In this document: positions 1-64,000 of the stretch, piece after piece | How the letters are laid out: every line of letters starts with the position of its first letter | Position numbering within the stretch: the first letter of the stretch is position 1 | Virus record (IMG/VR): IMGVR_UViG_3300033072_000473 | Span: 23,212-87,211 of that record | Length of the DNA: 64,000 nt | Strand: one strand, 5' to 3' | Origin: a virus | Lineage: Duplodnaviria > Caudoviricetes | Made by a program: the position numbers and the translations under genes | The notes under the pieces: model-generated | Database searches by the model: none | The model's input: only the letters and a program-made list of their open reading frames with translations | Told to the model about the DNA's origin: nothing

Positions 1-2
1 TA

Positions 3-2165
3 TACACTAAACCTGATTTAGACTTAGCAGGTTATGAAATTAGAGAATTATATTCCACAGGATTAGACCCGTATACTAAACTAAGTGGTAGTACTGTAGT
101 TTGGAAGGATAAAATAGAATTAGGGGCCTACTTAGGAACTGTTCTAACGGATGATCAGTATTACCAGAAACTAAATGATAAGTGGGATACTTTAGCTAAA
201 GCAGAGCAGGGGTTAATAAAAAATACCTCATATATTGATATATCTGCTTTAACCGGGTATAATACTTTTTTAGTAAAGGCAGTAGATACTAGCGGTAATT
301 ACTCTAAAATACCAGCACTTATAGGTATTGAGTTAAAGGGCCCTTCCTCAGTTACAGTCGGCGGTATTACAGTAAGAATAGATGGTGAAGACTTAGTTGT
401 AACTTGGCCTAGACCTTCTTCTGATACAAAAGTAGATAACTATGTGGTAGCTATTGATGGACAAACCTATACAGTTTATACTGAGGAATTTAGACGTAAA
501 GCCTGGTTTATTGGTACTGAAGTATTTGATGTTACACCTTATGATAAGGCCGGTAACTCTGCTGCCAAAGTATCTCTAAATATAACTATTGAGGATAACT
601 TAGCACCTCAAAACCTTAGCTATTCTATAGTTGACGACTTAGCTACTGTACAAGTTTTAAATGACTCTTTCAAGTTAACCTGGAATGAAACAGCACCTAG
701 TGGATTAAGTTTACCTATAGTAGAATACGAAATACGTATAGATGCAAACTTTGGACAAGCTATAGGACTAATAGCTAAAACAAGCTCTAAACAGTATGTT
801 TCAAAAGTTACTTGGGGCGGCTCAAAAACTTTATATGTAGGGGCTAAAAATTCCGCAGGGTTTTATACACCTTATAGTTCAAAGACTATTAGTATAGTAT
901 CTCCAAATGAACCCACTACCGTAACTAGTAAAGTTGTTGATAATAATGTTCTCTTATATTGGACTGCTCCTACTGCTGGAGGTAGCCTACCTATTGACGA
1001 ATACGTAATTAAAAAGGGTGCTACATTAGGTACTGCTATAGATGTAGGTACTAAGGCAGGTAACTTTACAACAGTATTTGAAACTGTTGGAGGAGACTAC
1101 GTATATTGGGTAGCTGCAAAAGATACTGCAGGTAATATAGGTACGTATAAAAGTACTGCTGCAACTGTTAATCAACCCCCAGACTACGTATTACAGTTTG
1201 ATTATACTAGTGATTATAGTACAGGTACGAAAACTAATGCAGTATTAGATTCAGATAATAATTTAATTCTACCTGTATATAGTACTGAAACATTTACAGG
1301 GCACTTCTCAGTAATTCGTATAACTACAGCTACAATTAATGCTGGGGGTACTGGGTATGCTGTAGGGGATACTGTATATATAAATACTGGTACATACACT
1401 TACAGAGCTGTATTAACTGTAACAGCAGTTTCAGCTGGTGTAGTTACTGGTATAAGTATTGAATACCCTGGTATATATAGTGTTGCTCCTACTGCTATAG
1501 GAAGTGCAACATTAAAAATAACAGGTAATGGTACTGGGTTAACTGTAAATACTACTACAGCTACTTGGACAACTCCACAAAATCAAATTGATGCAGGGTA
1601 CCCTATATATATTCAACCAGAACTACCTTCTGGTAGTTATATAGAGGTTAAAGATTATGGTACTACTTTAGTAGGTAATACAGTTACAATAACTACAGAT
1701 ATTGAGGAAGTAGTTACGGGAGCTATTATTACTTATAAAATAGAGTCTTCACCAGATAACTTAGTATGGACTTTAGTATCAGACGCTAAATCAGGTTTTG
1801 CCACTAATTTTAGATACTTACGTGTCACTGTAACAGTAACTAATGGCTTAATTAAATTAAAGTTATTAAATACAAAAATTGATAGTAAATTAAAAACACA
1901 ATCTGCAAGTAAGGTAGTTAATGCTGCGGATACTAATGGCACTATAATATACTTAACCAAAGATTATACATCTACAGGTACTAAAGTATTTAAAGATGTG
2001 CAATCAATTACTGTAACACCTAGTTTTGTAGTAGGTAGTCAACCGATAGCTATATATGATTTTACGGATATTGCCGATCCATTATATTTTAGTATTTATT
2101 TATATGATTCTTTAACAGGTAACAGACTAAGTGGTACCTGCAGTTATACCGTAAGAGGTGTTTAA
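3..2165 (+). CDS. Tail tip / central straight fibre protein (T5 pb4-like, FN3 repeats), 5'-truncated by the window
   Basis: Frame +3 is open from position 3 (YTKPDLDLAGYEIRE...) into ORF 444..2165; FN3-like repeats; C-terminus ...SGTCSYTVRGV resembles pb4/J-type ends. Confidence 0.75.
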   Translation, partial: YTKPDLDLAGYEIRELYSTGLDPYTKLSGSTVVWKDKIELGAYLGTVLTDDQYYQKLNDKWDTLAKAEQGLIKNTSYIDISALTGYNTFLVKAVDTSGNYSKIPALIGIELKGPSSVTVGGITVRIDGEDLVVTWPRPSSDTKVDNYVVAIDGQTYTVYTEEFRRKAWFIGTEVFDVTPYDKAGNSAAKVSLNITIEDNLAPQNLSYSIVDDLATVQVLNDSFKLTWNETAPSGLSLPIVEYEIRIDANFGQAIGLIAKTSSKQYVSKVTWGGSKTLYVGAKNSAGFYTPYSSKTISIVSPNEPTTVTSKVVDNNVLLYWTAPTAGGSLPIDEYVIKKGATLGTAIDVGTKAGNFTTVFETVGGDYVYWVAAKDTAGNIGTYKSTAATVNQPPDYVLQFDYTSDYSTGTKTNAVLDSDNNLILPVYSTETFTGHFSVIRITTATINAGGTGYAVGDTVYINTGTYTYRAVLTVTAVSAGVVTGISIEYPGIYSVAPTAIGSATLKITGNGTGLTVNTTTATWTTPQNQIDAGYPIYIQPELPSGSYIEVKDYGTTLVGNTVTITTDIEEVVTGAIITYKIESSPDNLVWTLVSDAKSGFATNFRYLRVTVTVTNGLIKLKLLNTKIDSKLKTQSASKVVNAADTNGTIIYLTKDYTSTGTKVFKDVQSITVTPSFVVGSQPIAIYDFTDIADPLYFSIYLYDSLTGNRLSGTCSYTVRGV

Positions 2166-3308
2166 ATGGCAACTTATGATTGGTCTTTACCAACAACAAC
2201 TACAAATTATAGTACGTTCGTAACAGAGTTACATAATAGGTTAAACGAGACTGCAAAAGGATTTCCTTCAGCAGATACCTATAGTAACCTAGTTACAGGT
2301 GCTATAAGTTTTAGAAGTAATAAATGGCAGATTTGGTCAGGTACTGCTTGGGGCGATCTAACTACTACCTATGCTATAGATATTAGTGGTAATGCTGCTA
2401 ATGTAACAGGCACAGTACTAGCTACTAAAGGTGGTACTGGATATTCTACATATACTGTAGGAGACTTACTAGTCGGTGGAGCTACTAATACATTAACAAA
2501 ACTTGCTGCGGTTGCTGTTAATAATGTATTAATTTCAGCTGGCGTAGGTACTGCACCGGCTTGGGGAAAAATAGACTTAAGTAATCATACTAATACTACT
2601 GCTCTACCCGTTACAAAAGGTGGCTTAGGAGTAACTTCAGGCATAACTGGGTTAATTATGGGTAATGGTACTGCGTACTCTGCAGCCATAGCAGGTACTG
2701 ATTATGCTGCAGCTTCACATACTCATAATTACTTAAGTACTTCTGGTGGTATTTTAACGGGTAACTTGAGTTTGGTAAATGGCACCACGGAAATGTCTAT
2801 TACCTTAGGGTCTAGTGGTGGATATTTTTATGGTAATGCTACAACTGTTGGGTTCTACAAAGCTTCCGGAGCTAGTTTTGCAATTACTATAGCATCAGGC
2901 AACTTATCTACTAATGGATCAATAACTGCAGGTAATGGTTTAACAGTATCTGCAAGTGGTATTACCGTAACTTCAGGTAATGTAACATTAAGTAGTGGTA
3001 ATTTATCCGTAACAGGTGATATAACAGCTACTGGAACAATCGCATCCACCTCAGATAGTAGACTAAAGTCTAGTATTAATACTCTAGAAAATGCACTTAA
3101 TAAGGTTAATAGTCTACGCGGTGTAAGCTACACGAAAGCAGGCAAGCCTGAAATCGGTGTAATTGCACAGGAAATTGAGCTAGTAATACCTGAAGTAGTT
3201 GAAGAAGTAGGCGAGTATAAAGCAGTGGCTTATGGTAACCTTGTAGCTCTTTTAATCGAAGCTATAAAAGAGCTAGATAGGAAAGTAGATGCCAGAGCCA
3301 GCAATTAA
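2166..3308 (+). CDS. Tail fibre with C-terminal intramolecular chaperone (peptidase S74)
   Basis: G/T-rich fibre repeats; SDSRLK...IGVIAQE...VAYGNLVALLIEAIKEL chaperone motif. Confidence 0.85.
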   Translation: MATYDWSLPTTTTNYSTFVTELHNRLNETAKGFPSADTYSNLVTGAISFRSNKWQIWSGTAWGDLTTTYAIDISGNAANVTGTVLATKGGTGYSTYTVGDLLVGGATNTLTKLAAVAVNNVLISAGVGTAPAWGKIDLSNHTNTTALPVTKGGLGVTSGITGLIMGNGTAYSAAIAGTDYAAASHTHNYLSTSGGILTGNLSLVNGTTEMSITLGSSGGYFYGNATTVGFYKASGASFAITIASGNLSTNGSITAGNGLTVSASGITVTSGNVTLSSGNLSVTGDITATGTIASTSDSRLKSSINTLENALNKVNSLRGVSYTKAGKPEIGVIAQEIELVIPEVVEEVGEYKAVAYGNLVALLIEAIKELDRKVDARASN

Positions 3309-3615
3309 CTCTACCGTAGAATGGTTGAAGTCTAACTTACCGTTCTTTTATGCAATAGCCCTCTCCTTATGGGGAGGGTTCGTGCAGTATGTAAATAAGG
3401 TTAGAATGGGCGAAACTTGGAAGTGGAACTCTATGCTATTAGATATGATTGTATGCTCTTTTACAGGAGTATTAGCCTTTTTTATGTGTCAATCAATAGG
3501 TGTAGATGGTTGGAGAGCTGCATTAATAATAGCAATTTCCGCCCATGAAGGTACTAGAACTATTGGCATATTTATAAATTGGAGAGATAAGCTTATTGGA
3601 GTTGAAAAATCATGA
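3289..3615 (+). CDS. Holin (LydA-like)
   Basis: 108 aa, three hydrophobic segments, upstream of the endolysin. Confidence 0.65.
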   Translation: MPEPAINSTVEWLKSNLPFFYAIALSLWGGFVQYVNKVRMGETWKWNSMLLDMIVCSFTGVLAFFMCQSIGVDGWRAALIIAISAHEGTRTIGIFINWRDKLIGVEKS

Positions 3616-4067
3616 TAGTAGAGTCTACAAAAGCAATTATAGCTAAACTACTAAATATTTTTATTGTATCAATTGGAGCAATCTTTCTTATATTAATTGG
3701 GCCTTCCATTGATGAAGCCTTTCCGGTAGTATATCCCTTTAATGTAGACTATGTACAACAACTGGATAATAAGGTAGAAATATATGGAACAGCGTTAAAG
3801 ATAAGAGACTGTAAGCCAATAGATGTACAAGTACTTGCCTACGATAATAATCATGTAGCCACCCTAGGCTCTATAGAGTATAAGGATACTCCTACAGGTA
3901 TTATACCTGCAAGACCTAAATCTGATAATACTCAGAATTGGGGGCCTTGGGTTTTAACAGTACCTATAAATACTACTAATATAGAATTAAGTGCTTTGCA
4001 TAAATGTCATATATTATGGGATACAAGAACTTATTTTACTAGCCTAAACTTAAAGGACTATGAATGA
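3612..4067 (+). CDS. Membrane-anchored hypothetical protein in lysis cassette
   Basis: One N-terminal TM segment; overlaps neighbours by ATGA. Confidence 0.5.
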   Translation: MIVESTKAIIAKLLNIFIVSIGAIFLILIGPSIDEAFPVVYPFNVDYVQQLDNKVEIYGTALKIRDCKPIDVQVLAYDNNHVATLGSIEYKDTPTGIIPARPKSDNTQNWGPWVLTVPINTTNIELSALHKCHILWDTRTYFTSLNLKDYE

Positions 4068-4561
4068 CAAATAAATGGATCGATGTAGTCTCCCAAGTCG
4101 CACCGTCTATCGCATCCGCGATAGGCGGGCCTCTTGCTGGAAATGCTGTAGGAGCTTTATTAAAAGTCTTTGGAGTAGAATCTGAAGCTCAACTAGATAA
4201 AGCTGTCGCTAATGCTAGCCCGGAGCAACTACTGTTATTAAAACAAGCTGATAATGAGTTTAAGCTTGCATATTTAAATGCTGAAGTAAAAGACAAATCA
4301 GATGCTAGAAATATGCAAAATAATGCTCTACAGCAAGATGATGTATTTGCAAAACGATTTGTTTACTACTTTGCTATTTTTTGGTCAGTAGTTGCTGCTG
4401 CATATATTGCATTTATTACTTTTGGTAATATACCACAAGCTAGTATTAGGTTCGCTGATACTATTTTAGGATTTTTATTAGGTACAATAGTAACAACTAT
4501 TATACAGTTCTTCTATGGAAGTTCATTCGGCTCTAGACTTAAAGATGAAAGAAAACTTTGA
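4064..4561 (+). CDS. Holin-like membrane protein (3TM/GTA-holin type)
   Basis: APSIASAIGGPLAG N-terminus, DARNMQ motif, C-terminal TM helices ending FFYGSS. Confidence 0.55.
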   Translation: MTNKWIDVVSQVAPSIASAIGGPLAGNAVGALLKVFGVESEAQLDKAVANASPEQLLLLKQADNEFKLAYLNAEVKDKSDARNMQNNALQQDDVFAKRFVYYFAIFWSVVAAAYIAFITFGNIPQASIRFADTILGFLLGTIVTTIIQFFYGSSFGSRLKDERKL

Positions 4562-5063
4562 AAAAGCATTTCAAGATGTTTTAAAATATGAAGGTGGATA
4601 TGTTAATGATCCAGACGATCCAGGTGGTATGACTAATATGGGCATTACTGCTCAAACATACGCGGAATTTACTGGACGTCGTTTATTAACTATTACTGAA
4701 AAGGAAATGCAGGAGTTAACAAAAACTCAAGTAAAACCTATTTATAAGCGTAAATATTGGGATGCGTGTAAATGTGACCAACTACCAGCAGGACTAGATT
4801 TGCTAGTCTTTGACTTTGCAGTAAATAGTGGCCCAGCTAGGGCTATTAAAGAGCTGCAGAAGTGTTTGAGGGTTGAGGCAGATGGTATACTAGGAGCTAT
4901 AACACTAAAACATATCGCTACCTTTCCACTAGACCAAATAATCAAAGAATATGCTGAGGCTAGACGAGACTTTTTACGAGACTTAAAGACCTTCCCTAAA
5001 TTTGGAAAAGGTTGGATTGCTAGAGTTGACAAAGTAGAAAATACCGCTACAAGCTTTGCATAA
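4545..5063 (+). CDS. Endolysin, glycoside hydrolase family 108 with PG-binding domain
   Basis: EGGYVNDPDDPGGMTNMGIT motif; likely start is ATG 4545 rather than 4515. Confidence 0.9.
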   Translation: MKENFEKAFQDVLKYEGGYVNDPDDPGGMTNMGITAQTYAEFTGRRLLTITEKEMQELTKTQVKPIYKRKYWDACKCDQLPAGLDLLVFDFAVNSGPARAIKELQKCLRVEADGILGAITLKHIATFPLDQIIKEYAEARRDFLRDLKTFPKFGKGWIARVDKVENTATSFA

Positions 5064-5066
5064 AAT

Positions 5067-5100
5067 AAAAGCCACTATACTTTCGTATAGTGGCTTTTTT
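5067..5100. terminator. Bidirectional rho-independent terminator between convergent late and early blocks
   Basis: AAAA-GCCACTATAC-TTTC-GTATAGTGGC-TTTTTT. Confidence 0.9.
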
Positions 5101-5101
5101 A

Positions 5102-5797
5102 TTATCTAACAACTTTCCAACCTTTACAGGATGTATACTGACCGCGAAGTACTTTTCCTAAGTAGCTAGGGTCTAGGTTATTTTCTCTGGCAAATTGCGC
5201 TATGGAAGTAACTTCTTTAACTATACCATCCTTCTCTATTTTAGGGTATACTATACCTTTGGCTTCCGCAGAGTTACTATACTTACGTCTATCTTTATTA
5301 ATAATTATACTTCTAAGTATAGGGTATTTTTCTGGATACTTTTCCTTTAACCATTGATGTGCATCTCCATTAGCAATATGTCTTACTAAGGATTCGTTAA
5401 CATTTATAAGTTTAGCAATACTAGTTATATTATTTTTTGGGTCTAATAATAAAAAGAATACCTGTTCCACTATCTCAGTAGAATACTTTGAAGCAGGGTT
5501 TTTATCTCCGCATTGAAAAATATCCGAGTACTTAGCAATATTAAAGCCATTTATTATTGAGTCAAATATACACATAGCTTCCATTTCGGCATCATTCAAC
5601 TCTTTTATACAGCACTCTAGTATAATTTTTAATATTGGATTACCGTATGTTGTATACGCACTCATTAACTTATAGTTAGCAGTACCATTTCTAAAAGATA
5701 GTAGGTGTTCTCTAAATCTTTTTTCTATGTTTACTGCTTGACCTACGTATACAGCGCTTGTACCAGTAAACTCTAATAAATAAATTCCTGTTGTCAT
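5102..5797 (-). CDS. Free-standing GIY-YIG homing endonuclease
   Basis: MTTGIY...VYVGQA...RFREH motif. Confidence 0.85.
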   Translation of the reverse strand: MTTGIYLLEFTGTSAVYVGQAVNIEKRFREHLLSFRNGTANYKLMSAYTTYGNPILKIILECCIKELNDAEMEAMCIFDSIINGFNIAKYSDIFQCGDKNPASKYSTEIVEQVFFLLLDPKNNITSIAKLINVNESLVRHIANGDAHQWLKEKYPEKYPILRSIIINKDRRKYSNSAEAKGIVYPKIEKDGIVKEVTSIAQFARENNLDPSYLGKVLRGQYTSCKGWKVVR

Positions 5798-5844
5798 TAT
5801 CCACTCCTTAAATAGATAATAACATAAGGAGTGGATAAAGTCAA
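5798..5844 (-). promoter_or_regulatory. Sigma70 promoter embedded in an RBS-sequestering hairpin
   Basis: TTGACT-17-TATTAT; 13-bp inverted repeat TATCCACTCCTTA/TAAGGAGTGGATA covering the SD. Confidence 0.8.
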
Positions 5845-5875
5845 ATTAATTTATGGATTTTATAAGGTGATAACT

Positions 5876-7777
5876 TTAAATTTCACAGAATCCAGCAACA
5901 CAGGCTAGAGTTTGCGCTCCCTCAGTTTCATCATCAATCTCTACAATAGAGTCCCAGTTTAGACTAGTAGGTACTAGTTCCGCTACTTTACTAAATTCAT
6001 CACTAGAACACTCTTCGTAAGGGGCTTGGCGATAAGATCCTCCGTCATGCGGTAGAAAAGATACTCCGCTCATCCAATCGAAGTTTTCCCATACAAAGTT
6101 ACCTACTGCAGGCCACTCATGCTCTTTAACATTAATAGTAACAGAGGGTTTATGCTCGCACCAATATTGTTGATAGATTAACCAGAGTTTTAAATGTTCA
6201 ATAGCAGTAATGTCATCTCTAGTAATGCCAAATTCAGGGGCTTTTTTAGCAAATGTAAATACCACTGTTTGATCTGGTTTCATTACACAAGGCTCATTAG
6301 GTACACCTTGCTCAATCATAAATTGAGTAAGTGGATCTTTTTTATCGGCTCTAACTCTACGTAAATAGTATTTAGAATGTCTAGCATGGATTCCACTTGC
6401 GGAATCGGTAAGCTGTGAAACAGTTCCACTAGGTTTTACGCAAGTAATTGCTGCAGCTTGAGGGATACCTAACTCATTGGCTAATTCTGCATTTGTACTA
6501 ATACATACTTCTTTAAGTGTTTGAAGAGTCTCAGCTAAAAATTCAGTTTTACCATTGGTAATCTTGTTATCAAAGATACCAGTCATACTAACACCTAATA
6601 GGCGTTCTTCTTCGGTATTCTTTCTCCAAATATCACGAAGGTAAGGAAAGTTAGTAAGAGTTGACTGAAAAGTGCCAAGAATAGTTGCTAAGCGAACTTT
6701 ATTGATTAAAGTATCGACTGTATCGTGTTCTCGTACAATAATCTCGCTAAGGTTACAAAACTGGTATGGGCGAAGTATTATTTCACTACACGGATTGGTG
6801 CCAAAGTCATGGGTTGAGTCTCTACGACCAATAGCCTCTACAACTCGCTTAGAGGCTTGGCGATTAAATATACCTCGTTCACCAGACTTAGAGTCGTATA
6901 AAGCTAACCACTCCCGCATAAAGCTACCAACATCAGGCTTTTCTGTATAGCAAACAGAGTTATTTGCTAAAGATCTATGTGGTGCAGTATCCCACCAAGC
7001 GCCAGATTTAGCGTGACGCATGCGATCGTCCGATAAATTAGATAAAGAAATCATGGCACTTCTACGAACGCCACCAACTACAACTACCTCCCCAATCTTA
7101 CACATAATATCATGGCACTCTAGAGAGTTTAGCTTACGATTTTGCGCTTGCTTGAATACTTGAATTACAAATTGAAATAGGTCTACTAGAGGTTCTGGGC
7201 CGCTTGCTCTACCGCCAAAAGTTTTAAGCCTAGCGCCTTTTTTTCGTACCTTACTAGTGTCCCATTTTGGTATTTGTCCTGAGAATAGTAAAGCGATTAA
7301 CTGTCTAAAAGCGGTAGCCCAGCCCTCTTTACTATCTTCTACTACAATAATAGTAGAAGAATACGTAAGTTTAGGTACTTCAGGTAGCTTATTAATATAT
7401 TGACGTTCAACAGAAAAACCTACTCCTGTACCGCATAGTAGTATATACATAGCTTCGTCAAAAGCTTTTTGATCGTCAATAGGTAAATAGGAGCAGTTAT
7501 ATCCTGCAGTATTATCTCTACGTAAAGCTTCTCCTGCAGTCATCATAGCGCGCATAGACGGCATAATATCTGCAGAATAAATAGCTTCAAATAGTTCGTT
7601 ACGTAGTTCTTGACTAATACTATAATCACATTCCTCTAATAGATGTTCTCCGATATAGTCTAAGTACCTATCAATAGTTTCAGGCCAGTTCTCCCTACGT
7701 TGTTTGCTGTCTAAATACCTAGCATATCTAGACTTATGAATAAACTGCTCATAAGGGGTCATTATAAAATTCTGCAT
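5876..7777 (-). CDS. nrdJ: Class II (B12-dependent, monomeric RTPR-type) ribonucleotide reductase
   Basis: MPSMR, GYNCSY, GGVRRSA, TNPCSEI, CVKPSGT and C-terminal ACVAGFCEI motifs; no NrdB in window. Confidence 0.9.
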   Translation of the reverse strand: MQNFIMTPYEQFIHKSRYARYLDSKQRRENWPETIDRYLDYIGEHLLEECDYSISQELRNELFEAIYSADIMPSMRAMMTAGEALRRDNTAGYNCSYLPIDDQKAFDEAMYILLCGTGVGFSVERQYINKLPEVPKLTYSSTIIVVEDSKEGWATAFRQLIALLFSGQIPKWDTSKVRKKGARLKTFGGRASGPEPLVDLFQFVIQVFKQAQNRKLNSLECHDIMCKIGEVVVVGGVRRSAMISLSNLSDDRMRHAKSGAWWDTAPHRSLANNSVCYTEKPDVGSFMREWLALYDSKSGERGIFNRQASKRVVEAIGRRDSTHDFGTNPCSEIILRPYQFCNLSEIIVREHDTVDTLINKVRLATILGTFQSTLTNFPYLRDIWRKNTEEERLLGVSMTGIFDNKITNGKTEFLAETLQTLKEVCISTNAELANELGIPQAAAITCVKPSGTVSQLTDSASGIHARHSKYYLRRVRADKKDPLTQFMIEQGVPNEPCVMKPDQTVVFTFAKKAPEFGITRDDITAIEHLKLWLIYQQYWCEHKPSVTINVKEHEWPAVGNFVWENFDWMSGVSFLPHDGGSYRQAPYEECSSDEFSKVAELVPTSLNWDSIVEIDDETEGAQTLACVAGFCEI

Positions 7778-8244
7778 TAAACACCTGTGCTTCCAAATCC
7801 TGCGCTTCCGCGGTTAGTTTCATTAAGTTCGTCTTTTGTACTAACATTATGCCATTTGATAGTAGGTACCTGCTTTAGTACAATCTGTGCAATACGATCC
7901 CCATGTTGAATATTAATTTCATGCTCACCAATATTATCTACAATAATACAGATTTCCCCACGATAGTTACTATCAATAGTACCCGGAGAATTTGCCACAC
8001 GCATTTTAGTTTTTAAACTAAGCCCACTGCGTGGGCGCACTTGTAGTTCATAGCCAAACGGTAAAGCTACATATAATCCTGTTTTGATTGTAGTAGTTTC
8101 ACCCGGATATAGAAGCTTAGTTTCCAAAGACTTAATATCTAATCCGGCATCCCCATTTTTAGCATATTCAGGGTTATCAAACCCTGAATCGTTGAAGATG
8201 TCAACCTCTACTTGGTGCTTATAATCGTATCCAACAGTTCTCAT
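7777..8244 (-). CDS. dut: dUTPase
   Basis: AGLDI, RSGL, GTIDSNYRGE, RIAQ, RGSAGFGSTG motifs. Confidence 0.95.
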   Translation of the reverse strand: MRTVGYDYKHQVEVDIFNDSGFDNPEYAKNGDAGLDIKSLETKLLYPGETTTIKTGLYVALPFGYELQVRPRSGLSLKTKMRVANSPGTIDSNYRGEICIIVDNIGEHEINIQHGDRIAQIVLKQVPTIKWHNVSTKDELNETNRGSAGFGSTGV

Positions 8245-9074
8245 AAAAATAAAGCGTCAATCTTAGCTGTATTAGCTTGGTTATCCCAATTAATAGCATC
8301 TTCACAATATGTTAAAATATCTACTAACTGCATATTAAGTTCTAGTAGTTGACCAGATTCGTTTAGTGCTTGAATATACTTTTGTTTACCTGCTAGTGGG
8401 ATACTATCCATAATATCGTATACAGAGCCGTACTTAGTAATAAGTTCTAGTCCACGTTTAGGGCCAATACCTTGTACGCCTTTAATATTATCTCCACTAT
8501 CTCCCATAATTGCTTTCAAGAAAACATAATCTTCTCGATTACAATCATGATGCTCTGACCAGTTATCTACTGTAGTTTCTTTACGAGTTACATAGGAGAA
8601 TCTATTTACTCCTGATTGTACTAAAAGATCCCAGTCTTTATCAGAGGAGGCAAGCCAAACCTGCTCAAGGTTAAACTTTTCTTTATTTCTAACTATATAA
8701 CCTGCAATGTCATCAGCTTCAACACCGGGAAATCTAACAAGGGTGAATTCTTGCTCTAGAATTAGTAAGCACTCTTCCCAAGCATTAAAGAAGCGTTCAA
8801 ACTTTTCACGTTCTTCTTCAGTTTGAGTTTCGTACTTTTCTTTACGATTTTGCTTATACTCAGGATAGATAGTTTTTCTATAGCTAGAAGAGCCTTGATC
8901 TGCTGCAATTATAATTTTTCCAGCTTTATAAGACTTAGCTAATGAGCGTACTACTTTAATATATTCGTTAGTAAATTCATCGAAGTCTCTCCAGCGAAAT
9001 GCCAAGTTAAGACCGTCAATTACCAGAAGTGTATTTTCGTTAGTTTGTGTGAGTTCTTGAAATGTTATTGCCAT
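8241..9074 (-). CDS. D15: Flap endonuclease / 5'-3' exonuclease (T5 D15-like)
   Basis: VIDGLNL, EADD, SSDKDW, GDSGDNIKGVQGIGPK motifs; synteny. Confidence 0.9.
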   Translation of the reverse strand: MAITFQELTQTNENTLLVIDGLNLAFRWRDFDEFTNEYIKVVRSLAKSYKAGKIIIAADQGSSSYRKTIYPEYKQNRKEKYETQTEEEREKFERFFNAWEECLLILEQEFTLVRFPGVEADDIAGYIVRNKEKFNLEQVWLASSDKDWDLLVQSGVNRFSYVTRKETTVDNWSEHHDCNREDYVFLKAIMGDSGDNIKGVQGIGPKRGLELITKYGSVYDIMDSIPLAGKQKYIQALNESGQLLELNMQLVDILTYCEDAINWDNQANTAKIDALFL

Positions 9075-9508
9075 AGTGGTTTACAAAGAGTTATCCAATC
9101 ATCTAATATCATAACATAAATATTATCTTTACTCAAGTATATAAATTTCTGAGGTGGTGGAGTGTCTTGTTGAAACGCCACAAATAACTTAGAGCGATTG
9201 AATTTAAATATTAATAAAGGTTGCCTACCTACTTCTTTAGACTCTCTAATTGTTTGAGCCCACCAAGTACTTATCTGTGGACTTACACTTGTAAGATACT
9301 TAGAGGTTAGATGGTCCTCTTCGTAGTTTTTAACTTCTACACAATATACATTTTTTGAGTCTGGGATGTATAGATCCCCTTTTAATTTATGTTTAGCGTC
9401 TAAAGCGCCCGAACCGGGAGTTCTCTCCCAGTTCAGTCCTGTTAGTTTTCTAAGTGCATCTCTAACAACAGTCTCGCCTCTAGCACCTTTTTGTCTAGCA
9501 TCAACCAA
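9065..9508 (-). CDS. D14: Holliday junction resolvase-like endonuclease (T5 D14-like)
   Basis: KGARGE...GDL...VEVK PD-(D/E)xK motif; synteny. Confidence 0.8.
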   Translation of the reverse strand: MVDARQKGARGETVVRDALRKLTGLNWERTPGSGALDAKHKLKGDLYIPDSKNVYCVEVKNYEEDHLTSKYLTSVSPQISTWWAQTIRESKEVGRQPLLIFKFNRSKLFVAFQQDTPPPQKFIYLSKDNIYVMILDDWITLCKPLWQ

Positions 9509-11306
9509 GTTCTAACCTACTAACTCCTTCCTCTTTTATAACTAAAATTTTACTAATAAGAGGGTGTGTATATCCGTGCGATATTAGGAATGTATTCAAG
9601 TACTCTTCACTAAGTAGCACTTCTACTAATTTTTCTTTTCCGAAAGTATCCAAGTTATCAATAGTTTCATCCAAGAATAAAATATTCAGTCTACACTTAG
9701 ATAGGCTAGACATTAGTTTTCGTATTGCCAGTAGTGTAGATGTTGTAACTCTTGCTAGCTCACCAGCACTTAAAGCAGTAATATCAATAGACTTACCATT
9801 ATCAATAATTACTATATTTAGTTTATCATTATGTAAACTAAACTCTAATTGAAATCTTCCATCACTAAGTTCTGCTAAATAAGTATTAGTTAGTGATTCT
9901 AAGTCTTTTACAGAATTTTCAATTTTATATGCAAGTAAGCCATTAGTAGAAAAAGCCTTTTTAAGAACTTCTAGTAAGCCCATCTGCTCCTCTACTACTT
10001 CCAGTTCCTTACTATGCTCTTCTAGTTCTTTTGTAAATTGCTGTGTTTGTTCCTTAATAGAATCAACCTTAGCATTATGCAAAACAACACTTTGATTATA
10101 CTTAGTTACTGAATCTATTTCCTTACGGATAGCCTCCAAACTAGATTGAACTTCAGCCAGTTCACTAGATATTTCCTCTTTATCTAGCAATAATTGAGGA
10201 ATAGAGTCATCAATTAAATTAGAGTATTTTTCAAAGTCTTCTACTAATTGCTGGTGTTCTTCTAATTTTGAGTTATTTGATTTAGCTTCTTTAATAATAA
10301 CAGATAGCTTATCTTTTTCAGTAGATAGTTCTGTTATTACTTTTTGTGCATCTTCAATTATCTTATTGATAATTGAAATGTCAATAGGTTGATAACAAGT
10401 ACTACAAGTACCTTCATGTATGTGTTTATGAGAGGTAATTGTTTTCTGAGCAGAAGCTACTGCCGCATTTATTTGAGCAACCCTATCACTATACTGACTA
10501 TACTCAATATACTCATATTGTTTAGCTAGTTGGCTTTTATCAATAGTTTCTAGTAGCTTTTTATACTCATTATTCTTTACAATACTTTTATTTGTAGCTT
10601 CAATAGTTGCTAAAGTAGATTTTAAAGAACTAACTCTATCAATAATGATAGGGTCTAGCACCGGTGAAGACTTTTCTACTAGATAGCTATCTACTTTGCC
10701 AGTATTTTTAGCAATCCATGCTTTAATAGTATCTAGCTTTGTCTGTACTGTAAGTAGCCTATCCGCTACGCCTTTATGTACCTTTTTGACTTCTTCAAAA
10801 ATCTTTACATAACGTTCTAGAGATAGTAGCTCAATTAAAAAGTTCTTTCTAGCTGTATCAGTAGCCGTTAAAAATTGAAGAGAGCTATTAGAGTTTTGAT
10901 AAACGATTTGACTAAATGTTTTGAAGTCTAAACCTATAATTGATTCTATTTGTTTAAAAGTATCTGTTGCTGTGTGAGAGGAAATATCCGAACCGTTCTT
11001 TAACAGTTTTACTTTTTGTGTTGCTCCAGTCCTACTAAGTTCAATCCTATAGTTATCATTAAATACTTTAAAAGTCAATGTAGCATTAAACTTATTAGTA
11101 TCTAAATTTCTATTTACAATATCACCTTTTTTAATACCTTTAGAATTCTTATTAAATAAAACCTCTTCTAGTATTAAGGGTACTGAACTTTTTCCATGCC
11201 CGTTTAATCCAATCAATTGAGTAATAGGTTCCGATGTAAAATTGATGCCATTATTAGCGCCATACGAGAACATATTACTCCATTCCAACTTCTCGAATAT
11301 AATCAT
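9501..11306 (-). CDS. D13: SbcC/Rad50-like recombination ATPase (T5 D13-like)
   Basis: Walker A GLNGHGKS, coiled coil with CSTC hook, LSAGE signature, LDE Walker B. Confidence 0.9.
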   Translation of the reverse strand: MIIFEKLEWSNMFSYGANNGINFTSEPITQLIGLNGHGKSSVPLILEEVLFNKNSKGIKKGDIVNRNLDTNKFNATLTFKVFNDNYRIELSRTGATQKVKLLKNGSDISSHTATDTFKQIESIIGLDFKTFSQIVYQNSNSSLQFLTATDTARKNFLIELLSLERYVKIFEEVKKVHKGVADRLLTVQTKLDTIKAWIAKNTGKVDSYLVEKSSPVLDPIIIDRVSSLKSTLATIEATNKSIVKNNEYKKLLETIDKSQLAKQYEYIEYSQYSDRVAQINAAVASAQKTITSHKHIHEGTCSTCYQPIDISIINKIIEDAQKVITELSTEKDKLSVIIKEAKSNNSKLEEHQQLVEDFEKYSNLIDDSIPQLLLDKEEISSELAEVQSSLEAIRKEIDSVTKYNQSVVLHNAKVDSIKEQTQQFTKELEEHSKELEVVEEQMGLLEVLKKAFSTNGLLAYKIENSVKDLESLTNTYLAELSDGRFQLEFSLHNDKLNIVIIDNGKSIDITALSAGELARVTTSTLLAIRKLMSSLSKCRLNILFLDETIDNLDTFGKEKLVEVLLSEEYLNTFLISHGYTHPLISKILVIKEEGVSRLELG

Positions 11307-12249
11307 CGTAAATAGATTTTATCCTGATGATTTTAGTATCATCTAATTTCATTACTTCTTTTAAGTATACACCTAATTCATCCTTTATAGACATATCAGC
11401 CGTAAGTTGTAGAGAAGATTTAGACTCTTTCCTAATAATCTTTTTATCCAGTAGCTCTGAGTCTACTTTAATCGACATATCGGCAGCATCACCTTCTAGC
11501 TCATATATAGTATGATGAAAGTCAGTTTTAATCATCTGATCTTTAGAAGTAACAGTTTTTCTAATTAACTGTGGTAAGTCTAGTTTTATAAACTTATGAG
11601 ATAGACTAGAACTATCTATAACTATAACTCCTGTAGTAGCCTCATTTCTATGAAAGCTAGTGGTCATTGGAGAACCTGGGTATAGAATATTTCGCTGACA
11701 GTTTTCATAACTATGAAGGTCACCTGCTAGTACTACTTCCCACCTTTCAAATAGTTCAAGAGGTACTTCAGGTTGAACATGTGGAGGTATTTCACCACGT
11801 ACATGCGTACATAGGATCTTGTTATGGAAGTCAACATCTTGTGGGTGATACTCTTTAAGTTTATTGTAGGGAATAATATCTAAAAGATCATCGCTATAGA
11901 AGTCATCAATAATAGATGCCCAAGACTCAGTAGCAGAAGCCGTAATGTCTTTAAGATTTGTCAAGAAGCTTGTATTCTTCTTAACGGCTTCATGATTTCC
12001 AGGGTATATAAGTGTATTTAGATGATACTTTTTAATAGTATTTAAGAACTCAAAGTATAGCTCTAGTTCTTCCATACTCGGCATTTTATCAAAAATATCA
12101 CCACCAATAATTAGCATACTACAATTTTCAGCTTCATATACTTCTGCAATACTGGAGAATAGTTGTCTAAATCTATTCTTTTGCCAGTCTACTGGAACAT
12201 TTTTCTGCCCCAGCTTAATGTGCCAATCTGCACTAAATAGGATCTTCAT
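11275..12249 (-). CDS. D12: SbcD/Mre11-like nuclease (T5 D12-like)
   Basis: ADWH, GGDIFD, GNH, GDLH phosphoesterase motifs. Confidence 0.9.
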   Translation of the reverse strand: MKILFSADWHIKLGQKNVPVDWQKNRFRQLFSSIAEVYEAENCSMLIIGGDIFDKMPSMEELELYFEFLNTIKKYHLNTLIYPGNHEAVKKNTSFLTNLKDITASATESWASIIDDFYSDDLLDIIPYNKLKEYHPQDVDFHNKILCTHVRGEIPPHVQPEVPLELFERWEVVLAGDLHSYENCQRNILYPGSPMTTSFHRNEATTGVIVIDSSSLSHKFIKLDLPQLIRKTVTSKDQMIKTDFHHTIYELEGDAADMSIKVDSELLDKKIIRKESKSSLQLTADMSIKDELGVYLKEVMKLDDTKIIRIKSIYDDYIREVGME

Positions 12250-12406
12250 GCTTAGGTTTATTATAACTTGTCAGAATTCTAGTTCTGTACTCTTTAAGTG
12301 CTCTATCAAACTCTTTTATAATACGATCAGGGCAGCCCCATTCATACTCATATATTGTTGCGAGCACCCAGCGTAATTCTGCTTCATTTAACTTATAGCT
12401 TTTCAT
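12233..12406 (-). CDS. Small hypothetical protein (57 aa, not in ORF track)
   Basis: MKSYKLNEAELRW... fills the gap between D11 and D12. Confidence 0.5.
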   Translation of the reverse strand: MKSYKLNEAELRWVLATIYEYEWGCPDRIIKEFDRALKEYRTRILTSYNKPKHEDPI

Positions 12407-12413
12407 AAAATAG

Positions 12414-12438
12414 AAAAGCCGGGAATACTCCCGGCTTT
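12414..12438. terminator. Rho-independent terminator
   Basis: AAAGCCGGGA-ATAC-TCCCGGCTTT. Confidence 0.8.
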
Positions 12439-12442
12439 AATC

Positions 12443-13087
12443 TTAGTACGGAATATCGTCTACAGATTCCTGCATCTCTTCCGGTACTTCTTCATCAGAT
12501 TTAGCACTGTCAAGAATATTTTCTTCAATAAACTTCTTCTGTTCGTCTGCTGTTAGACGCGGAACTAGTTCATCAATACTTTGAGCACTTTCTACAATCT
12601 GCAATTCTTCATCAGTAAGAGCACGCTTTTTACAACGTAGTACACTAAGAGTATATTCTACGTTGAAAGCAAGACTACCTGTTTTTTGCTTTTTGAATAC
12701 AATATCCCAGCCATCTTCTACAGAGGTAGGGTCGCCAAGGTCTTCTGCTGCATTAAGAATCTGTTCAAAGAGTTTCTTTTTAAGATTAATAACTACAGGC
12801 TTCTTTTCAGCTACATCAAACCCTTGTACAACATAAGCCCAAGAACACTTCAGGTCAGGGAAGTATTCACGCACCCAATCCTTTTCCTGATTAGTAAACT
12901 TTTCTTTATTACGATCAAACGACAAGCACTCTACAGGAAGGTCCTTACCATTCTTACCCTTAAGCCAATAAATATAGCGTGGGAGAACTTCACCAAAGAT
13001 GCGAATAGTATTTTCGCCATCTTTAAAAGCGTATGCATTAGCACCCTTTTTAGCCTTACCTGCTACTTCTCCAAATTTGATTGCCAT
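12443..13087 (-). CDS. D11: ssDNA-binding protein (T5 D11-like)
   Basis: Acidic C-tail; KTGSLAFNVEY; synteny. Confidence 0.75.
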   Translation of the reverse strand: MAIKFGEVAGKAKKGANAYAFKDGENTIRIFGEVLPRYIYWLKGKNGKDLPVECLSFDRNKEKFTNQEKDWVREYFPDLKCSWAYVVQGFDVAEKKPVVINLKKKLFEQILNAAEDLGDPTSVEDGWDIVFKKQKTGSLAFNVEYTLSVLRCKKRALTDEELQIVESAQSIDELVPRLTADEQKKFIEENILDSAKSDEEVPEEMQESVDDIPY

Positions 13088-13433
13088 AGTATTCCTCGTA
13101 TTTAAATAATATTTCTTTGCCTACTATCTTTAGTAGTCTGTTTGATTTAAGTTTATTTAAGTCTATATCGTAAGCGTAGTATATTGATAACTTTGCATTA
13201 TGCAAGTATTCTGCATCAAAATAATTTCTTCTTGATGCTAAAGCTATATATTCAACTAACTCTGCATCATATGTATTTGGTAACTTAAATAACTCAGTAT
13301 GTTCGAGTAAAAAACTAGTTCCTGAAAACCTTTTATACTCGCCTGATTTAAAACACTTTAATATCTTAAAAATGTTAAAGTTACAATGTTTGGTTATCTT
13401 TTCCCAAGAAAAGAAAGTAGGATACTCCCTCAT
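13056..13433 (-). CDS. Conserved T5-like hypothetical protein
   Basis: ORF track; EYIALASRRNY motif; position between D10 and D11. Confidence 0.6.
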   Translation of the reverse strand: MREYPTFFSWEKITKHCNFNIFKILKCFKSGEYKRFSGTSFLLEHTELFKLPNTYDAELVEYIALASRRNYFDAEYLHNAKLSIYYAYDIDLNKLKSNRLLKIVGKEILFKYEEYYGNQIWRSSR

Positions 13434-13473
13434 TGTTTATAAATTATAACATGATTAGATATTAAATTCAAGA

Positions 13474-14769
13474 TTATTTATCTAGTACTCTAATCTTATA
13501 ACCCTTTCTTAGATAATGATTATATCTGTTACGGGCTTGGTTAACTGTCTGTGAACCTTTTAAATTAATATCTATAATTAAAGGCTGCTTTTTTCCTTCT
13601 TTTAGTCGTACAATTCTACCTATTAACTGTGTTAGCATTGGATCGTTGTTAATAGGTGTTGCTAAAATAATACAACTCAAATCATTTTGAGATATACCTT
13701 CTGCAAAAATAGAACAAGTTCCATATATAATATGTTTATCTCCAGTAGCTACAGAATCTAAAATATCTTGTCTATCCTGCATATTTTTTATAGCCCCAGT
13801 AATTGCGGCAGCAGGATTTTGAGAATCTCTAGCACACTTTTCTAAAAAGTCTACCCTTGAACCAACTACTAGCACTTTATGTCCTACATTTACAGCACTA
13901 TCAGCAAGTTCAACCACTAGTTTCTTATAGGGTATAGTATGATTCTCTAGGTTAGTTACTTTATCTGCCCACGTAGATCCACTAGGCATAATAATATCTG
14001 TATTTACTATAAGTACTTCTGGAGTTAAGCAATTTTCTGGATCAGGTTTATAGATATTAAACCCAAAGTAATCATTAAATACTACGTGCTTACCGTCTTT
14101 ACGTTCTAGTGTACCAGATAAACCTATTTTATATCTAGCTTTACACTTATCAATAATATTGGAAAAGGTTGTAGCAGGAGTATGGTGACATTCATCAACA
14201 ATAATTGTACCAAATATATCACTAATTTGTGGTATACATTTAGTTAGTGTCTGTACATTACCAATTACAATAGGTGAATCTAGGTTAAACTTACCACTAC
14301 CAATAACTCCTGCTTGAATTCCAAGAGTTTTTTCTACTTCTTTTACCCATTGGTCTCTAAGCATTGTTGTATGCGTTACTACCAAGGTTTTCTGCGATAG
14401 TTTGGAGGCTATAGCAATAGCGGCAAAGGTTTTACCCCAACTTACAGGAGCGTTCACAATAGCACTATCATCAATATCATCAAATACTACTTGTTGTGAA
14501 TCTCGAAGTGGAAACTTAAACTTAGGAAACTCAACAGGAACTAATACTCGTTTATCTACTATCTCATAGTCAGCAGGTATTAAGTCCATTCTTCCAGAGG
14601 GTATAGAAAATATTCCGTCCTTAAGCCTAGAGAACGTCTTAATAATTTCAGGGCCGGTATTTAGCTTTGCATACTTTTGTGGTATCCTATAGGTTAGTTC
14701 TGAAATTATTCTTTCCTGTAGCTCTTTATCTACATTGAGAATTATTCTATTTGATAGTACAGCCTTCAT
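13474..14769 (-). CDS. D10: SF2 helicase (T5 D10-like)
   Basis: APVSWGKT, DECH, LSGT, QLIGRIVR motifs. Confidence 0.9.
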   Translation of the reverse strand: MKAVLSNRIILNVDKELQERIISELTYRIPQKYAKLNTGPEIIKTFSRLKDGIFSIPSGRMDLIPADYEIVDKRVLVPVEFPKFKFPLRDSQQVVFDDIDDSAIVNAPVSWGKTFAAIAIASKLSQKTLVVTHTTMLRDQWVKEVEKTLGIQAGVIGSGKFNLDSPIVIGNVQTLTKCIPQISDIFGTIIVDECHHTPATTFSNIIDKCKARYKIGLSGTLERKDGKHVVFNDYFGFNIYKPDPENCLTPEVLIVNTDIIMPSGSTWADKVTNLENHTIPYKKLVVELADSAVNVGHKVLVVGSRVDFLEKCARDSQNPAAAITGAIKNMQDRQDILDSVATGDKHIIYGTCSIFAEGISQNDLSCIILATPINNDPMLTQLIGRIVRLKEGKKQPLIIDINLKGSQTVNQARNRYNHYLRKGYKIRVLDK

Positions 14770-15302
14770 AATTTTAGTCTACTAGGTTTTCTATATTCAC
14801 GCTCTAGTTCATACAGTAAGTAACCCATACCCACACGTAACACTCTAGCAAACTTTTCATCCACATGCGGCGCACGATTTAAAAAGAAGCTACAATGAAT
14901 TCCGTGTACTTTAATAATATACCCCTCTGAAACTTCTATAAACTCTTGTATCTTGAAGGACTCTAATTTAAAGAACTTTGATTTTGTATAGTTAAATATT
15001 TTACCTTTGCTATCTATAAATTTAGATGCAGGGGTATGCAAAATATCTATAATACTATATAGTGGCTTAGATAGTTTAAATAATTTCTTACTAAACATAT
15101 CTGCTGAAGCTTGATGCTGTAGTCTACGTAACCCAAGGGTCTCACCGGGCATGGACATATTGTCCAGAACCCGGTGATTACCTTCTAGGTCCTCTACAAT
15201 TAAACAATTATCTATAGTCTGTATGCAGTGCTCTTTAGCAATTGGGAATATAGGAAATTGGATCTGCCAAAAATTTAGCATACTCTTCACCAAACTTATC
15301 AT
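14766..15302 (-). CDS. Conserved T5-like hypothetical protein
   Basis: ORF track; position after DNA polymerase. Confidence 0.6.
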   Translation of the reverse strand: MISLVKSMLNFWQIQFPIFPIAKEHCIQTIDNCLIVEDLEGNHRVLDNMSMPGETLGLRRLQHQASADMFSKKLFKLSKPLYSIIDILHTPASKFIDSKGKIFNYTKSKFFKLESFKIQEFIEVSEGYIIKVHGIHCSFFLNRAPHVDEKFARVLRVGMGYLLYELEREYRKPSRLKL

Positions 15303-17538
15303 CGAATTTACCGAAGCTATAGTCGTCGCCTACATCTTGGTCAACTCCAATGGGAAATCCGGAAATAGAAAAACCTCTATCTTTTTGAGTACAGCTTTTA
15401 AGAATAGCCTTATACTCGTCTACTTGATCTTCACGAACTTCAGCAACAATAGAGTCGTGCACAAGCATAAATACTTTAGCATCTAGTTTGTATGCTTTGA
15501 TAGCTTTTAGTACATCTACTACAGCAATCAAGTTTACATCGCTAGCCAATGCTTGTACCATAGCGTTAATACCGCTACGAACTTCGTGAGATGCAATACC
15601 CTTATCGCTAGAAAATACGTTTTTTAAACGACGTTTACGACCAAAGCTAGTATAGCAGTAACCGTCTTTCTCAATCTGAGCTTTGCAGTCATCTAGCCAT
15701 TTACGCAGCTTTTTAAAAGTATTGAAATACTGTTCAATAACCTCTCGTGCTTCACCTACTGACATAGGAGTACCAGATTTAGTTACAGTATCTGCAACTT
15801 TTTGAGGGCCAGAACCGTATAGAATACCAAAGGTAATTGCCTTAGCTGCTTGACGATCGCCCGGATATAGCTTCTTTACATCATCTACTTCACATGGAAG
15901 ATTGAAAACCATCTTAGCAATAGTAGAGTGCAAGTCACCACCAGACTTAAACACATCTTGTAGTTTTGGATCCTTGCTAAGTACAGAAGCATAATAAACT
16001 TCTGCAGTTGATAAGTCTTGGGATACTATTTTATAGCCAGGTCTGGCAACAATAGATCCTTTAACTCGCGCTTCATCTCTTGGAATTTGTTGGGCGTTGA
16101 ACTTACCACTACTAGACAATCTTCCAGAGGTTGTAGTAATAAGATTAAAACCTGTACGAATTCTCCCATCTTTATCTAACTCAGTAATTAGTTTATCAAT
16201 ATAAGTATTCTTAATCTTATTAAGTTTACGAATAGTTAATAAGCTGTTAACAATAGGATGCTGACCTTCTAGAGATTCTAGAACTTCTGCATCAGTACTT
16301 TGTACACCTGTGCTAGTAAGTTTATGTAGAGGATTCAGTCCAAGTCGATCAAATAAAAGCTCACGCAATTGTTGAACAGAATTAGGGTTAAAAGAAGCTC
16401 CACGAGAGGCTTCTAGCTCTTTGATTTCACTAAAACTATAAAGATTATTAGTAGCCTTTTCAATAGCTTCATTGATAGTTACTTGAGCAAACTTAAGTCT
16501 ATCAATACTTAGTGGAATACCTGCTTCTTCAATTTCTTTAAGAGCAGTAGAGCCTGGAATCATTAGATTATAATATACATTCTTTAACTTTGGGTTCTTA
16601 TCAATCAAAGGTTTAAACATATAGTATAGTTCTAGAGTTACTGCTGTATCCATTGCAGCATACTCTGAAATGATTTCAAAAGGAATTAAATCATAAGAAA
16701 ACTCTTCTTCTTTAATCTTATGAGTCTTACAATAAGACTTCTTAAATTCCTCTAGGGCTGAATCATAGTCTCCAAACTTGGTGTACTTAATTGCTAGAGT
16801 TTTTAGACCATGAGTTCCTTGTGTTTCATCAAGGAGATAATGCATAAGAATAGTATCATCATAGTCTTCACGGAATTGAAAACCAAAGTGATACTCAAGC
16901 ATTTTCAAGTCAAACTTACTGTTATGAAAAACAGTACGATGTTTCAAAAATACTCGCTGCATAATATCATATACGCGCTCACTAATTACATCACTGGAGA
17001 TGTAAGCGGCTTTTTTAAGCTTAGAGCATAGAGAGATACCAAGAACAAAGCCATCACGCGGGTACAGTGCAGTAGTTTCCGTGTCCACTGCTGTAACACC
17101 ACTTTGTTCCGTATCTTTTTCCCACTCTACAATCCAGTTGTAGGCTTCTTCTTCGTCAAGGATACCAACATAGTCTCCAGAACGGTCTACTAGCTCTTCT
17201 CCTGAAAGAATTTTATGCAACTGTTCTAGTGAACGCTCAAAGGCAGGTTTAGCTTCCGGCTTAAAAATAACCATACTGGGATTAGTAAGTGGAATAAACT
17301 TGCCATCAATGCATGTACCTGAATGTTCAGATACACTAGCTTTTGTATATTGTTTTGTAGCTTCAGAACCTACCAAAACTACATATTCATACTCGTCAAT
17401 ATTTACTTCAATATCAACGTCTTTCTTCAAAATCTTAGGTAGCTTCTTAGAGCATAGGTGATATAGATCAAATTCAAAATCAAAGTAATTCTGATATTTG
17501 ATATTACTTGGGCATTTATCAATAACAGCAATTTTCAT
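15235..17538 (-). CDS. Family A DNA polymerase with 3'-5' exonuclease
   Basis: DTET, FDL, YAAMD exonuclease motifs; TGRLSS, RQAAKAITFGILYG, VHDS polymerase motifs; no intein apparent. Confidence 0.97.
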   Translation of the reverse strand: MKIAVIDKCPSNIKYQNYFDFEFDLYHLCSKKLPKILKKDVDIEVNIDEYEYVVLVGSEATKQYTKASVSEHSGTCIDGKFIPLTNPSMVIFKPEAKPAFERSLEQLHKILSGEELVDRSGDYVGILDEEEAYNWIVEWEKDTEQSGVTAVDTETTALYPRDGFVLGISLCSKLKKAAYISSDVISERVYDIMQRVFLKHRTVFHNSKFDLKMLEYHFGFQFREDYDDTILMHYLLDETQGTHGLKTLAIKYTKFGDYDSALEEFKKSYCKTHKIKEEEFSYDLIPFEIISEYAAMDTAVTLELYYMFKPLIDKNPKLKNVYYNLMIPGSTALKEIEEAGIPLSIDRLKFAQVTINEAIEKATNNLYSFSEIKELEASRGASFNPNSVQQLRELLFDRLGLNPLHKLTSTGVQSTDAEVLESLEGQHPIVNSLLTIRKLNKIKNTYIDKLITELDKDGRIRTGFNLITTTSGRLSSSGKFNAQQIPRDEARVKGSIVARPGYKIVSQDLSTAEVYYASVLSKDPKLQDVFKSGGDLHSTIAKMVFNLPCEVDDVKKLYPGDRQAAKAITFGILYGSGPQKVADTVTKSGTPMSVGEAREVIEQYFNTFKKLRKWLDDCKAQIEKDGYCYTSFGRKRRLKNVFSSDKGIASHEVRSGINAMVQALASDVNLIAVVDVLKAIKAYKLDAKVFMLVHDSIVAEVREDQVDEYKAILKSCTQKDRGFSISGFPIGVDQDVGDDYSFGKFDDKFGEEYAKFLADPISYIPNC

Positions 17539-18383
17539 AGTAGTGTCTTTAAGCGTCTTATATCTTCTTTTGAAAGTGATCCGGGGTCAGTATCTTCTGG
17601 CAATTCTATATTATCCACTATAAAGCCAGACTTTTCAAGATGAGGTTTTAATATCTCAACAGCTTTCTGACCTGGGGCATCTCCATCGTATAAAAATACG
17701 ATCTTATGAATACCTTGTAGCTTAAGACCTAGTATCTTTTCTTTATTTAAGCCTTTTACGGAACCTAGACCTTGAGTTCCCATTGTAGCAACAACATTTT
17801 TAATACCATTATCGTATAAGTTTAGCATATCAAATATGCCCTCTACTAGAATAACAGTACCATTATTATCTTCTATTTTGGCAGGGAATAGTGGAACCTC
17901 TACACCACTAGGAAAGTTTAAATATCTAGGTGTTCCTGCACTAAGTATATGCCTGCCTACAAAGCAAACAATTTTATCTTTTGAGTCCCTTAGTGGGAAT
18001 ACTACTCTATCCTCATAGTCTTTATGTGTAAAAGCATTAAAGTACTGTAGAGTAGCAGGACTAATTCCTCGAAATTCTCTAGTGTATGGTTGAGCACCTT
18101 TAGGCATCTCTAAACCATAACTATCTGCGTATATCTTTGCAATTTTATCACGTATTTTTGTTACGTATATACTTTGAGTATCAGCAATTAACCCAAAGTA
18201 TTTATAAATATTTAGTTTAAATCCACAAGAGAAGCAATGGCCGATACCCGTCAACTTATCAATCCTAAGTGACGGGTCTCGATCATTATGCTCTGGGTTT
18301 AAGCAGCGGATAAGAAAGTCTTTACCGCTAACTTTATATTCAAGTTTATTAGATTGTATTAACTCTAAAACGGTCATTACCAC
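17535..18383 (-). CDS. DNA primase (Zn finger + TOPRIM)
   Basis: RCLNPEH...CFSCG; LVEGIFD; YDGD. Confidence 0.9.
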   Translation of the reverse strand: MVMTVLELIQSNKLEYKVSGKDFLIRCLNPEHNDRDPSLRIDKLTGIGHCFSCGFKLNIYKYFGLIADTQSIYVTKIRDKIAKIYADSYGLEMPKGAQPYTREFRGISPATLQYFNAFTHKDYEDRVVFPLRDSKDKIVCFVGRHILSAGTPRYLNFPSGVEVPLFPAKIEDNNGTVILVEGIFDMLNLYDNGIKNVVATMGTQGLGSVKGLNKEKILGLKLQGIHKIVFLYDGDAPGQKAVEILKPHLEKSGFIVDNIELPEDTDPGSLSKEDIRRLKTLL

Positions 18384-19759
18384 GGTAAGTCTTCCTTATC
18401 TACTGGAGTTTGCGCTTGCGCAGGTTTTTCTTTCTTTTCTTTTGCTTCTAGTTTTTTAACTGGTGTTGGTATTTCTGAAGGATCAATCTTAAGTGTATCC
18501 CAATCCATTCCACTACTAAACTTAATAGGCGAACCGCCACGAATTTTAGTAGTTTCAAAGGTTAGGGCGTTATCTTCTCTAGTATGCGCATCTAGTAGCA
18601 GCGCAATATCCGCTGCATCTAGAATACCTTTTGCAAAGCGTGTGCCACCAGAATCATCAATCTGATATGGTGAGAAAATACAAACATCGTACTTTCTAGC
18701 AAACTCTTTCATCTTTTTAGAGATATAAATTTGTGTAGCCCAGTCATACATGCCTTCTTCACTACCAGGTACTACAATCTGATTCAAGTAGTCAATAACT
18801 GCTAGTTTCAACCCATCACCTAGTTGAGCTTTTAGCTTTTGTAAATGAAGATCAATTGCAGTTATAGTTAACTCTCTATCATCAATAATTACTAATTGAT
18901 TTTGCTTGAGAGATTTTGTACGAAGTAAATCACTTTCAAACTTGAACTTATCTTTATGCTCTAGAAATTCATTGACTAAACTATCTGCATCTTCAAACAT
19001 AGATGCTCTAGCTTTTACCAATTTAATAATATCAGTAAACTCTAGGTTATTCTGTCGTACTTTGGCGTGGGACACGCCCGACATTATAGATAGTTGACGC
19101 TCAAAGATTTCATTACCCGTCATTTCAATAGTAAAGTACACAGCAGAATTGCCAATATCCAGTTGATTAACACATAGATTTGTACATACAATTGATTTAC
19201 CAGAACCACGTTTACCGCCTACAAGGATTAACTCTTGTCTATAGGCTCCACCAAGTGCACTATCAAAGGTATTGTTAATACCAAGGGGGAATCTAGCATG
19301 ATTTTTATCTTCATCACGCTTAAACAGCGAAATAGAATTCATAGAGATAACTGTTTCACTAGTATGAGTCTTTTCATCTAGCTTCATTGCAATATTTGCA
19401 ATATTATCTTTAATCTCTTGAGTGGTACAAAGTGTTATATTGTCAATAAACCTATCTATCATTCTCAATGCTTCAGTTTGCGTATAACTGTCAATTAAAG
19501 CATCAATAGCTAAGTCTATTTCTACATCCGGGACTTCTAAATCTTTTAACGAGGCAAGCGCCCTAGTTAATGGTGTATCTCTAGTAGTAAGTTCTAAGTC
19601 TTCGAAACTAGGTATAGTATTATACTTATTGTAATACTTGGTAATAGCAGTATATAAGCTACTGTATGAAGGGTCAAGAAAGGCAAGTTTAATTCTAGCC
19701 CATGCCTCTAGGCTCTTCTCTTTTAGCAGTTTATGTAAAACTATTGCCCCAATATCCAT
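18377..19759 (-). CDS. Replicative DnaB-like helicase
   Basis: GGKRGSGKS Walker A, FTIEM, IDYLN. Confidence 0.9.
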   Translation of the reverse strand: MDIGAIVLHKLLKEKSLEAWARIKLAFLDPSYSSLYTAITKYYNKYNTIPSFEDLELTTRDTPLTRALASLKDLEVPDVEIDLAIDALIDSYTQTEALRMIDRFIDNITLCTTQEIKDNIANIAMKLDEKTHTSETVISMNSISLFKRDEDKNHARFPLGINNTFDSALGGAYRQELILVGGKRGSGKSIVCTNLCVNQLDIGNSAVYFTIEMTGNEIFERQLSIMSGVSHAKVRQNNLEFTDIIKLVKARASMFEDADSLVNEFLEHKDKFKFESDLLRTKSLKQNQLVIIDDRELTITAIDLHLQKLKAQLGDGLKLAVIDYLNQIVVPGSEEGMYDWATQIYISKKMKEFARKYDVCIFSPYQIDDSGGTRFAKGILDAADIALLLDAHTREDNALTFETTKIRGGSPIKFSSGMDWDTLKIDPSEIPTPVKKLEAKEKKEKPAQAQTPVDKEDLPW

Positions 19760-19761
19760 GT

Positions 19762-20061
19762 TTAGGAAACTCTTGTCTCGTTATCCTTGATAACTGTATT
19801 TAACTCATTTACTAGTCTTGATAGTACTGTTTCTTTTAATTCTTTTAACTTATCATTATATAACCCTCCAGAATCAAAAAGTATGCCTAATTGATCATAG
19901 GTTATTGCTTGTTGTAGTCCGAAGTACACAATATCCCAAGGATCATTAGAGCTTGGAAATACTTCTACTTCGGTATATTCGCCAAATAACTCTTTAGCTT
20001 GGCGAATTACTTCATCTTTTGTAAGAGAAGTATGGTCATAATATGTAATTCGTACTTTCAT
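19762..20061 (-). CDS. Hypothetical protein
   Basis: ORF track; synteny with T5 block. Confidence 0.55.
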   Translation of the reverse strand: MKVRITYYDHTSLTKDEVIRQAKELFGEYTEVEVFPSSNDPWDIVYFGLQQAITYDQLGILFDSGGLYNDKLKELKETVLSRLVNELNTVIKDNETRVS

Positions 20062-20128
20062 AGTCTATAAACTAAAAATGGCGGCTTTGTTAAAACAAAA
20101 CCGCCATTTTGCAAATAATAATTAAGAA

Positions 20129-20866
20129 TTATTCAGCGGCTTTTGCAGCAGCTTTTTCCTTACGTCCTGCACCATCATAGTCAGCACAAGTAATACCACG
20201 ACGAGTAAGCGTAGTCTTAATACCGCGCTCAGTCTTACCAGTTGCTTCAGCAATTTCAGCAACAGTCATACCAGTTACATCGCCAAGAGCTTCAAGAGCA
20301 TCTTCCTTCTCTTTAGCGTGAGACTCCTTCATTGCAGGAATCTTTTCAATTTCGCCAGACTTCAGTAAAGACAAAGCCTTACCACGAACTGAATTAATGC
20401 TCTTACCAAGCTTATCAGCAATTTCTTCAACGAACTTGCCAGCCTTAACAAGTTGAACAAACGCAGTTTCTTCTTCACCAGTATAAGAGCGAGCAGCTTC
20501 AACCTTTTCAGTAGGCTTAACCAAGCTAGTCAACTCAAGAGAAAGAATCTTACCCTGAACTTGCTTTGCAGTAAACTTACCATCAGCAAAGTTTTCAGCA
20601 ATTTCAGCGTAGGTATACTGGTTGGCATAACGATTAACAAAGTTACTCAAAGCATCAGCTTCTTCTTGGCTAAAAGCAGAAGTATGAACCTTAGCCATGC
20701 TAGCAACTTCAAAACCAAGTTTACGCAACTTAGCAGCTACGGAACGAGTAGTAGTCTCAAGAGTCTCAGCAGCGGCTTCAACAGTTTTCACAGAAACTGG
20801 GCTTTCATCGCCAACGATGCCTTGAAGTTGTTGAGTACGTTCGTCAGTCCATTTAGCAGTAGTCAT
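20129..20866 (-). CDS. D5: DNA-binding protein (T5 D5-like, repeated HTH units)
   Basis: Repeats of IAE..G....SV..KL; position after ligase. Confidence 0.8.
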   Translation of the reverse strand: MTTAKWTDERTQQLQGIVGDESPVSVKTVEAAAETLETTTRSVAAKLRKLGFEVASMAKVHTSAFSQEEADALSNFVNRYANQYTYAEIAENFADGKFTAKQVQGKILSLELTSLVKPTEKVEAARSYTGEEETAFVQLVKAGKFVEEIADKLGKSINSVRGKALSLLKSGEIEKIPAMKESHAKEKEDALEALGDVTGMTVAEIAEATGKTERGIKTTLTRRGITCADYDGAGRKEKAAAKAAE

Positions 20867-20867
20867 A

Positions 20868-21608
20868 TTATTTATATTCCTTAATAAGTTCTTCGATTGT
20901 AATAATCGGGATGTTTAGTTTTTCAGCTTTTTCACGCTTAGAAGAAGCTTTACCTTCTTCGTCAATAAGAATATTAGTGGTTTTAGTTACTGAATCAGTA
21001 ATAGTAAACCCTAACGATTCAAGATATTTAGCAGCATCACTTCTATTCTTGAAGTTTAGCAGCTTCCCAGTAATACATACTGAAATATTTTTAGAAGTTT
21101 CACTAGCCGTTTGTTCTTCAAAAGTTAAATTAATCGGTAATCCAACGTATTCCTGTGAGTCAATCCATTCTAAGAGATTAGCCGTTGCTTTTTCACCAAG
21201 TCCTGCTTGTTTACACGATTCTTTTGAAATATCATCAATAGTTTTACATACTGTTCCCAACTTCTTAGATGCTGTTTCACCGATTAGTGGAATACTAAAA
21301 GCGGCTAAACCAACATTAAGAGGAATAGTCTTAGATTGTTGAACTTCTTTAAACAACTTGTTGCCCATAGTATCACCAAGGGCATCGACATAGTAATGAA
21401 CGCTAAAATCATATAGATCGTGAATTTTTTCAAAATCTAGTTTTTCTAGAGTTTTCTCACCCATGCCTTTAATCTTCATTACTTTACAGTAATGCTGAAT
21501 CTTTTTCAGAGTTTGAGCAGAACATTCCTTATTCCTACAAAACAACTGCTCATTAACCATTTCCAAGTTACTATTACAAGCGGGGCAGGTCGTAGGTATT
21601 TGAATCAT
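20868..21608 (-). CDS. NAD-dependent DNA ligase subunit B (Zn finger/HhH/BRCT)
   Basis: CPACNS...CRNKEC; KGMGEK HhH; VCITGK...SVTKTT BRCT. Confidence 0.9.
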   Translation of the reverse strand: MIQIPTTCPACNSNLEMVNEQLFCRNKECSAQTLKKIQHYCKVMKIKGMGEKTLEKLDFEKIHDLYDFSVHYYVDALGDTMGNKLFKEVQQSKTIPLNVGLAAFSIPLIGETASKKLGTVCKTIDDISKESCKQAGLGEKATANLLEWIDSQEYVGLPINLTFEEQTASETSKNISVCITGKLLNFKNRSDAAKYLESLGFTITDSVTKTTNILIDEEGKASSKREKAEKLNIPIITIEELIKEYK

Positions 21609-21665
21609 TATTCTCTCTCAATCACTGTATGAATACATTATAGCACTATAGTTGAACATAATCAA

Positions 21666-22631
21666 CTAGATTTTTTCTGATCTTACTACGCATGGGATGA
21701 TGCCACCAGCCCGTTCAATATATACCATATCACCAATATCTAAATCTAGGGCTTTGATGAAACCGGGATTATTAAGAGTAGCTCTACTAATATTAGCCCC
21801 GTCAATACAGATTGGGTCAAAAATAGCCACTGGAGTAACCTTTCCAGATTTTCCTGTTTGCCAAATAACTTCCCTAAGAATGGTTCCAAGGCCACTAGTG
21901 CGATTCTTAATAGCATAAGCACCGCGAGGATGTTTAGAAGTGAACCCGAGGTCATCGTAATCTTTCTGCAAATTTACTCTAACTACTGCACCATCGTGTG
22001 GGAAGTTATCACAAAAGTCAGTATCTTGAACAGTATTAAACCCAAGATTATGCAAAAATTCAAGTTTTTGAGTGTAGTAATCGAACTCAATACCTGCACA
22101 GTCATATGCAACAAAGTACAGATCACGATTAGAGAACTCAACAGTATCTAGAAGCCCCAATGCTCCGGATGCGTAGTTACGAGCATTAGGAATAGACTTA
22201 GGGGCTACTACTTCGCCAGTTACTTGAATAGTACGCAAATCATCAATGTAAATAGGTAACATCTTATCAGGGCAAAGTAAGAACTTATCAGTAATTACTT
22301 CACCAGTCTCACCATCACCCCGTTTCAGTACTTGAGTAAGAAAGCCATTTACATATAGAGCCGAGATAGCTGCGCCATCTAGCTTAGGGGTTGTAATCTT
22401 TTGCTTAGTATAATCTGCCAAAGGAACTTTACCTTCACCAGCATAGTACTTTTGCAAAGAATAGAGCTTGTAGGTGTGCTTTGCAGTTAGACCCCGATCA
22501 GGGGTTGAACCCAAACGATTGTAACCTACCATATCAGCAAGATAATCAAACTGACTATCGCTGATAATAGGTTGACCTGCGTAGTAATGTTTACTAGCTG
22601 TATCAAGAAATTCAGAAATGGATTGCGTCAT
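21666..22631 (-). CDS. NAD-dependent DNA ligase subunit A (adenylation/OB)
   Basis: TPKLDG, RGDG, DGAVV, TGKSGKVTPVA, RATLNN motifs. Confidence 0.92.
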   Translation of the reverse strand: MTQSISEFLDTASKHYYAGQPIISDSQFDYLADMVGYNRLGSTPDRGLTAKHTYKLYSLQKYYAGEGKVPLADYTKQKITTPKLDGAAISALYVNGFLTQVLKRGDGETGEVITDKFLLCPDKMLPIYIDDLRTIQVTGEVVAPKSIPNARNYASGALGLLDTVEFSNRDLYFVAYDCAGIEFDYYTQKLEFLHNLGFNTVQDTDFCDNFPHDGAVVRVNLQKDYDDLGFTSKHPRGAYAIKNRTSGLGTILREVIWQTGKSGKVTPVAIFDPICIDGANISRATLNNPGFIKALDLDIGDMVYIERAGGIIPCVVRSEKI

Positions 22632-22926
22632 CTTTAGTTACACTTTCATTATAAGAATTAATTATATCATATAAGGCTTCATCAATCAAGCCTTTTTCTG
22701 CTTCTGATATTAACTCAGATACAGCTAGAAATAATGCTAAGGTACTAGATATTTCTAATGGCATTGAGATTCCATCTTTAGTTGGAACCCATTCGCCTTC
22801 AAAGTCTAGAAAGTACTTTCGTATGTGTAAGTACTGTACGTTTCTAAACTCATTAATAGTAATGCGTACTTGTATTTCTTTTTCAGGATTATAGTAGAGA
22901 GTTCTACTAAATAAATCCTCACTCAT
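22612..22926 (-). CDS. PC4-like ssDNA-binding protein
   Basis: INEFRNVQYLHIRKY...EWVPTKDGISM. Confidence 0.8.
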   Translation of the reverse strand: MSEDLFSRTLYYNPEKEIQVRITINEFRNVQYLHIRKYFLDFEGEWVPTKDGISMPLEISSTLALFLAVSELISEAEKGLIDEALYDIINSYNESVTKDDAIHF

Positions 22927-23069
22927 CGTATGCTTTTCCGAAGCCTACTGAAATATACCAAAATAACAAAACACAACTAATAGTTAGTTGAAAAGGGAAC
23001 TTATCAAAATGGATTCCTAATCCGAACCCACGTGATCGCCCATAAGTAAATCTATCTCCTGATCCCATG

Positions 23070-23342
23070 TTATCGCAACATAGAGGATAGTGGGACTACT
23101 GAAACTACTTGTGAGATTTCAATATTTTTGAAGTCGTCCAAGTCCCAGCAAAAGGCCCTGACCGTTCCAGGTTTAGGAACTGACATGGCCGGTCGTTGTG
23201 AGAGTTTGTCTGTGATATATTTGCAGTTATCCAGTTCAATGGTACAAATATGATATTTTTGCTTATTAGAGATAGGACTAACGTAATAAACGTATGCATC
23301 GCCTGCCTCATTCATTTTTTGCTTAAAAATATCAAAGTTCAT
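23070..23342 (-). CDS. Conserved T5-like hypothetical protein
   Basis: GDAYVYY...FCWDLD; synteny. Confidence 0.6.
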   Translation of the reverse strand: MNFDIFKQKMNEAGDAYVYYVSPISNKQKYHICTIELDNCKYITDKLSQRPAMSVPKPGTVRAFCWDLDDFKNIEISQVVSVVPLSSMLR

Positions 23343-23947
23343 TATAGTGTAATTCCTTGTTGTCTCAAATGGTCTAAGCTAGCCAACTCCCAATACGGCT
23401 GATAGGCAAACTGTTGCCATTCTTCAGCATCTAGCCAAACTCTATAAACTTCTGGCTGATTGGGTACTAGTGATTTAATAATTGCCATAGAATTGTATCT
23501 TGCCGACCATACGCGCTCATTTACTTCAAACTTTTCACGCATGGCAGCTTCAGGGATTAGTTCAGGCGTCCAGTAATCTGCTCCTTGAATACGTTTAGGG
23601 CAAGATACACGTTCTAAAATATTCTTTACAAAATTATCGCTGCGGTAAATACTATTAGCAATTTTACTAATTGGCTCACCTTCCAAATAAGAAGTAACTA
23701 TCAAATCAATTTCTTCTTTGGAAGCTGCCTTATAACGCTTTTTCTCACGCTGTAGACGCTCGTGATCTTTTTTATCTTTGTAATTATTAATAATACTATC
23801 TAATCGAGTAGTATTATAACTAATACATAAGATTTCACATGCAGCCTTCTTAGTAATAGGCTTTTCAGCAGAAAGAAGGCCAATTACTTTCTCAATATTA
23901 GAATCGGTTAGATTCTCATGTTCTGCATTAGCCCGCTTTCTAGCCAT
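23342..23947 (-). CDS. D2: T5 D2-like protein
   Basis: ITKKAACEILCI motif; synteny. Confidence 0.7.
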   Translation of the reverse strand: MARKRANAEHENLTDSNIEKVIGLLSAEKPITKKAACEILCISYNTTRLDSIINNYKDKKDHERLQREKKRYKAASKEEIDLIVTSYLEGEPISKIANSIYRSDNFVKNILERVSCPKRIQGADYWTPELIPEAAMREKFEVNERVWSARYNSMAIIKSLVPNQPEVYRVWLDAEEWQQFAYQPYWELASLDHLRQQGITL

Positions 23948-23958
23948 TTAACTACTCC

Positions 23959-24321
23959 TTAAAGGAACTTCTTCAAAAGTTCAGTAAAGTATACTGCTTG
24001 CTTACCCGTCAACTTATCAAGGATTTCAGCATCAGGAGTGATACCTTCAGATTCAATAAGTTGAGAAAGTGCCTGAATAGAATCAGCCTTGGAAACACGC
24101 TTCGGCTTATCTTCAGAATCCTTAGTAGTGCTAGACTTGGATGCTGACGCAGCCTGCTTAACATATACTTCAGCTTTAGAGAGGATCATGCGAACACCAT
24201 TAGTAGTTTCGCCAAGAGCCTCAGCAACTTCCTTGACAATCTCTACAGAGTTTTCAGGGGTCGGGTCAGCTTCGGTATACATCTTAACAGCTTGCGCTTT
24301 CTTTTCATCAGTCCATGCCAT
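23959..24321 (-). CDS. D3: T5 D3-like DNA-binding protein
   Basis: WTDE...EIVKEVAEALGETTNGVRMILSKA. Confidence 0.7.
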   Translation of the reverse strand: MAWTDEKKAQAVKMYTEADPTPENSVEIVKEVAEALGETTNGVRMILSKAEVYVKQAASASKSSTTKDSEDKPKRVSKADSIQALSQLIESEGITPDAEILDKLTGKQAVYFTELLKKFL

Positions 24322-24399
24322 GTTTTATTTCTCCAGTTGTGTTAATCAAATTGAAATAGTATTATACAGCGTTAAATCATTAAAATCAAATGAATATTT

Positions 24400-24913
24400 T
24401 TAATGATAAACTTCGTGAAACCTACGTTGGTTTTTTGGTGATGGAATTTGTTTTTGTTCCATCATCATGTTATATAGATATAAAAATCCGTTAGATACGT
24501 TAAACAGCTTATCATACCTAACTTTAACAAAAGGATCGTTAGGGTCAAATTGCAAGTTCTGAAGCTCAGTGATAGTCTGCATTGCATCTGTAGCAATGCC
24601 ATCAATGACCTTCATATGATTTTTACCTTTAACCCGCATTGGTAACAATCTCTACGTCTTGAATACCTTCAGGATTAAAGTTCTTAAAGTATTTCTTAAT
24701 CATACTCTGAATACCAAACTTAGCATCCAGTTCTTCTAAAAGAGTCGTTTTTTCTTCCAAGTATTGCTCATAAATATCATTAAAAGACGCTTGTTCATCT
24801 TCAGTAAGATCAGATAAATCAAGAATACTATAATGCTTGGCAGGAGAAGAAACGACAATACCAGTCCGGTTAGAAATCTCGCCATTTGCCTTCTTATATT
24901 TAAACTTAATCAT
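24400..24913 (-). other. Two small hypothetical CDSs (24400..24648, 24629..24913)
   Basis: ORF track; co-oriented; promoter-like sequence upstream. Confidence 0.55.
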
Positions 24914-24973
24914 ATAGCCCTCTTATCAATTTATAAATATATTATACAGTAATAAGCATGTATACTCAAGTTA

Positions 24974-25648
24974 TTAATTTTCAAACTCTTTATACAATGC
25001 TACTAGAATATCCTTGACAATTTTGGATCTAACAACGTCATCTAGATCAAAATGTACTACAGGAACATCTAGCCCGTATTTTTTGCTTATTTCATCAAAC
25101 CATACAAGACCGTTCTGGCCTTTAATATCGGTTTGAAATGGGTCACCTAAAAGTAGGAGCTTAGAGTACTCACCTAATCTTGTAGTTATAGAAATTACTT
25201 CTTCTATAGATAGGTTTTGTGCCTCGTCGATAACAATAAAGCTTTGTTCAAAGCTACGCCCTCTAATTGTTTCTAGCGGTTGTAGTTGAATTTGTTTTTT
25301 CTCCATAGCATATTGATACTTGTGATCTCCGAGGAACTTTCTCAATACATCTAATGCAGGGGTTACCCAAGGAGTTAACTTATCTTCTACTGTGCCGGGG
25401 AAGTGACCTAAAGTCCTGCCAGTTGGCACATTAGCTCTAGAAAGCACTATCCTGTCCACGTAATCATTGTAGAAGTATTTTGCAGCCATTGCGGCGCTAA
25501 CATAAGTTTTTCCGCAGCCTGCTGGCCCAATAGCTAAAGTTATTGGGTGCTTTTCTATTGCTTTAATAAGCAACTCTTGGTTATGAGTTTTAGGAACTAG
25601 TTGTGCAGCACCTTCGTGGTACTCACTAAATTTTTTATGTCGTCCCAT
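24974..25648 (-). CDS. phoH: PhoH-like ATPase
   Basis: GPAGCGKT, RGRSF, IDEAQN, GDPFQTD. Confidence 0.93.
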   Translation of the reverse strand: MGRHKKFSEYHEGAAQLVPKTHNQELLIKAIEKHPITLAIGPAGCGKTYVSAAMAAKYFYNDYVDRIVLSRANVPTGRTLGHFPGTVEDKLTPWVTPALDVLRKFLGDHKYQYAMEKKQIQLQPLETIRGRSFEQSFIVIDEAQNLSIEEVISITTRLGEYSKLLLLGDPFQTDIKGQNGLVWFDEISKKYGLDVPVVHFDLDDVVRSKIVKDILVALYKEFEN

Positions 25649-25684
25649 ATAGTTTTTTCTCTTATCGACAAGAGGGCTAATGAT

Positions 25685-25918
25685 TTAAAATAAGTCTAGA
25701 ACATCGTCTACTAAACTTCCTAAATCTGATACGATGCCGGTTTCTCTATCAAGAGCCTTTAATGTAGCATCGGCTATGTACCCTACGGCAATACCTCCAC
25801 CAATACCTAGTACTGTGGTTAGCATTGTATCCCCATAAAGTTGTTTAATTGTTTTTTCTGTGATTAAACCTGCCGCTAAATCGGCGGCTAGTTCTACAGC
25901 ACTTTTACCTAGTGACAT
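25685..25918 (-). CDS. Hypothetical protein
   Basis: ORF track. Confidence 0.55.
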   Translation of the reverse strand: MSLGKSAVELAADLAAGLITEKTIKQLYGDTMLTTVLGIGGGIAVGYIADATLKALDRETGIVSDLGSLVDDVLDLF

Positions 25919-25924
25919 TAATAA

Positions 25925-26860
25925 TTACCATTTCGATTCGTTTGCTAGTAGTTTTCTGTGTTGTACCCAACCTCGGAAATTACCAGACCACAACTCACCA
26001 TTAGCGGTCATATGTGTAGTACCTGGCTGCCAAGATTCTGGACTATCATAGTACCTAGCATCTGTATACAGCATAGGAGTAGCTTGATGCTCAACTGGAG
26101 AAGCGTGACATGGTTCAGAGAAGATTAACCTATCCCAGATCATTGCAGCTTTTTCTAGGCTAAGGTCATTTTTGCGATAGGATACTTGTGCACATGCAGA
26201 GGCTGAAATCTTCTGAGCTTCTTCTAGCGAAATATCTTCTCCGTTTTCATCAAAATACCATAGAAACTCACCAAATTGATCTCTATAAGTACTAACAAAC
26301 GGTAGATGCCATTCTCCAAACTTTAGTTTTACAGGAGTGCTAGCATCAATGGCCTCTTGCATACGTTCTGCTAGAATTTTAATTTCAGGTTGAGCATCTT
26401 CGTGATTACGCAGCCAGAAAAAGTTAGTAAGCTCTGTAGCAGTCATAATCACGTTAATGTGTTGAAAAGGCTCTAGGATACGGTTTACGATTTGCTTATG
26501 GCATCCAAACTCTTGAAGCTTTTTAGCATGTTCAACCGCTGAGTCTAGTGCAAGCATCCATTCTTGTTGTGATCGTGCACGTGCTGGAATGTCTAGTTCA
26601 TGTTTAGCTTGCATACCACTCTGGTTCTTACCCCAGTGTTCCGGCGTAGCCGGTGATTGGGTCACTTGGTCGATAACGCTAGTAATTGGGATAGCGCGAG
26701 AACTAGAGGCATTACGACTAAATAGTCGGTGAGTCATAAACTCAGCATGGATAAAGCGTGGGTAGTGCAACTGCAATGTAGTAATACGAATACCATTACT
26801 AATGGAATCCGCAACTACTTTAGCAGAGATATTATAGTGATCCTTCATACATCCCTTCAA
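25925..26860 (-). CDS. thyX: Flavin-dependent thymidylate synthase
   Basis: THRLFSRNASSSRA, LRNHEDAQPEI, HASPVEH motifs. Confidence 0.9.
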   Translation of the reverse strand: MKGCMKDHYNISAKVVADSISNGIRITTLQLHYPRFIHAEFMTHRLFSRNASSSRAIPITSVIDQVTQSPATPEHWGKNQSGMQAKHELDIPARARSQQEWMLALDSAVEHAKKLQEFGCHKQIVNRILEPFQHINVIMTATELTNFFWLRNHEDAQPEIKILAERMQEAIDASTPVKLKFGEWHLPFVSTYRDQFGEFLWYFDENGEDISLEEAQKISASACAQVSYRKNDLSLEKAAMIWDRLIFSEPCHASPVEHQATPMLYTDARYYDSPESWQPGTTHMTANGELWSGNFRGWVQHRKLLANESKW

Positions 26861-27247
26861 TAAGAGCTTCTTTGATATTATCAGACAGAACTACTGCAAA
26901 AAATATAGGACTTAGTAAACAAGTAAATGCCATAAAAACTAAAGAGGATAGTAAGGGCCTTTTTACATATAAGTGCTCAATATCATTATCAATTAATTTA
27001 GCTTTTAGTGGTCGATATACCATAAACCAAGAGTAAATACTAGTAGTTAGGCTAAATAGTACATAATAGTACAGTAATTCCATCATAGTTTAATATACTT
27101 AAATACTTGTCTAATAGACAGTGTGTTTGCTTTGGATATAGAGAATTCTGTAAACTCCCCTCTAAATATATAGTGTGTTTTAGTAGCTCCTGTATAGGTA
27201 GCTACGTATTTTAAACCTATTAAATAATCTTTATTTTCAATAAACAT
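26832..27247 (-). other. Two small CDSs: membrane protein 26832..27086 and 54-aa ORF 27083..27247
   Basis: ORF track plus manual translation (MFIENKDYLIG...). Confidence 0.5.
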
Positions 27248-27267
27248 AAAATCTCCATTGAATTTAC

Positions 27268-27296
27268 ATTATATCAGTTTATCATAATAAAGTCAA
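27268..27296 (-). promoter_or_regulatory. Sigma70-type early promoter
   Basis: TTGACT-17-TATAAT. Confidence 0.85.
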
Positions 27297-27341
27297 TAGA
27301 GAATTTTAAAAATAAAAAAGGAGGCTCTTGGCCTCCTTTTA

Positions 27342-27743
27342 TCAATCCTCAATAGGAATTGAATTGTCTTTTTCAGACCCTACCTTACTAACATGAATAG
27401 TAAGAATACCATTCTTCATCTGCACTTTAGTAACCTCATAAAGTTTACCAATCATAAACTCTCGGCTAAATGAACGTAGTGCGATTCCACGATAGAAGGA
27501 TACCATATTCTCAAGATAATCTGGTAGTGCTTTATTACCGTTTACGGTAACAACGCCATTGTTACTGGTTACAGAAATATCTTGTTTATCAAAACCAGCA
27601 ACAGCTAGCTCAATAATATACGTATCTTGTTCTTTATCGTGATAACCGTTCCAGAAAGGAAACTTATCAATAGTTTTATTAACAAAATCCTCGAATCCGA
27701 TCATAGGAAGTTTACTAAATAGTTCAGCAATGTGATTAGGCAT
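27342..27743 (-). CDS. Small heat-shock protein (Hsp20/IbpA-like)
   Basis: YIIELAVAGFDKQDI...YRGIALRSFSREF...MKNGILTI. Confidence 0.9.
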   Translation of the reverse strand: MPNHIAELFSKLPMIGFEDFVNKTIDKFPFWNGYHDKEQDTYIIELAVAGFDKQDISVTSNNGVVTVNGNKALPDYLENMVSFYRGIALRSFSREFMIGKLYEVTKVQMKNGILTIHVSKVGSEKDNSIPIED

Positions 27744-27828
27744 AATTTACTCCGTTAAGCGAGCACTTTTGTAAATGTTTTTAATACAAAACCATTTACA
27801 ACTTTAGTTTCAAATGTTAAAATGTACT

Positions 27829-28230
27829 TCATAGTTTCACTCCCCTAGGGCGAGCTTTCTTCTTGTAAAAGGCATGTAGGCCAATTACTTTAGTACGTGT
27901 ATACTTCTTATTCCACGTATAAGGAAGTTTTGTATTGTGGAAGTGCGTAGCTCCAAGTGTAGGATCACGACTTTCGCCATCCAAAACTTTTTGAGCTATG
28001 TGCTGTGCATCTTTCCAAGCAGGTCCTTGAGGTTTTTTCAATTTCATAGTAATCCATGAAAATTGACCTGGTTGATAAACCACCTCGCAGACCGTATCTG
28101 GGTACTCAGGTGCTTTAAGCCTATTCATTACGACATGGGCTACAGCTTCTTTTCCCACATAGCTTTCACCTCTAGCCTCATAATATACATTAAGAGCTAA
28201 GCATAAAAGCGCGGTTGCTACAGTTGACAT
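27829..28230 (-). CDS. Cell wall hydrolase SleB (Hydrolase_2)
   Basis: CLALNVYYEARGE...VVYQPGQFSW...GATHFH. Confidence 0.9.
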   Translation of the reverse strand: MSTVATALLCLALNVYYEARGESYVGKEAVAHVVMNRLKAPEYPDTVCEVVYQPGQFSWITMKLKKPQGPAWKDAQHIAQKVLDGESRDPTLGATHFHNTKLPYTWNKKYTRTKVIGLHAFYKKKARPRGVKL

Positions 28231-28316
28231 AGGTACCTCCTATTAGGAATATCGGGGCGTATATTCCGTGACAGCTAAGGTTACGAGGGCTGTCAGTTTT
28301 TGCAATATTGCTCCCC

Positions 28317-28511
28317 CTACTTACCAGTACTACATTCTTGCGCACGATAGTATTGCAAGGTTTGCAGGTACAACTGATAAGGTAGTTCTTTGTATGGATA
28401 CTTTAGATTAAAATAGTTATCCCATTTAGCTTCGTCAATAAACTTAAATAGTGCATCACGATGCTGTTTATTGGTGGGGTCGTAGTCTACTCGAACAATC
28501 TTAGAAATCAT
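28317..28511 (-). CDS. Hypothetical protein
   Basis: ORF track. Confidence 0.5.
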   Translation of the reverse strand: MISKIVRVDYDPTNKQHRDALFKFIDEAKWDNYFNLKYPYKELPYQLYLQTLQYYRAQECSTGK

Positions 28512-28687
28512 GGTTTCCTCACTGTTAAAATAATATTATATCACTGAAGAACGTTAATTTCAAATGAAAAAACCCGTTGGTATTAGCAACGGGTTCAAAT
28601 ACTTACTTTAATGAATTGTAGTGATCGTATCGTCCGTTTGTATTGCCACTATTATTTTTATATATATATATAATCTTTGATACTTTT

Positions 28688-28716
28688 ATTATATAAAAAT
28701 AGACTCTTAAAGTCAA
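28688..28716 (-). promoter_or_regulatory. Sigma70-type promoter
   Basis: TTGACT-17-TATAAT. Confidence 0.8.
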
Positions 28717-28732
28717 GGATAAATACAGCTTT

Positions 28733-28806
28733 TGGAGGGGGTACTAGGGCTCGAACCTAGAACAAAAGAATCAAAATCTCATGTGTTACCTTTACACCAT
28801 ACCCCT
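28733..28806 (-). tRNA. tRNA-Gln(UUG)
   Basis: Cloverleaf; loop TT-TTG-AT; encoded CCA. Confidence 0.9.
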
Positions 28807-28808
28807 TC

Positions 28809-28885
28809 TGGCCCGCCGTGAGGGACTCGAACCCCCAGTCAGGGAGTAGAAGTCCCTTGGTTTTTCCAATTAACCGAACGGCGGA
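28809..28885 (-). tRNA. tRNA-Arg(UCU)
   Basis: AGGGA-CTTCTAC-TCCCT; CCA. Confidence 0.92.
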
Positions 28886-28891
28886 AATAAC

Positions 28892-28980
28892 TGGCGGGTG
28901 ACTGTGAGCACGATTCACATACTGAAACTCAGTACGAGCTGCTTAGCAGGCAGTCCTAGCTCCTCGCTAGTTAATCACCC
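28892..28980 (-). tRNA. tRNA-Ser(GCU), atypical T-loop
   Basis: CTGC-CTGCTAA-GCAG; long variable arm; T-loop ATCGTGC; CCA. Confidence 0.8.
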
Positions 28981-29507
28981 TTAAAATACTTTCTAACCTC
29001 TTCAAAAGCTATAGGAATATAGTTAATACTCTCTACAGAAGCATTGAAGTAAAACGGGTCTATAACTTCTTGATTATACTTATTAGTTAGCATTACACGC
29101 TTATCGTGTAGATGCCCATGTACATTACCACGAAACCTACCTTGAGATTCAGGATGAACTGGAATATGACTAAAGATTAGCTTATCCATTACATGATAAG
29201 CTCTAATATCTCTAAAGTGCTCAGTATACTCTGTTAGCTTAAAAATATCATGGTTGCCCTTAATCAGAACTTTATCACCATTAAGACGATAAAGTGTAGA
29301 CATGGCACGACGGTTAATAACTACATCGCCCAGGTGGTAAACCTTATCACAAGGTCTAACCACACTATTCCAGTTTTCAACTAGAGCTTCATCCATTTCT
29401 TCTATAGTAGACCAAGGGCGTAGTTTTGTTACCCCATCTCTGCGTAGGAACTGCGTAACCCCTAAATGTCCAAAATGGGTATCTGATACTATAAAAATAT
29501 TAGCCAT
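28971..29507 (-). CDS. Calcineurin-like metallophosphoesterase
   Basis: SDTHFGH, HLGD, GNHD, SHIP, HGHLH. Confidence 0.9.
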   Translation of the reverse strand: MANIFIVSDTHFGHLGVTQFLRRDGVTKLRPWSTIEEMDEALVENWNSVVRPCDKVYHLGDVVINRRAMSTLYRLNGDKVLIKGNHDIFKLTEYTEHFRDIRAYHVMDKLIFSHIPVHPESQGRFRGNVHGHLHDKRVMLTNKYNQEVIDPFYFNASVESINYIPIAFEEVRKYFKGD

Positions 29508-29520
29508 TGTATTCTTTCAA

Positions 29521-29583
29521 CAGGATCGACCTTTTACAAGTCAGATTAGCAGTCTGGTGTATTTTATTTGCTGAAACGATCCT
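29521..29583 (-). ncRNA. CAGCAA-motif RNA, copy A (carries a Ser-GCU-type anticodon arm)
   Basis: AGGAUCG/CGAUCCU stem + UUUCAGCAA + CAGA-CUGCUAA-UCUG. Confidence 0.7.
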
Positions 29584-29593
29584 AAATAAGTAG

Positions 29594-29684
29594 TGGCGGG
29601 TCGAGAGAGAGTCGAACTCTCAAGGGCTTATTAGGCCTCGACTGTTTTCAAGACAGGTTCCATCGCCAATTGGATTGCCGACCC
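29594..29684 (-). tRNA. tRNA-Ser(UGA)
   Basis: Loop CT-TGA-AA; long variable arm; CCA. Confidence 0.92.
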
Positions 29685-29690
29685 GTTAAA

Positions 29691-29732
29691 TTACTTTTTC
29701 TTTTTTCCGCCTTTTTTAGGTTTACAAGCCAT
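29691..29732 (-). CDS. 13-aa basic micropeptide MACKPKKGGKKKK
   Basis: Strong SD (TAAGGAG) 6 nt upstream of ATG; fills the gap between tRNAs. Confidence 0.55.
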   Translation of the reverse strand: MACKPKKGGKKKK

Positions 29733-29791
29733 AATTTTCTCCTTATTGGTCTCCATGACCATAATTAAACCTACCTTAATAAGTTTAATTA

Positions 29792-29866
29792 TGGAGCGTC
29801 CACTCGGAATCGAACCGAGATCCTCAGCTTGGAAGGCTGTGATAATAACCATTATACGATGAACGC
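29792..29866 (-). tRNA. tRNA-Gly(UCC)
   Basis: CAGC-CTTCCAA-GCTG; CCA. Confidence 0.93.
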
Positions 29867-29867
29867 T

Positions 29868-29946
29868 TGGCTCCGCATCAGGGAATCGAACCCTGCTAGC
29901 CATTGATTAACAGTCAAGCCCATGCACCTTGCTCGGGTTCTGCGGA
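29868..29946 (-). tRNA. tRNA-Asn(GUU)
   Basis: TTGA-CTGTTAA-TCAA; CCA. Confidence 0.9.
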
Positions 29947-29952
29947 ATTGAT

Positions 29953-30332
29953 TTACACTAATACTTTGCAGCGTTTAATACAGTTTTCAATTCTAGACCA
30001 TTGAACTTTTGTTAGGGCTGGATCAGAGCTTACAAATCTTTGTAAGTCATCTAGCGTGTCCTGTATTAGCTGAATTGCTTGAGTTTGAGGAATTTCTTGA
30101 AATTTCTTTTTAGCATGTTCCCAAGCTTCCTGCTCTAGCTCTTCTGCCCACGCTTTTTGTCCTGATCCCATTGTAGTTCTCTAAATTTAGAAATAAACGA
30201 ATGATATGCTACGTAGGGTGTAGTATGCACTAAAAACCATGCATAAAGTACTTGCTGTACTCTATGTTTAAGTGTTAGTGGATAAACGGTACGTAGAAAC
30301 TCTTTTTTGCTTTGAAACATAGTATTCTCCAT
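29953..30332 (-). other. Two small hypothetical CDSs (29953..30171; 30135..~30320)
   Basis: ORF track; SD GGAGA precedes ATG 30320. Confidence 0.55.
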
Positions 30333-30416
30333 CAGGATACTGTGCCTACCATTAGGCTTATCTCGCTAAGACGAAACAATGGAATCGAACCATTAAAAAT
30401 TTTGCTGAAAGTATCC
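30333..30416 (-). ncRNA. CAGCAA-motif RNA, copy B (YrlA-like permuted tRNA mimic)
   Basis: GGAUAC/GUAUCC stem + UUUCAGCAA, then T-arm, loop-closed acceptor-like stem, D-arm. Confidence 0.75.
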
Positions 30417-30422
30417 AAAAAT

Positions 30423-30540
30423 TGGCCCCGAAACTAGGATTCGAACCTAGAACCTCTCCATTACAAGTGGAAGTTAAAGATGCGGTAAATATTCTTACAG
30501 AATACTATTTTTAGCGCTCTACCGATTGAGCTATTTCGGG
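30423..30540 (-). tRNA. tRNA-Thr(UGU)-like gene with 42-nt insertion (30471..30512) at the 5' side of the anticodon stem
   Basis: Perfect acceptor, D and T arms and CCA; removing 42 nt restores CTCCA-CTTGTAA-TGGAG. Confidence 0.8.
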
Positions 30541-30547
30541 ATTAAAC

Positions 30548-30625
30548 TGGTCTCAGTGGTAGGATTCGAACCTACGGTTTCCTGCTCCCAAAGCAGGCGA
30601 CTTAACCAAACTAGCCTACACTGAG
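30548..30625 (-). tRNA. tRNA-Pro(UGG)
   Basis: CCTGC-TTTGGGA-GCAGG; CCA. Confidence 0.93.
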
Positions 30626-30631
30626 TAATTC

Positions 30632-30706
30632 TGGAGTGAGTGGTAGGATTCAAACCTACATTGAGAAGATTTGCAGTCAACTGCCTAGTCTTTCGGCCAC
30701 ACCCAC
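30632..30706 (-). tRNA. tRNA-Cys(GCA), two U-U mismatches in anticodon stem
   Basis: Loop CT-GCA-AA; U73 discriminator; CCA. Confidence 0.8.
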
Positions 30707-30713
30707 AGTAACT

Positions 30714-30789
30714 TGGTCGTGAGAACAGGATTTGAACCTATAACCAACAGCGTATGAAGCTGCAGCTCTACCACTTGAGCTATCTCACG
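30714..30789 (-). tRNA. tRNA with CAU anticodon (Met elongator or Ile2)
   Basis: CAGC-TTCATAC-GCTG; paired 1-72; CCA. Confidence 0.85.
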
Positions 30790-30791
30790 TT

Positions 30792-30868
30792 TGGTACTCC
30801 CTCGCAGACTTGAACTGCGGACCTATCGCTTATCAAGCGATTGCTCTAACCAACTGAGCTAAGGAAGC
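30792..30868 (-). tRNA. tRNA-Ile(GAU)
   Basis: TCGC-TTGATAA-GCGA; CCA. Confidence 0.93.
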
Positions 30869-30875
30869 ATTAAAT

Positions 30876-30950
30876 TGGTGCTTAGTGTAGGGATCGAACC
30901 TACGGCCTCCGCCTTGTAAGGGCATTGCTCTACCGCTGAGCTAACCAAGC
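30876..30950 (-). tRNA. tRNA-Val(UAC)
   Basis: GCC-CTTACAA-GGC; CCA. Confidence 0.92.
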
Positions 30951-31277
30951 TTAAAAGTTTGCTTCTGTATAGAATTCACTCTGAGACGGGTCTTTATAGT
31001 ACTTCCAGCACTCATGTTGTTCTGTAAACTCTTCTACAGAGCAAATAGAGTAGAAAATACCTTCTTCTGTAAGACCATCCTCTTCTAGTTCATCCATATA
31101 TAATTCGTAGAAGTACTCATTGGCTGAATCTTCTACTAGTTCTTCTGCCTGAGCTATGGAGTTGGCTTTTACTATAAAATGTTGTCCATACCCAGCATAT
31201 TGAGCAGAGTCTGCGTAAATAATATATAGCATATGTACCTCTTTTGATTGATAAAGAACCTTCATAGTATCTAGCAA
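30951..31277 (-). CDS. Acidic hypothetical protein
   Basis: ORF track; stop codon abuts tRNA-Val. Confidence 0.6.
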   Translation of the reverse strand: MLDTMKVLYQSKEVHMLYIIYADSAQYAGYGQHFIVKANSIAQAEELVEDSANEYFYELYMDELEEDGLTEEGIFYSICSVEEFTEQHECWKYYKDPSQSEFYTEANF

Positions 31278-31346
31278 CTTTGAGGAGGATTGGCTAGCAA
31301 ATCAGTAAACTGACAGAAGGCTCTTTATCAATCATTGAAATAATAT

Positions 31347-31375
31347 TATATCAATGATTGAATAGGAAAACAAGT
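31347..31375 (-). promoter_or_regulatory. Sigma70 promoter; -10 flanked by inverted repeat TCAATCATTGA/TCAATGATTGA
   Basis: TTGTTT-17-TATAAT. Confidence 0.75.
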
Positions 31376-31390
31376 TTAAATTTCTTTTCT

Positions 31391-31419
31391 CCAAAAGAAA
31401 AGAGGGCAAATTGCCCTCT
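31391..31419 (-). terminator. Terminator after the DUF2828-type gene
   Basis: AGAGGGCA-ATT-TGCCCTCT followed by U tract. Confidence 0.8.
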
Positions 31420-31422
31420 ATC

Positions 31423-32838
31423 CTACAAACTATAACGATCGCTCATTACAGCTTTCAGCATAATTGCTTCAGGAGTAAATTCTTCTAAATCGCCACTAAG
31501 GACTGCCTTCATAATAGAAGGCGAGAATCCCGAAATAAGTGCCACGCCTTGTTGATTAAACTTAGCAGGAACATTATCATTGGCGTTTAGATTCCAAAAT
31601 ACAACTTTAGGCACTTGATAGCCAGCACGCTGATATTTGCTGGCAATCATTTGCATAGCATTATGGTCGTACTCAGCGCAATGATCGAACTGCATATCCG
31701 AAAGGATAAGCAAAATTTCAGGCATTTCGCTTTGTGGTACTTGATTTTTCACTGCTACACCCAGCACTTTATCAAAGGCCACATGTAGGTTAGTATTCAT
31801 ATTCCACAGAGATTTAACCATTTGTTGTGCACGCTGAACTACATCACCTTTGAGGCTAAGTAGTTCAGGAGTACCAGAGAAAGTAAGGAACAAATCCTTG
31901 AACTTACCCTGGTTCTTTTCACTAAGGTATAAGCCTAGTGAAACTGCAACATCCATGCAGGTAGTTGAACCTTTACTACCGGCTGCACAACTCATAGAGC
32001 CTGAAACATCTACCATCGGTAGAATACTTGCAGAACCTACGTAGTTTGGCAGCGCTTTCCACTGAGCTACAATCAAATCCTTTTGAGTTTGGTTATACTC
32101 AGCAGTATAATAAAGGTTAGCAACTCCCTTTAGCACGTCATAAGGGTAAACTGCACCAGCATTAACTTTTACAGTTTTATCGCCCTCTTTAAGTTTAGCT
32201 ACATATTCTGCGTACTTGGGAGTATTACGGAAAAATGCAGTCTTATAACGTGCATGTGCTAGACTAGGAACATGGGAGAAATTAATCTCTTCCCACTGCT
32301 TAGAGCACATTTGTTGTTCTACAACTTTAGTCAAATTGACTAGAGTTTTACGATAGAACTTTGGTGACCAACCAAGATACTGACGGAATTGTTCCGCCAC
32401 ACGGCCTTTACGTGGAGTCCACTTAGCCGCCAGACCGTTGCCTTCGGCAAGAGCTTGGCGCACTAGTTCGAACCCTACGTCTTGCATCTTAGGGGTTTGA
32501 AACGCAAACAAATCATCAAAGCGACCAAGGTCGGGAACCTTTTTAGCTAGACGAATTGCAGACTCCATATCATTCTTTTCCAGATATTGCAAAATATCAC
32601 GGAAAATCTGGCGTTCACCTACCCCTTGACGAATATCACGAACCCATTGTGCAATGCGTAGCGCAATATCCTTGTTCTCTACTAGAGCTGCGACAAAATC
32701 AGGAATAATATCCTTACCACGAGATGCACCAATCTTAAAGAAAAGATCAGTACAAGCATTTTCAGTTGCCTTAAATGCTTTCATCCCATTCTGGGTACGA
32801 ACTTCTTGATTTTGTACAGCTTGAGCAAAAGTAGTCAT
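31423..32838 (-). CDS. DUF2828-type protein: helical N-domain plus C-terminal vWA (Ro60/TROVE-like architecture)
   Basis: DLFFKIGASRG, WVRDIRQGVGER, AAKWTPR; MIDAS DVSGSM...TFS...TNL...LSDMQFD; VVFWNL. Confidence 0.8.
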   Translation of the reverse strand: MTTFAQAVQNQEVRTQNGMKAFKATENACTDLFFKIGASRGKDIIPDFVAALVENKDIALRIAQWVRDIRQGVGERQIFRDILQYLEKNDMESAIRLAKKVPDLGRFDDLFAFQTPKMQDVGFELVRQALAEGNGLAAKWTPRKGRVAEQFRQYLGWSPKFYRKTLVNLTKVVEQQMCSKQWEEINFSHVPSLAHARYKTAFFRNTPKYAEYVAKLKEGDKTVKVNAGAVYPYDVLKGVANLYYTAEYNQTQKDLIVAQWKALPNYVGSASILPMVDVSGSMSCAAGSKGSTTCMDVAVSLGLYLSEKNQGKFKDLFLTFSGTPELLSLKGDVVQRAQQMVKSLWNMNTNLHVAFDKVLGVAVKNQVPQSEMPEILLILSDMQFDHCAEYDHNAMQMIASKYQRAGYQVPKVVFWNLNANDNVPAKFNQQGVALISGFSPSIMKAVLSGDLEEFTPEAIMLKAVMSDRYSL

Positions 32839-32852
32839 TTTTTAAATATCTC

Positions 32853-32916
32853 CAGGTTAAGTTTTTGGTTTCTTGATAATTTGTAAGAAATTTCTGTTTA
32901 TTGCTGTAGTTAACCT
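32853..32916 (-). ncRNA. CAGCAA-motif RNA, copy D (abuts the SD of the DUF2828 gene)
   Basis: AGGUUAA/UUAACCU stem + CUACAGCAA. Confidence 0.7.
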
Positions 32917-32924
32917 AAAATCAA

Positions 32925-33053
32925 CGGGATGCTTTGTAACTGTTTATTAAACGAAAACCGTTACCCAAACGTTCGTCGACACCGATATCTATAAATAGAT
33001 ATCTGAAAGCCTCGACCATCTCCATAAGTGTATATGGTTGCTGAAGTCATCCC
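32925..33053 (-). ncRNA. CAGCAA-motif RNA, copy E
   Basis: GGGAUG/CAUCCC stem + CUUCAGCAA; internal hairpins GAUAUCUAU-UU-AUAGAUAUC and GUAAC...GUUAC. Confidence 0.7.
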
Positions 33054-33058
33054 AAAAC

Positions 33059-33132
33059 TGGTTGCGAGGCCCGGATTCGAACCGGGAATTTTGGCTTATG
33101 AGACCAAACGGATGCCTTTTCCACACCTCGCG
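33059..33132 (-). tRNA. tRNA-fMet(CAU), initiator-like
   Basis: C1:A72 mismatch; loop CTCATAA; CCA. Confidence 0.85.
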
Positions 33133-33614
33133 TCAAATTTTATATCGCTCTAGCAAATCTTTAGCGATTGCTAATAGCTGTTTGCGTCGTTCTAAAGAAG
33201 TTATAAGCAGCTTTTTAGCATTATCAGTGTAATGTTCAAGCTGTTCTTCACACTCAGAGATAGTACTCATTGAATCTTCGACTGCATTTTCAATGATTTG
33301 AATTAGCTCTGGTGTTACTGGAATGCTTTTCATTTGTAATCTCACTTAAAGATATATTATACAACTTTAAGTAAAAGGTTTCAAACTCAAATTTTTCAAA
33401 CTATATCCCAAACATCTGTGCGGTATAGTTTGGGAAATTCTTGTTTATGTTGCTCAGCAAAGTCTAGAATTTCTATTAGAATTTGAAATTCAAAACCTTG
33501 CCTGTTGGGTCTAGAAGTGGTTATTAACCCTTCTAAGTATTCTTTACACTCTTTTGTACCCCATAGTATACGTAAGTTTTTTACTATATGAGGATGCCTA
33601 GTTGCTAAACCCAT
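33133..33614 (-). other. Two small hypothetical CDSs (33133..33345, 33396..33614)
   Basis: ORF track; promoter TTGAAA-17-TATAAT at 33356..33384 lies between them. Confidence 0.55.
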
Positions 33615-33639
33615 AGTAAAATCTCCTCAAATTTTAGTA

Positions 33640-33715
33640 TGGCGCCCTGTAGGGGTTTCGATCCCCTTGCCTCTGCAGTGACAGTGCAGTGCTCTCCCGA
33701 TTGAGCTAACAGGGC
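33640..33715 (-). tRNA. tRNA-Asp(GUC)
   Basis: CTGCA-CTGTCAC-TGCAG; CCA. Confidence 0.93.
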
Positions 33716-34290
33716 TATGGATTAGCTAGAAAGAAAGCTTTTGCAAACCCTAGCGGAGTCATTGACCTTAATTCTTTTGTGCGTTCAGATTTACCACCCA
33801 ATTTCATAATCCACGAATTAGGATTAGGTTTAACAGGAGTTTTTACAAGTTCTTTATTGAAGTTACCCCATAATCCTGTCTTTTTTGTGTACGGATCACC
33901 AAAATCGCAAGGATTAAAGTGCCAAGGTTTTCCTAGTTGTGGACGTAGCTTTTGTAGTCTACCAACAGGGTTCTCTAGTGCCCACCAGCAAGGCTGGCAT
34001 ACTTCAATTATTTCTAGTACTTTGTCAATTAGTTTTAAACTAGCATCTGTACGCCCGTCTAAATCTTTTTGTTTCCAGTATTGTGCACCACTTCCAGCAA
34101 AATCAGTACATGGAGGGGCTGCTAAAATTCCGTGAATCTTTCCCAGTGGAATAATATCATTATACACGTCTAGTTCAAGAATATCAAATCCATTTTTTAT
34201 ATCTAGAGAGTATACCTCATAGCCAGCTTCACGATAGTACTTTGGCCAGTTACCACTATAGTCGAAAAACGAAAGGATTATTTTATTCAT
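33715..34290 (-). CDS. Compact C5-cytosine DNA methyltransferase-like protein
   Basis: AAPPCTDF catalytic motif, WALENPVG; likely start ATG 34290 (the track start lies inside tRNA-Thr). Confidence 0.8.
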   Translation of the reverse strand: MNKIILSFFDYSGNWPKYYREAGYEVYSLDIKNGFDILELDVYNDIIPLGKIHGILAAPPCTDFAGSGAQYWKQKDLDGRTDASLKLIDKVLEIIEVCQPCWWALENPVGRLQKLRPQLGKPWHFNPCDFGDPYTKKTGLWGNFNKELVKTPVKPNPNSWIMKLGGKSERTKELRSMTPLGFAKAFFLANP

Positions 34291-34297
34291 ATGTTTT

Positions 34298-34372
34298 TGG
34301 TGCTCCCACTGTGAGTCGAACACAGATTCGCGGGTTACAAAGCCGCAGTAATAGCCATTATACTATAGGAGC
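34298..34372 (-). tRNA. tRNA-Thr(UGU), uninterrupted
   Basis: Loop TT-TGT-AA; G1-C72, C2-G71; CCA. Confidence 0.88.
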
Positions 34373-34376
34373 TTAT

Positions 34377-34452
34377 TGGTGCTACCTCTTGGAATCGAAC
34401 CAAGTTCAAAGGTTCTTCAAACCTCCGCTATGACCACATCAGCTAAAGTAGC
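34377..34452 (-). tRNA. tRNA-Phe(GAA)
   Basis: AGGT-TTGAAGA-ACCT; CCA. Confidence 0.92.
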
Positions 34453-34597
34453 ATTAATCTTCAACTACTTCACAGTAATTTCTAGGTTCTTGCTGTACTC
34501 GGGCCAGAATGGCCCCGATTCTTTGCTTCCAGTAGTCTGAAACGCCTGAATCTCCAGCAAGAAGTTTTAGTAATTCAAATATTTCTTTGTCCATAAT

Positions 34598-34673
34598 TGG
34601 GGTGATATGTGAGAGTCGAACTCATTCGCAAAAGGTTCACAGCCTTCGCCTGCTCCACGCAGCCTCATACCAC
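34598..34673 (-). tRNA. tRNA-His(GUG)
   Basis: AAGG-CTGTGAA-CCTT; G-1:C73; CCA. Confidence 0.9.
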
Positions 34674-34680
34674 GAATAAA

Positions 34681-34837
34681 TATACTAGTCAATAGGTGCA
34701 TCAAGTTTCTAGTGTCCAGTTACTAGTCTTATATCCGTCACGATTACCCTAAAGTTCCCGGATTCAGAGTAGCCTATTGCTTAATATAGCTATTTTCTGT
34801 AATTCATACTATATTAAATTAGGACTTCACCAGTATA
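34681..34837 (-). ncRNA. Structured ncRNA candidate (~157 nt) with Y-RNA-like terminal helix
   Basis: UAUACUGGU/ACUAGUAUA closing stem; nested AAUAUAG/CUAUAUU, CAAUAGG/CCUAUUG, AUCCG/CGGAU, CUAGU/ACUAG; no ORF. Confidence 0.6.
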
Positions 34838-34845
34838 TTTATTCG

Positions 34846-34921
34846 TGGCACCCTCGGTAGGATTCGAACCTACAGTCATGACTTCGTAGGCCATTGGTTT
34901 ATTCCATTAACCGACAAGGGT
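34846..34921 (-). tRNA. tRNA-Arg(ACG)
   Basis: ATGGC-CTACGAA-GTCAT; CCA. Confidence 0.92.
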
Positions 34922-34929
34922 ACTGTATT

Positions 34930-35005
34930 TGGTACGAGTAGCGGGGTTCGAACCCACGACCTTAGGATTAAAAGTCCTCTGCTCTACCAACTGAGCTATA
35001 CTCGC
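34930..35005 (-). tRNA. tRNA-Lys(UUU)
   Basis: AGGA-CTTTTAA-TCCT; CCA. Confidence 0.93.
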
Positions 35006-35009
35006 ATTA

Positions 35010-35084
35010 TGGTGGACAGTGGGGGATTCGAACCCCCGACTCCTGCGTGCAAGGCAAGTGTGTTCCCAATTATACCAACCGCCC
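35010..35084 (-). tRNA. tRNA-Ala(UGC)
   Basis: G3:U70; loop CT-TGC-AC; CCA. Confidence 0.93.
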
Positions 35085-35169
35085 AGTTTATGAATTCTTT
35101 TAATTAAACTCAGAAATAGTATTTTATAAGTTTAATTAAAGTAATTCAAGTTTATTTTTCTGTTACTAG

Positions 35170-35450
35170 GAAAATAAACAAACCCTAAGCAGTATTTAGG
35201 CTGCTAAAGCAAAGGTATTATCGTTTGCGTTTACTTTATTTGCTTTTTACGTCTACTCCTGACGTGTTGCCCTATCAACTATCTCACGCTGTCGAAACCA
35301 GGTCAGGCCCATCAAAAGCATACTAGGGAATCGAACCCCATTTCTAGAATAGTTCCAAACGACCAGAGCGACTGGCAGTATGCTTTTGGTGGACCTGGGC
35401 GGAATCGAACCGCCGTCCAACGCGCCTTTATATCAAAGGTTATACAACAA
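35170..35450 (-). ncRNA. ssrA: Circularly permuted (two-piece) tmRNA, tag ANDNTFALAA
   Basis: Acceptor piece (...GGCGGTTCGATTCCGCCCAGGTCCACCA, ends 35387) precedes coding piece (GGGCCTGACCTGGTTTCGAC, starts 35310); tag ORF 35228..35196; outer ends approximate. Confidence 0.92.
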
Positions 35451-35696
35451 TTACTTACAAGTAGCAAGCCACTTTCTGATTTCTTCTACAGTCTTAACAC
35501 CGCTAATAGAATGTTTACTAGGGAGATGTAGTAGTGTTGGTACTCCGCGGATCATATATTCATCTACAAGATCTGGGTGTACATCAATATCTACTACTTC
35601 TACATCAATACCTAAATCTGCACTTTCCAAGTTTTTGGCAAGTGCCTTACATGGTTGACACCAACTAGCAGTAAATCTGAGAACTTTTTCTTGCAT
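35451..35696 (-). CDS. Thioredoxin-like protein
   Basis: FTASWCQPCK, IRGVPT; SD GGAGA before ATG 35696. Confidence 0.9.
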   Translation of the reverse strand: MQEKVLRFTASWCQPCKALAKNLESADLGIDVEVVDIDVHPDLVDEYMIRGVPTLLHLPSKHSISGVKTVEEIRKWLATCK

Positions 35697-35811
35697 ATTA
35701 TCTCCGTTCTTAGGGCTAGAACCGCGATGCAACCGACAGTGCCTAGGTATCTTCTATTTAATCGCTCGAACGTTTAAGACTTGTTCAGTCTGCGAACCCT
35801 GTTCTTTAATT

Positions 35812-36132
35812 TGGTACCCGTGGCCGGAATCGAACCGGCATGCTTGCGCGAGGGATTTTAAGCGGTTATGTCCTAAAGTTTCCTAAAGGCCCGGACTATC
35901 TCTTTACCTTCAACACTACTTGTTAAGGTAGTGGGCGTTCTTGCTGGTTATTAAGAGGGCTAAACCTCTCCAGTAGTCTCTACACCTTCCAATACTGTAG
36001 TATTGGCTTGGCTCGCGATTGCCATTTTACAGACTCTCCCGAATTAACCCACAGTTTATCTAACTATTTCTAATTAGAGGGGACTATCAGTTTCTGCTGA
36101 TCCCTTGTGTCTTCCTATTTCACCACACGGGC
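35812..36132 (-). tRNA. tRNA-Leu(UAA) interrupted by a group I intron
   Basis: Exon 1 GCCCGTG...AGGGA(T); exon 2 CTTAAAATCCCT...ACCA. Confidence 0.88.
35863..36099 (-). mobile_element. Group I intron (~237 nt, no ORF)
   Basis: P7 elements GAGACUAC / GAUAGUCC, P1 GGGAU/GUCCC with U-G pair, P9 GAAA hairpin, terminal AUAACCG. Confidence 0.88.
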
Positions 36133-36133
36133 A

Positions 36134-36850
36134 TTATGTTCCATAATGCTTTAAGTTATACTCTTCTAGATCTATTCTGTTTCCTTTTGCAATATTCTCT
36201 TCTGGAGTTAAATATTGCAGATTGGCAACAACGTGTAGCCCAGATACTAGCTCACCTTTTAATGGTAATATATGATCTACATGTAACCCTTTAGGGCAGT
36301 TCCTATAAAATTCTTGTAAACCTTTTATATCTTCCCAATTAACGCACCGTAAAGAACGTTCACCTTTATAGTGCTGATTTCGCTCTAGAATTTTAGTATA
36401 ATTCTTTTCATAAGACCGTTTATGTGCTTCTTTAGTACTGTCTTTTGAATACGCAATTTTATTTAATTCTTTTCTACAACTTTTACAATAATGGTGTCTA
36501 CCACAAGTTGCACTATTGTCTATATCAAATTCTTTGAAGGTCTTTATCTCTCTACAGGAGATACAAAGTTTATACTCAATAAATATTAGTAATTTCCACT
36601 TCCAAGTTTCGTTGCCGCCGTTTAGCTTTCCAAATTTTGGAACAAAGTATTCATCTAATACTCTATTAATGGTTTGCGCACCTCTATTCAATAGTTTAGC
36701 AGCTTTTGGTATTGTACCTTGCTCAAGTATGGCTAAAATCATATCACCGGCCAATACTTCGGCAGTATTGGATCTAGCCTTTCTTAGCACTGTATTATAC
36801 TCTAAATTAAGTTTATTAAGTATTAAAGTTGTTAATTCTTGATTTGTCAT
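36134..36850 (-). CDS. Free-standing HNH endonuclease
   Basis: CISC...CKSC Zn motif; CPKGLHVDHILPLKGELVSGLHVVANLQYL; SD GGAGG before ATG 36850. Confidence 0.88.
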   Translation of the reverse strand: MTNQELTTLILNKLNLEYNTVLRKARSNTAEVLAGDMILAILEQGTIPKAAKLLNRGAQTINRVLDEYFVPKFGKLNGGNETWKWKLLIFIEYKLCISCREIKTFKEFDIDNSATCGRHHYCKSCRKELNKIAYSKDSTKEAHKRSYEKNYTKILERNQHYKGERSLRCVNWEDIKGLQEFYRNCPKGLHVDHILPLKGELVSGLHVVANLQYLTPEENIAKGNRIDLEEYNLKHYGT

Positions 36851-36908
36851 TTGTGTCCTCCATTTAAATATTATAAATTTAGAAGACATAAAAGTCAAAT
36901 TTAATTTT

Positions 36909-36992
36909 TGGTACCCTCGGTCGGACTCGAACCGACACGCAACTAAGCCCAGGGCCTAAACCTGGTGGATATACCAATTCTCCTACGAGGGT
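36909..36992 (-). tRNA. tRNA-Leu(UAG)
   Basis: CCAGG-TTTAGGC-CCTGG; variable arm; CCA. Confidence 0.92.
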
Positions 36993-36994
36993 AT

Positions 36995-37722
36995 AGTATA
37001 GGAAATTGTTCTTCGTCTACTTCACATGCACTTCTTGAAACCTACAAGTACTAGCGTGTGCCATGTTTTTCGATCTCGCTCAGAAGTAGGTTCTAGCGTT
37101 ATCTCTCCGAGATCTATTTAGACTAGATATACTAAGGGCATGACTCCCGTTCTACTATTAGAATAAATAAACTCTGCGTTAAGAACAATTTACTATACTG
37201 ACAGGCACTCCATACTGTCATTAGGGGACGGGTATCGCAATCCACACGGGGTTCATTTGTCATGGTAACTACCTAGTATCACGGGAACTCCTACCCGAGT
37301 CTAGACTAATTGGGAATACTAGTAACGGCTTTCTGTTATCTCATAATTCAGTAGCTCACCAAACCCATTGGCCTTGTCACATAAGTCGCCCAAATATGAG
37401 TCGGGTCGAAACAGAGTACTTGGTCTACGGCTTGTTACCAGTATAGTTAAGAAGCATCTTTGGCTGTCCCGAAGTTCGAAAACAAGGTAAAGTCCTACAA
37501 GTTGCTTCTTGACTATACCGCCTCCGCCGAGGCATTGTGGTATAGTGTTAGTGATACCTAAGGTAATCCGCACTCCTTTGTATCCCCTAAAAGGGCTGAG
37601 ACTCGAACTCAGTCGGTATTAAGTATCTTTTAAAGGTCTTGCTAACTTCCGACCCCCTAGTCTAACTGTCGACAAGTTACTAGGATTTAGTCTGATTCTT
37701 TGTTTATCTTTCGCCGAATCAG
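36995..37722 (-). ncRNA. Large ornate ncRNA candidate (~720 nt; GOLLD/ROOL-like in size and context)
   Basis: Own promoter (TTGTTT-17-TATAAT, 37730..37758); 16-18 bp long-range stems; T-arm mimic; no credible ORF; ends at tRNA-Leu. Confidence 0.75.
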
Positions 37723-37766
37723 AAATAATATTATACGCTAATAGTTAGCGATAAACAAGTCAAAAT

Positions 37767-38768
37767 TTACTTATTCATTAGCATCATCATCATGAGCATA
37801 TTTTGATCCATCTGCTTTCCGCCCATCATGCTCATCATAGCAAAAGTTTTCATATCAAACTCTTTGCCGTCGCCCATCATCATAGCCATCATCATAGGAT
37901 TGGTATTTTCACCAAACATATTCTTAACGGCTAGAACAGTATTCTTACCGAAGAATAGGTTGGTTACTTGCCCAACCTGCTTTACTTCGCCGTTAAGCGT
38001 AACTACTTCATAGCCACTTTCAGTTTTCTGCTTGAAGAAATAGGCATCTTGCCCGCTAATGATAATGTCCCCTTCTTCTAGCGTTTCTACAGCCACTCGC
38101 ATAGCAAAAGCTGGTACTTTAACACCAAAATCAGTAATAGGATTAACGGAAACGCCACCATCAACGTAGACAGAAATCCCGTCTTGGGACTGTACACCGA
38201 ACTTTCCTGATTGGATGTCGATTGCAACATTCTTGACCTCACGAAAGAAAGAGTCACGCATATTAGATTGAATGTTCATTTGTGTATCCTTAGATTTATT
38301 AAGCTGTTCGTTAACGTATTTTTTAGTTGCTACTTCTTCACCATTTACTACTAAGTTTCCAGTAGTGTTGCTAGTTAAATTAGCAAAGCGCTTAGAGGTT
38401 CCTGAAGCTGCAAAAGTATATGCCGCAGTATTTTGTAGTGAAGAAGGAAGTCGTTGAAGAATTAAGTAGTTAGGAGTATATTTAGTGATAGTGTATTTAG
38501 CACCGTAACCGGCGAGTGTTTGTGCTGCTGCTACCTCATATTGAGGTATATCAGCATTGCGAATATACGCAACATGTACACCCTTAATCAACACTGCGTA
38601 GGCCTGCCCATTAACTCCATTAGTATTATACTCATGTTTAATCTCAACCTCAGGTTTAATACTACCTGGATCATTAATTTGAGGAATAAAACTTTTTAGG
38701 TATTCTTGATCTTGCGTAGGTCTAAACCGCATACCTACTGCAATTAATTTATCTGGATATGAGGACAT
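37767..38768 (-). CDS. Hypothetical protein with HIRAN-like N-terminus and Met-rich C-terminus
   Basis: LIAVGMRFR...EHEYN...AYAV...HVAYI; tail NPMMMAMMMG...LMMMMLMNK. Confidence 0.65.
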   Translation of the reverse strand: MSSYPDKLIAVGMRFRPTQDQEYLKSFIPQINDPGSIKPEVEIKHEYNTNGVNGQAYAVLIKGVHVAYIRNADIPQYEVAAAQTLAGYGAKYTITKYTPNYLILQRLPSSLQNTAAYTFAASGTSKRFANLTSNTTGNLVVNGEEVATKKYVNEQLNKSKDTQMNIQSNMRDSFFREVKNVAIDIQSGKFGVQSQDGISVYVDGGVSVNPITDFGVKVPAFAMRVAVETLEEGDIIISGQDAYFFKQKTESGYEVVTLNGEVKQVGQVTNLFFGKNTVLAVKNMFGENTNPMMMAMMMGDGKEFDMKTFAMMSMMGGKQMDQNMLMMMMLMNK

Positions 38769-38783
38769 TTTTATCTCTTAAAA

Positions 38784-38875
38784 TGGTAGAAGCGGCAGGA
38801 ATCGAACCTGCATTGGCCAATTATCTATTGCACACGGGATATAAGTCCGCTGTTTTACCGTTAAACTACGCTTCC
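38784..38875 (-). tRNA. tRNA-Ile(UAU)-like with long variable arm
   Basis: GGAAGCG/CGCTTCT; loop CT-TAT-AT; 22-nt variable region with CAAT/ATTG stem; CCA. Confidence 0.8.
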
Positions 38876-38921
38876 CAAACTGTAAATAATATTATACAGA
38901 GATTAACTACTAAAAACAAGT

Positions 38922-39098
38922 TTAAATTTCTAGATATGAAATAAACGCATCACAGTTTGCACAGTAATCGTATATATCTTCTTCAGTATCAAAGTCACCA
39001 CCTAGAAAATTATTCATAGCCTCTAAGGGTGAACAGTCGTAGTATGCTGCTTGTTTAATTTCACCATCAAATAGTGAAAGATATGCAATTATAATCAT
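38922..39098 (-). CDS. Small acidic hypothetical protein (58 aa, not in ORF track)
   Basis: MIIIAYLSLFDGEIK...; ATG overlaps the uvsE stop. Confidence 0.5.
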   Translation of the reverse strand: MIIIAYLSLFDGEIKQAAYYDCSPLEAMNNFLGGDFDTEEDIYDYCANCDAFISYLEI

Positions 39099-40096
39099 TA
39101 AATAACTCCCTGTGCAAATTGAAAACTAGCTAAATTCTTTTCTTTAGCCTCACACATAATATCAACATATGGTAAAAACTCTTTAGCCCACTGATTACAC
39201 CAAGTATTATGATAGTAATCACTATGTGCGCGAAGTTTAGCTTTAGTTAGACCACTAGCCAATAGTTGCTTAAGATCGTATGGTTGATCTCGGTCAAGAT
39301 TGCCTACATGCTCTATACGGCTAACTGCATAGTGCAGTGTGGGTCGCACACCTCGCCAAGATTCAATAACCTGCTGTACTCGTGGATCACTAGGTTTAAT
39401 ATACTCACCGGTAGCAATCCAGTGATGATGAATATCAAGCACTAAAGCGCAACGGTCTTTAAGCTCTAGTGAGTGTTCAAGATGCCAAGAGAACTCAGCA
39501 TTTTCAATAGTTAAACAGTTTCTAGCTTCGCGACTGAGTTTTTTAAGAACTTGCTTAATGCCTTCAGGCCCGCGCTTACCGCCAATGTGTACATTAATTT
39601 TAAAGTCTTGAAACTCTTGACCATAGCCCATCCAACGAGCAATGTCTGTATGATATTCAAACTCATAAATTGAGTTTTCTACGATTTGATCGTTATCACT
39701 GGCAAGAACGCAGAACTGCCCAGGGTGAAATGAAAGTCGAATATCGTGTTTACGTGCTAGATCGCCGCACTCTTTAAAGCCGCGTTCTAGTAAGTTTTGC
39801 ATATCTAGTTCTTGATAACACCACATATAGTCTTCATGCGTATATGCAGTAAGCAAGTCGCTAGTCATGCGAAACATACGCAAATGTTCAGGCTGCTTAG
39901 CTAAGAACAAGATTTGCTTTTTAAGTGCTTCAATATTAAACTTAGCAAGAGCGTATAATCGCTCATATGCTTTTTGTTTAGTTTGTTTAGATAGCCAAGC
40001 AATAGTAGTTGAACTAGTATTCAAGGCTTTATCTGCCGTTCCCGGACTTTGTTGAATCTTACACGCAAAACCAATTCTAGGAATTTGTTTGAACAT
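39098..40096 (-). CDS. uvsE: UV damage endonuclease (UvsE/UvdE)
   Basis: RIGFACK, FRMTSDL, RLSFHPGQF, LTIEN, VLDIHHH, HSDY, DIMCEAKEK. Confidence 0.93.
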   Translation of the reverse strand: MFKQIPRIGFACKIQQSPGTADKALNTSSTTIAWLSKQTKQKAYERLYALAKFNIEALKKQILFLAKQPEHLRMFRMTSDLLTAYTHEDYMWCYQELDMQNLLERGFKECGDLARKHDIRLSFHPGQFCVLASDNDQIVENSIYEFEYHTDIARWMGYGQEFQDFKINVHIGGKRGPEGIKQVLKKLSREARNCLTIENAEFSWHLEHSLELKDRCALVLDIHHHWIATGEYIKPSDPRVQQVIESWRGVRPTLHYAVSRIEHVGNLDRDQPYDLKQLLASGLTKAKLRAHSDYYHNTWCNQWAKEFLPYVDIMCEAKEKNLASFQFAQGVI

Positions 40097-40161
40097 TTTT
40101 ATACTTTCAAATAATATAAAAAATTATACCCGCTTGATAACAAAGTATCAAGCGGGTATTT

Positions 40162-40758
40162 TTATACTTCAAATTTATTATGTTTTGAACAATTATCTTG
40201 TGCAGGTAAATATTGTAAATTAATTTCTACATGAAGCCCCGATACTAATTCTCCCTGTAGTGGGATTATATGGTCTACATGATAACCTTCGGGACAGTTT
40301 TTATATATTTCTTTTATTCTTGAAATATTAGCCCAATTTGGAGTTCTTTGTAACTTGCTACACTTATAAGTAGCTGTACGTTCTGTTTGTGTCTTTTTAG
40401 TTGTAGTATAATGACAGGTTTTACACATTGTTTGTAGCCCGTCTTTCCTACTAGCGTTTTTTCTAAAATTATCTATACTATGTACTTTATTGCAGTGACT
40501 ACAGTATTTTAGTTCAAATAAAGGCAGTATATACGAATGTATTTTTGTAGCAGACTTTGTTCTATTAGGAAATAGTTCTGATAGAAACTTTGAAATAGTT
40601 TTAGCATCTTTATTTAAAAGATATGCTAAGTTATAATTTTTAAACTTAGAAAAAGTATCTATTACTAATTCCGGGCATAAGTTATAGTTTTTACATATAG
40701 TAAAATACTGAGGTTGTAGCACTAGTATGCAATTAAGCAAAATTTCTTTATCTGTCAT
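40162..40758 (-). CDS. Free-standing HNH endonuclease (paralog of 36134..36850)
   Basis: CSHC...CKTC; CPEGYHVDHIIPLQGELVSGLHVEINLQYL. Confidence 0.88.
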   Translation of the reverse strand: MTDKEILLNCILVLQPQYFTICKNYNLCPELVIDTFSKFKNYNLAYLLNKDAKTISKFLSELFPNRTKSATKIHSYILPLFELKYCSHCNKVHSIDNFRKNASRKDGLQTMCKTCHYTTTKKTQTERTATYKCSKLQRTPNWANISRIKEIYKNCPEGYHVDHIIPLQGELVSGLHVEINLQYLPAQDNCSKHNKFEV

Positions 40759-40805
40759 AATAAATGTATTATAGCAGCTGACTCAGAAATTTTCAACTAA
40801 ATTTT

Positions 40806-40882
40806 TGGTCCCCCCGACAGGACTCGAACCTGTAATCAACAAATTATGAGTTTGCTGCCTTAACCAATTAGGCTACAGGGGG
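40806..40882 (-). tRNA. tRNA with CAU anticodon (Ile2- or Met-type)
   Basis: GCAAA-CTCATAA-TTTGT; slightly irregular acceptor stem; CCA. Confidence 0.8.
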
Positions 40883-40891
40883 TACTAATAT

Positions 40892-41200
40892 TTACCAACG
40901 AGCAATATCTTCTTTAAAAGAGCCACCACCTTGACGTTGGCAGTCGTGCTCTACTGGATCATACTCTTCCCAGTAGTACTCAAGGTCTTCGTCGCAGAAT
41001 ACTCGATCCATATCACGATCAGTTCCTTGCATATTGTAGTAGTCATCTACCTCTACAAACTCTCCAAAAGACTCAGCACATTCAGCAGCAAGCTGATAGG
41101 CTGCATCAGAAATTTGTTCATCGGAACAATCTTCCATATCATATACATGGGTATAGTGCATACCTACGCCACAAGAAACATAGAAAAATACAGGACGCAT
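40892..41200 (-). CDS. Acidic hypothetical protein
   Basis: ORF track. Confidence 0.55.
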   Translation of the reverse strand: MRPVFFYVSCGVGMHYTHVYDMEDCSDEQISDAAYQLAAECAESFGEFVEVDDYYNMQGTDRDMDRVFCDEDLEYYWEEYDPVEHDCQRQGGGSFKEDIARW

Positions 41201-41247
41201 GTTTAGCTCTTTATCAACGATTAAAATAGTATTTTACATCAAATATA

Positions 41248-41805
41248 TTACTTATTCAAGCTTAGATTTTTAATATAAGTATCTCTTATACCTTCTGCAT
41301 CATGTAGTGCATGATGTGGCACTTTAGATGTGTACTCTAGAGTACGATCAATCTCAAATAGCAATTTGGAATGAATGTTCAACATTATTCCAGGTCCAGT
41401 AATCAATAAGTCGTTAAAATACTTAATATCATCAGGCCAGTCTGCAATTATAATGCAATCACCTAGTTCATTAATATAATTTTCCAAGTCTAGCTGTATT
41501 TCTAGTTTATTTTTTGGTACTAGAGTCATATTTGGGATAACATTTTCTGAAACCCAAGGATGTAAAGGCTCAGTAATATTAAACTCTTTATAAAAACTAG
41601 GGTAGCTCTTATCAAGGGGCACTAATGCAATAGATAAAATTTGACCACCGAACCCATTAAATTCAGTATCAATAAATAGCTTAACTGAATCTTTTCTCTT
41701 CATTGGATTATCCCTAGCAAAGATCATATCCCAGCGTTGAGCATACTCTTCATTACTTACTTGTTGTGGGCGTTGTTTACTGCCCTTTCCTGCTTCACTT
41801 GCCAT
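41248..41805 (-). CDS. DnaQ-like 3'-5' exo(ribo)nuclease with short N-terminal extension
   Basis: FIDTEF, ADWPDD, HHALHDA (DEDDh). Confidence 0.75.
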   Translation of the reverse strand: MASEAGKGSKQRPQQVSNEEYAQRWDMIFARDNPMKRKDSVKLFIDTEFNGFGGQILSIALVPLDKSYPSFYKEFNITEPLHPWVSENVIPNMTLVPKNKLEIQLDLENYINELGDCIIIADWPDDIKYFNDLLITGPGIMLNIHSKLLFEIDRTLEYTSKVPHHALHDAEGIRDTYIKNLSLNK

Positions 41806-42164
41806 AACTATCTACCTCAAATGCGTAGTGTAATACGCAAAAATCTTCAATACATCGTTGATAATTAATAAGATGCTTTTTATTTACTGCTTCCATTCTT
41901 TGTGACCAATATGGAAAATACTGTTCAATAATTTGAGCTTCTGTAATATATTGATCACCTTCTAAATCAAAGTATTTATACAGTTTCATATTCAGAAAGT
42001 TCAATAATGTTGCTTAGGTTATTGGCACAGCGTTTAGCGTAGTATTTACCACCATCTACTGCAATTTCTCCGCATTTACACCATACAAAGTCATGTCGAT
42101 GCTTAGACTCGATAATATCACCACATAGTTTGCACTGAGCTTTATTAACAACAATCTTTTCCAT
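41795..42164 (-). other. Two small CDSs (41795..42004; Zn-finger 41976..42164)
   Basis: ORF track; CKLCGD...CKCGEIAVDGG. Confidence 0.6.
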
Positions 42165-42272
42165 ATTAATCTCCAGTATCCCGCTTACTTTATACGGGAA
42201 CCACTACGCGGGTTAGTGTAATTACGCGGACGCCTTTTACGTAGCCTCCAACGATCCTAAGGTGGATTCTAT

Positions 42273-42920
42273 TTAGAATTGAAAACTAATACCACTAAAA
42301 GTTTCAATATCTTTAATACTAGTAGGCTTAACTACGCTATCCTTAATATTGGGAGCATAGTAAGCATCTGTTTTTCCATCTGGAAAGAATACTACTTTAT
42401 AGTAGGCTTGAGGAACAGGTATTTTATTGACTAACTTAGGCTGAGCTTCATAGACTGCTCCAGTTACCACTACTAAATCTAGATTTAGATTTGTAGAGTT
42501 CTGTCTAATACGTTCTTCTAAGTTTTTCCAAGATTTTCTATTAAGAGTAGGTTCTTGCGGAGTCATGTTAGTCATGAAAAAGGTTTCATGCATTTCTTTT
42601 TCATTTGTAGCGTCTGCTGCCGGAACCATATGCCCTCTATCATACCCAGTATTTAAATACTGTTTGGGAGATACAGGATAAGGAACTCTATAGTCTGCTC
42701 TAAAATCATTAGTACGCTTTACTAAATCTCTACTAGGGCGTACAACTTCAGAGGTTAAAATAACTTTATGAGCTAGAGCATCGAACCTGGAAACATAAAA
42801 ACTATTACATAATTCTACAGTGCCAGTAACTGCGAGTTCTTTACTTTTTGGGTAAAGAAAGTCGCAGTTGCCAGCAAAAGCCGAATTACATAATAAAAGG
42901 GTTAGTAAAAACTTTTTCAT
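42273..42920 (-). CDS. DNA/RNA non-specific endonuclease (NucA/Serratia family) with signal peptide
   Basis: MKKFLLTLLLCNSAFAG signal; DRGH catalytic motif; FFMTNMTPQ; track start lies inside tRNA-Trp. Confidence 0.88.
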   Translation of the reverse strand: MKKFLLTLLLCNSAFAGNCDFLYPKSKELAVTGTVELCNSFYVSRFDALAHKVILTSEVVRPSRDLVKRTNDFRADYRVPYPVSPKQYLNTGYDRGHMVPAADATNEKEMHETFFMTNMTPQEPTLNRKSWKNLEERIRQNSTNLNLDLVVVTGAVYEAQPKLVNKIPVPQAYYKVVFFPDGKTDAYYAPNIKDSVVKPTSIKDIETFSGISFQF

Positions 42921-42927
42921 ATAAATT

Positions 42928-43001
42928 TGGCGAAGCCTCAGGGACTCGAACCCCAACCAGTGATTTTGGAGATCACCATACTGCCATTATACTAAGGCCT
43001 C
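42928..43001 (-). tRNA. tRNA-Trp(CCA)
   Basis: GTGAT-CTCCAAA-ATCAC; CCA. Confidence 0.93.
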
Positions 43002-44638
43002 TTACATTCGTGCAATATCTTTTAGTTTAAAACCATGTGCACGCTTACGCTTCATGATTTTCTTCTTGGAGCCTTCAAACTTAAACAACACTGCATCACC
43101 ACGCGACTCTTTATAAGCCTGCTCTGCCTCACGGAAGTGAGTAGTCCACTGAAGGGTAGTGCCGTTAGATTGTACTTCAAACATCAAAATCTCCTAGAGA
43201 GTTTAGGTCAAATAGCTGGGAAACATCTTCCCAGCTATCATCGAGTTCTTCATCAAATAAATTATCTGGTATTACATCAGGGGTATAGTCGTCGTCTTGT
43301 TCTTCAAATCCCATACAATGGTAATAGAGTCGTAGCCCTTTTCTACGAGGGCTTTTGCATCTCTAGAGGAGAAGTAAGATCCGCCAACTACTTTAAAGTC
43401 TTTACCCGCGTTCCAATCTTCTAACATAGCTGCTACGCTAGTATAAGACCGGCCATACGCTGGAATTGCTTCAATAGTATTGAACATACTGTACCCCTGA
43501 GTGATTAAAAAATTAATTATATCAAGTTAATTGATAAAAATCAATCTAAAAATTTTAATCTTCCAGATAGCAAGACTTTACAGTAAGCTCAAGTTCGTCA
43601 AGCTCGTTACGAATGTGATAGAAATAGTTCAACCACATGGCTTCTAGGTTTTGGGCAATGGTAATCTCGCGATTCCACTCAAACGAAACATATTCACCAA
43701 TCTTAACAAATCGACCAAGTGCTACCTGGCGACCAATATCTTTATTATACAAATCCTTGGATGAACATTCTGCAACTGCTACGTGAAGCAGCTTAGAGTC
43801 GGGTTCTGCAGCAATGCAGAAAGTTACTCCGCCCTTTGCTTCAATCTCTAGCTGATCTTCATCAAGAACGCGATAGTGACGATACGTTACAAACATATCT
43901 TCATCGCAAGAACCTTGATGCTCTTCCAGAGTAGATTTAACCAAAAAATGTTCAACTGCTTGAGTGCTATTCATACTTTTTTCCTTCTTTCAAAAATGAT
44001 TTATATTCCCGGATTGCTTCAGGGTCTACACTACCTAAACTCCTGAACTCGTCTTTGCCAAATTTATCGTACCAGTCATTAGCCTTCTGCTCAAAATCTT
44101 TATTGTTTACGTTAACACCGTATTTACGGAATCTATGCAAAAATGCACCAACAACAAGCTCTTTTGAATATCCAGCCATGCTAGTCTCCCAAGCAAAGAT
44201 AATATTATATTATTATTTAGCTAAAGTATCAAGTGTAAATTTTGCGTTCTGTTGGCGTACAGTATATCCGCCCACTGCAACAGCAGGCCCTCTAAATACT
44301 CTACTCTTTTCTAAACTCTTGATTGCTTCACTAATAGAGTCTGCATTTTTATTTTGTTGCAGTACTTCCTGCTCTTTAGCTTCTGCTTTTAGTGCGGCAT
44401 AGGCAACACAGTCTTCTGCACTATCTTGATGATAACCTGGGCGTTGCCACTGGCGTACATCCTTTAAGATTTGTAGTAATAGCCAACCTTCTGCTTCAGT
44501 TAAGTTGCGTCCAGTAATAATATTAAAAGCATCAACACATTTGCCCATAGAACGCTCACCTTCTGGCTTATCATACTGTTTGCCGCGTTCTTGCATAATT
44601 TGTGCAGCCTTATTTAAAAAGTCTACTGCTGTAGTCAC
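43002..44638 (-). other. Run of small hypothetical CDSs (43002..43187, 43272..43487, 43555..43974, 43967..44179, 44213..44638)
   Basis: ORF track, co-oriented; 44213..44638 has ERGKQY...QDSAEDCVAYAAL, a common phage domain (DUF6378-like). Confidence 0.6.
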
Positions 44639-44807
44639 ATTGCACCATATTCACTATACTTTGGAAAGACCACATCTTTACGATCTACCCATACTTTAAT
44701 AAAATCTAGTTCTGCTAAATCCCAATATTCAATTAAACAGCGATCTCCAGTAGCCTGTAGTATTTCACACTCTACTAAAGTTCCGCAATATTTCCAATAA
44801 GTTTTAA

Positions 44808-45335
44808 TCATACATCACCTAGTGGCCCGCCTTCTTCATCGTAGAAGTGCTTGTTATTTAATTCATCATACCAAAAAGCCCTACCGTTTTCAGTATAAGG
44901 CTCGTCAGGCTCATAAGCCCAGCCAAGCTGCTTCATTAGCTTGTGCTTTACTAAAAGATTAGGAGCGCGATAATCAAACATATCACGAAAGCCCATCATT
45001 ACGCCAACTTCACATACTGCACCGCTGCGACATACACCGGCAACACAGTGCACAACAACATTCATTTTATTGTCAAGTGCGCGTATAAGAAGATCAATAA
45101 TGCTAGCAGCTTGCGCATCAGTAATCTTAAATTCATCACCCCACATATCAGTCGCTTCCAGATCAAGAAATTCAAACTGATGAACTTCTTTGAACTGATG
45201 TTGAGGCTTAGGAAATTCCATAGCAGGATCAACAATCTGGATTAACATAGAGTTAATACCAGCGTCATAATTCCATCCCCGCTGAATATCTTTTAAGCTA
45301 CAATTTTGAATCCAAGGTTGCATACTGTTCTCCAA
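44808..45335 (-). CDS. Protein-tyrosine/dual-specificity phosphatase-like protein
   Basis: HCVAGVCRS P-loop (CX5R). Confidence 0.8.
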   Translation of the reverse strand: MENSMQPWIQNCSLKDIQRGWNYDAGINSMLIQIVDPAMEFPKPQHQFKEVHQFEFLDLEATDMWGDEFKITDAQAASIIDLLIRALDNKMNVVVHCVAGVCRSGAVCEVGVMMGFRDMFDYRAPNLLVKHKLMKQLGWAYEPDEPYTENGRAFWYDELNNKHFYDEEGGPLGDV

Positions 45336-45391
45336 TCAATATATCCATTATACCCACTTAGCAGAATAAATTCAATTTAAAAAATTTTAGT

Positions 45392-45420
45392 TTGTTTTTA
45401 GTTTACTTTAGGGGTATAAT
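45392..45420 (+). promoter_or_regulatory. Sigma70 promoter at the divergence point
   Basis: TTGTTT-17-TATAAT. Confidence 0.75.
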
Positions 45421-45577
45421 ATAAAAATAGAAATTTGGAGAGCAAAAATGAGACCCAAACGTAACTTAGTGGCCCGATTCGCACAAAGATGCGGGACTGG
45501 CCGGCACGTATCTAAGCAAGGAAAGCTTGCTCCTAGAGCTAAACATAAACAACATTTTATCAAGGAAATGAAACGCT

Positions 45578-45931
45578 ATGGATGACAATACTAAGCTTCA
45601 ACCCTACACTAAAGAAATGATTGAGGAGTTGAAGGCAGAATACTTGAAGTCTCCTACCCGAGAGACTATTGAGGCTTTGGCAAAGAAGTTTGATCGTAAT
45701 GTTAGATCAATTACTGCTAAACTGTCAAGAGAAGGTATTTATGTTAAACTTCCGTACAGAACCAAGCAGGGTGAAGTACCTCATACAAAAGAGGATTTAG
45801 TTGACTTAATTGCCGAATTAATGGGTGAGTTTCCAGAAGCGCTAGAGGGGCTTGAAAAGGCTCCTAAATTAGTATTGAGAAAGTTAGCCCAGGCATTGGA
45901 TGAAAATGCGCTTGAACGCTTCAAAGGTTAA
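45578..45931 (+). CDS. A2/D3-family DNA-binding protein paralog
   Basis: YT.E...LA.KF...VRSI.AKLSREG.Y motif shared with 59052.. and 61032.. Confidence 0.7.
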   Translation: MDDNTKLQPYTKEMIEELKAEYLKSPTRETIEALAKKFDRNVRSITAKLSREGIYVKLPYRTKQGEVPHTKEDLVDLIAELMGEFPEALEGLEKAPKLVLRKLAQALDENALERFKG

Positions 45932-45973
45932 ATTACGCTTGATTATTTTTAGCCTTTAGTATATACTTGTTGG

Positions 45974-46302
45974 GTGAGTGCGATACTATTAATTAGTCAC
46001 TCAGCTCACAGCATATTGCCATTATACTAGTCGAGACTATTACGCTCGAAAAACAACCTTTAGGCAACAGTGGTGACTACTGGCTAGTCACATACAATTA
46101 CTAAAATCCGGATCAGACTGAGTGCAACGCCAGTCGACTATATTTTAATAGGTTTTTCAGTAAATCCTGCCGAGGCTCAAAAAACTGTCATTACTGGGTA
46201 TGTTTACAATGTAGATAGTAAACAGGAGAGTACCTGCGAATCCTACAGCTTCTCCCGCTGATAGCTAGTAGCGAACATCTATGGGCCTCGATTATGAGGC
46301 CC
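45974..46302 (+). ncRNA. Structured ~330-nt leader or ncRNA
   Basis: Promoter TTGATT-17-TATACT (45939..45967); successive hairpins; last hairpin masks the GAGG SD. Confidence 0.55.
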
Positions 46303-47254
46303 CTTATGATTTTTAAATCCAAATATACACAAGTACTAGAACTCTTACAACAATTTTCTGAAATATTTAACGGAGTAGTTAATAATCATGGTGAAGTACT
46401 AAATCAGCTATTACAAGATAATAGAGAATTAAAAGAACGTATTTCTAAACTAGAAGAGATTATAGATGAAAGTTAATATTGGTAACTATCCACAATGGAT
46501 TGGGCCTTATCAAATTGCTGATGCTGTATTTTTCTGGGTAGATAAATATCCTGAACTAAAATACGAAACTAAAGCAGAAATCAAGGCTTATGAAAATCGT
46601 TGGGATTATAAAGCTAAAGAATGGCTTGGGGAGTTTTTAGCGCACGGCTTTCAAAAACGTGACCCACTAGACTATAGTCTTGGGGGTAGTCGTAAAATTA
46701 CTTGGTTTTATAAACTGCTTGGCTGGATTCATTCCAAACAAAAGCAAAAAGTCAAGATTAAGATTGATCGCTGGGATTCTTGGAATTGTGACTCCACACT
46801 GTCTCCTATTATCCTGCCATTGCTTAAACAACTTCGTGAAACTAAACACGGTTCTGGCTATATTGAACTAGAGGATGTTCCCGAGCATCTACGCTATACT
46901 ACAACTGAAGAGTATAGCGATCAACTATGTTTTGAATTCTATCACGAAAAGGATGTAGTTAAGCAAGAGTGTGATGTGCATACCCGTTATAACTGGGTAT
47001 TAAACGAGATTATTTGGACTTTTGAACAACTTCAACCAGATTACGACTGGGAAGAGCAGTACCGTTCTGGAAATTTAGAGTTTCTTAGTATACCATGTGA
47101 ATGGGATGAAGATGGTAAACCCATTATGTATAAACTAGAACACGGGCCTAATGATACCTATGAGTGTGATTATAAGGCTACTGCAGAACACCAAAAACGA
47201 ATTAATAATGGACTCCGTTTATTTGGTACCTACTACCAGACCTTCTGGGATTAG
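46294..47254 (+). other. Two CDSs: coiled-coil 46294..46476 and conserved hypothetical 46466..47254
   Basis: ORF track. Confidence 0.65.
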
Positions 47255-47277
47255 TTGTAGGTTAGTCAGTTAGTCAG

Positions 47278-48102
47278 TTATACTTTTAGTTTCCATCCAT
47301 GGCAGCTCTGTTTACGACCATGTAATAGGTTATTTAAATGACTAGAATCTATTTTCAAACGCTTAGCAAGATCTGATTGGTTTGTATACTCTGTAACTGT
47401 AATTTCTTCTAAATCTTTGTATATTACTTTACTCCATTTGGGAGGACTTTCTATATTATACCACTCTTTACAATATTTAGTGTCCCCTCTTACTAAACTA
47501 TATAGGTTACTTTTAGAAACGCATAGATTACGAGCAGTTTGAGCTATATTAGTAACTTCTATTATTTGCCTACCATTGGTTATAGTTGTGTATACCTTTT
47601 TTGGTTTTGTAAAGTAAGTTGTATATCTATCTTTAAATATGTCTTTTAGCCAGCTATGAGTCCTACCAGTTGCTAGATCCGCAAGCATAGTTTCAGATAC
47701 CTTAGTACTTTTAATAATTTCCTTTCTAGGTACTTCGTCTAGCAACATAGAAAAAACATTAATAATGGTATCTTTATCAGTATAACAATTATGATTATAT
47801 ACACCAATACTAGCACCGACAGCATTTAAATTTATATTTAAACATGTATAGTTTTTAATATCTTCTATTGAGTTATTTAAGTATTCCTGTTCTAGGTTAT
47901 CCAATTTATCTATACTACAGGTTTCTAATACTATAAACTCTGGGAATCCGCATGCTAAATACGTAAATTGAACGTTTTCATTAACATGCTTATTTAATTT
48001 TAAACTTCTAAAATGCTCATCTTTACGTCTGGTTAAATCTACTGATTTGCCTATATAGTATGCTCCATCTTTAAAGTATAGTTTATATATTCCTGAGTTC
48101 AT
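47278..48102 (-). CDS. Free-standing GIY-YIG endonuclease (paralog of 5102..5797)
   Basis: SGIY...YYIGKS...R..EH; C-terminal repeats ending GWK; antisense to neighbours. Confidence 0.85.
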   Translation of the reverse strand: MNSGIYKLYFKDGAYYIGKSVDLTRRKDEHFRSLKLNKHVNENVQFTYLACGFPEFIVLETCSIDKLDNLEQEYLNNSIEDIKNYTCLNINLNAVGASIGVYNHNCYTDKDTIINVFSMLLDEVPRKEIIKSTKVSETMLADLATGRTHSWLKDIFKDRYTTYFTKPKKVYTTITNGRQIIEVTNIAQTARNLCVSKSNLYSLVRGDTKYCKEWYNIESPPKWSKVIYKDLEEITVTEYTNQSDLAKRLKIDSSHLNNLLHGRKQSCHGWKLKV

Positions 48103-48287
48103 TTTAACATTTCCAATACTTTATCAATAGATAGAGGCTTTGGAATACTTCCTTGTTTAGATATAACTCTACGCTCAAGAATACCTGTAGTAGTACCATA
48201 AAAAGCTGCTATATTTGATTTTGGGATACCAATACTAATAAGTTTATTAATATTATTTAATACTTCATCAGTTAGATCAAAACTCAT
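48099..48287 (-). CDS. Small hypothetical protein coupled to the GIY-YIG gene
   Basis: ORF track; ATGA overlap. Confidence 0.45.
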   Translation of the reverse strand: MSFDLTDEVLNNINKLISIGIPKSNIAAFYGTTTGILERRVISKQGSIPKPLSIDKVLEMLK

Positions 48288-48619
48288 TTTTGTTTCCTAT
48301 ATTTACTTACCAACAACTTTTGTTAGTATTATAATGTTAACATATTAACAAAAAAGTTTCAACCATTATTTTAAAATGCAAGAAATTAAATTTACTGTAG
48401 AACAAGTTAATCAACTTTTAAATGCCCTAGGTGAACTAAGCTTTAAACAAGCTGCCCCAATTATTCAGTATGTGCGTTCTATTGCAGAACCACAATTAGC
48501 ACCTTCTGAAGATACTAAACCTCAAGAATAATAAAGGCCAGCCTTGTGCTGGCTTTTTTCTTATCTTGAATCTTTATCCTTAAAATACTATAATATTACT
48601 TTAAAGATAAGGATTTGAT

Positions 48620-48817
48620 ATGGCACAGTGTATTAAATGTGGTGATGACTACAGTGATGCTCGTAAGCAACTTGGTTACAAAGTTTGTCTGGCTTGCGGC
48701 GAAGCCGCCTCCAAACAAGTTGTACGCACTGTTGTGCCACTTTCAAAATCAAACTATGTACTTATTACTGATCTAGAACTACTAAAGGGAATCAATTCTA
48801 AGTATACCCCAATTTGA
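48620..48817 (+). CDS. Zn-finger hypothetical protein
   Basis: CIKCG...CLACG. Confidence 0.65.
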   Translation: MAQCIKCGDDYSDARKQLGYKVCLACGEAASKQVVRTVVPLSKSNYVLITDLELLKGINSKYTPI

Positions 48818-48824
48818 GGTTATT

Positions 48825-49664
48825 ATGAAAATTAAATTATTAAGCGACTTACACCTTGAATTTGGTAAGTTTGACTTGCAACATGATGATGCAGATATTC
48901 TTGTAATTGCTGGTGATATACTCATTGTAGAGGATTTATACGATATTTCTGAATTTGATATGAATAATCGCTTTACTCAACAAATTATGAGTACTAAGCT
49001 CTTAAAGGTTCAAGACTTCAGAAATTTCTTAAAGCAAGCCTCTGAAATGTTCAAGCATGTTGTGTATGTTATGGGCAATCACGAGTTTTATAACGGCCGT
49101 TTCTTTGGTTCCATTCTACACTTACAAGAAGAACTAGAGCCTTTTGACAATATTTATCTCCTGGAAAATAATGCAAAGGAACTTGATGGAGTCTTATTCT
49201 TAGGTGCTACGTTCTGGACTGATTTCAATAAGCATGACCCTATTAGCATGTATGATGCGGGTTTGTTTATGAATGATTATAAAAGTATTCGCTGGGATAA
49301 AGACGGTAATTACCGTAAGCTAAAACCTCAGGACAGCTTCGGACGGCATGTGCGTTCAGCACATTATTTCCGCGGAGTGCTTAAAGATACTGTTCAGCCG
49401 GTAGTTGTAGTTACACATCATGCACCTAGTTACGCTAGTATTCATGACCGGTATAAACAAGAGATTGGTTTGAAGGGTGCATATGCTAGTGATATGTCGG
49501 AACTAATCTTTGAGTTTCCAAACATTGTGTACTGGCTGCATGGTCATGTGCATAATACTAACGATTATATGATTGGAAATACTCGTGTAGTTTCTAATCC
49601 TCGTGGCTATCATGGCTATAAGGAGAATCCTGATTTTAACCCTAACTTAATTCTGGAGATTTAA
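48825..49664 (+). CDS. Calcineurin-like metallophosphoesterase
   Basis: SDLHLEF, AGD, GNHEFY, THHAP, HGHVH. Confidence 0.9.
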   Translation: MKIKLLSDLHLEFGKFDLQHDDADILVIAGDILIVEDLYDISEFDMNNRFTQQIMSTKLLKVQDFRNFLKQASEMFKHVVYVMGNHEFYNGRFFGSILHLQEELEPFDNIYLLENNAKELDGVLFLGATFWTDFNKHDPISMYDAGLFMNDYKSIRWDKDGNYRKLKPQDSFGRHVRSAHYFRGVLKDTVQPVVVVTHHAPSYASIHDRYKQEIGLKGAYASDMSELIFEFPNIVYWLHGHVHNTNDYMIGNTRVVSNPRGYHGYKENPDFNPNLILEI

Positions 49665-49945
49665 ATGTCGAAATATACTCTGCTGTGTGAAGATACTGCG
49701 CTTGATGGTACCCCCTTGTTTGAACAAACTTTTGTTTTTGAAACTGATACCTTAGAAGAAGCCGTTGTATACTTGGATATGTTTTTAAAAGGTTCAGGCT
49801 TTGTGTATAAAGGTGAGCTAGGGGTTATTACATATGAATGAGCTTGAGGTACAGGCTTATATTAATGGATGGGATGATGCCTTAAAGCACATCTCTACTA
49901 TCCTAGATAAACTAGACAGTACAGCAGCCGTAAGAAAGCTGCTGT

Positions 49946-50233
49946 ATGAAGATTTATACTATAAGGACAAACACTATGGCCCTTTTTCTTATAAAGACAA
50001 TCTCAAGCCATGAACTTGAGTACATTGTAGATGCTGAAACTAAAGAGCAGGCTGAACAAGCTGTTAAAGACGGTAATTATGATTACGAGTTCTATCAGCA
50101 TCATCTAGGTGAAAGTATTCTTAGCTCTAAGCAAGTTACAGATCAAGAATACTTGCAAGTATTTAGGCAAGTAAATCCTGAGTGGAATAACTGGTCTGAT
50201 GACTTTGTTTTAGCAAAGGTTAATAAGGCATGA
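49946..50233 (+). CDS. Hypothetical protein
   Basis: ORF track. Confidence 0.55.
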   Translation: MKIYTIRTNTMALFLIKTISSHELEYIVDAETKEQAEQAVKDGNYDYEFYQHHLGESILSSKQVTDQEYLQVFRQVNPEWNNWSDDFVLAKVNKA

Positions 50234-50460
50234 TTTTAAAGAATTGTCCTTTTTGCAACTCTAAAGAAACTTTAGAGTGCGCAGACGAAGAGGAACAAGA
50301 ATTTGGTAATACCAACACACTCCATCAAAAACGTTGGATAGAGTGTTTGGAATGTGGAGCTAGAGGGCCATATGTTTACTGGGACAGTATCAACAACTGC
50401 GACGAATTTGCAGCTGAAGAGTGGAATAAACGCGCTGCTGAAGGCTATGCTAGGAGATGA
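50230..50460 (+). CDS. Lar-like restriction alleviation protein
   Basis: CPFC...CLECGARGP...A.EEWNKR. Confidence 0.65.
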   Translation: MILKNCPFCNSKETLECADEEEQEFGNTNTLHQKRWIECLECGARGPYVYWDSINNCDEFAAEEWNKRAAEGYARR

Positions 50461-53400
50461 TATTCTAGTAGAGCGCTGGTGGACTACCTATAATAGACAC
50501 TTTGATGACTACCCAGAAAACTGCGATTTGCAAGAAGTATTTCGCTATGTACTTGGATTTTATGACAGATGAGAATTAAAGATATGGTAATAGAAGAACG
50601 TGTAAAAGAACTAGAGCGTAGGATTAAACTGCTTGAAGATCGCCTATTAAATCTTGAGTTTTTACCCTCTCAACGTGTTTATGGCCCGACTATTGATCCA
50701 CGTCAGGTTAAGATCAAACAAACTTGTCCAGAGTGCAGTTTAGACTTAAGCGGTATTTTAAGCTATAGTTGCACAAATATTGCTTGCCCAACAGGGCTAG
50801 GGCCGATTACAGTATAATGGAATTAACTAAACAAACATTGGATCTAGTTAGACTAGGGGCAGTGGTTTATAATAACCAGCGGCTATGTAAAGACTTTCAA
50901 GAACAGGAAGTTTTAAAATTTGTAGAGTGGCTTTATAAAGAATGGGGTTATACTTATTATGAGCGACGAACAAACTAGTCAACTTCAACTATTAAAGCTG
51001 AAAGCTTACGTCCTTGGGGAATTAAATGGGCACCGACTGCATATTAACACACAAACTATGCTAGAAAAGATTAACGAACTACTTGAGGAGCTAAACAATG
51101 GATAAGTATAAGATCGCTAAAGATTACCTAAAAATGGTACAAGAGTGTGATAAGTTTGTTGATAAACTTCCTCGCTCTATTTCTCCTGCTTTTTTCGATA
51201 ATGAGTATACTGATGCTCAAATTACATTAATCAACAAACTACTAAAGCAGTGTTTGACTAATGAACAATATGAAGACTTAATGTACTTTGCACATGAAGA
51301 CTATCCGGTTACCTACTATGATGATTACCAATTTACTGATGTATTTTCGTACTGGACTTATAAGTATAGTATTGAGTGAGGCGGGTAAAGCCTTGCTCAA
51401 GGCACTAGAAGAGCACCCTGAAGATTTTAAATGGACTGCCCACACTCTAACGCATAAGTCAAGTGACACAACTTGGTGGACCTCTAACGGTGGGTTCTTC
51501 TTTAATGGTTACGACGGTACTCCAAAAGTACTAAACTTACTAGAACGCCACTATCTTTACTATAAAGCAAAACAAGCCCAAAAAAGGGCTGTTGCCAATA
51601 TTATCCTTAACGGTCAGCCTTGAGCTGGCCTTTTTTATTTGTAGAATATGACAAACTATACTGACCTTGCTAAAAAGTATTGCTTATTTGACTATGGTGT
51701 TGACAAAGAGCTAATAAATAACTTTGCTAATCAAGTAGCCAATAATATTATTGAACAATGTGCCTTAAAGGTTATTGAACAGCCAGGTATTGATCGTTAT
51801 AGCCTTGCTAGATCTATACGAAGCCTTAAAACACAAACTTGAAATGCCTATTTAAAAAGAGTATAATATTCTTTTAAGGATAAAAAATGACCAAAGAAGA
51901 ATATATAGTTTTAATGCAGGCTAAAATGGCCCTGTTAAGGGCCGAACAGTCGCTGGGAATTTTATGGGTATCACATCATGCTAACCGTACTGATATGGCA
52001 ATTGAAAGCTGCTTAAGTACGGTTCAGAGTATTAACGCTCTGCTAGAAGGCTACCACGATGTATTTAAATGGAGTGAATAATGAAAGTATGGCTTGGTGC
52101 ACACTGCTGGGGTTGGCAACTATTTGGTGTGTCGTTTAAGGATAAGTGGTTCTTTGGGTTTTCTAGACGGGCTACTCCACTGGCGGATAAATATGATTAA
52201 ATACTGCGTAGATTGTAAATATTTTGTAGATGGAAAATTTGGTAACTGGTGTGAAGCCCATTATCGTGAAATAGATATAGTTACTGGTAAGGCTAAAGCA
52301 ACCTTTGCTCACCAATGTCGTAAAGAGCACCATTTATGCGGGCCTGAAGCTAAGTGGTTTGAGCATAGACTACTAAAAACTAAAGTTAAATTCTGGCGAA
52401 AGTGGCTAACATTATGAACTTTGATTATCAATTATACGAATCTGGGCTGTCGGCCCACGGTTGTTGGGAGAAGTTTGATGAATATGATCGTGGGGCCTTA
52501 GAACGCTTTGCCAAGTTGATTGTTAAAGAGTGTATTAAAGAACTGGGGTATAAAAGTATAGAACTACTGGATACGGAGTTTTACCCACACTATAAACAAC
52601 TACTAGAAAACCTTTATGACTGATACTGAACGACTAGATTTTTTAGAAACCCGAGATATTTTTAGTAAACACCTACTACAGCTAGGTTCCACACACTACT
52701 GGAGAAAGGGCTATAATAAACCCTATAAAAGAGCTGAGTCTCTTAGGGATGCAGTGGATAAAGCTGTAGAGGCTATTAATGCAAAAGGATTATAAACTTA
52801 TTTTAGCCAGAGATTTTATTCTGGCTGTAATCGTCGGGTCTTTACTAGGAACTTTATCCTTTTTATATTTGCTTTGGACATTTATAAAATGAATTTAATT
52901 GATGCAGGCTACTGGACAAGTCCTGAGCAGTGTCTTGCTGCAGACGAGATTCGAAGTCTAAGTGGTAAACTAGCTAAGGCAGAGCTACAGTGCGAGTATA
53001 TGGAAACTATTAGGCGAGAAAATGCTTTATATTTTGAAAAGCGTGAACAAGAATTAATCTCCATTATTAAAGTGTGTAAGGAAACACTATTAGATTGTGA
53101 GGCTGCCCTAGACGAGTGCAGAGGCTATCCAATTACTTATGATGAAGTAATTGAATCCTTAGTTAAAATTAGTGAGGTTTTGAAATGACTGATCGAGAGT
53201 TGTTGGAACTGGCGGCGAAGGCTGCTGGGATTGAAATATCCACTTGGAGTAATTGCCAAGCTGGCGGATTTCTGGCGGGAAACACGGGCCGTTTTTGGAA
53301 CCCACTTACAGACGACGGCGATGCGCTGCGGCTGGCGGTGAAGTTGGGGATGCGTATTCACATATCACACGAGCAGCAGATTACTTACGTTGATGGTATT

Positions 53401-55469
53401 CCGTTTCGATTCCCGGTGATAGTTAATCTTGAAGGCGACCCCTATGCAGCAACCCGCCGAGCAATTGTCCGTGCTGCTGCCGAGATTGGAAAGGAAATGA
53501 AATGAATCCATTTGAGCATATGTCACAACGGTTTATTAACCTCAACCGAGATGACCTTGAAGAAGCATTATTCAATCAAGTTGTTAATCCGCCGGACTCT
53601 ATTGGCGATTGTATAGAACAAGGATTGTGTGATCTTGGTAATGGAATCGGATCAGGTATAGCTTGGTTTGGATTCTGGCTGTTCGCTGGAGTGGTTTGTA
53701 TTTGCGTAACACTACCTGAGGTAATGAAATGACCCGCGAAGCTGAACTTGAGTTGGAGATTGCGAGACTGAGAGAAGCGCTACATAAAAAAGATGAGTTC
53801 ATTATTTCTGGAGAGCTATCAAACGCTCTTGCTATACACCAGCAGTGCGATGCAACCACCGCACTGCAAGAACTGATTAACGAGGTAGAGCGCAGGACGA
53901 TTGAGCGGTGTGCTTCTTTTATTGAACAGGGAACTGGAGACTGGTTGCTTGGTAAAAAGCAAGCTACAGCAATCCGAGCACTACCAACCGGAAATTTGAA
54001 GCTGGAGGATTTGTGATGAAGATTTGGCTAGGCACTTACGGATGGGGATGGAACCTATACGGAATAGGGTATAAAGACCAATGGTTTCTTGGCTTCAGTC
54101 GTAAAGCAAAAACTTTTTCGGATCAAATGAAATGAAATTCTGTATAGAGTGTGCACACTACAAGCCTAAGCACCAACTAGATCGTAGTTGTAAAAAGTTT
54201 TTGTATTATCAAAATATGGTAACTGGTGAGATTTTATTTGAAGATGCTGGGCTGTGTAGGCGAGTACAAACAAAATGTGGAAAAGAGGCTAAACACTTTG
54301 AGCCTAATAAACTAGGTTTTTTCGGAAGGTTATTTAGAAATGTACACTCCAGATAAATGGGTAGTTATTACTATTACTAATAAAACTGGGCGAACCCACC
54401 AACGAGTTCTAGCAGGTTGGTATGGTGGCTGGGCGGGTTCAGATTCCTGGAAAATGAATTCAGGTATCACTAAGGTTGAAGAGCATGATGAATACTATGA
54501 TTTCTATGGTGAGTCTGGCTCTATTTACCGTTGCTATAAAGCTGCGTATGGTCTGTCTAGTTATACTCAACAAATTCTAGAACACTATAAAAAAGAGTGC
54601 TATATTATTATAGATGAGTCTTATGAGCAAATTTGAAAAAGCTGTTTTAGGTACAGTAGTACTTGTTTTTATTGTACTTTTATTTATAGGACTAGAGCAC
54701 GATATTGAATGGAATGACTGGTGTACTCAGCAGGGTGGCCAGATAGTAAAAACACTGAAAGGGTATAAGTGTGTTGAAATCAAGGAGATTAAATGAGGGT
54801 ATACGATTTACCAGTAAACGCTGATGTAGTAGATTTACTCAACCCTAGCCTTGATGACTGGAATAGTTATATTGAAGTAATGCATCAAGTATTGCTGTGG
54901 GAACTAGAGCTGCAGATGACTGGATCACTGCCGAGTGCGGTTAAAGATCGTGGCTGTTCAGCGCATGTAAGGGATGGACTATAATGGAACAACTAGAATT
55001 ATTAGCAGAAGCACTATGGCGTAAGGGTATGCACCAAAGCCATGATTATATCTGGCAAATTATTGAATTTATGCACCACGGATCAACTTTTGAACAGGCA
55101 CTAGACTTATGGGAACATTCAACCCCGAACAAAACTACAAACTTGCTCTAGCAATTACCCTACCAAGTGGCGAAATTTTCCAGATTAAGAACACTCTATC
55201 GCCACAGGCGATACTTAGTCTAGACGAGGACAGTTTCGCAAACCTGATGAAACCTTATTTACGAGAACTGGCTGTTATCTGTGGAAAAACTTACTAGAAT
55301 TATGCGCTTTCCTAAAGGAGCGATTTGGGTTATACGCTCCTCTGAACCTAGAAAATTATTTAAAAAGTATTTGTCACAATTAAAACTACAAAAGCACCCT
55401 AATAAAGAGCTTCAAGAGATTTACAATGAACAAGGTATTCCAACCCTAGAAGTGGAACCAGAGCACTAA
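50461..55469 (+). other. Dense array of small co-oriented early hypothetical CDSs (about 60-110 aa)
   Basis: ORF track, tightly packed with ATGA overlaps; includes a higher-GC trio at 53185..54016. Confidence 0.6.
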
Positions 55470-55534
55470 GAAAAAAATGCTTGTTTTGTTAAAAATTCTG
55501 TGATATAATTGTTTATAATTTAGTGAAACTAGAA

Positions 55535-55635
55535 GGAACTCTAAAAGATATTAAAACTGACGTGTCTTAGACATTGAGGGCTTCGCTCGAATTGTCTTAG
55601 ATATAGTTAGTTTTTATCATTCTTTTAGATGTTCC
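55535..55635 (+). other. ~100-nt rod-like hairpin downstream of a promoter (TTGTTT-17-TATAAT, 55481..55509)
   Basis: GGAAC-TCTAAAAGA...TCTTTTAGA-TGTTCC with nested AAAACTGAC/GTTAGTTTT. Confidence 0.55.
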
Positions 55636-55856
55636 CGATAACAGCCTTGGGGAGAGTGTTTATTCAATTTGTACAATAATTAAAGAAGTATTAATTTTTG
55701 CGAACCAAGCACCCCGTCGCCCGCACTAGTAGGGCAAATCTCTTTTTCTTTCTAGTAATCTTTTTCTAGCGTATTGGGGCTTTAGCCCCCGATTGCTACG
55801 CCCGTGGGTCAGAGCTATCCACTACTCCTTATTAGCTCTAGTATACTTTATAATCA

Positions 55857-56641
55857 TGCAAAAGAAATACATACTGTCCGATTTGAGCGAAGGCTCTGAA
55901 GACCTGGCCTATATGGCTAAGTTTGCTCCTTCCAGTTTATATAATCTAGTACCATTTTTAACTTGTCAAATGCCTCCAAAGGTTAATGGCAAGTATAGTG
56001 CTTCTGGCTTATTTAAGAAGCTTAAAGAAAGTGATTATGTAGTAGAAAATATTGCCTTTCCAGGCTCTAAGGTTATTGAGTTTTTCAAACTATTCTACTA
56101 TGAAGATGCAAAAACTTATATGAAAGCCTCTCAAACCGCTGAACCTAATTGGTCTTCAGCAGTTCCAATTATTATGTACATGTATAAGATACAGTATAAT
56201 ATTAATTATGAGGAGTGGGATAAAACAGATCCCTATATTAAGTTTCTATTAGGTAAAAAACTGGAGTGGTTAGTAGATCCTAGCTTTACAATGCCTACTT
56301 GGACAGATGAAGAATTACAGAATATTCAGCTAGTTGCTCTAACTACGGCAGCAACTGGTGTAGTACGCTCTATTAAATCTCATATTATTGCAAAACGTAC
56401 TGGTGATGAAGACTTTGATAACCTTCCTAGAATGGCGAGGTTTATGGTAGCACAAACTTGGATTTATAGTCCACAAGTGCGTTCACCAGCAATGATTACA
56501 AACTATCATAATTGGGATGAATTGGCACCTTCTTTTACTACAAGTAACCTAATTACTGAGGAAGCTAAAGTTGCAGAGTGGAACCCAAAGAAGAAGAAAA
56601 AAGAACCAAAGGTATTCAATATTGAGGATATGCCTTGGTAA
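55857..56641 (+). CDS. Hypothetical protein
   Basis: ORF track (TTG 55793); ATG 55857 more likely. Confidence 0.65.
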
Positions 56642-56705
56642 TTTTTAACTTGTTTTCTCTGCATTAAAGCTGTATAATATTATCTTTCAGTGAGGGAATA
56701 GCGAG

Positions 56706-57173
56706 ATGGATAAAATTCAGAAAAAATTGAATGAACTTGTTCAGCTCGCTGAAAAGCTGTTCTATCCCGGTAAATTTGGTGATATTACTTTCAAGATGAA
56801 TAGTCGCCTTACTAGCACTGCTGGTCGTGCTTTTTATGATCGCGGATACATGGATTTCTCCACCAGCCTCTACGAGGCAAATCAGGAGGAATTTTTACTA
56901 GATACTGTTCCGCATGAGTTTGCTCATATGGTAGCATTTCGTGTGTACAATAGTACTGGCCATGATAATCGCTGGCGTTACGTTGTTGAACAACTTGGTG
57001 GCACTTCTAATCGTTGCCATAATTATCAGGTTGCACAACGCAAGCAAACAAAAAGTTATCAGTTTAAGTGTGCTTGCCGTGTTCATGAGTTTACTCCCCA
57101 ACGTTATGCTTGGGTTAAAAAGGGCAAGCAGTATAAGTGCAATACCTGTAACCAACTTTTAGTAGAGGTATAA
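56706..57173 (+). CDS. SprT-like metalloprotease
   Basis: TAGRA...HEFAH...GH...W...C..CH; CAC and CNTC Zn motifs. Confidence 0.9.
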   Translation: MDKIQKKLNELVQLAEKLFYPGKFGDITFKMNSRLTSTAGRAFYDRGYMDFSTSLYEANQEEFLLDTVPHEFAHMVAFRVYNSTGHDNRWRYVVEQLGGTSNRCHNYQVAQRKQTKSYQFKCACRVHEFTPQRYAWVKKGKQYKCNTCNQLLVEV

Positions 57174-57174
57174 T

Positions 57175-57520
57175 ATGCAAGATCAATGGCTCAAAATTAA
57201 GCAGTGTTTTACTCAAATGCAGTCTGCTCCCGACCAACCGCCGCCACGTTGCCAGACCCCACAACAACTGGCAATGGCAGCGGCTAAGTTTATGAAACCT
57301 CGTGCCGATCAGGGTACTCACCGTAAACTTGCAGAGCGTATTAAATTCATTTGTTTTGGACTTTAAAATGACTGTTTTCTACTTTATTTACTTCGCTTTA
57401 TTTGGTGTACTTGGTACACTTCTAGCCATTGGTGGCATTGATATAATGAACAAGACCTGGCTATTCATTGGTATTTATTGTACTGTGTGGGCAATTGAGG
57501 CAGTTAGTAAAGAAATTTAA
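57175..57520 (+). other. Two small CDSs (57175..57366; membrane protein ending 57520)
   Basis: ORF track. Confidence 0.5.
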
Positions 57521-58121
57521 ACTTGAGTGACTACAGCATTTCCTGTATAATATAGTCTGAATCGTTGATAAAGGGGCTTTAAATGAAACAGTTTGCTTAC
57601 CACATCGCCTACTTCTCTGGCAAGGTTTTTTACGGTTTTATTGATGCTCTCGATCTGGAAATTGCACTGCTTCATGTTGAGCAAGATGCTTACATGGGTG
57701 AAGGTTTCGAAGATCAGGTTGTTGAACTCAAGGTTGTGGAGGTTTAAGTGAGCTATTATACTAAGCTCATTAACTTACTACAGTCCCGCCTTCGTGGTGA
57801 GGATTTTCAACTAGCAGAAACACTTCTAGACGCCTTGCTGGCAGAGGATACAAACTCTGCTTTTGCTGAAGGCTATAACGAAGGTTTTGCAGATGCCAAG
57901 GAGTTGCAAGAAGAGTAATAAAAATTCTTTCTTGTTTTTGTATAGTTAACATTATATAATATTATTTCTGAGTGAGGGACAGGCAGCCTTAACCGCCAAA
58001 GAAAGCGCAATCTTGTAAGGCTTTTGCAATCGTTCCCTCACTGGCGTTCTTTATTCCCTTAGCTAAGGAAGATACCATGTGCTTTTTGCCACCGTTCGCA
58101 CAGAAATAAACGGAGCACTAT

Positions 58122-58197
58122 GCAGCTATCGTCTAAAGGTTAGGACATTGCCCTTTCAAGGCAGGAATGTTGGGTTCAAGTCCCACTAGCTGTACCA
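58122..58197 (+). tRNA. tRNA-Glu(UUC)
   Basis: TTGCC-CTTTCAA-GGCAG; CCA. Confidence 0.92.
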
Positions 58198-58497
58198 TAT
58201 CAAAGCATTTTATAGTAGCTACACTGGAACCCCGAAATACTTGTCAAAGTCGACCAGAACAAGGACCGGCCAGGCAGAGTAGGGCTACCACAGTTTCAAG
58301 CACTGAATAAAATGTTTTGATATGGTAACTAACAATCTTAATAAGCAGCTAATTGCAACGCGAAGCGACAATATTAGTAGAGTCTTCCAACTGCTACTTG
58401 AGTGGCGTGCCTAGCCCCTGCAATTACACCACACTTATTAAGGTGAGCCGAAAATGCAATATTGGAAGTGAGCAAATTAAGCTCTGTTAGTTATCAT
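58194..58497 (+). ncRNA. Two adjacent structured RNA candidates between tRNA-Glu and tRNA-Tyr
   Basis: 20-bp stem 58194-58213/58307-58326; 13-bp stem 58322-58334/58485-58497 with nested stems and a pseudoknot. Confidence 0.6.
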
Positions 58498-58500
58498 ACT

Positions 58501-58585
58501 GGAGGATGAGCAGCATTGGCGACTGCAGCGGATTGTAAATCCGTGTCCACTGGAACACTTGGTTCGACTCCAAGATCCTCCACCA
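58501..58585 (+). tRNA. tRNA-Tyr(GUA)
   Basis: GCGGA-TTGTAAA-TCCGT; variable arm; CCA. Confidence 0.93.
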
Positions 58586-58737
58586 TAATTTAGTACTTTC
58601 CACTGTATCGTTTGCAGACGTGTAAACTACTCGACACCAAAGGGCCATCTTCGGAGTCTGAAATAAAGTGGCAAATGGCTTACTAGAGAATCGAACTCAC
58701 TGGGAAATTCTGCTCTAGAAAGTACTAAATTATGGTG
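58581..58737 (+). ncRNA. Structured trailer RNA after tRNA-Tyr
   Basis: Perfect 20-bp stem CACCATAATTTAGTACTTTC/GAAAGTACTAAATTATGGTG. Confidence 0.6.
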
Positions 58738-58758
58738 TTTTAGAATTTTGTGAAAACT

Positions 58759-58902
58759 AACCCACTTGGAACTGGCAATTTTTCGCATTATTTAGATTTT
58801 TGGGCGGTTCACGTGTAGAATTTTCGAGGTTAAAGAACCCATTTGGAACTGGTTTTTTAACGTGATTTGGGGAATTATGGGCCGTCCACGTACCGAATTT
58901 TG
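58759..58902. repeat. Two degenerate tandem units, period 77 bp
   Basis: AACCCA(C/T)TTGGAACTGG...GGGC(G/C)GT(T/C)CACGT...GAATTTT at 58759 and 58836. Confidence 0.7.
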
Positions 58903-59051
58903 CACTTGTTGTAAGCGTCCCAAACCTGTATAATTGTATTTGTTGGATCGGGAAGTAGCGATTGGCACAGATTGTGAAAATTAGGCTTGATTGTGCTGAA
59001 CTAATCCTGTATAATAGAATCTTAAATTAATCGAACTCTCGGGAGATCAAG

Positions 59052-59354
59052 ATGGCTGAAAAAACTTATAGCGACGAGCAAACTTCCCTGCTGGTTGAGC
59101 AGTACAAGGCTGGCGAGACCGTTGAGGAGCTGGCCCTCCAACTGGGCAAATCGGTTCGTAGCGTTGTGGCAAAGCTGGCTCGCGAAGGCGTGTACCAGAA
59201 AAAGACTGCCTCCGCAGGAAAACAGACTAGTACCAAGAAAGACGAGCTGGTTTTGCAACTGGAACTGTTTGCCGGGGTTGAACTGAAGTCTCTGCAAAAG
59301 GCAACCAAGGAGGATTTGGAAAAGCTGGTGGCCTTCGTCAAGCGCGAAGGTTGA
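59052..59354 (+). CDS. A2/D3-family DNA-binding protein paralog
   Basis: YSDEQT...LGKSVRSVVAKLAREGVYQKK. Confidence 0.7.
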   Translation: MAEKTYSDEQTSLLVEQYKAGETVEELALQLGKSVRSVVAKLAREGVYQKKTASAGKQTSTKKDELVLQLELFAGVELKSLQKATKEDLEKLVAFVKREG

Positions 59355-59359
59355 TTGAG

Positions 59360-59782
59360 TAAGGTAAGTTTATGCACTGGCGATCATACTAGGGGTTCCC
59401 TGTAAACCCGCCCAAAAAACAGGGGTCTGCACTTAGGGCTAGCTAGGTGTGGGCTTACTTACTAGCCAACCAGTTCCGGGAAGGAACATCTACTAAAGCT
59501 TATAGCGTTGATAGTAACGCTAGGTCAATAGTACTGCAGCCTGAATGTAGTCTCCTTACCTAGAGGGATAGATAGGTAACTTGTGGTGGACCGGCATCCT
59601 GTACAGCTGCAGGGATAGGTTCTTAATTGGTGAGGAACTGCCTAGCACCAGCCACCTCGGTAGTACACTGGTCCTGTACTTGGCGCACCACTTGCGGCTT
59701 GACCCGCCGCATTAGGTACAGCTTGTAAACTGTTGGCGCCTTCCGGCAAATCAGCCCACTTTCTTTGAAGGTGGGCTTTTTT
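59360..59782 (+). ncRNA. GC-richer hairpin-dense ncRNA candidate (~420 nt) ending in a terminator
   Basis: Hairpins CCCTGT/ACAGGG, TAGCGTT/AACGCTA, ATCCTG/CAGGGAT, GCGG/CCGC; terminator AGCCCAC/GTGGGCT-TTTTT. Confidence 0.55.
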
Positions 59783-60231
59783 GCGTCTTGAGGTTTGAGC
59801 ATGAAAAATTTAATCTTGACTTTATTTGCCACGCTGGGGAGACTCGCTAAAGGTTTGCGAGGTCTGAGCAGCGAAAATTCTGTCTTGAAAGTATACTAAA
59901 CACTGTGATAAAATCGGCGCCTTTTGCTCCCAAAAAGGTTTTAAAACCTAAAAAATCTACTGTTGACTTTAAAAAATCTTTTTAATTGTACAAATTCAGA
60001 CAAGGAATTTTAATGTTGTTATTTTACTACTGGGGGCGGCGCGGAAATTTTAACTTGAATAGTTACTTTACTACTGGACGGCGCAGAGCGCGCCTATATA
60101 AGTGAAAGCTTATATAAGTACAAGCTTATATAACAAATTTGAGAAAAGTGTCAAGGCTGGTGCAATAGTGACACGCTATCGGAAACCGTGTCAAGATAGA
60201 AAAAATTTGCTTGATTGGCCCCGAAGGGGCT

Positions 60232-60276
60232 GGTACGCTACGCGGCGCTAAGTCCTTGATTTTAAAGGCTTTTTTC
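60232..60276. repeat. 45-bp direct repeat, copy 1
   Basis: GGTACGCTACGCGGCGCTAAGTCCTTGATTTTAAAGGCTTTTTTC. Confidence 0.9.
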
Positions 60277-60434
60277 TTGAGCTAAGTCCTTGATTTTATA
60301 GGCATTTTTCAGAAAATATGACGGCAAAATCTATGCCAGCATAGCCTGGTACGTTTTATGCCTTAGCAATTACCATGCCAGATTATTTTAGGCAAAATAA
60401 AAAACCGCTTTTCAGCGGTTAATAATATTTCATT

Positions 60435-60970
60435 TTAATCACCCCAGTTTAAAATAAAAGCGTGCTCGTCTGAAATAATAACCGGGTCGCCGTGTTTAGC
60501 TAATTTTAAAAGGTTATTGGCAGCTTCTTCATTATCGCTAGTATAGGTTAAATTAATATCGAAAGGATCCTGATAAGTCATACCGGCCTCGCCATTAACA
60601 AGGCGATCATATGCTATTTCATAACCCATTTTCTTAAAGTTCCAGAGCCGGGTATTAGCATATTTATTTATAATTTCTTCCAGTCGTTCCTTTCTTTTTT
60701 CGGCAGCATTATCTAGAAAGTTTTCACAACATTTAATAACCTTTTCAGCCGAAACAGTAATATATGACATTTTTAGTATTCCTTTACAATAATATTTTTA
60801 GGGTTAGCCTTTTTAGCTTTATCACGCTTAATCAGTTCGTTAAGTTTCCATTCACAAAACTCTAAATCGTTTAATAGTGTTTCATCAACCCAAAATATAA
60901 AAAGCATACGCTTTTGTAGCTTGTAGCTATTTTCATAACCTTTAACCTTAATAATCCGGTATTTAGTCAT
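60435..60970 (-). other. Two pre-early-type hypothetical CDSs (60435..60770, 60773..60970)
   Basis: ORF track; strong SDs. Confidence 0.65.
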
Positions 60971-61031
60971 TTTAATTTCTCCTTTAAGATTTATTTAAAT
61001 CAAGGCGGCTGTTTAAACCGCCTTTGTTTAA

Positions 61032-61367
61032 TTAAATCGGCTTAGAATTTGCCAGAGCCGTGAAAATCTTTTGCAGAGCCGTTTTATTGGCTTTTGCTAG
61101 AGAATCAATTTCACCATCTGACATTTTCAGAATAGCGCCGATTGCATCGGCTACAGAATCTTTCTTTTCAGGCTTTTGCCCTGATTTAGAAACATATTCC
61201 TTCTTCTGATAAACGCCCTCACGGGAAAGTTTAGCGATTACCGATTTAACGGTTTTACCGAATTTTTCGGCAAATGCCGCAACGGTTTCGGCATTTGGTT
61301 CAGCCTTATAAGCCTCAACCAGTTCAACGGTTTGTTCCGTAGTGTAAGCGGTTTTAACGGTTGCCAT
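61032..61367 (-). CDS. T5 A2-like pre-early DNA-binding protein
   Basis: AYTTEQT...FGKTVKSVIAKLSREGVYQKK...DSLAKA; location in pre-early-type block. Confidence 0.7.
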   Translation of the reverse strand: MATVKTAYTTEQTVELVEAYKAEPNAETVAAFAEKFGKTVKSVIAKLSREGVYQKKEYVSKSGQKPEKKDSVADAIGAILKMSDGEIDSLAKANKTALQKIFTALANSKPI

Positions 61368-61382
61368 AATATTATCTCCTAA

Positions 61383-61533
61383 TTAAAACATATCAAAAAC
61401 AATGTTAGCATCAGCAGCCGAATAAATCAGCTTATCATATGCTACCAGCAACAGGTTGCCAAAGCCATCATCCGCGTGCGGGTGGCCCGTGGAATCATCC
61501 AGCCAAATACCAAAAAATATTTTTTTTTTTCAT
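61383..61533 (-). pseudogene. 49-aa ORF frameshifted by an A11 tract right after ATG
   Basis: With A10 the frame reads MKKKIFFGIWLDD...FDMF* and ends at the A2 RBS; strong SD upstream. Confidence 0.55.
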
Positions 61534-61813
61534 TTCTCCTGCTCCTAAATCGTTGTCCATGTAAAGAATTATACAGGAACGCGCCCAGGATGCAAGCCTT
61601 TTTGCAAATATTTTTGTAACCAATTGTAACAAAGAATTCCTAGCATAGACCAGCCCAGGATGTCAAGAAATTTATTTTCAAAAAAGTCTTGACAACCATA
61701 GAAAATTTGTGGTAAAATCGGCGCGGCCGCACCCTGGCTGCGCCTAACACAGACCCGCAAAAAAGTCAAGCAAAATAAAAAATAAAAATTTGTTGCCAAA
61801 AAAGTTTTTTGCG

Positions 61814-61858
61814 GGTACGCTACGCGGCGCTAAGTCATTGATTTTAAAGGCTTTTTTC
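61814..61858. repeat. 45-bp direct repeat, copy 2 (1 mismatch)
   Basis: GGTACGCTACGCGGCGCTAAGTCATTGATTTTAAAGGCTTTTTTC. Confidence 0.9.
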
Positions 61859-61987
61859 GAGGGTTAAGTATTTGATTTTAAAGGCTTTTGTCCCGCCCCC
61901 ATACGGTAGCGTATGGCAAAATCAAAATAGCATATTACCCCAGCATAATATTATGCCGGGGTAATAAGATAATATTATCTAATAATA

Positions 61988-62173
61988 TTATCCTGGAATT
62001 AAATCCAATTCAAATAATTCATCAACGTAATTATATCCAATATAAATAACGGCAGAATCAGCGCCATTAAAATAATTATCCTGAATATAATCTACCAGAA
62101 TTTCAGAAAAATTAGAATCATTTACCGGCAGATTCATTTTTTCCATATCATATTTTGAAATGTAGATTCGCAT
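61988..62173 (-). CDS. Small acidic hypothetical protein
   Basis: ORF track; SD GGAGG. Confidence 0.55.
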   Translation of the reverse strand: MRIYISKYDMEKMNLPVNDSNFSEILVDYIQDNYFNGADSAVIYIGYNYVDELFELDLIPG

Positions 62174-62414
62174 TTTATTTAACCTCCGAGTCAGTTACCT
62201 TACCATTATATTTTTCATGTAATGTATAGTCCAAATTATCTAGCAATTCAACGATAATATTTTCATCCTTATCAAAATCATTTTCATCTGGTAAATCAAT
62301 AGTCAAATAAATTTTATATTGCATTTTATTTTCTCCAGTTATACCAGCAACAAATTACGGTAATTATAATAATCGTATAAATCATTTTATTAAATAGGGC
62401 TTTCGCCCTATTGT

Positions 62415-63113
62415 TTATTTAGCCGAATAATGGTCTTTAACCTGATAATCGCGCCAATTATAAGCATTACCCGTATAATCTTTCCAATTACGATTTTTCA
62501 AAACGGCAATTAGAATCGGCAATTCAAAATAAATAGCATCTTCAATTGCAGTATGCGGTTCCTCATTATGGCGACCAGTAATATAATGAGCCATAATTTC
62601 CGCATTTGTTTTAATCGTCATATTACCTTTTGCGGTTTTATCTCCGAAATAAAGGTTTTCTAGTGCGAATTGCTTATATTGCTTTTTATTAGCAAACATA
62701 TTAGCGGCAGTATGCCATAAGCAAAAACGAGTAGCAAAAATAGTCAAATCAATTCCGGTATTATGGCATTTTGTAGAATCAAAGCCGATATTATAAGCTG
62801 TCAAGGTAGGATTATATTTTGCATTTACCTTTTCAAGCCAGCGATTAACGGCATTTACAGAGGCCATCATGCGATTGCCTTTATCCAGCATTTCCATATA
62901 GTTATTTTTCTTTTGTTGAGCATAATCTTTTGACCAAAAAGATTTTCCGGTAGGGTCTTGGAATAATTCTTTTCCGATATTTTCGCGGATAATAATAGAG
63001 CATTGATTAACAATTTCGCCCTTACGATCAACAACAACCGCGCCAAAATCAAATACCTGATCGTCGTTTGTGGTTTCAGTATCCACAATCATAAAAAATT
63101 GCTTTTTAGCCAT
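62415..63113 (-). CDS. DEDDh 3'-5' exonuclease
   Basis: IVDTETT, AYNIGFD, HTAIEDA; promoter TTGACT-17-TAAAAT upstream. Confidence 0.85.
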   Translation of the reverse strand: MAKKQFFMIVDTETTNDDQVFDFGAVVVDRKGEIVNQCSIIIRENIGKELFQDPTGKSFWSKDYAQQKKNNYMEMLDKGNRMMASVNAVNRWLEKVNAKYNPTLTAYNIGFDSTKCHNTGIDLTIFATRFCLWHTAANMFANKKQYKQFALENLYFGDKTAKGNMTIKTNAEIMAHYITGRHNEEPHTAIEDAIYFELPILIAVLKNRNWKDYTGNAYNWRDYQVKDHYSAK

Positions 63114-63211
63114 TTTTGAATCTCCTTCTTTGCATACCGGAAAAGGGCCGGATGCTCGCCCGAAAACATTATTTTATCAAAACGCCTGAATCTAGTCAAG
63201 CGTTTTGTAAA

Positions 63212-63694
63212 TTAATGTCCTTGATTAGAAGGAATATAAACGCCTTTACATTTGAAATAATCGCAGATTGCTTTGAGATATTTTGCGTTATCTTCAAACA
63301 TCGTAATATCTTTAATATTACGGAACTGTTTTAGGGAAAGAATCTTTTTTAATCCGGCAATTTTCATATCAGCCCCGCCCCGATTATCATTATCTTTACG
63401 ATAAATAATCGCATTAGGTTTTCCGAGTTTATTATCAATAAAAGCCCAAGATGCCGTGTTCATAGTTCTAGCTGTTGCAATAATAACAAAGTATTCAGGG
63501 TTATTTAGCATTGCCTGATATTCTTTTGCCATCGGCAGCAATTCATCAAAATATGCGCCGCGCTCATTATCACGCCAAAATTGCAGGTCAATTTTAGTAG
63601 CATCCTCTTTTGAAACACGATAACGCCAAGAAGAATCAACCAAAACGCCGTCCATATCAAAAATCGCGATTTTCTTAATTTTTGCCATTTTCAT
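63212..63694 (-). CDS. HAD-family phosphatase (possible functional analogue of T5 dmp)
   Basis: IFDMDGVLVD, TAR, K, FEDN; promoter TTTACA-17-TAAAAT upstream. Confidence 0.8.
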   Translation of the reverse strand: MKMAKIKKIAIFDMDGVLVDSSWRYRVSKEDATKIDLQFWRDNERGAYFDELLPMAKEYQAMLNNPEYFVIIATARTMNTASWAFIDNKLGKPNAIIYRKDNDNRGGADMKIAGLKKILSLKQFRNIKDITMFEDNAKYLKAICDYFKCKGVYIPSNQGH

Positions 63695-63765
63695 TTCCTT
63701 TCAAAATTGATTCAGTGAGATTATTTTATCAAAAGCCTTCAAGTATGTAAAGGCTTTTTGTAAAA

Positions 63766-63978
63766 TTATTTCAGGTAGGAGAACAGGCCAATAATGTTAA
63801 TAAACAGGAAAACCCCCCACAAAATAATTGCATCATTCTGTTTTTTCTGAATCGAAGAAGCCAGCGAAAAAACAGAGCCAATTGTAAAGAAGATATAACC
63901 AATATCATTCAAACCCATATTAACGGCTACAAAAACCGCGCCCAGGATACCGAAAACCGTACCAGCCCAACCCATCAT
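63766..63978 (-). CDS. Small membrane protein
   Basis: Three hydrophobic helices. Confidence 0.65.
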   Translation of the reverse strand: MMGWAGTVFGILGAVFVAVNMGLNDIGYIFFTIGSVFSLASSIQKKQNDAIILWGVFLFINIIGLFSYLK

Positions 63979-64000
63979 TTTTTGCTCCTTGTTGTTTGTT

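What the first reader, a model, noticed from the sequence alone, without database searches (positions are those of the whole stretch)
36995..37722. ~720-nt ornate ncRNA with its own promoter, upstream of tRNA-Leu
Seen: no credible ORF; stems 36996-37013/37181-37198 (17 of 18 bp) and 37441-37456/37503-37518 (15 of 16 bp); hairpins UCUGAUUC/GAAUCAGA and GACAG/CUGUC; T-arm mimic CUGAG-UUCGAGU-CUCAG at 37596-37612. Established: GOLLD and ROOL are giant structured RNAs often found next to phage tRNAs. Inference: a GOLLD/ROOL relative or a new large RNA class.
Basis: partly seen in the sequence, partly recalled or inferred. Interest (0 to 1): 0.75.

Follow-up and report, generated by a model that had tools for sequence, protein, structure and literature searches.

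The report
Large phage RNA with tRNA mimic
A roughly 730-base non-coding RNA gene in a phage's tRNA cluster is real and folded, but it is not a GOLLD/ROOL relative: its front part mimics a tRNA the way bacterial Y RNAs (YrlA) do, its middle holds a new conserved 135-base module, and the phage also encodes a Ro60-like ring protein nearby.

Summary
Window 36993-37766 (RNA on the minus strand) has no open frame under any code. It has a phage-type promoter and runs without a terminator into tRNA-Leu(UAG). No Rfam family matches at E<=10, so GOLLD, ROOL, OLE, raiA and YrlA membership are not supported. The element occurs in every close relative whose contig reaches that far (74-96% identity). It is better conserved than the flanking genes. 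Covariation supports two modules. (1) A four-way junction (37627-37553): closing stem, T arm, acceptor-like hairpin, D-like arm. This is the permuted order that defines the YrlA tRNA mimic. (2) Module M (37446-37316), a three-way junction also found in a distant phage, where it again follows a tRNA-like element. Both phages carry a DUF2828 gene 4-5 kb downstream on the same strand. For the window's copy the predicted fold matches Ro60/Rsr. My reading is a giant composite Y-RNA-like transcript, or a precursor of several such RNAs. The 3' 320 nt have no covariation support. Binding and expression are untested. This scan has noted DUF2828 genes with small tRNA-mimic RNAs in many other phages, but not this large RNA.

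The parts
37731..37763 (-). Promoter: -35 TTGACT (37763-37758) or TTGTTT (37758-37753); -10 TATAAT (37736-37731); transcription start near 37725
   Evidence: Sequence. The -10 region TAGCGTATAATATTATTT recurs at least 10 times on one strand in related phages G002/G003. It is invariant in all 5 copies of the element. The simple promoter scan did not list it because the TTGACT-TATAAT spacing is 21 nt.
37691..37723 (-). 5'-terminal hairpin UCUGAUUC / GAAUCAGA with a 17-nt loop
   Evidence: A hairpin right after the promoter is also present in distant relative L002, which lacks the element.
37656..37684 (-). Hairpin 2: CCUAGU...ACUAGG with inner stem AACU/AGUU
   Evidence: Compensatory change to CCUAAU/AUUAGG in L033. 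The inner stem is AAUU/AAUU in L037.
37635..37654 (-). Near-invariant element GGUC-GGAAGUUAGCAA-GACC (H3). Its loop GUUAG (37646-37642) pairs with CUAAC (37551-37547), just 3' of the tRNA-like domain
   Evidence: 18 of its 20 positions are invariant in all 5 copies. All three substitutions that hit the GUUAG:CUAAC pairing keep it: U-A to A-U in L037, A-U to G.U in L001, G-C to G.U in L033. It contains GUCGGAAG, which resembles but does not match the YrlA motif GNCGAAN0-1G (PMC4201824).
37553..37627 (-). tRNA-like four-way junction in YrlA order. Closing stem GAUACU/GGUAUC (37627-37622 / 37558-37553); linker; T arm CUGAG-UUCGAGU-CUCAG (37612-37596); acceptor-like hairpin CCCU-UUU-AGGG (37595-37585); D-like arm AAGG-AGUGCGGAUUA-CCUU (37578-37560)
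   Evidence: RNAfold alone gives the same architecture for the window, L033 and L037 although the stems differ in sequence. A model built from the window group alone finds L033 (53 bits) and L037 (46 bits). 3 pairs in the closing stem and 4 of 5 in the T stem show compensatory change, 97% of cells are paired, and 0 of 500 shuffles reach this.
37520..37533 (-). Small hairpin GCCUC-GGCG-GAGGC
   Evidence: The stem is invariant and the only changes lie in the loop (L032, L037).
37441..37519 (-).
   Evidence: z -3.7. In L037 the stem keeps pairing through several changes on both strands. The tip differs in length and sequence in every lineage and carries a UUCG loop in 4 of 5 copies, as read on the minus strand.
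37316..37446 (-). Module M, a three-way junction. P1 is AUACUGGUAAC/GUUACUAGUAU. There are two arms whose loops are complementary (CUCAUA 37394-37389 with UAUGAG 37345-37340). The motif AUAA-CAGAAAGC follows
   Evidence: It is homologous to L002:2424-2561 (nhmmer E 2e-6; model R1 131 bits). On 6 sequences, 12 pairs show compensatory change, 97.7% of cells are paired, and 0 of 500 shuffles reach this. Loop-loop complementarity is also present in L002 with other letters (UUCCG/CGGAA); shuffle p is 0.026 and 0.047.
37200..37315 (-). Middle region, including hairpin GACAG-UAUGGAGUGC-CUGUC
   Evidence: 95-96% identical to L001. The substitutions cluster in one predicted loop. There is no covariation to test a fold.
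36995..37199 (-).
   Evidence: z -2.0. The closing stem is invariant in 4 distinct full-length copies, and the interior is not supported by covariation.
36909..36992 (-). tRNA-Leu(UAG), co-transcribed. RNase P cleavage at its 5' end would define the 3' end of the large RNA (inferred)
   Evidence: ARAGORN; Rfam tRNA 53 bits; no terminator-like site between the element and the tRNA.
31423..32838 (-). Context: DUF2828+DUF7788 protein with a predicted Ro60/Rsr-like fold (candidate protein partner)
   Evidence: Pfam. AlphaFold model, pLDDT 72.7. The top 11 Foldseek PDB hits are all Ro60/Rsr/TROVE, including Thermus phage phiLo Ro60 at TM 0.57-0.58.

Best explanation
This is a phage gene for a structured non-coding RNA on the minus strand. 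It is transcribed from its own promoter near 37725 and continues without a terminator into tRNA-Leu(UAG), so RNase P cleavage at the tRNA's 5' end would release about 730 nt. The RNA is modular. The 5' third holds a near-invariant 20-nt element followed by a four-way junction that copies the T arm, acceptor stem (closed as a hairpin) and D arm of a tRNA. The order is stem, T, acceptor hairpin, D, stem, which is the permuted layout that defines the tRNA-like domain of bacterial and phage YrlA Y RNAs. The middle holds module M, a 135-nt three-way junction with complementary loops and a CAGAAA/CAGCAA motif. M is shared with a distant phage, where it also follows a tRNA-like element. The same phage encodes a Ro60-like ring protein 4.2 kb downstream on the same strand. 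Shown here: no coding capacity, conservation, covariation in the two modules, and the Ro60-like fold. Inferred: the RNA, whole or after processing into pieces, is a partner of the Ro60-like protein. It would work as Y RNAs do, as a tether that presents a tRNA-shaped surface to tRNA-handling or RNA-repair/decay enzymes during infection.
For: Non-coding; 1-nt indels between copies. Conservation: 92.5% identity overall to L001 and 95-98% outside one hairpin tip, against 86-89% for the flanking ORFs and 97% for the tRNA and the intron. Distribution: present in all relatives with ORF333 at 77% identity or more whose contig reaches the site, namely L001, L032, L033, L037 and L039-L044. tRNA-mimic junction: independent MFE folds agree in three lineages; the stems covary; the T loop is UUCGAGU/UUCGAAU/UUCGAGC; the D-like loops carry A-R...GG...A. 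YrlA layout and its placement within about 4 kb of Ro60 on the same strand: Chen et al. 2014 (PMC4201824). M. Ro60-like fold. The distant phage with M also has a DUF2828 gene about 5 kb downstream on the same strand. Another unit in this genome (E2, 30426-30330) has a CAGCAA 'handle' stem enclosing T arm, hairpin, hairpin in the same order.
Against: The Rfam YrlA model does not hit the element even at E<=10. The YrlA 5' motif GNCGAAN0-1G is not matched exactly. The D-like arm differs greatly between lineages, L033 carries the reverse complement of part of the window's arm, and L032 breaks one D-stem pair. The transcript is about six times the size of known Y RNAs (80-130 nt). The tRNA-like domain lacks the CAGCAA motif that the small units near the Ro60-like gene carry. 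Only about three independent lineages support each covarying module, and the model-fitted alignments lean towards the structure. The 3' 320 nt have no covariation support and ordinary folding energy. There are no expression or binding data, and the host is unknown.
Confidence: 0.6

Rival explanations
1. It is a polycistronic precursor rather than one large RNA. The transcript would be cut into several independent small RNAs: a roughly 110-200-nt tRNA-mimic Y-like RNA, hairpin V, the 135-nt M RNA, a 3' RNA and tRNA-Leu. On this view the '730-nt ornate RNA' never acts as a unit.
For: M exists as a compact unit next to a tRNA-like element in L002 without the other domains. The modules are closed by their own stems. 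The L033 acceptor-like hairpin is 7 bp, the length at which M. smegmatis YrlA is cut by RNase P (PMC4201824). Phage tRNA operons are processed by RNase P (general knowledge).
Against: All domains are kept together and in order in every full-length copy seen. There are no internal promoters or terminators of note. The motif ACUAUAC/GUAUAGU alternates five times across the domains, giving possible inter-domain pairings.
Confidence: 0.3
2. It is a divergent GOLLD or ROOL relative: a giant RNA that assembles into RNA-only cages.
For: Its size, its phage origin and its position beside tRNAs resemble what is reported for GOLLD and ROOL (10.1101/2024.12.08.627333, listed; PMC5737381).
Against: There is no match to any Rfam family at E<=10 in the window copy or the divergent L033 copy and no ROOL hit in the genome. 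The modules found here (tRNA mimic in YrlA order, M) are not features I know of in those families.
Confidence: 0.03
3. It is a cis-acting leader of the tRNA-Leu operon, a processing or stability element with no function in trans.
For: In L002 the same promoter and 5' hairpin drive tRNA-Leu(UAG) directly, with a 105-nt leader. The element sits exactly in that leader.
Against: 650 nt of conserved, covarying structure, including a tRNA mimic and a module shared with another locus type, is far more than tRNA leaders need. M in L002 is not in a tRNA leader; it follows tRNA-Ala and precedes an ORF.
Confidence: 0.05
4. It is a remnant of selfish DNA (a decayed tRNA gene, intron or homing-endonuclease cassette), kept similar between phages by recent transfer rather than by selection.
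For: The locus is a hot spot. An HNH gene and a group I intron lie just downstream. The same ORF333 allele (323 aa) is linked to a 78%-type element in L033 and a 94%-type element in L039, which shows recombination.
Against: The copies diverge down to 74% identity yet keep their helices through compensatory changes. Variation is concentrated in hairpin tips. These patterns indicate selection on RNA structure.
Confidence: 0.02

Closest known systems
YrlA-type Y RNAs of bacteria and mycobacteriophages, partners of Ro60/Rsr (Chen et al. 2014, PMC4201824; Rfam RF02553)
   Same: The tRNA-like domain has the same permuted order: stem, (V), T arm, acceptor-like hairpin, D arm, stem. The T loop keeps the tRNA consensus. 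The RNA is encoded on the same strand as a Ro60-like gene, a few kb away. A conserved short element lies just 5' of the domain.
   Different: There is no hit to the YrlA covariance model. The GNCGAAN0-1G motif is absent (GUCGGAAG instead). The protein is DUF2828, Ro60-like by predicted fold only. The domain is embedded in a roughly 730-nt transcript fused to a tRNA operon, against 80-130 nt for known Y RNAs.
Small 'handle' RNAs beside DUF2828 genes in many phages
   Same: E2 (30426-30330) has a closing stem enclosing T arm, hairpin, hairpin, as here. M carries a stem strand followed by 3-4 nt and CAGAAA/CAGCAA, like the handle GGAUCG-UUU-CAGCAA.
   Different: The tRNA-like domain here has no CAGCAA next to its closing stem. 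In M the partner strand lies upstream inside another hairpin loop, so the pairing is loop to loop. The size is 6 times larger. Whether the motif binds the protein is untested anywhere.
GOLLD and ROOL giant RNAs
   Same: Large, ORF-free, phage-borne and next to tRNA genes.
   Different: No sequence or structure match. This element is confined to one narrow clade. No evidence of multimer formation.
Stable RNAs C and D of the phage T4 tRNA cluster (from my own knowledge, not checked here)
   Same: Non-tRNA stable RNAs co-transcribed with phage tRNAs and released by tRNA-processing enzymes; function unknown.
   Different: They are much smaller (about 120-140 nt), and I know of no link to a Ro60-like protein or a tRNA mimic.
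Three-way-junction RNAs with kissing loops, such as the purine riboswitch aptamer (architecture only, from my own knowledge)
   Same: M has a closing helix plus two arms whose loops are complementary.
   Different: No sequence similarity and no Rfam hit. There is no expression platform or regulated gene downstream.

Membership tests
GOLLD / ROOL / OLE / raiA (Rfam) | Match to the family covariance model | tested here: not met
   cmscan of 36850-37850 against all 4227 families at E<=10 found only tRNA-Leu plus chance snoRNA/sRNA hits. The same holds for the divergent copy L033. A ROOL search of the whole phage found no match, though its control genomes were also silent.
YrlA (Y RNA-like A) | Conserved T stem-loop with a tRNA-type T loop | tested here: met
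   CUGAG-UUCGAGU-CUCAG in the window; GCUGG-UUCGAAU-CCAGC in L033, with 4 of 5 pairs compensatory. The Rfam tRNA model aligns the L033 T arm (15 bits).
YrlA (Y RNA-like A) | [quoted passage not shown] | tested here: met
   A hairpin starts directly after the T stem in every lineage, each with a different sequence: CCCU-UUU-AGGG, CCC-UUGA-GGG, a 7-bp AUCGGGG/UCCCGAU hairpin in L033, and GCGG-GCGA-CCGU.
YrlA (Y RNA-like A) | Conserved D stem-loop with tRNA D-loop nucleotides | tested here: inconclusive
   A hairpin with loop A-R..GG..A is present in each lineage (AGUGCGGAUUA, AAAAGGUAA, AGUGGAC). Stems and lengths differ, the model could not align them, and L032 breaks one pair.
YrlA (Y RNA-like A) | GNCGAAN0-1G motif near the 5' end (putative Ro60 contact) | tested here: not met
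   The closest sequence is the invariant GUCGGAAG at 37653-37646, which has one extra G. The motif definition is from PMC4201824.
YrlA (Y RNA-like A) | Encoded within about 4 kb of a Ro60 orthologue on the same strand | tested here: met
   The Ro60-like gene at 32838-31423 lies on the same strand, 4.2 kb from the element's 3' end and 4.7 kb from the tRNA-like domain. It is Ro60-like by predicted fold only; Pfam calls it DUF2828/DUF7788, not TROVE.
YrlA (Y RNA-like A) | Match to Rfam RF02553; size 80-130 nt | tested here: not met
   RF02553 hits in this genome fall only on adjacent tRNA pairs, none on the element. The transcript is about 730 nt unless it is processed.
tRNA | Cloverleaf with paired 5'/3' acceptor ends and an anticodon arm | tested here: not met
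   ARAGORN and Rfam tRNA call nothing in 36993-37724. The acceptor is a closed hairpin, and the anticodon arm is replaced by the open closing stem.
Phage DUF2828-associated 'handle' RNAs (scan-internal, unpublished) | Closing stem whose 5' strand is followed by about 3 nt and CAGCAA | tested here: inconclusive
   Canonical units exist in this window. The element's tRNA-like domain lacks the motif. M has UAUGAG-AUAA-CAGAAA (window) and CGGAA-UAC-CAGCAA (L002), with the partner strand upstream.

The most novel reading that the evidence does not exclude
The 730-nt transcript acts as one giant Y-type scaffold RNA. Module M, with its kissing loops and CAGMAA motif, would dock the phage's Ro60-like ring. 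The tRNA-mimic junction and the further domains would recruit host tRNA-processing, repair or decay enzymes. That would make it a Ro/Y ribonucleoprotein several times larger and more modular than any described, built into a tRNA operon and matured by RNase P.
Probability: 0.25. Interest if true: 0.8.

Novelty: new variant of a known kind. Interest (0 to 1): 0.6.

Why it matters
Y RNAs are known as small (80-130 nt) tethers for Ro60. How phages use Ro60-like proteins is almost unstudied. Here a tRNA mimic with the YrlA layout is embedded in a much larger, multi-domain RNA that is hard-wired to a tRNA gene, in a phage that has a Ro60-like gene, a tmRNA and 23 tRNA genes called in this window. 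If the RNA binds that protein, Ro/Y particles would extend to large modular scaffolds, and there would be a tractable handle on what phage RNA-surveillance systems do during infection. Module M is also a new, covariation-supported RNA motif absent from Rfam. The limits are a very narrow distribution, an unknown host and no experimental data.

Tried and rejected
(1) Homologues by DNA. blastn against 50,697 phage records found only the tRNA-Leu. Degenerate pattern scans for M in viral, metagenome and genome collections gave only the three known contigs plus chance hits in coding DNA. A protein-anchored scan of bacterial genomes found nothing. (2) My first model of M included a hairpin GCCAA-UGGGU-UUGGU. 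I dropped it because L001 and L033 break it, while the alternative AAGCC/GGGUU helix covaries. (3) I read the T-arm region as a canonical-order decayed tRNA (D, anticodon arm, T). I rejected this because the acceptor strands do not pair and the closing stem with the T, hairpin, D order is what covaries. (4) I first read L031 as a close relative lacking the element. That was wrong: L031 has a 100-N scaffold gap exactly there. (5) L005/L006 have long ORF-free transcripts at the syntenic place, but no similarity to the element beyond the promoter and no hit with either model. (6) Sequence homology between the L002 tRNA-like element and the window's is not significant beyond the T loop. (7) Thermodynamic z-scores do not support 'ornate' folding of M, the T region or the middle region. 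(8) I tested recoded or small-ORF readings and rejected them. (9) RF01998, which I took for GOLLD from memory, is a group II intron family. GOLLD is covered only by the all-family scan.

Full report
SETTING. The window is part of an 87-kb phage contig from IMG/VR, estimated 83% complete. Around the finding all genes lie on the minus strand. The region is an RNA-gene island with 23 tRNA genes in the window, a permuted tmRNA, and a group I intron. The finding occupies the 774-nt gap between a 333-aa ORF (37767-38768, no Pfam match) and tRNA-Leu(UAG) (36909-36992).

OBSERVATION.
- The two long stems are 19 nt at 95% and 20 nt at 90% complementarity.
- The T-arm mimic reads CUGAG-UUCGAGU-CUCAG on the minus strand at 37612-37596.
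- The longest ORF is 84 aa. No frame opens when any single stop codon is read through. Copies differ by 1-nt indels.
- The promoter is plausible. TATAAT at 37736-37731 sits in the stretch TAGCGTATAATATTATTT. That stretch recurs at least ten times on one strand in two related phages and is invariant in all copies of the element.
- No terminator-like site separates the element from tRNA-Leu.
- Folding energy of the whole region is ordinary on the minus strand (z -0.34). Only the two long hairpins stand out.

KNOWN FAMILIES. A relaxed cmscan of the region against all 4227 Rfam families returned only the tRNA at E<=10. The same was true for the most divergent copy. ROOL searched alone found nothing, but its control genomes were also silent. 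The YrlA model hit only adjacent tRNA pairs elsewhere in the genome. GOLLD/ROOL kinship is therefore not supported.

RELATIVES. DNA searches of phage records, viral contigs, metagenomes and bacterial genomes gave almost nothing. Anchoring on the neighbouring proteins worked.
- The element is present in L001 (96% identity in aligned columns) and L032 (91%).
- It is present in L039-L044 (93-94%).
- It is present in L033 (79%, 5' 527 nt only) and L037 (74%, 5' about 420 nt only).
- These are all the relatives whose ORF333 is at least 77% identical and whose contig reaches the site.
- L031 has a 100-N scaffold gap exactly there.
- More distant relatives lack the element (L002, L005/L006, L035, L036, L038). 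In L002 the same promoter plus 5' hairpin lead straight into tRNA-Leu(UAG) after 105 nt.
- Against L001 the element is 95-98% identical outside one hairpin tip. The flanking ORFs are 86-89% identical, and the tRNA and intron are 97%.

tRNA-LIKE DOMAIN. L033 and L037 show that the T arm is one arm of a four-way junction.
- The junction has a closing stem (window GAUACU/GGUAUC; L033 GAUAGAUA/UAUUUAUC; L037 GAUUAUG/CAUAAUC), a 7-10-nt linker and the T arm.
- The T arm is followed directly by a hairpin that differs completely in sequence in each lineage.
- Then comes a D-like hairpin whose loop reads A-R..GG..A, and then the 3' strand of the closing stem.
- RNAfold alone returns this architecture for all three lineages.
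- A covariance model built only from the three near-identical window-type copies finds L033 (53 bits) and L037 (46 bits). It aligns the closing stem and T stem with 3 and 4 compensatory pairs. Overall 97% of cells are paired, and 0 of 500 shuffles match this.
- The order stem, T, acceptor-like hairpin, D, stem is the layout Chen et al. 2014 described for the tRNA-like domain of YrlA Y RNAs (PMC4201824).
- Seven nucleotides upstream lies a near-invariant 20-nt element, GGUC-GGAAGUUAGCAA-GACC. Its loop GUUAG pairs with CUAAC just 3' of the junction. All three substitutions that hit these ten positions preserve pairing, and one is a true compensatory pair.
- Weak points: the D-like arm is poorly conserved, the YrlA 5' motif is not matched exactly, and the YrlA model does not score the region.

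Its tip is replaced in every lineage and carries a UUCG loop in four of five copies, as read on the minus strand. This fits selection on an RNA hairpin on that strand.

MODULE M. nhmmer found that window 37433-37328 is homologous to L002:2436-2542 (E 2e-6 to 4e-6).
- In both phages this core is closed by a long stem of unrelated sequence: 11 bp in the window and 16 bp in L002.
- RNAalifold and a model built on it give a three-way junction. On six sequences, 12 pairs show compensatory change, 97.7% of cells pair, and 0 of 500 shuffles match.
- The loops of the two arms are complementary in both lineages but with different letters: CUCAUA/UAUGAG against UUCCG/CGGAA. Shuffle p values are 0.026 and 0.047.
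- The second loop strand is followed by AUAA-CAGAAAGC (window) or UAC-CAGCAAGC (L002).
- In L002, M directly follows a mini-tRNA-like element with acceptor, D arm, a stub anticodon arm and a T arm.
- There is one M per genome, and none in the other relatives.

PROTEIN CONTEXT. The 471-aa ORF at 31423-32838 matches DUF2828 and DUF7788. An AlphaFold model (pLDDT 72.7) finds only Ro60/Rsr/TROVE structures as its top 11 Foldseek hits in the PDB, including the Ro60 of Thermus phage phiLo at TM 0.57-0.58. The gene lies 4.2 kb downstream of the element on the same strand. The L002 phage also has a DUF2828 gene about 5 kb downstream of M on the same strand. Near the gene in this window are small units with a closing stem followed by YUN-CAGCAA. 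One of them, E2, encloses a T arm and two hairpins in the same order as the domain studied here. Earlier notes of this scan report such DUF2828-plus-'handle RNA' pairs in many other phages. Those are unpublished AI leads. Here I checked only the protein fold and the presence of the motifs.

THE 3' HALF. The middle region and the 205-nt 3' domain are well conserved among the 91-96% copies, but those copies carry too few changes. No covariation supports any fold beyond the invariant 19-bp closing stem. No divergent copy reaches this part.

INTERPRETATION. Shown: a promoter-driven, non-coding, conserved RNA gene with two modules supported by covariation, one of them a tRNA mimic in YrlA order, in a phage with a Ro60-like gene. 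Inferred: it is a Y-RNA-like partner of that protein, either as one large scaffold or as a precursor of several RNAs, matured at its 3' end by RNase P cleavage of tRNA-Leu. It fails the formal YrlA membership tests (model, motif, size). I therefore class it as a new variant of the Ro60/Y-RNA kind, not as a member of YrlA and not as a relative of GOLLD or ROOL.

Noticed in passing
window 30330-30426 (-), 29500-29595 (-), 32840-32925 (-), 32940-33062 (-): Small units with a closing stem whose 5' strand is followed by YUN-CAGCAA (GGAUAC-UUU-CAGCAA...GUAUCC and similar). E2 encloses a T arm (AAUGG-UUCGAUU-CCAUU) and two hairpins. They lie around the Ro60-like gene.
   Followed up: partly
window 42225-42268 (-); L001:1705-1750; L002:2307-2350: A roughly 45-nt motif, AAUCCACCUUAGGAUCGUU..ACGUAAAAGGCGUC, is conserved across distant phages. 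It directly follows an endonuclease ORF in the window, tRNA-Trp in L001 and tRNA-Ala in L002. Function unknown.
   Followed up: no
L002:2340-2425: A mini-tRNA-like element in canonical order (9-bp acceptor CUGACUAGA/UCUAGUCAG, D arm, 3-bp stub in place of the anticodon arm, T arm UGUGAG-UUCGAGC-CUCACA), not called by ARAGORN, lies immediately upstream of module M.
   Followed up: partly
L005:3975-4950; L006:3955-5325: Downstream of the ORF333 homologue, two promoter-driven ORF-free stretches (about 150 and about 780 nt, the latter ending in a terminator-like hairpin) have no Rfam hit. In L006 a 249-aa ORF replaces 212 nt of the long one.
   Followed up: partly
L031:4026-4125: A scaffold gap of 100 N lies exactly where the element would be, flanked by the promoter start and by '...ctatact' plus tRNA-Leu. 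The inverted repeats or strain variation probably broke the assembly.
   Followed up: no
window 36909-36992 (-): The tRNA-Leu(UAG) next to the element starts A1...U72 (ACCCUCG/CGAGGGU) and is very unlike the tRNA-Leu(UAG) of L031, L002 and L005 (GCG.../GGG...). The element and this tRNA allele travel together.
   Followed up: partly
window 37543-37536, 37520-37513, 37449-37441, 37200-37192, 37003-36994 (-): The 7-8-nt words ACUAUAC and GUAUAGU alternate five times along the RNA, so each could pair with either neighbour. This gives possible alternative folds or inter-domain contacts. All copies are invariant, so nothing can be tested by covariation.
   Followed up: partly
L033 vs L039 (ORF 323 aa): The 323-aa form of the ORF333 homologue is linked to a 79%-type element in L033 and a 94%-type element in L039-L041, which shows recombination between element alleles and flanks.
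   Followed up: no
window 35812-36898 (-): An HNH-type ORF (254 aa by the ORF listing; no Pfam match, homologues named McrA by one source) lies between the two tRNA-Leu genes. A group I intron hit (35872-36099, 59.6 bits) lies in the region of tRNA-Leu(UAA). Relative L031 has the two tRNA-Leu genes adjacent, without either.
   Followed up: partly
window 38784-38875 (-) vs L001: The 92-nt tRNA-Ile(UAU) region is only 39% identical to L001 with 35 gap columns, and ARAGORN calls no tRNA there in L001, although both flanks are 80-89% identical.
   Followed up: no
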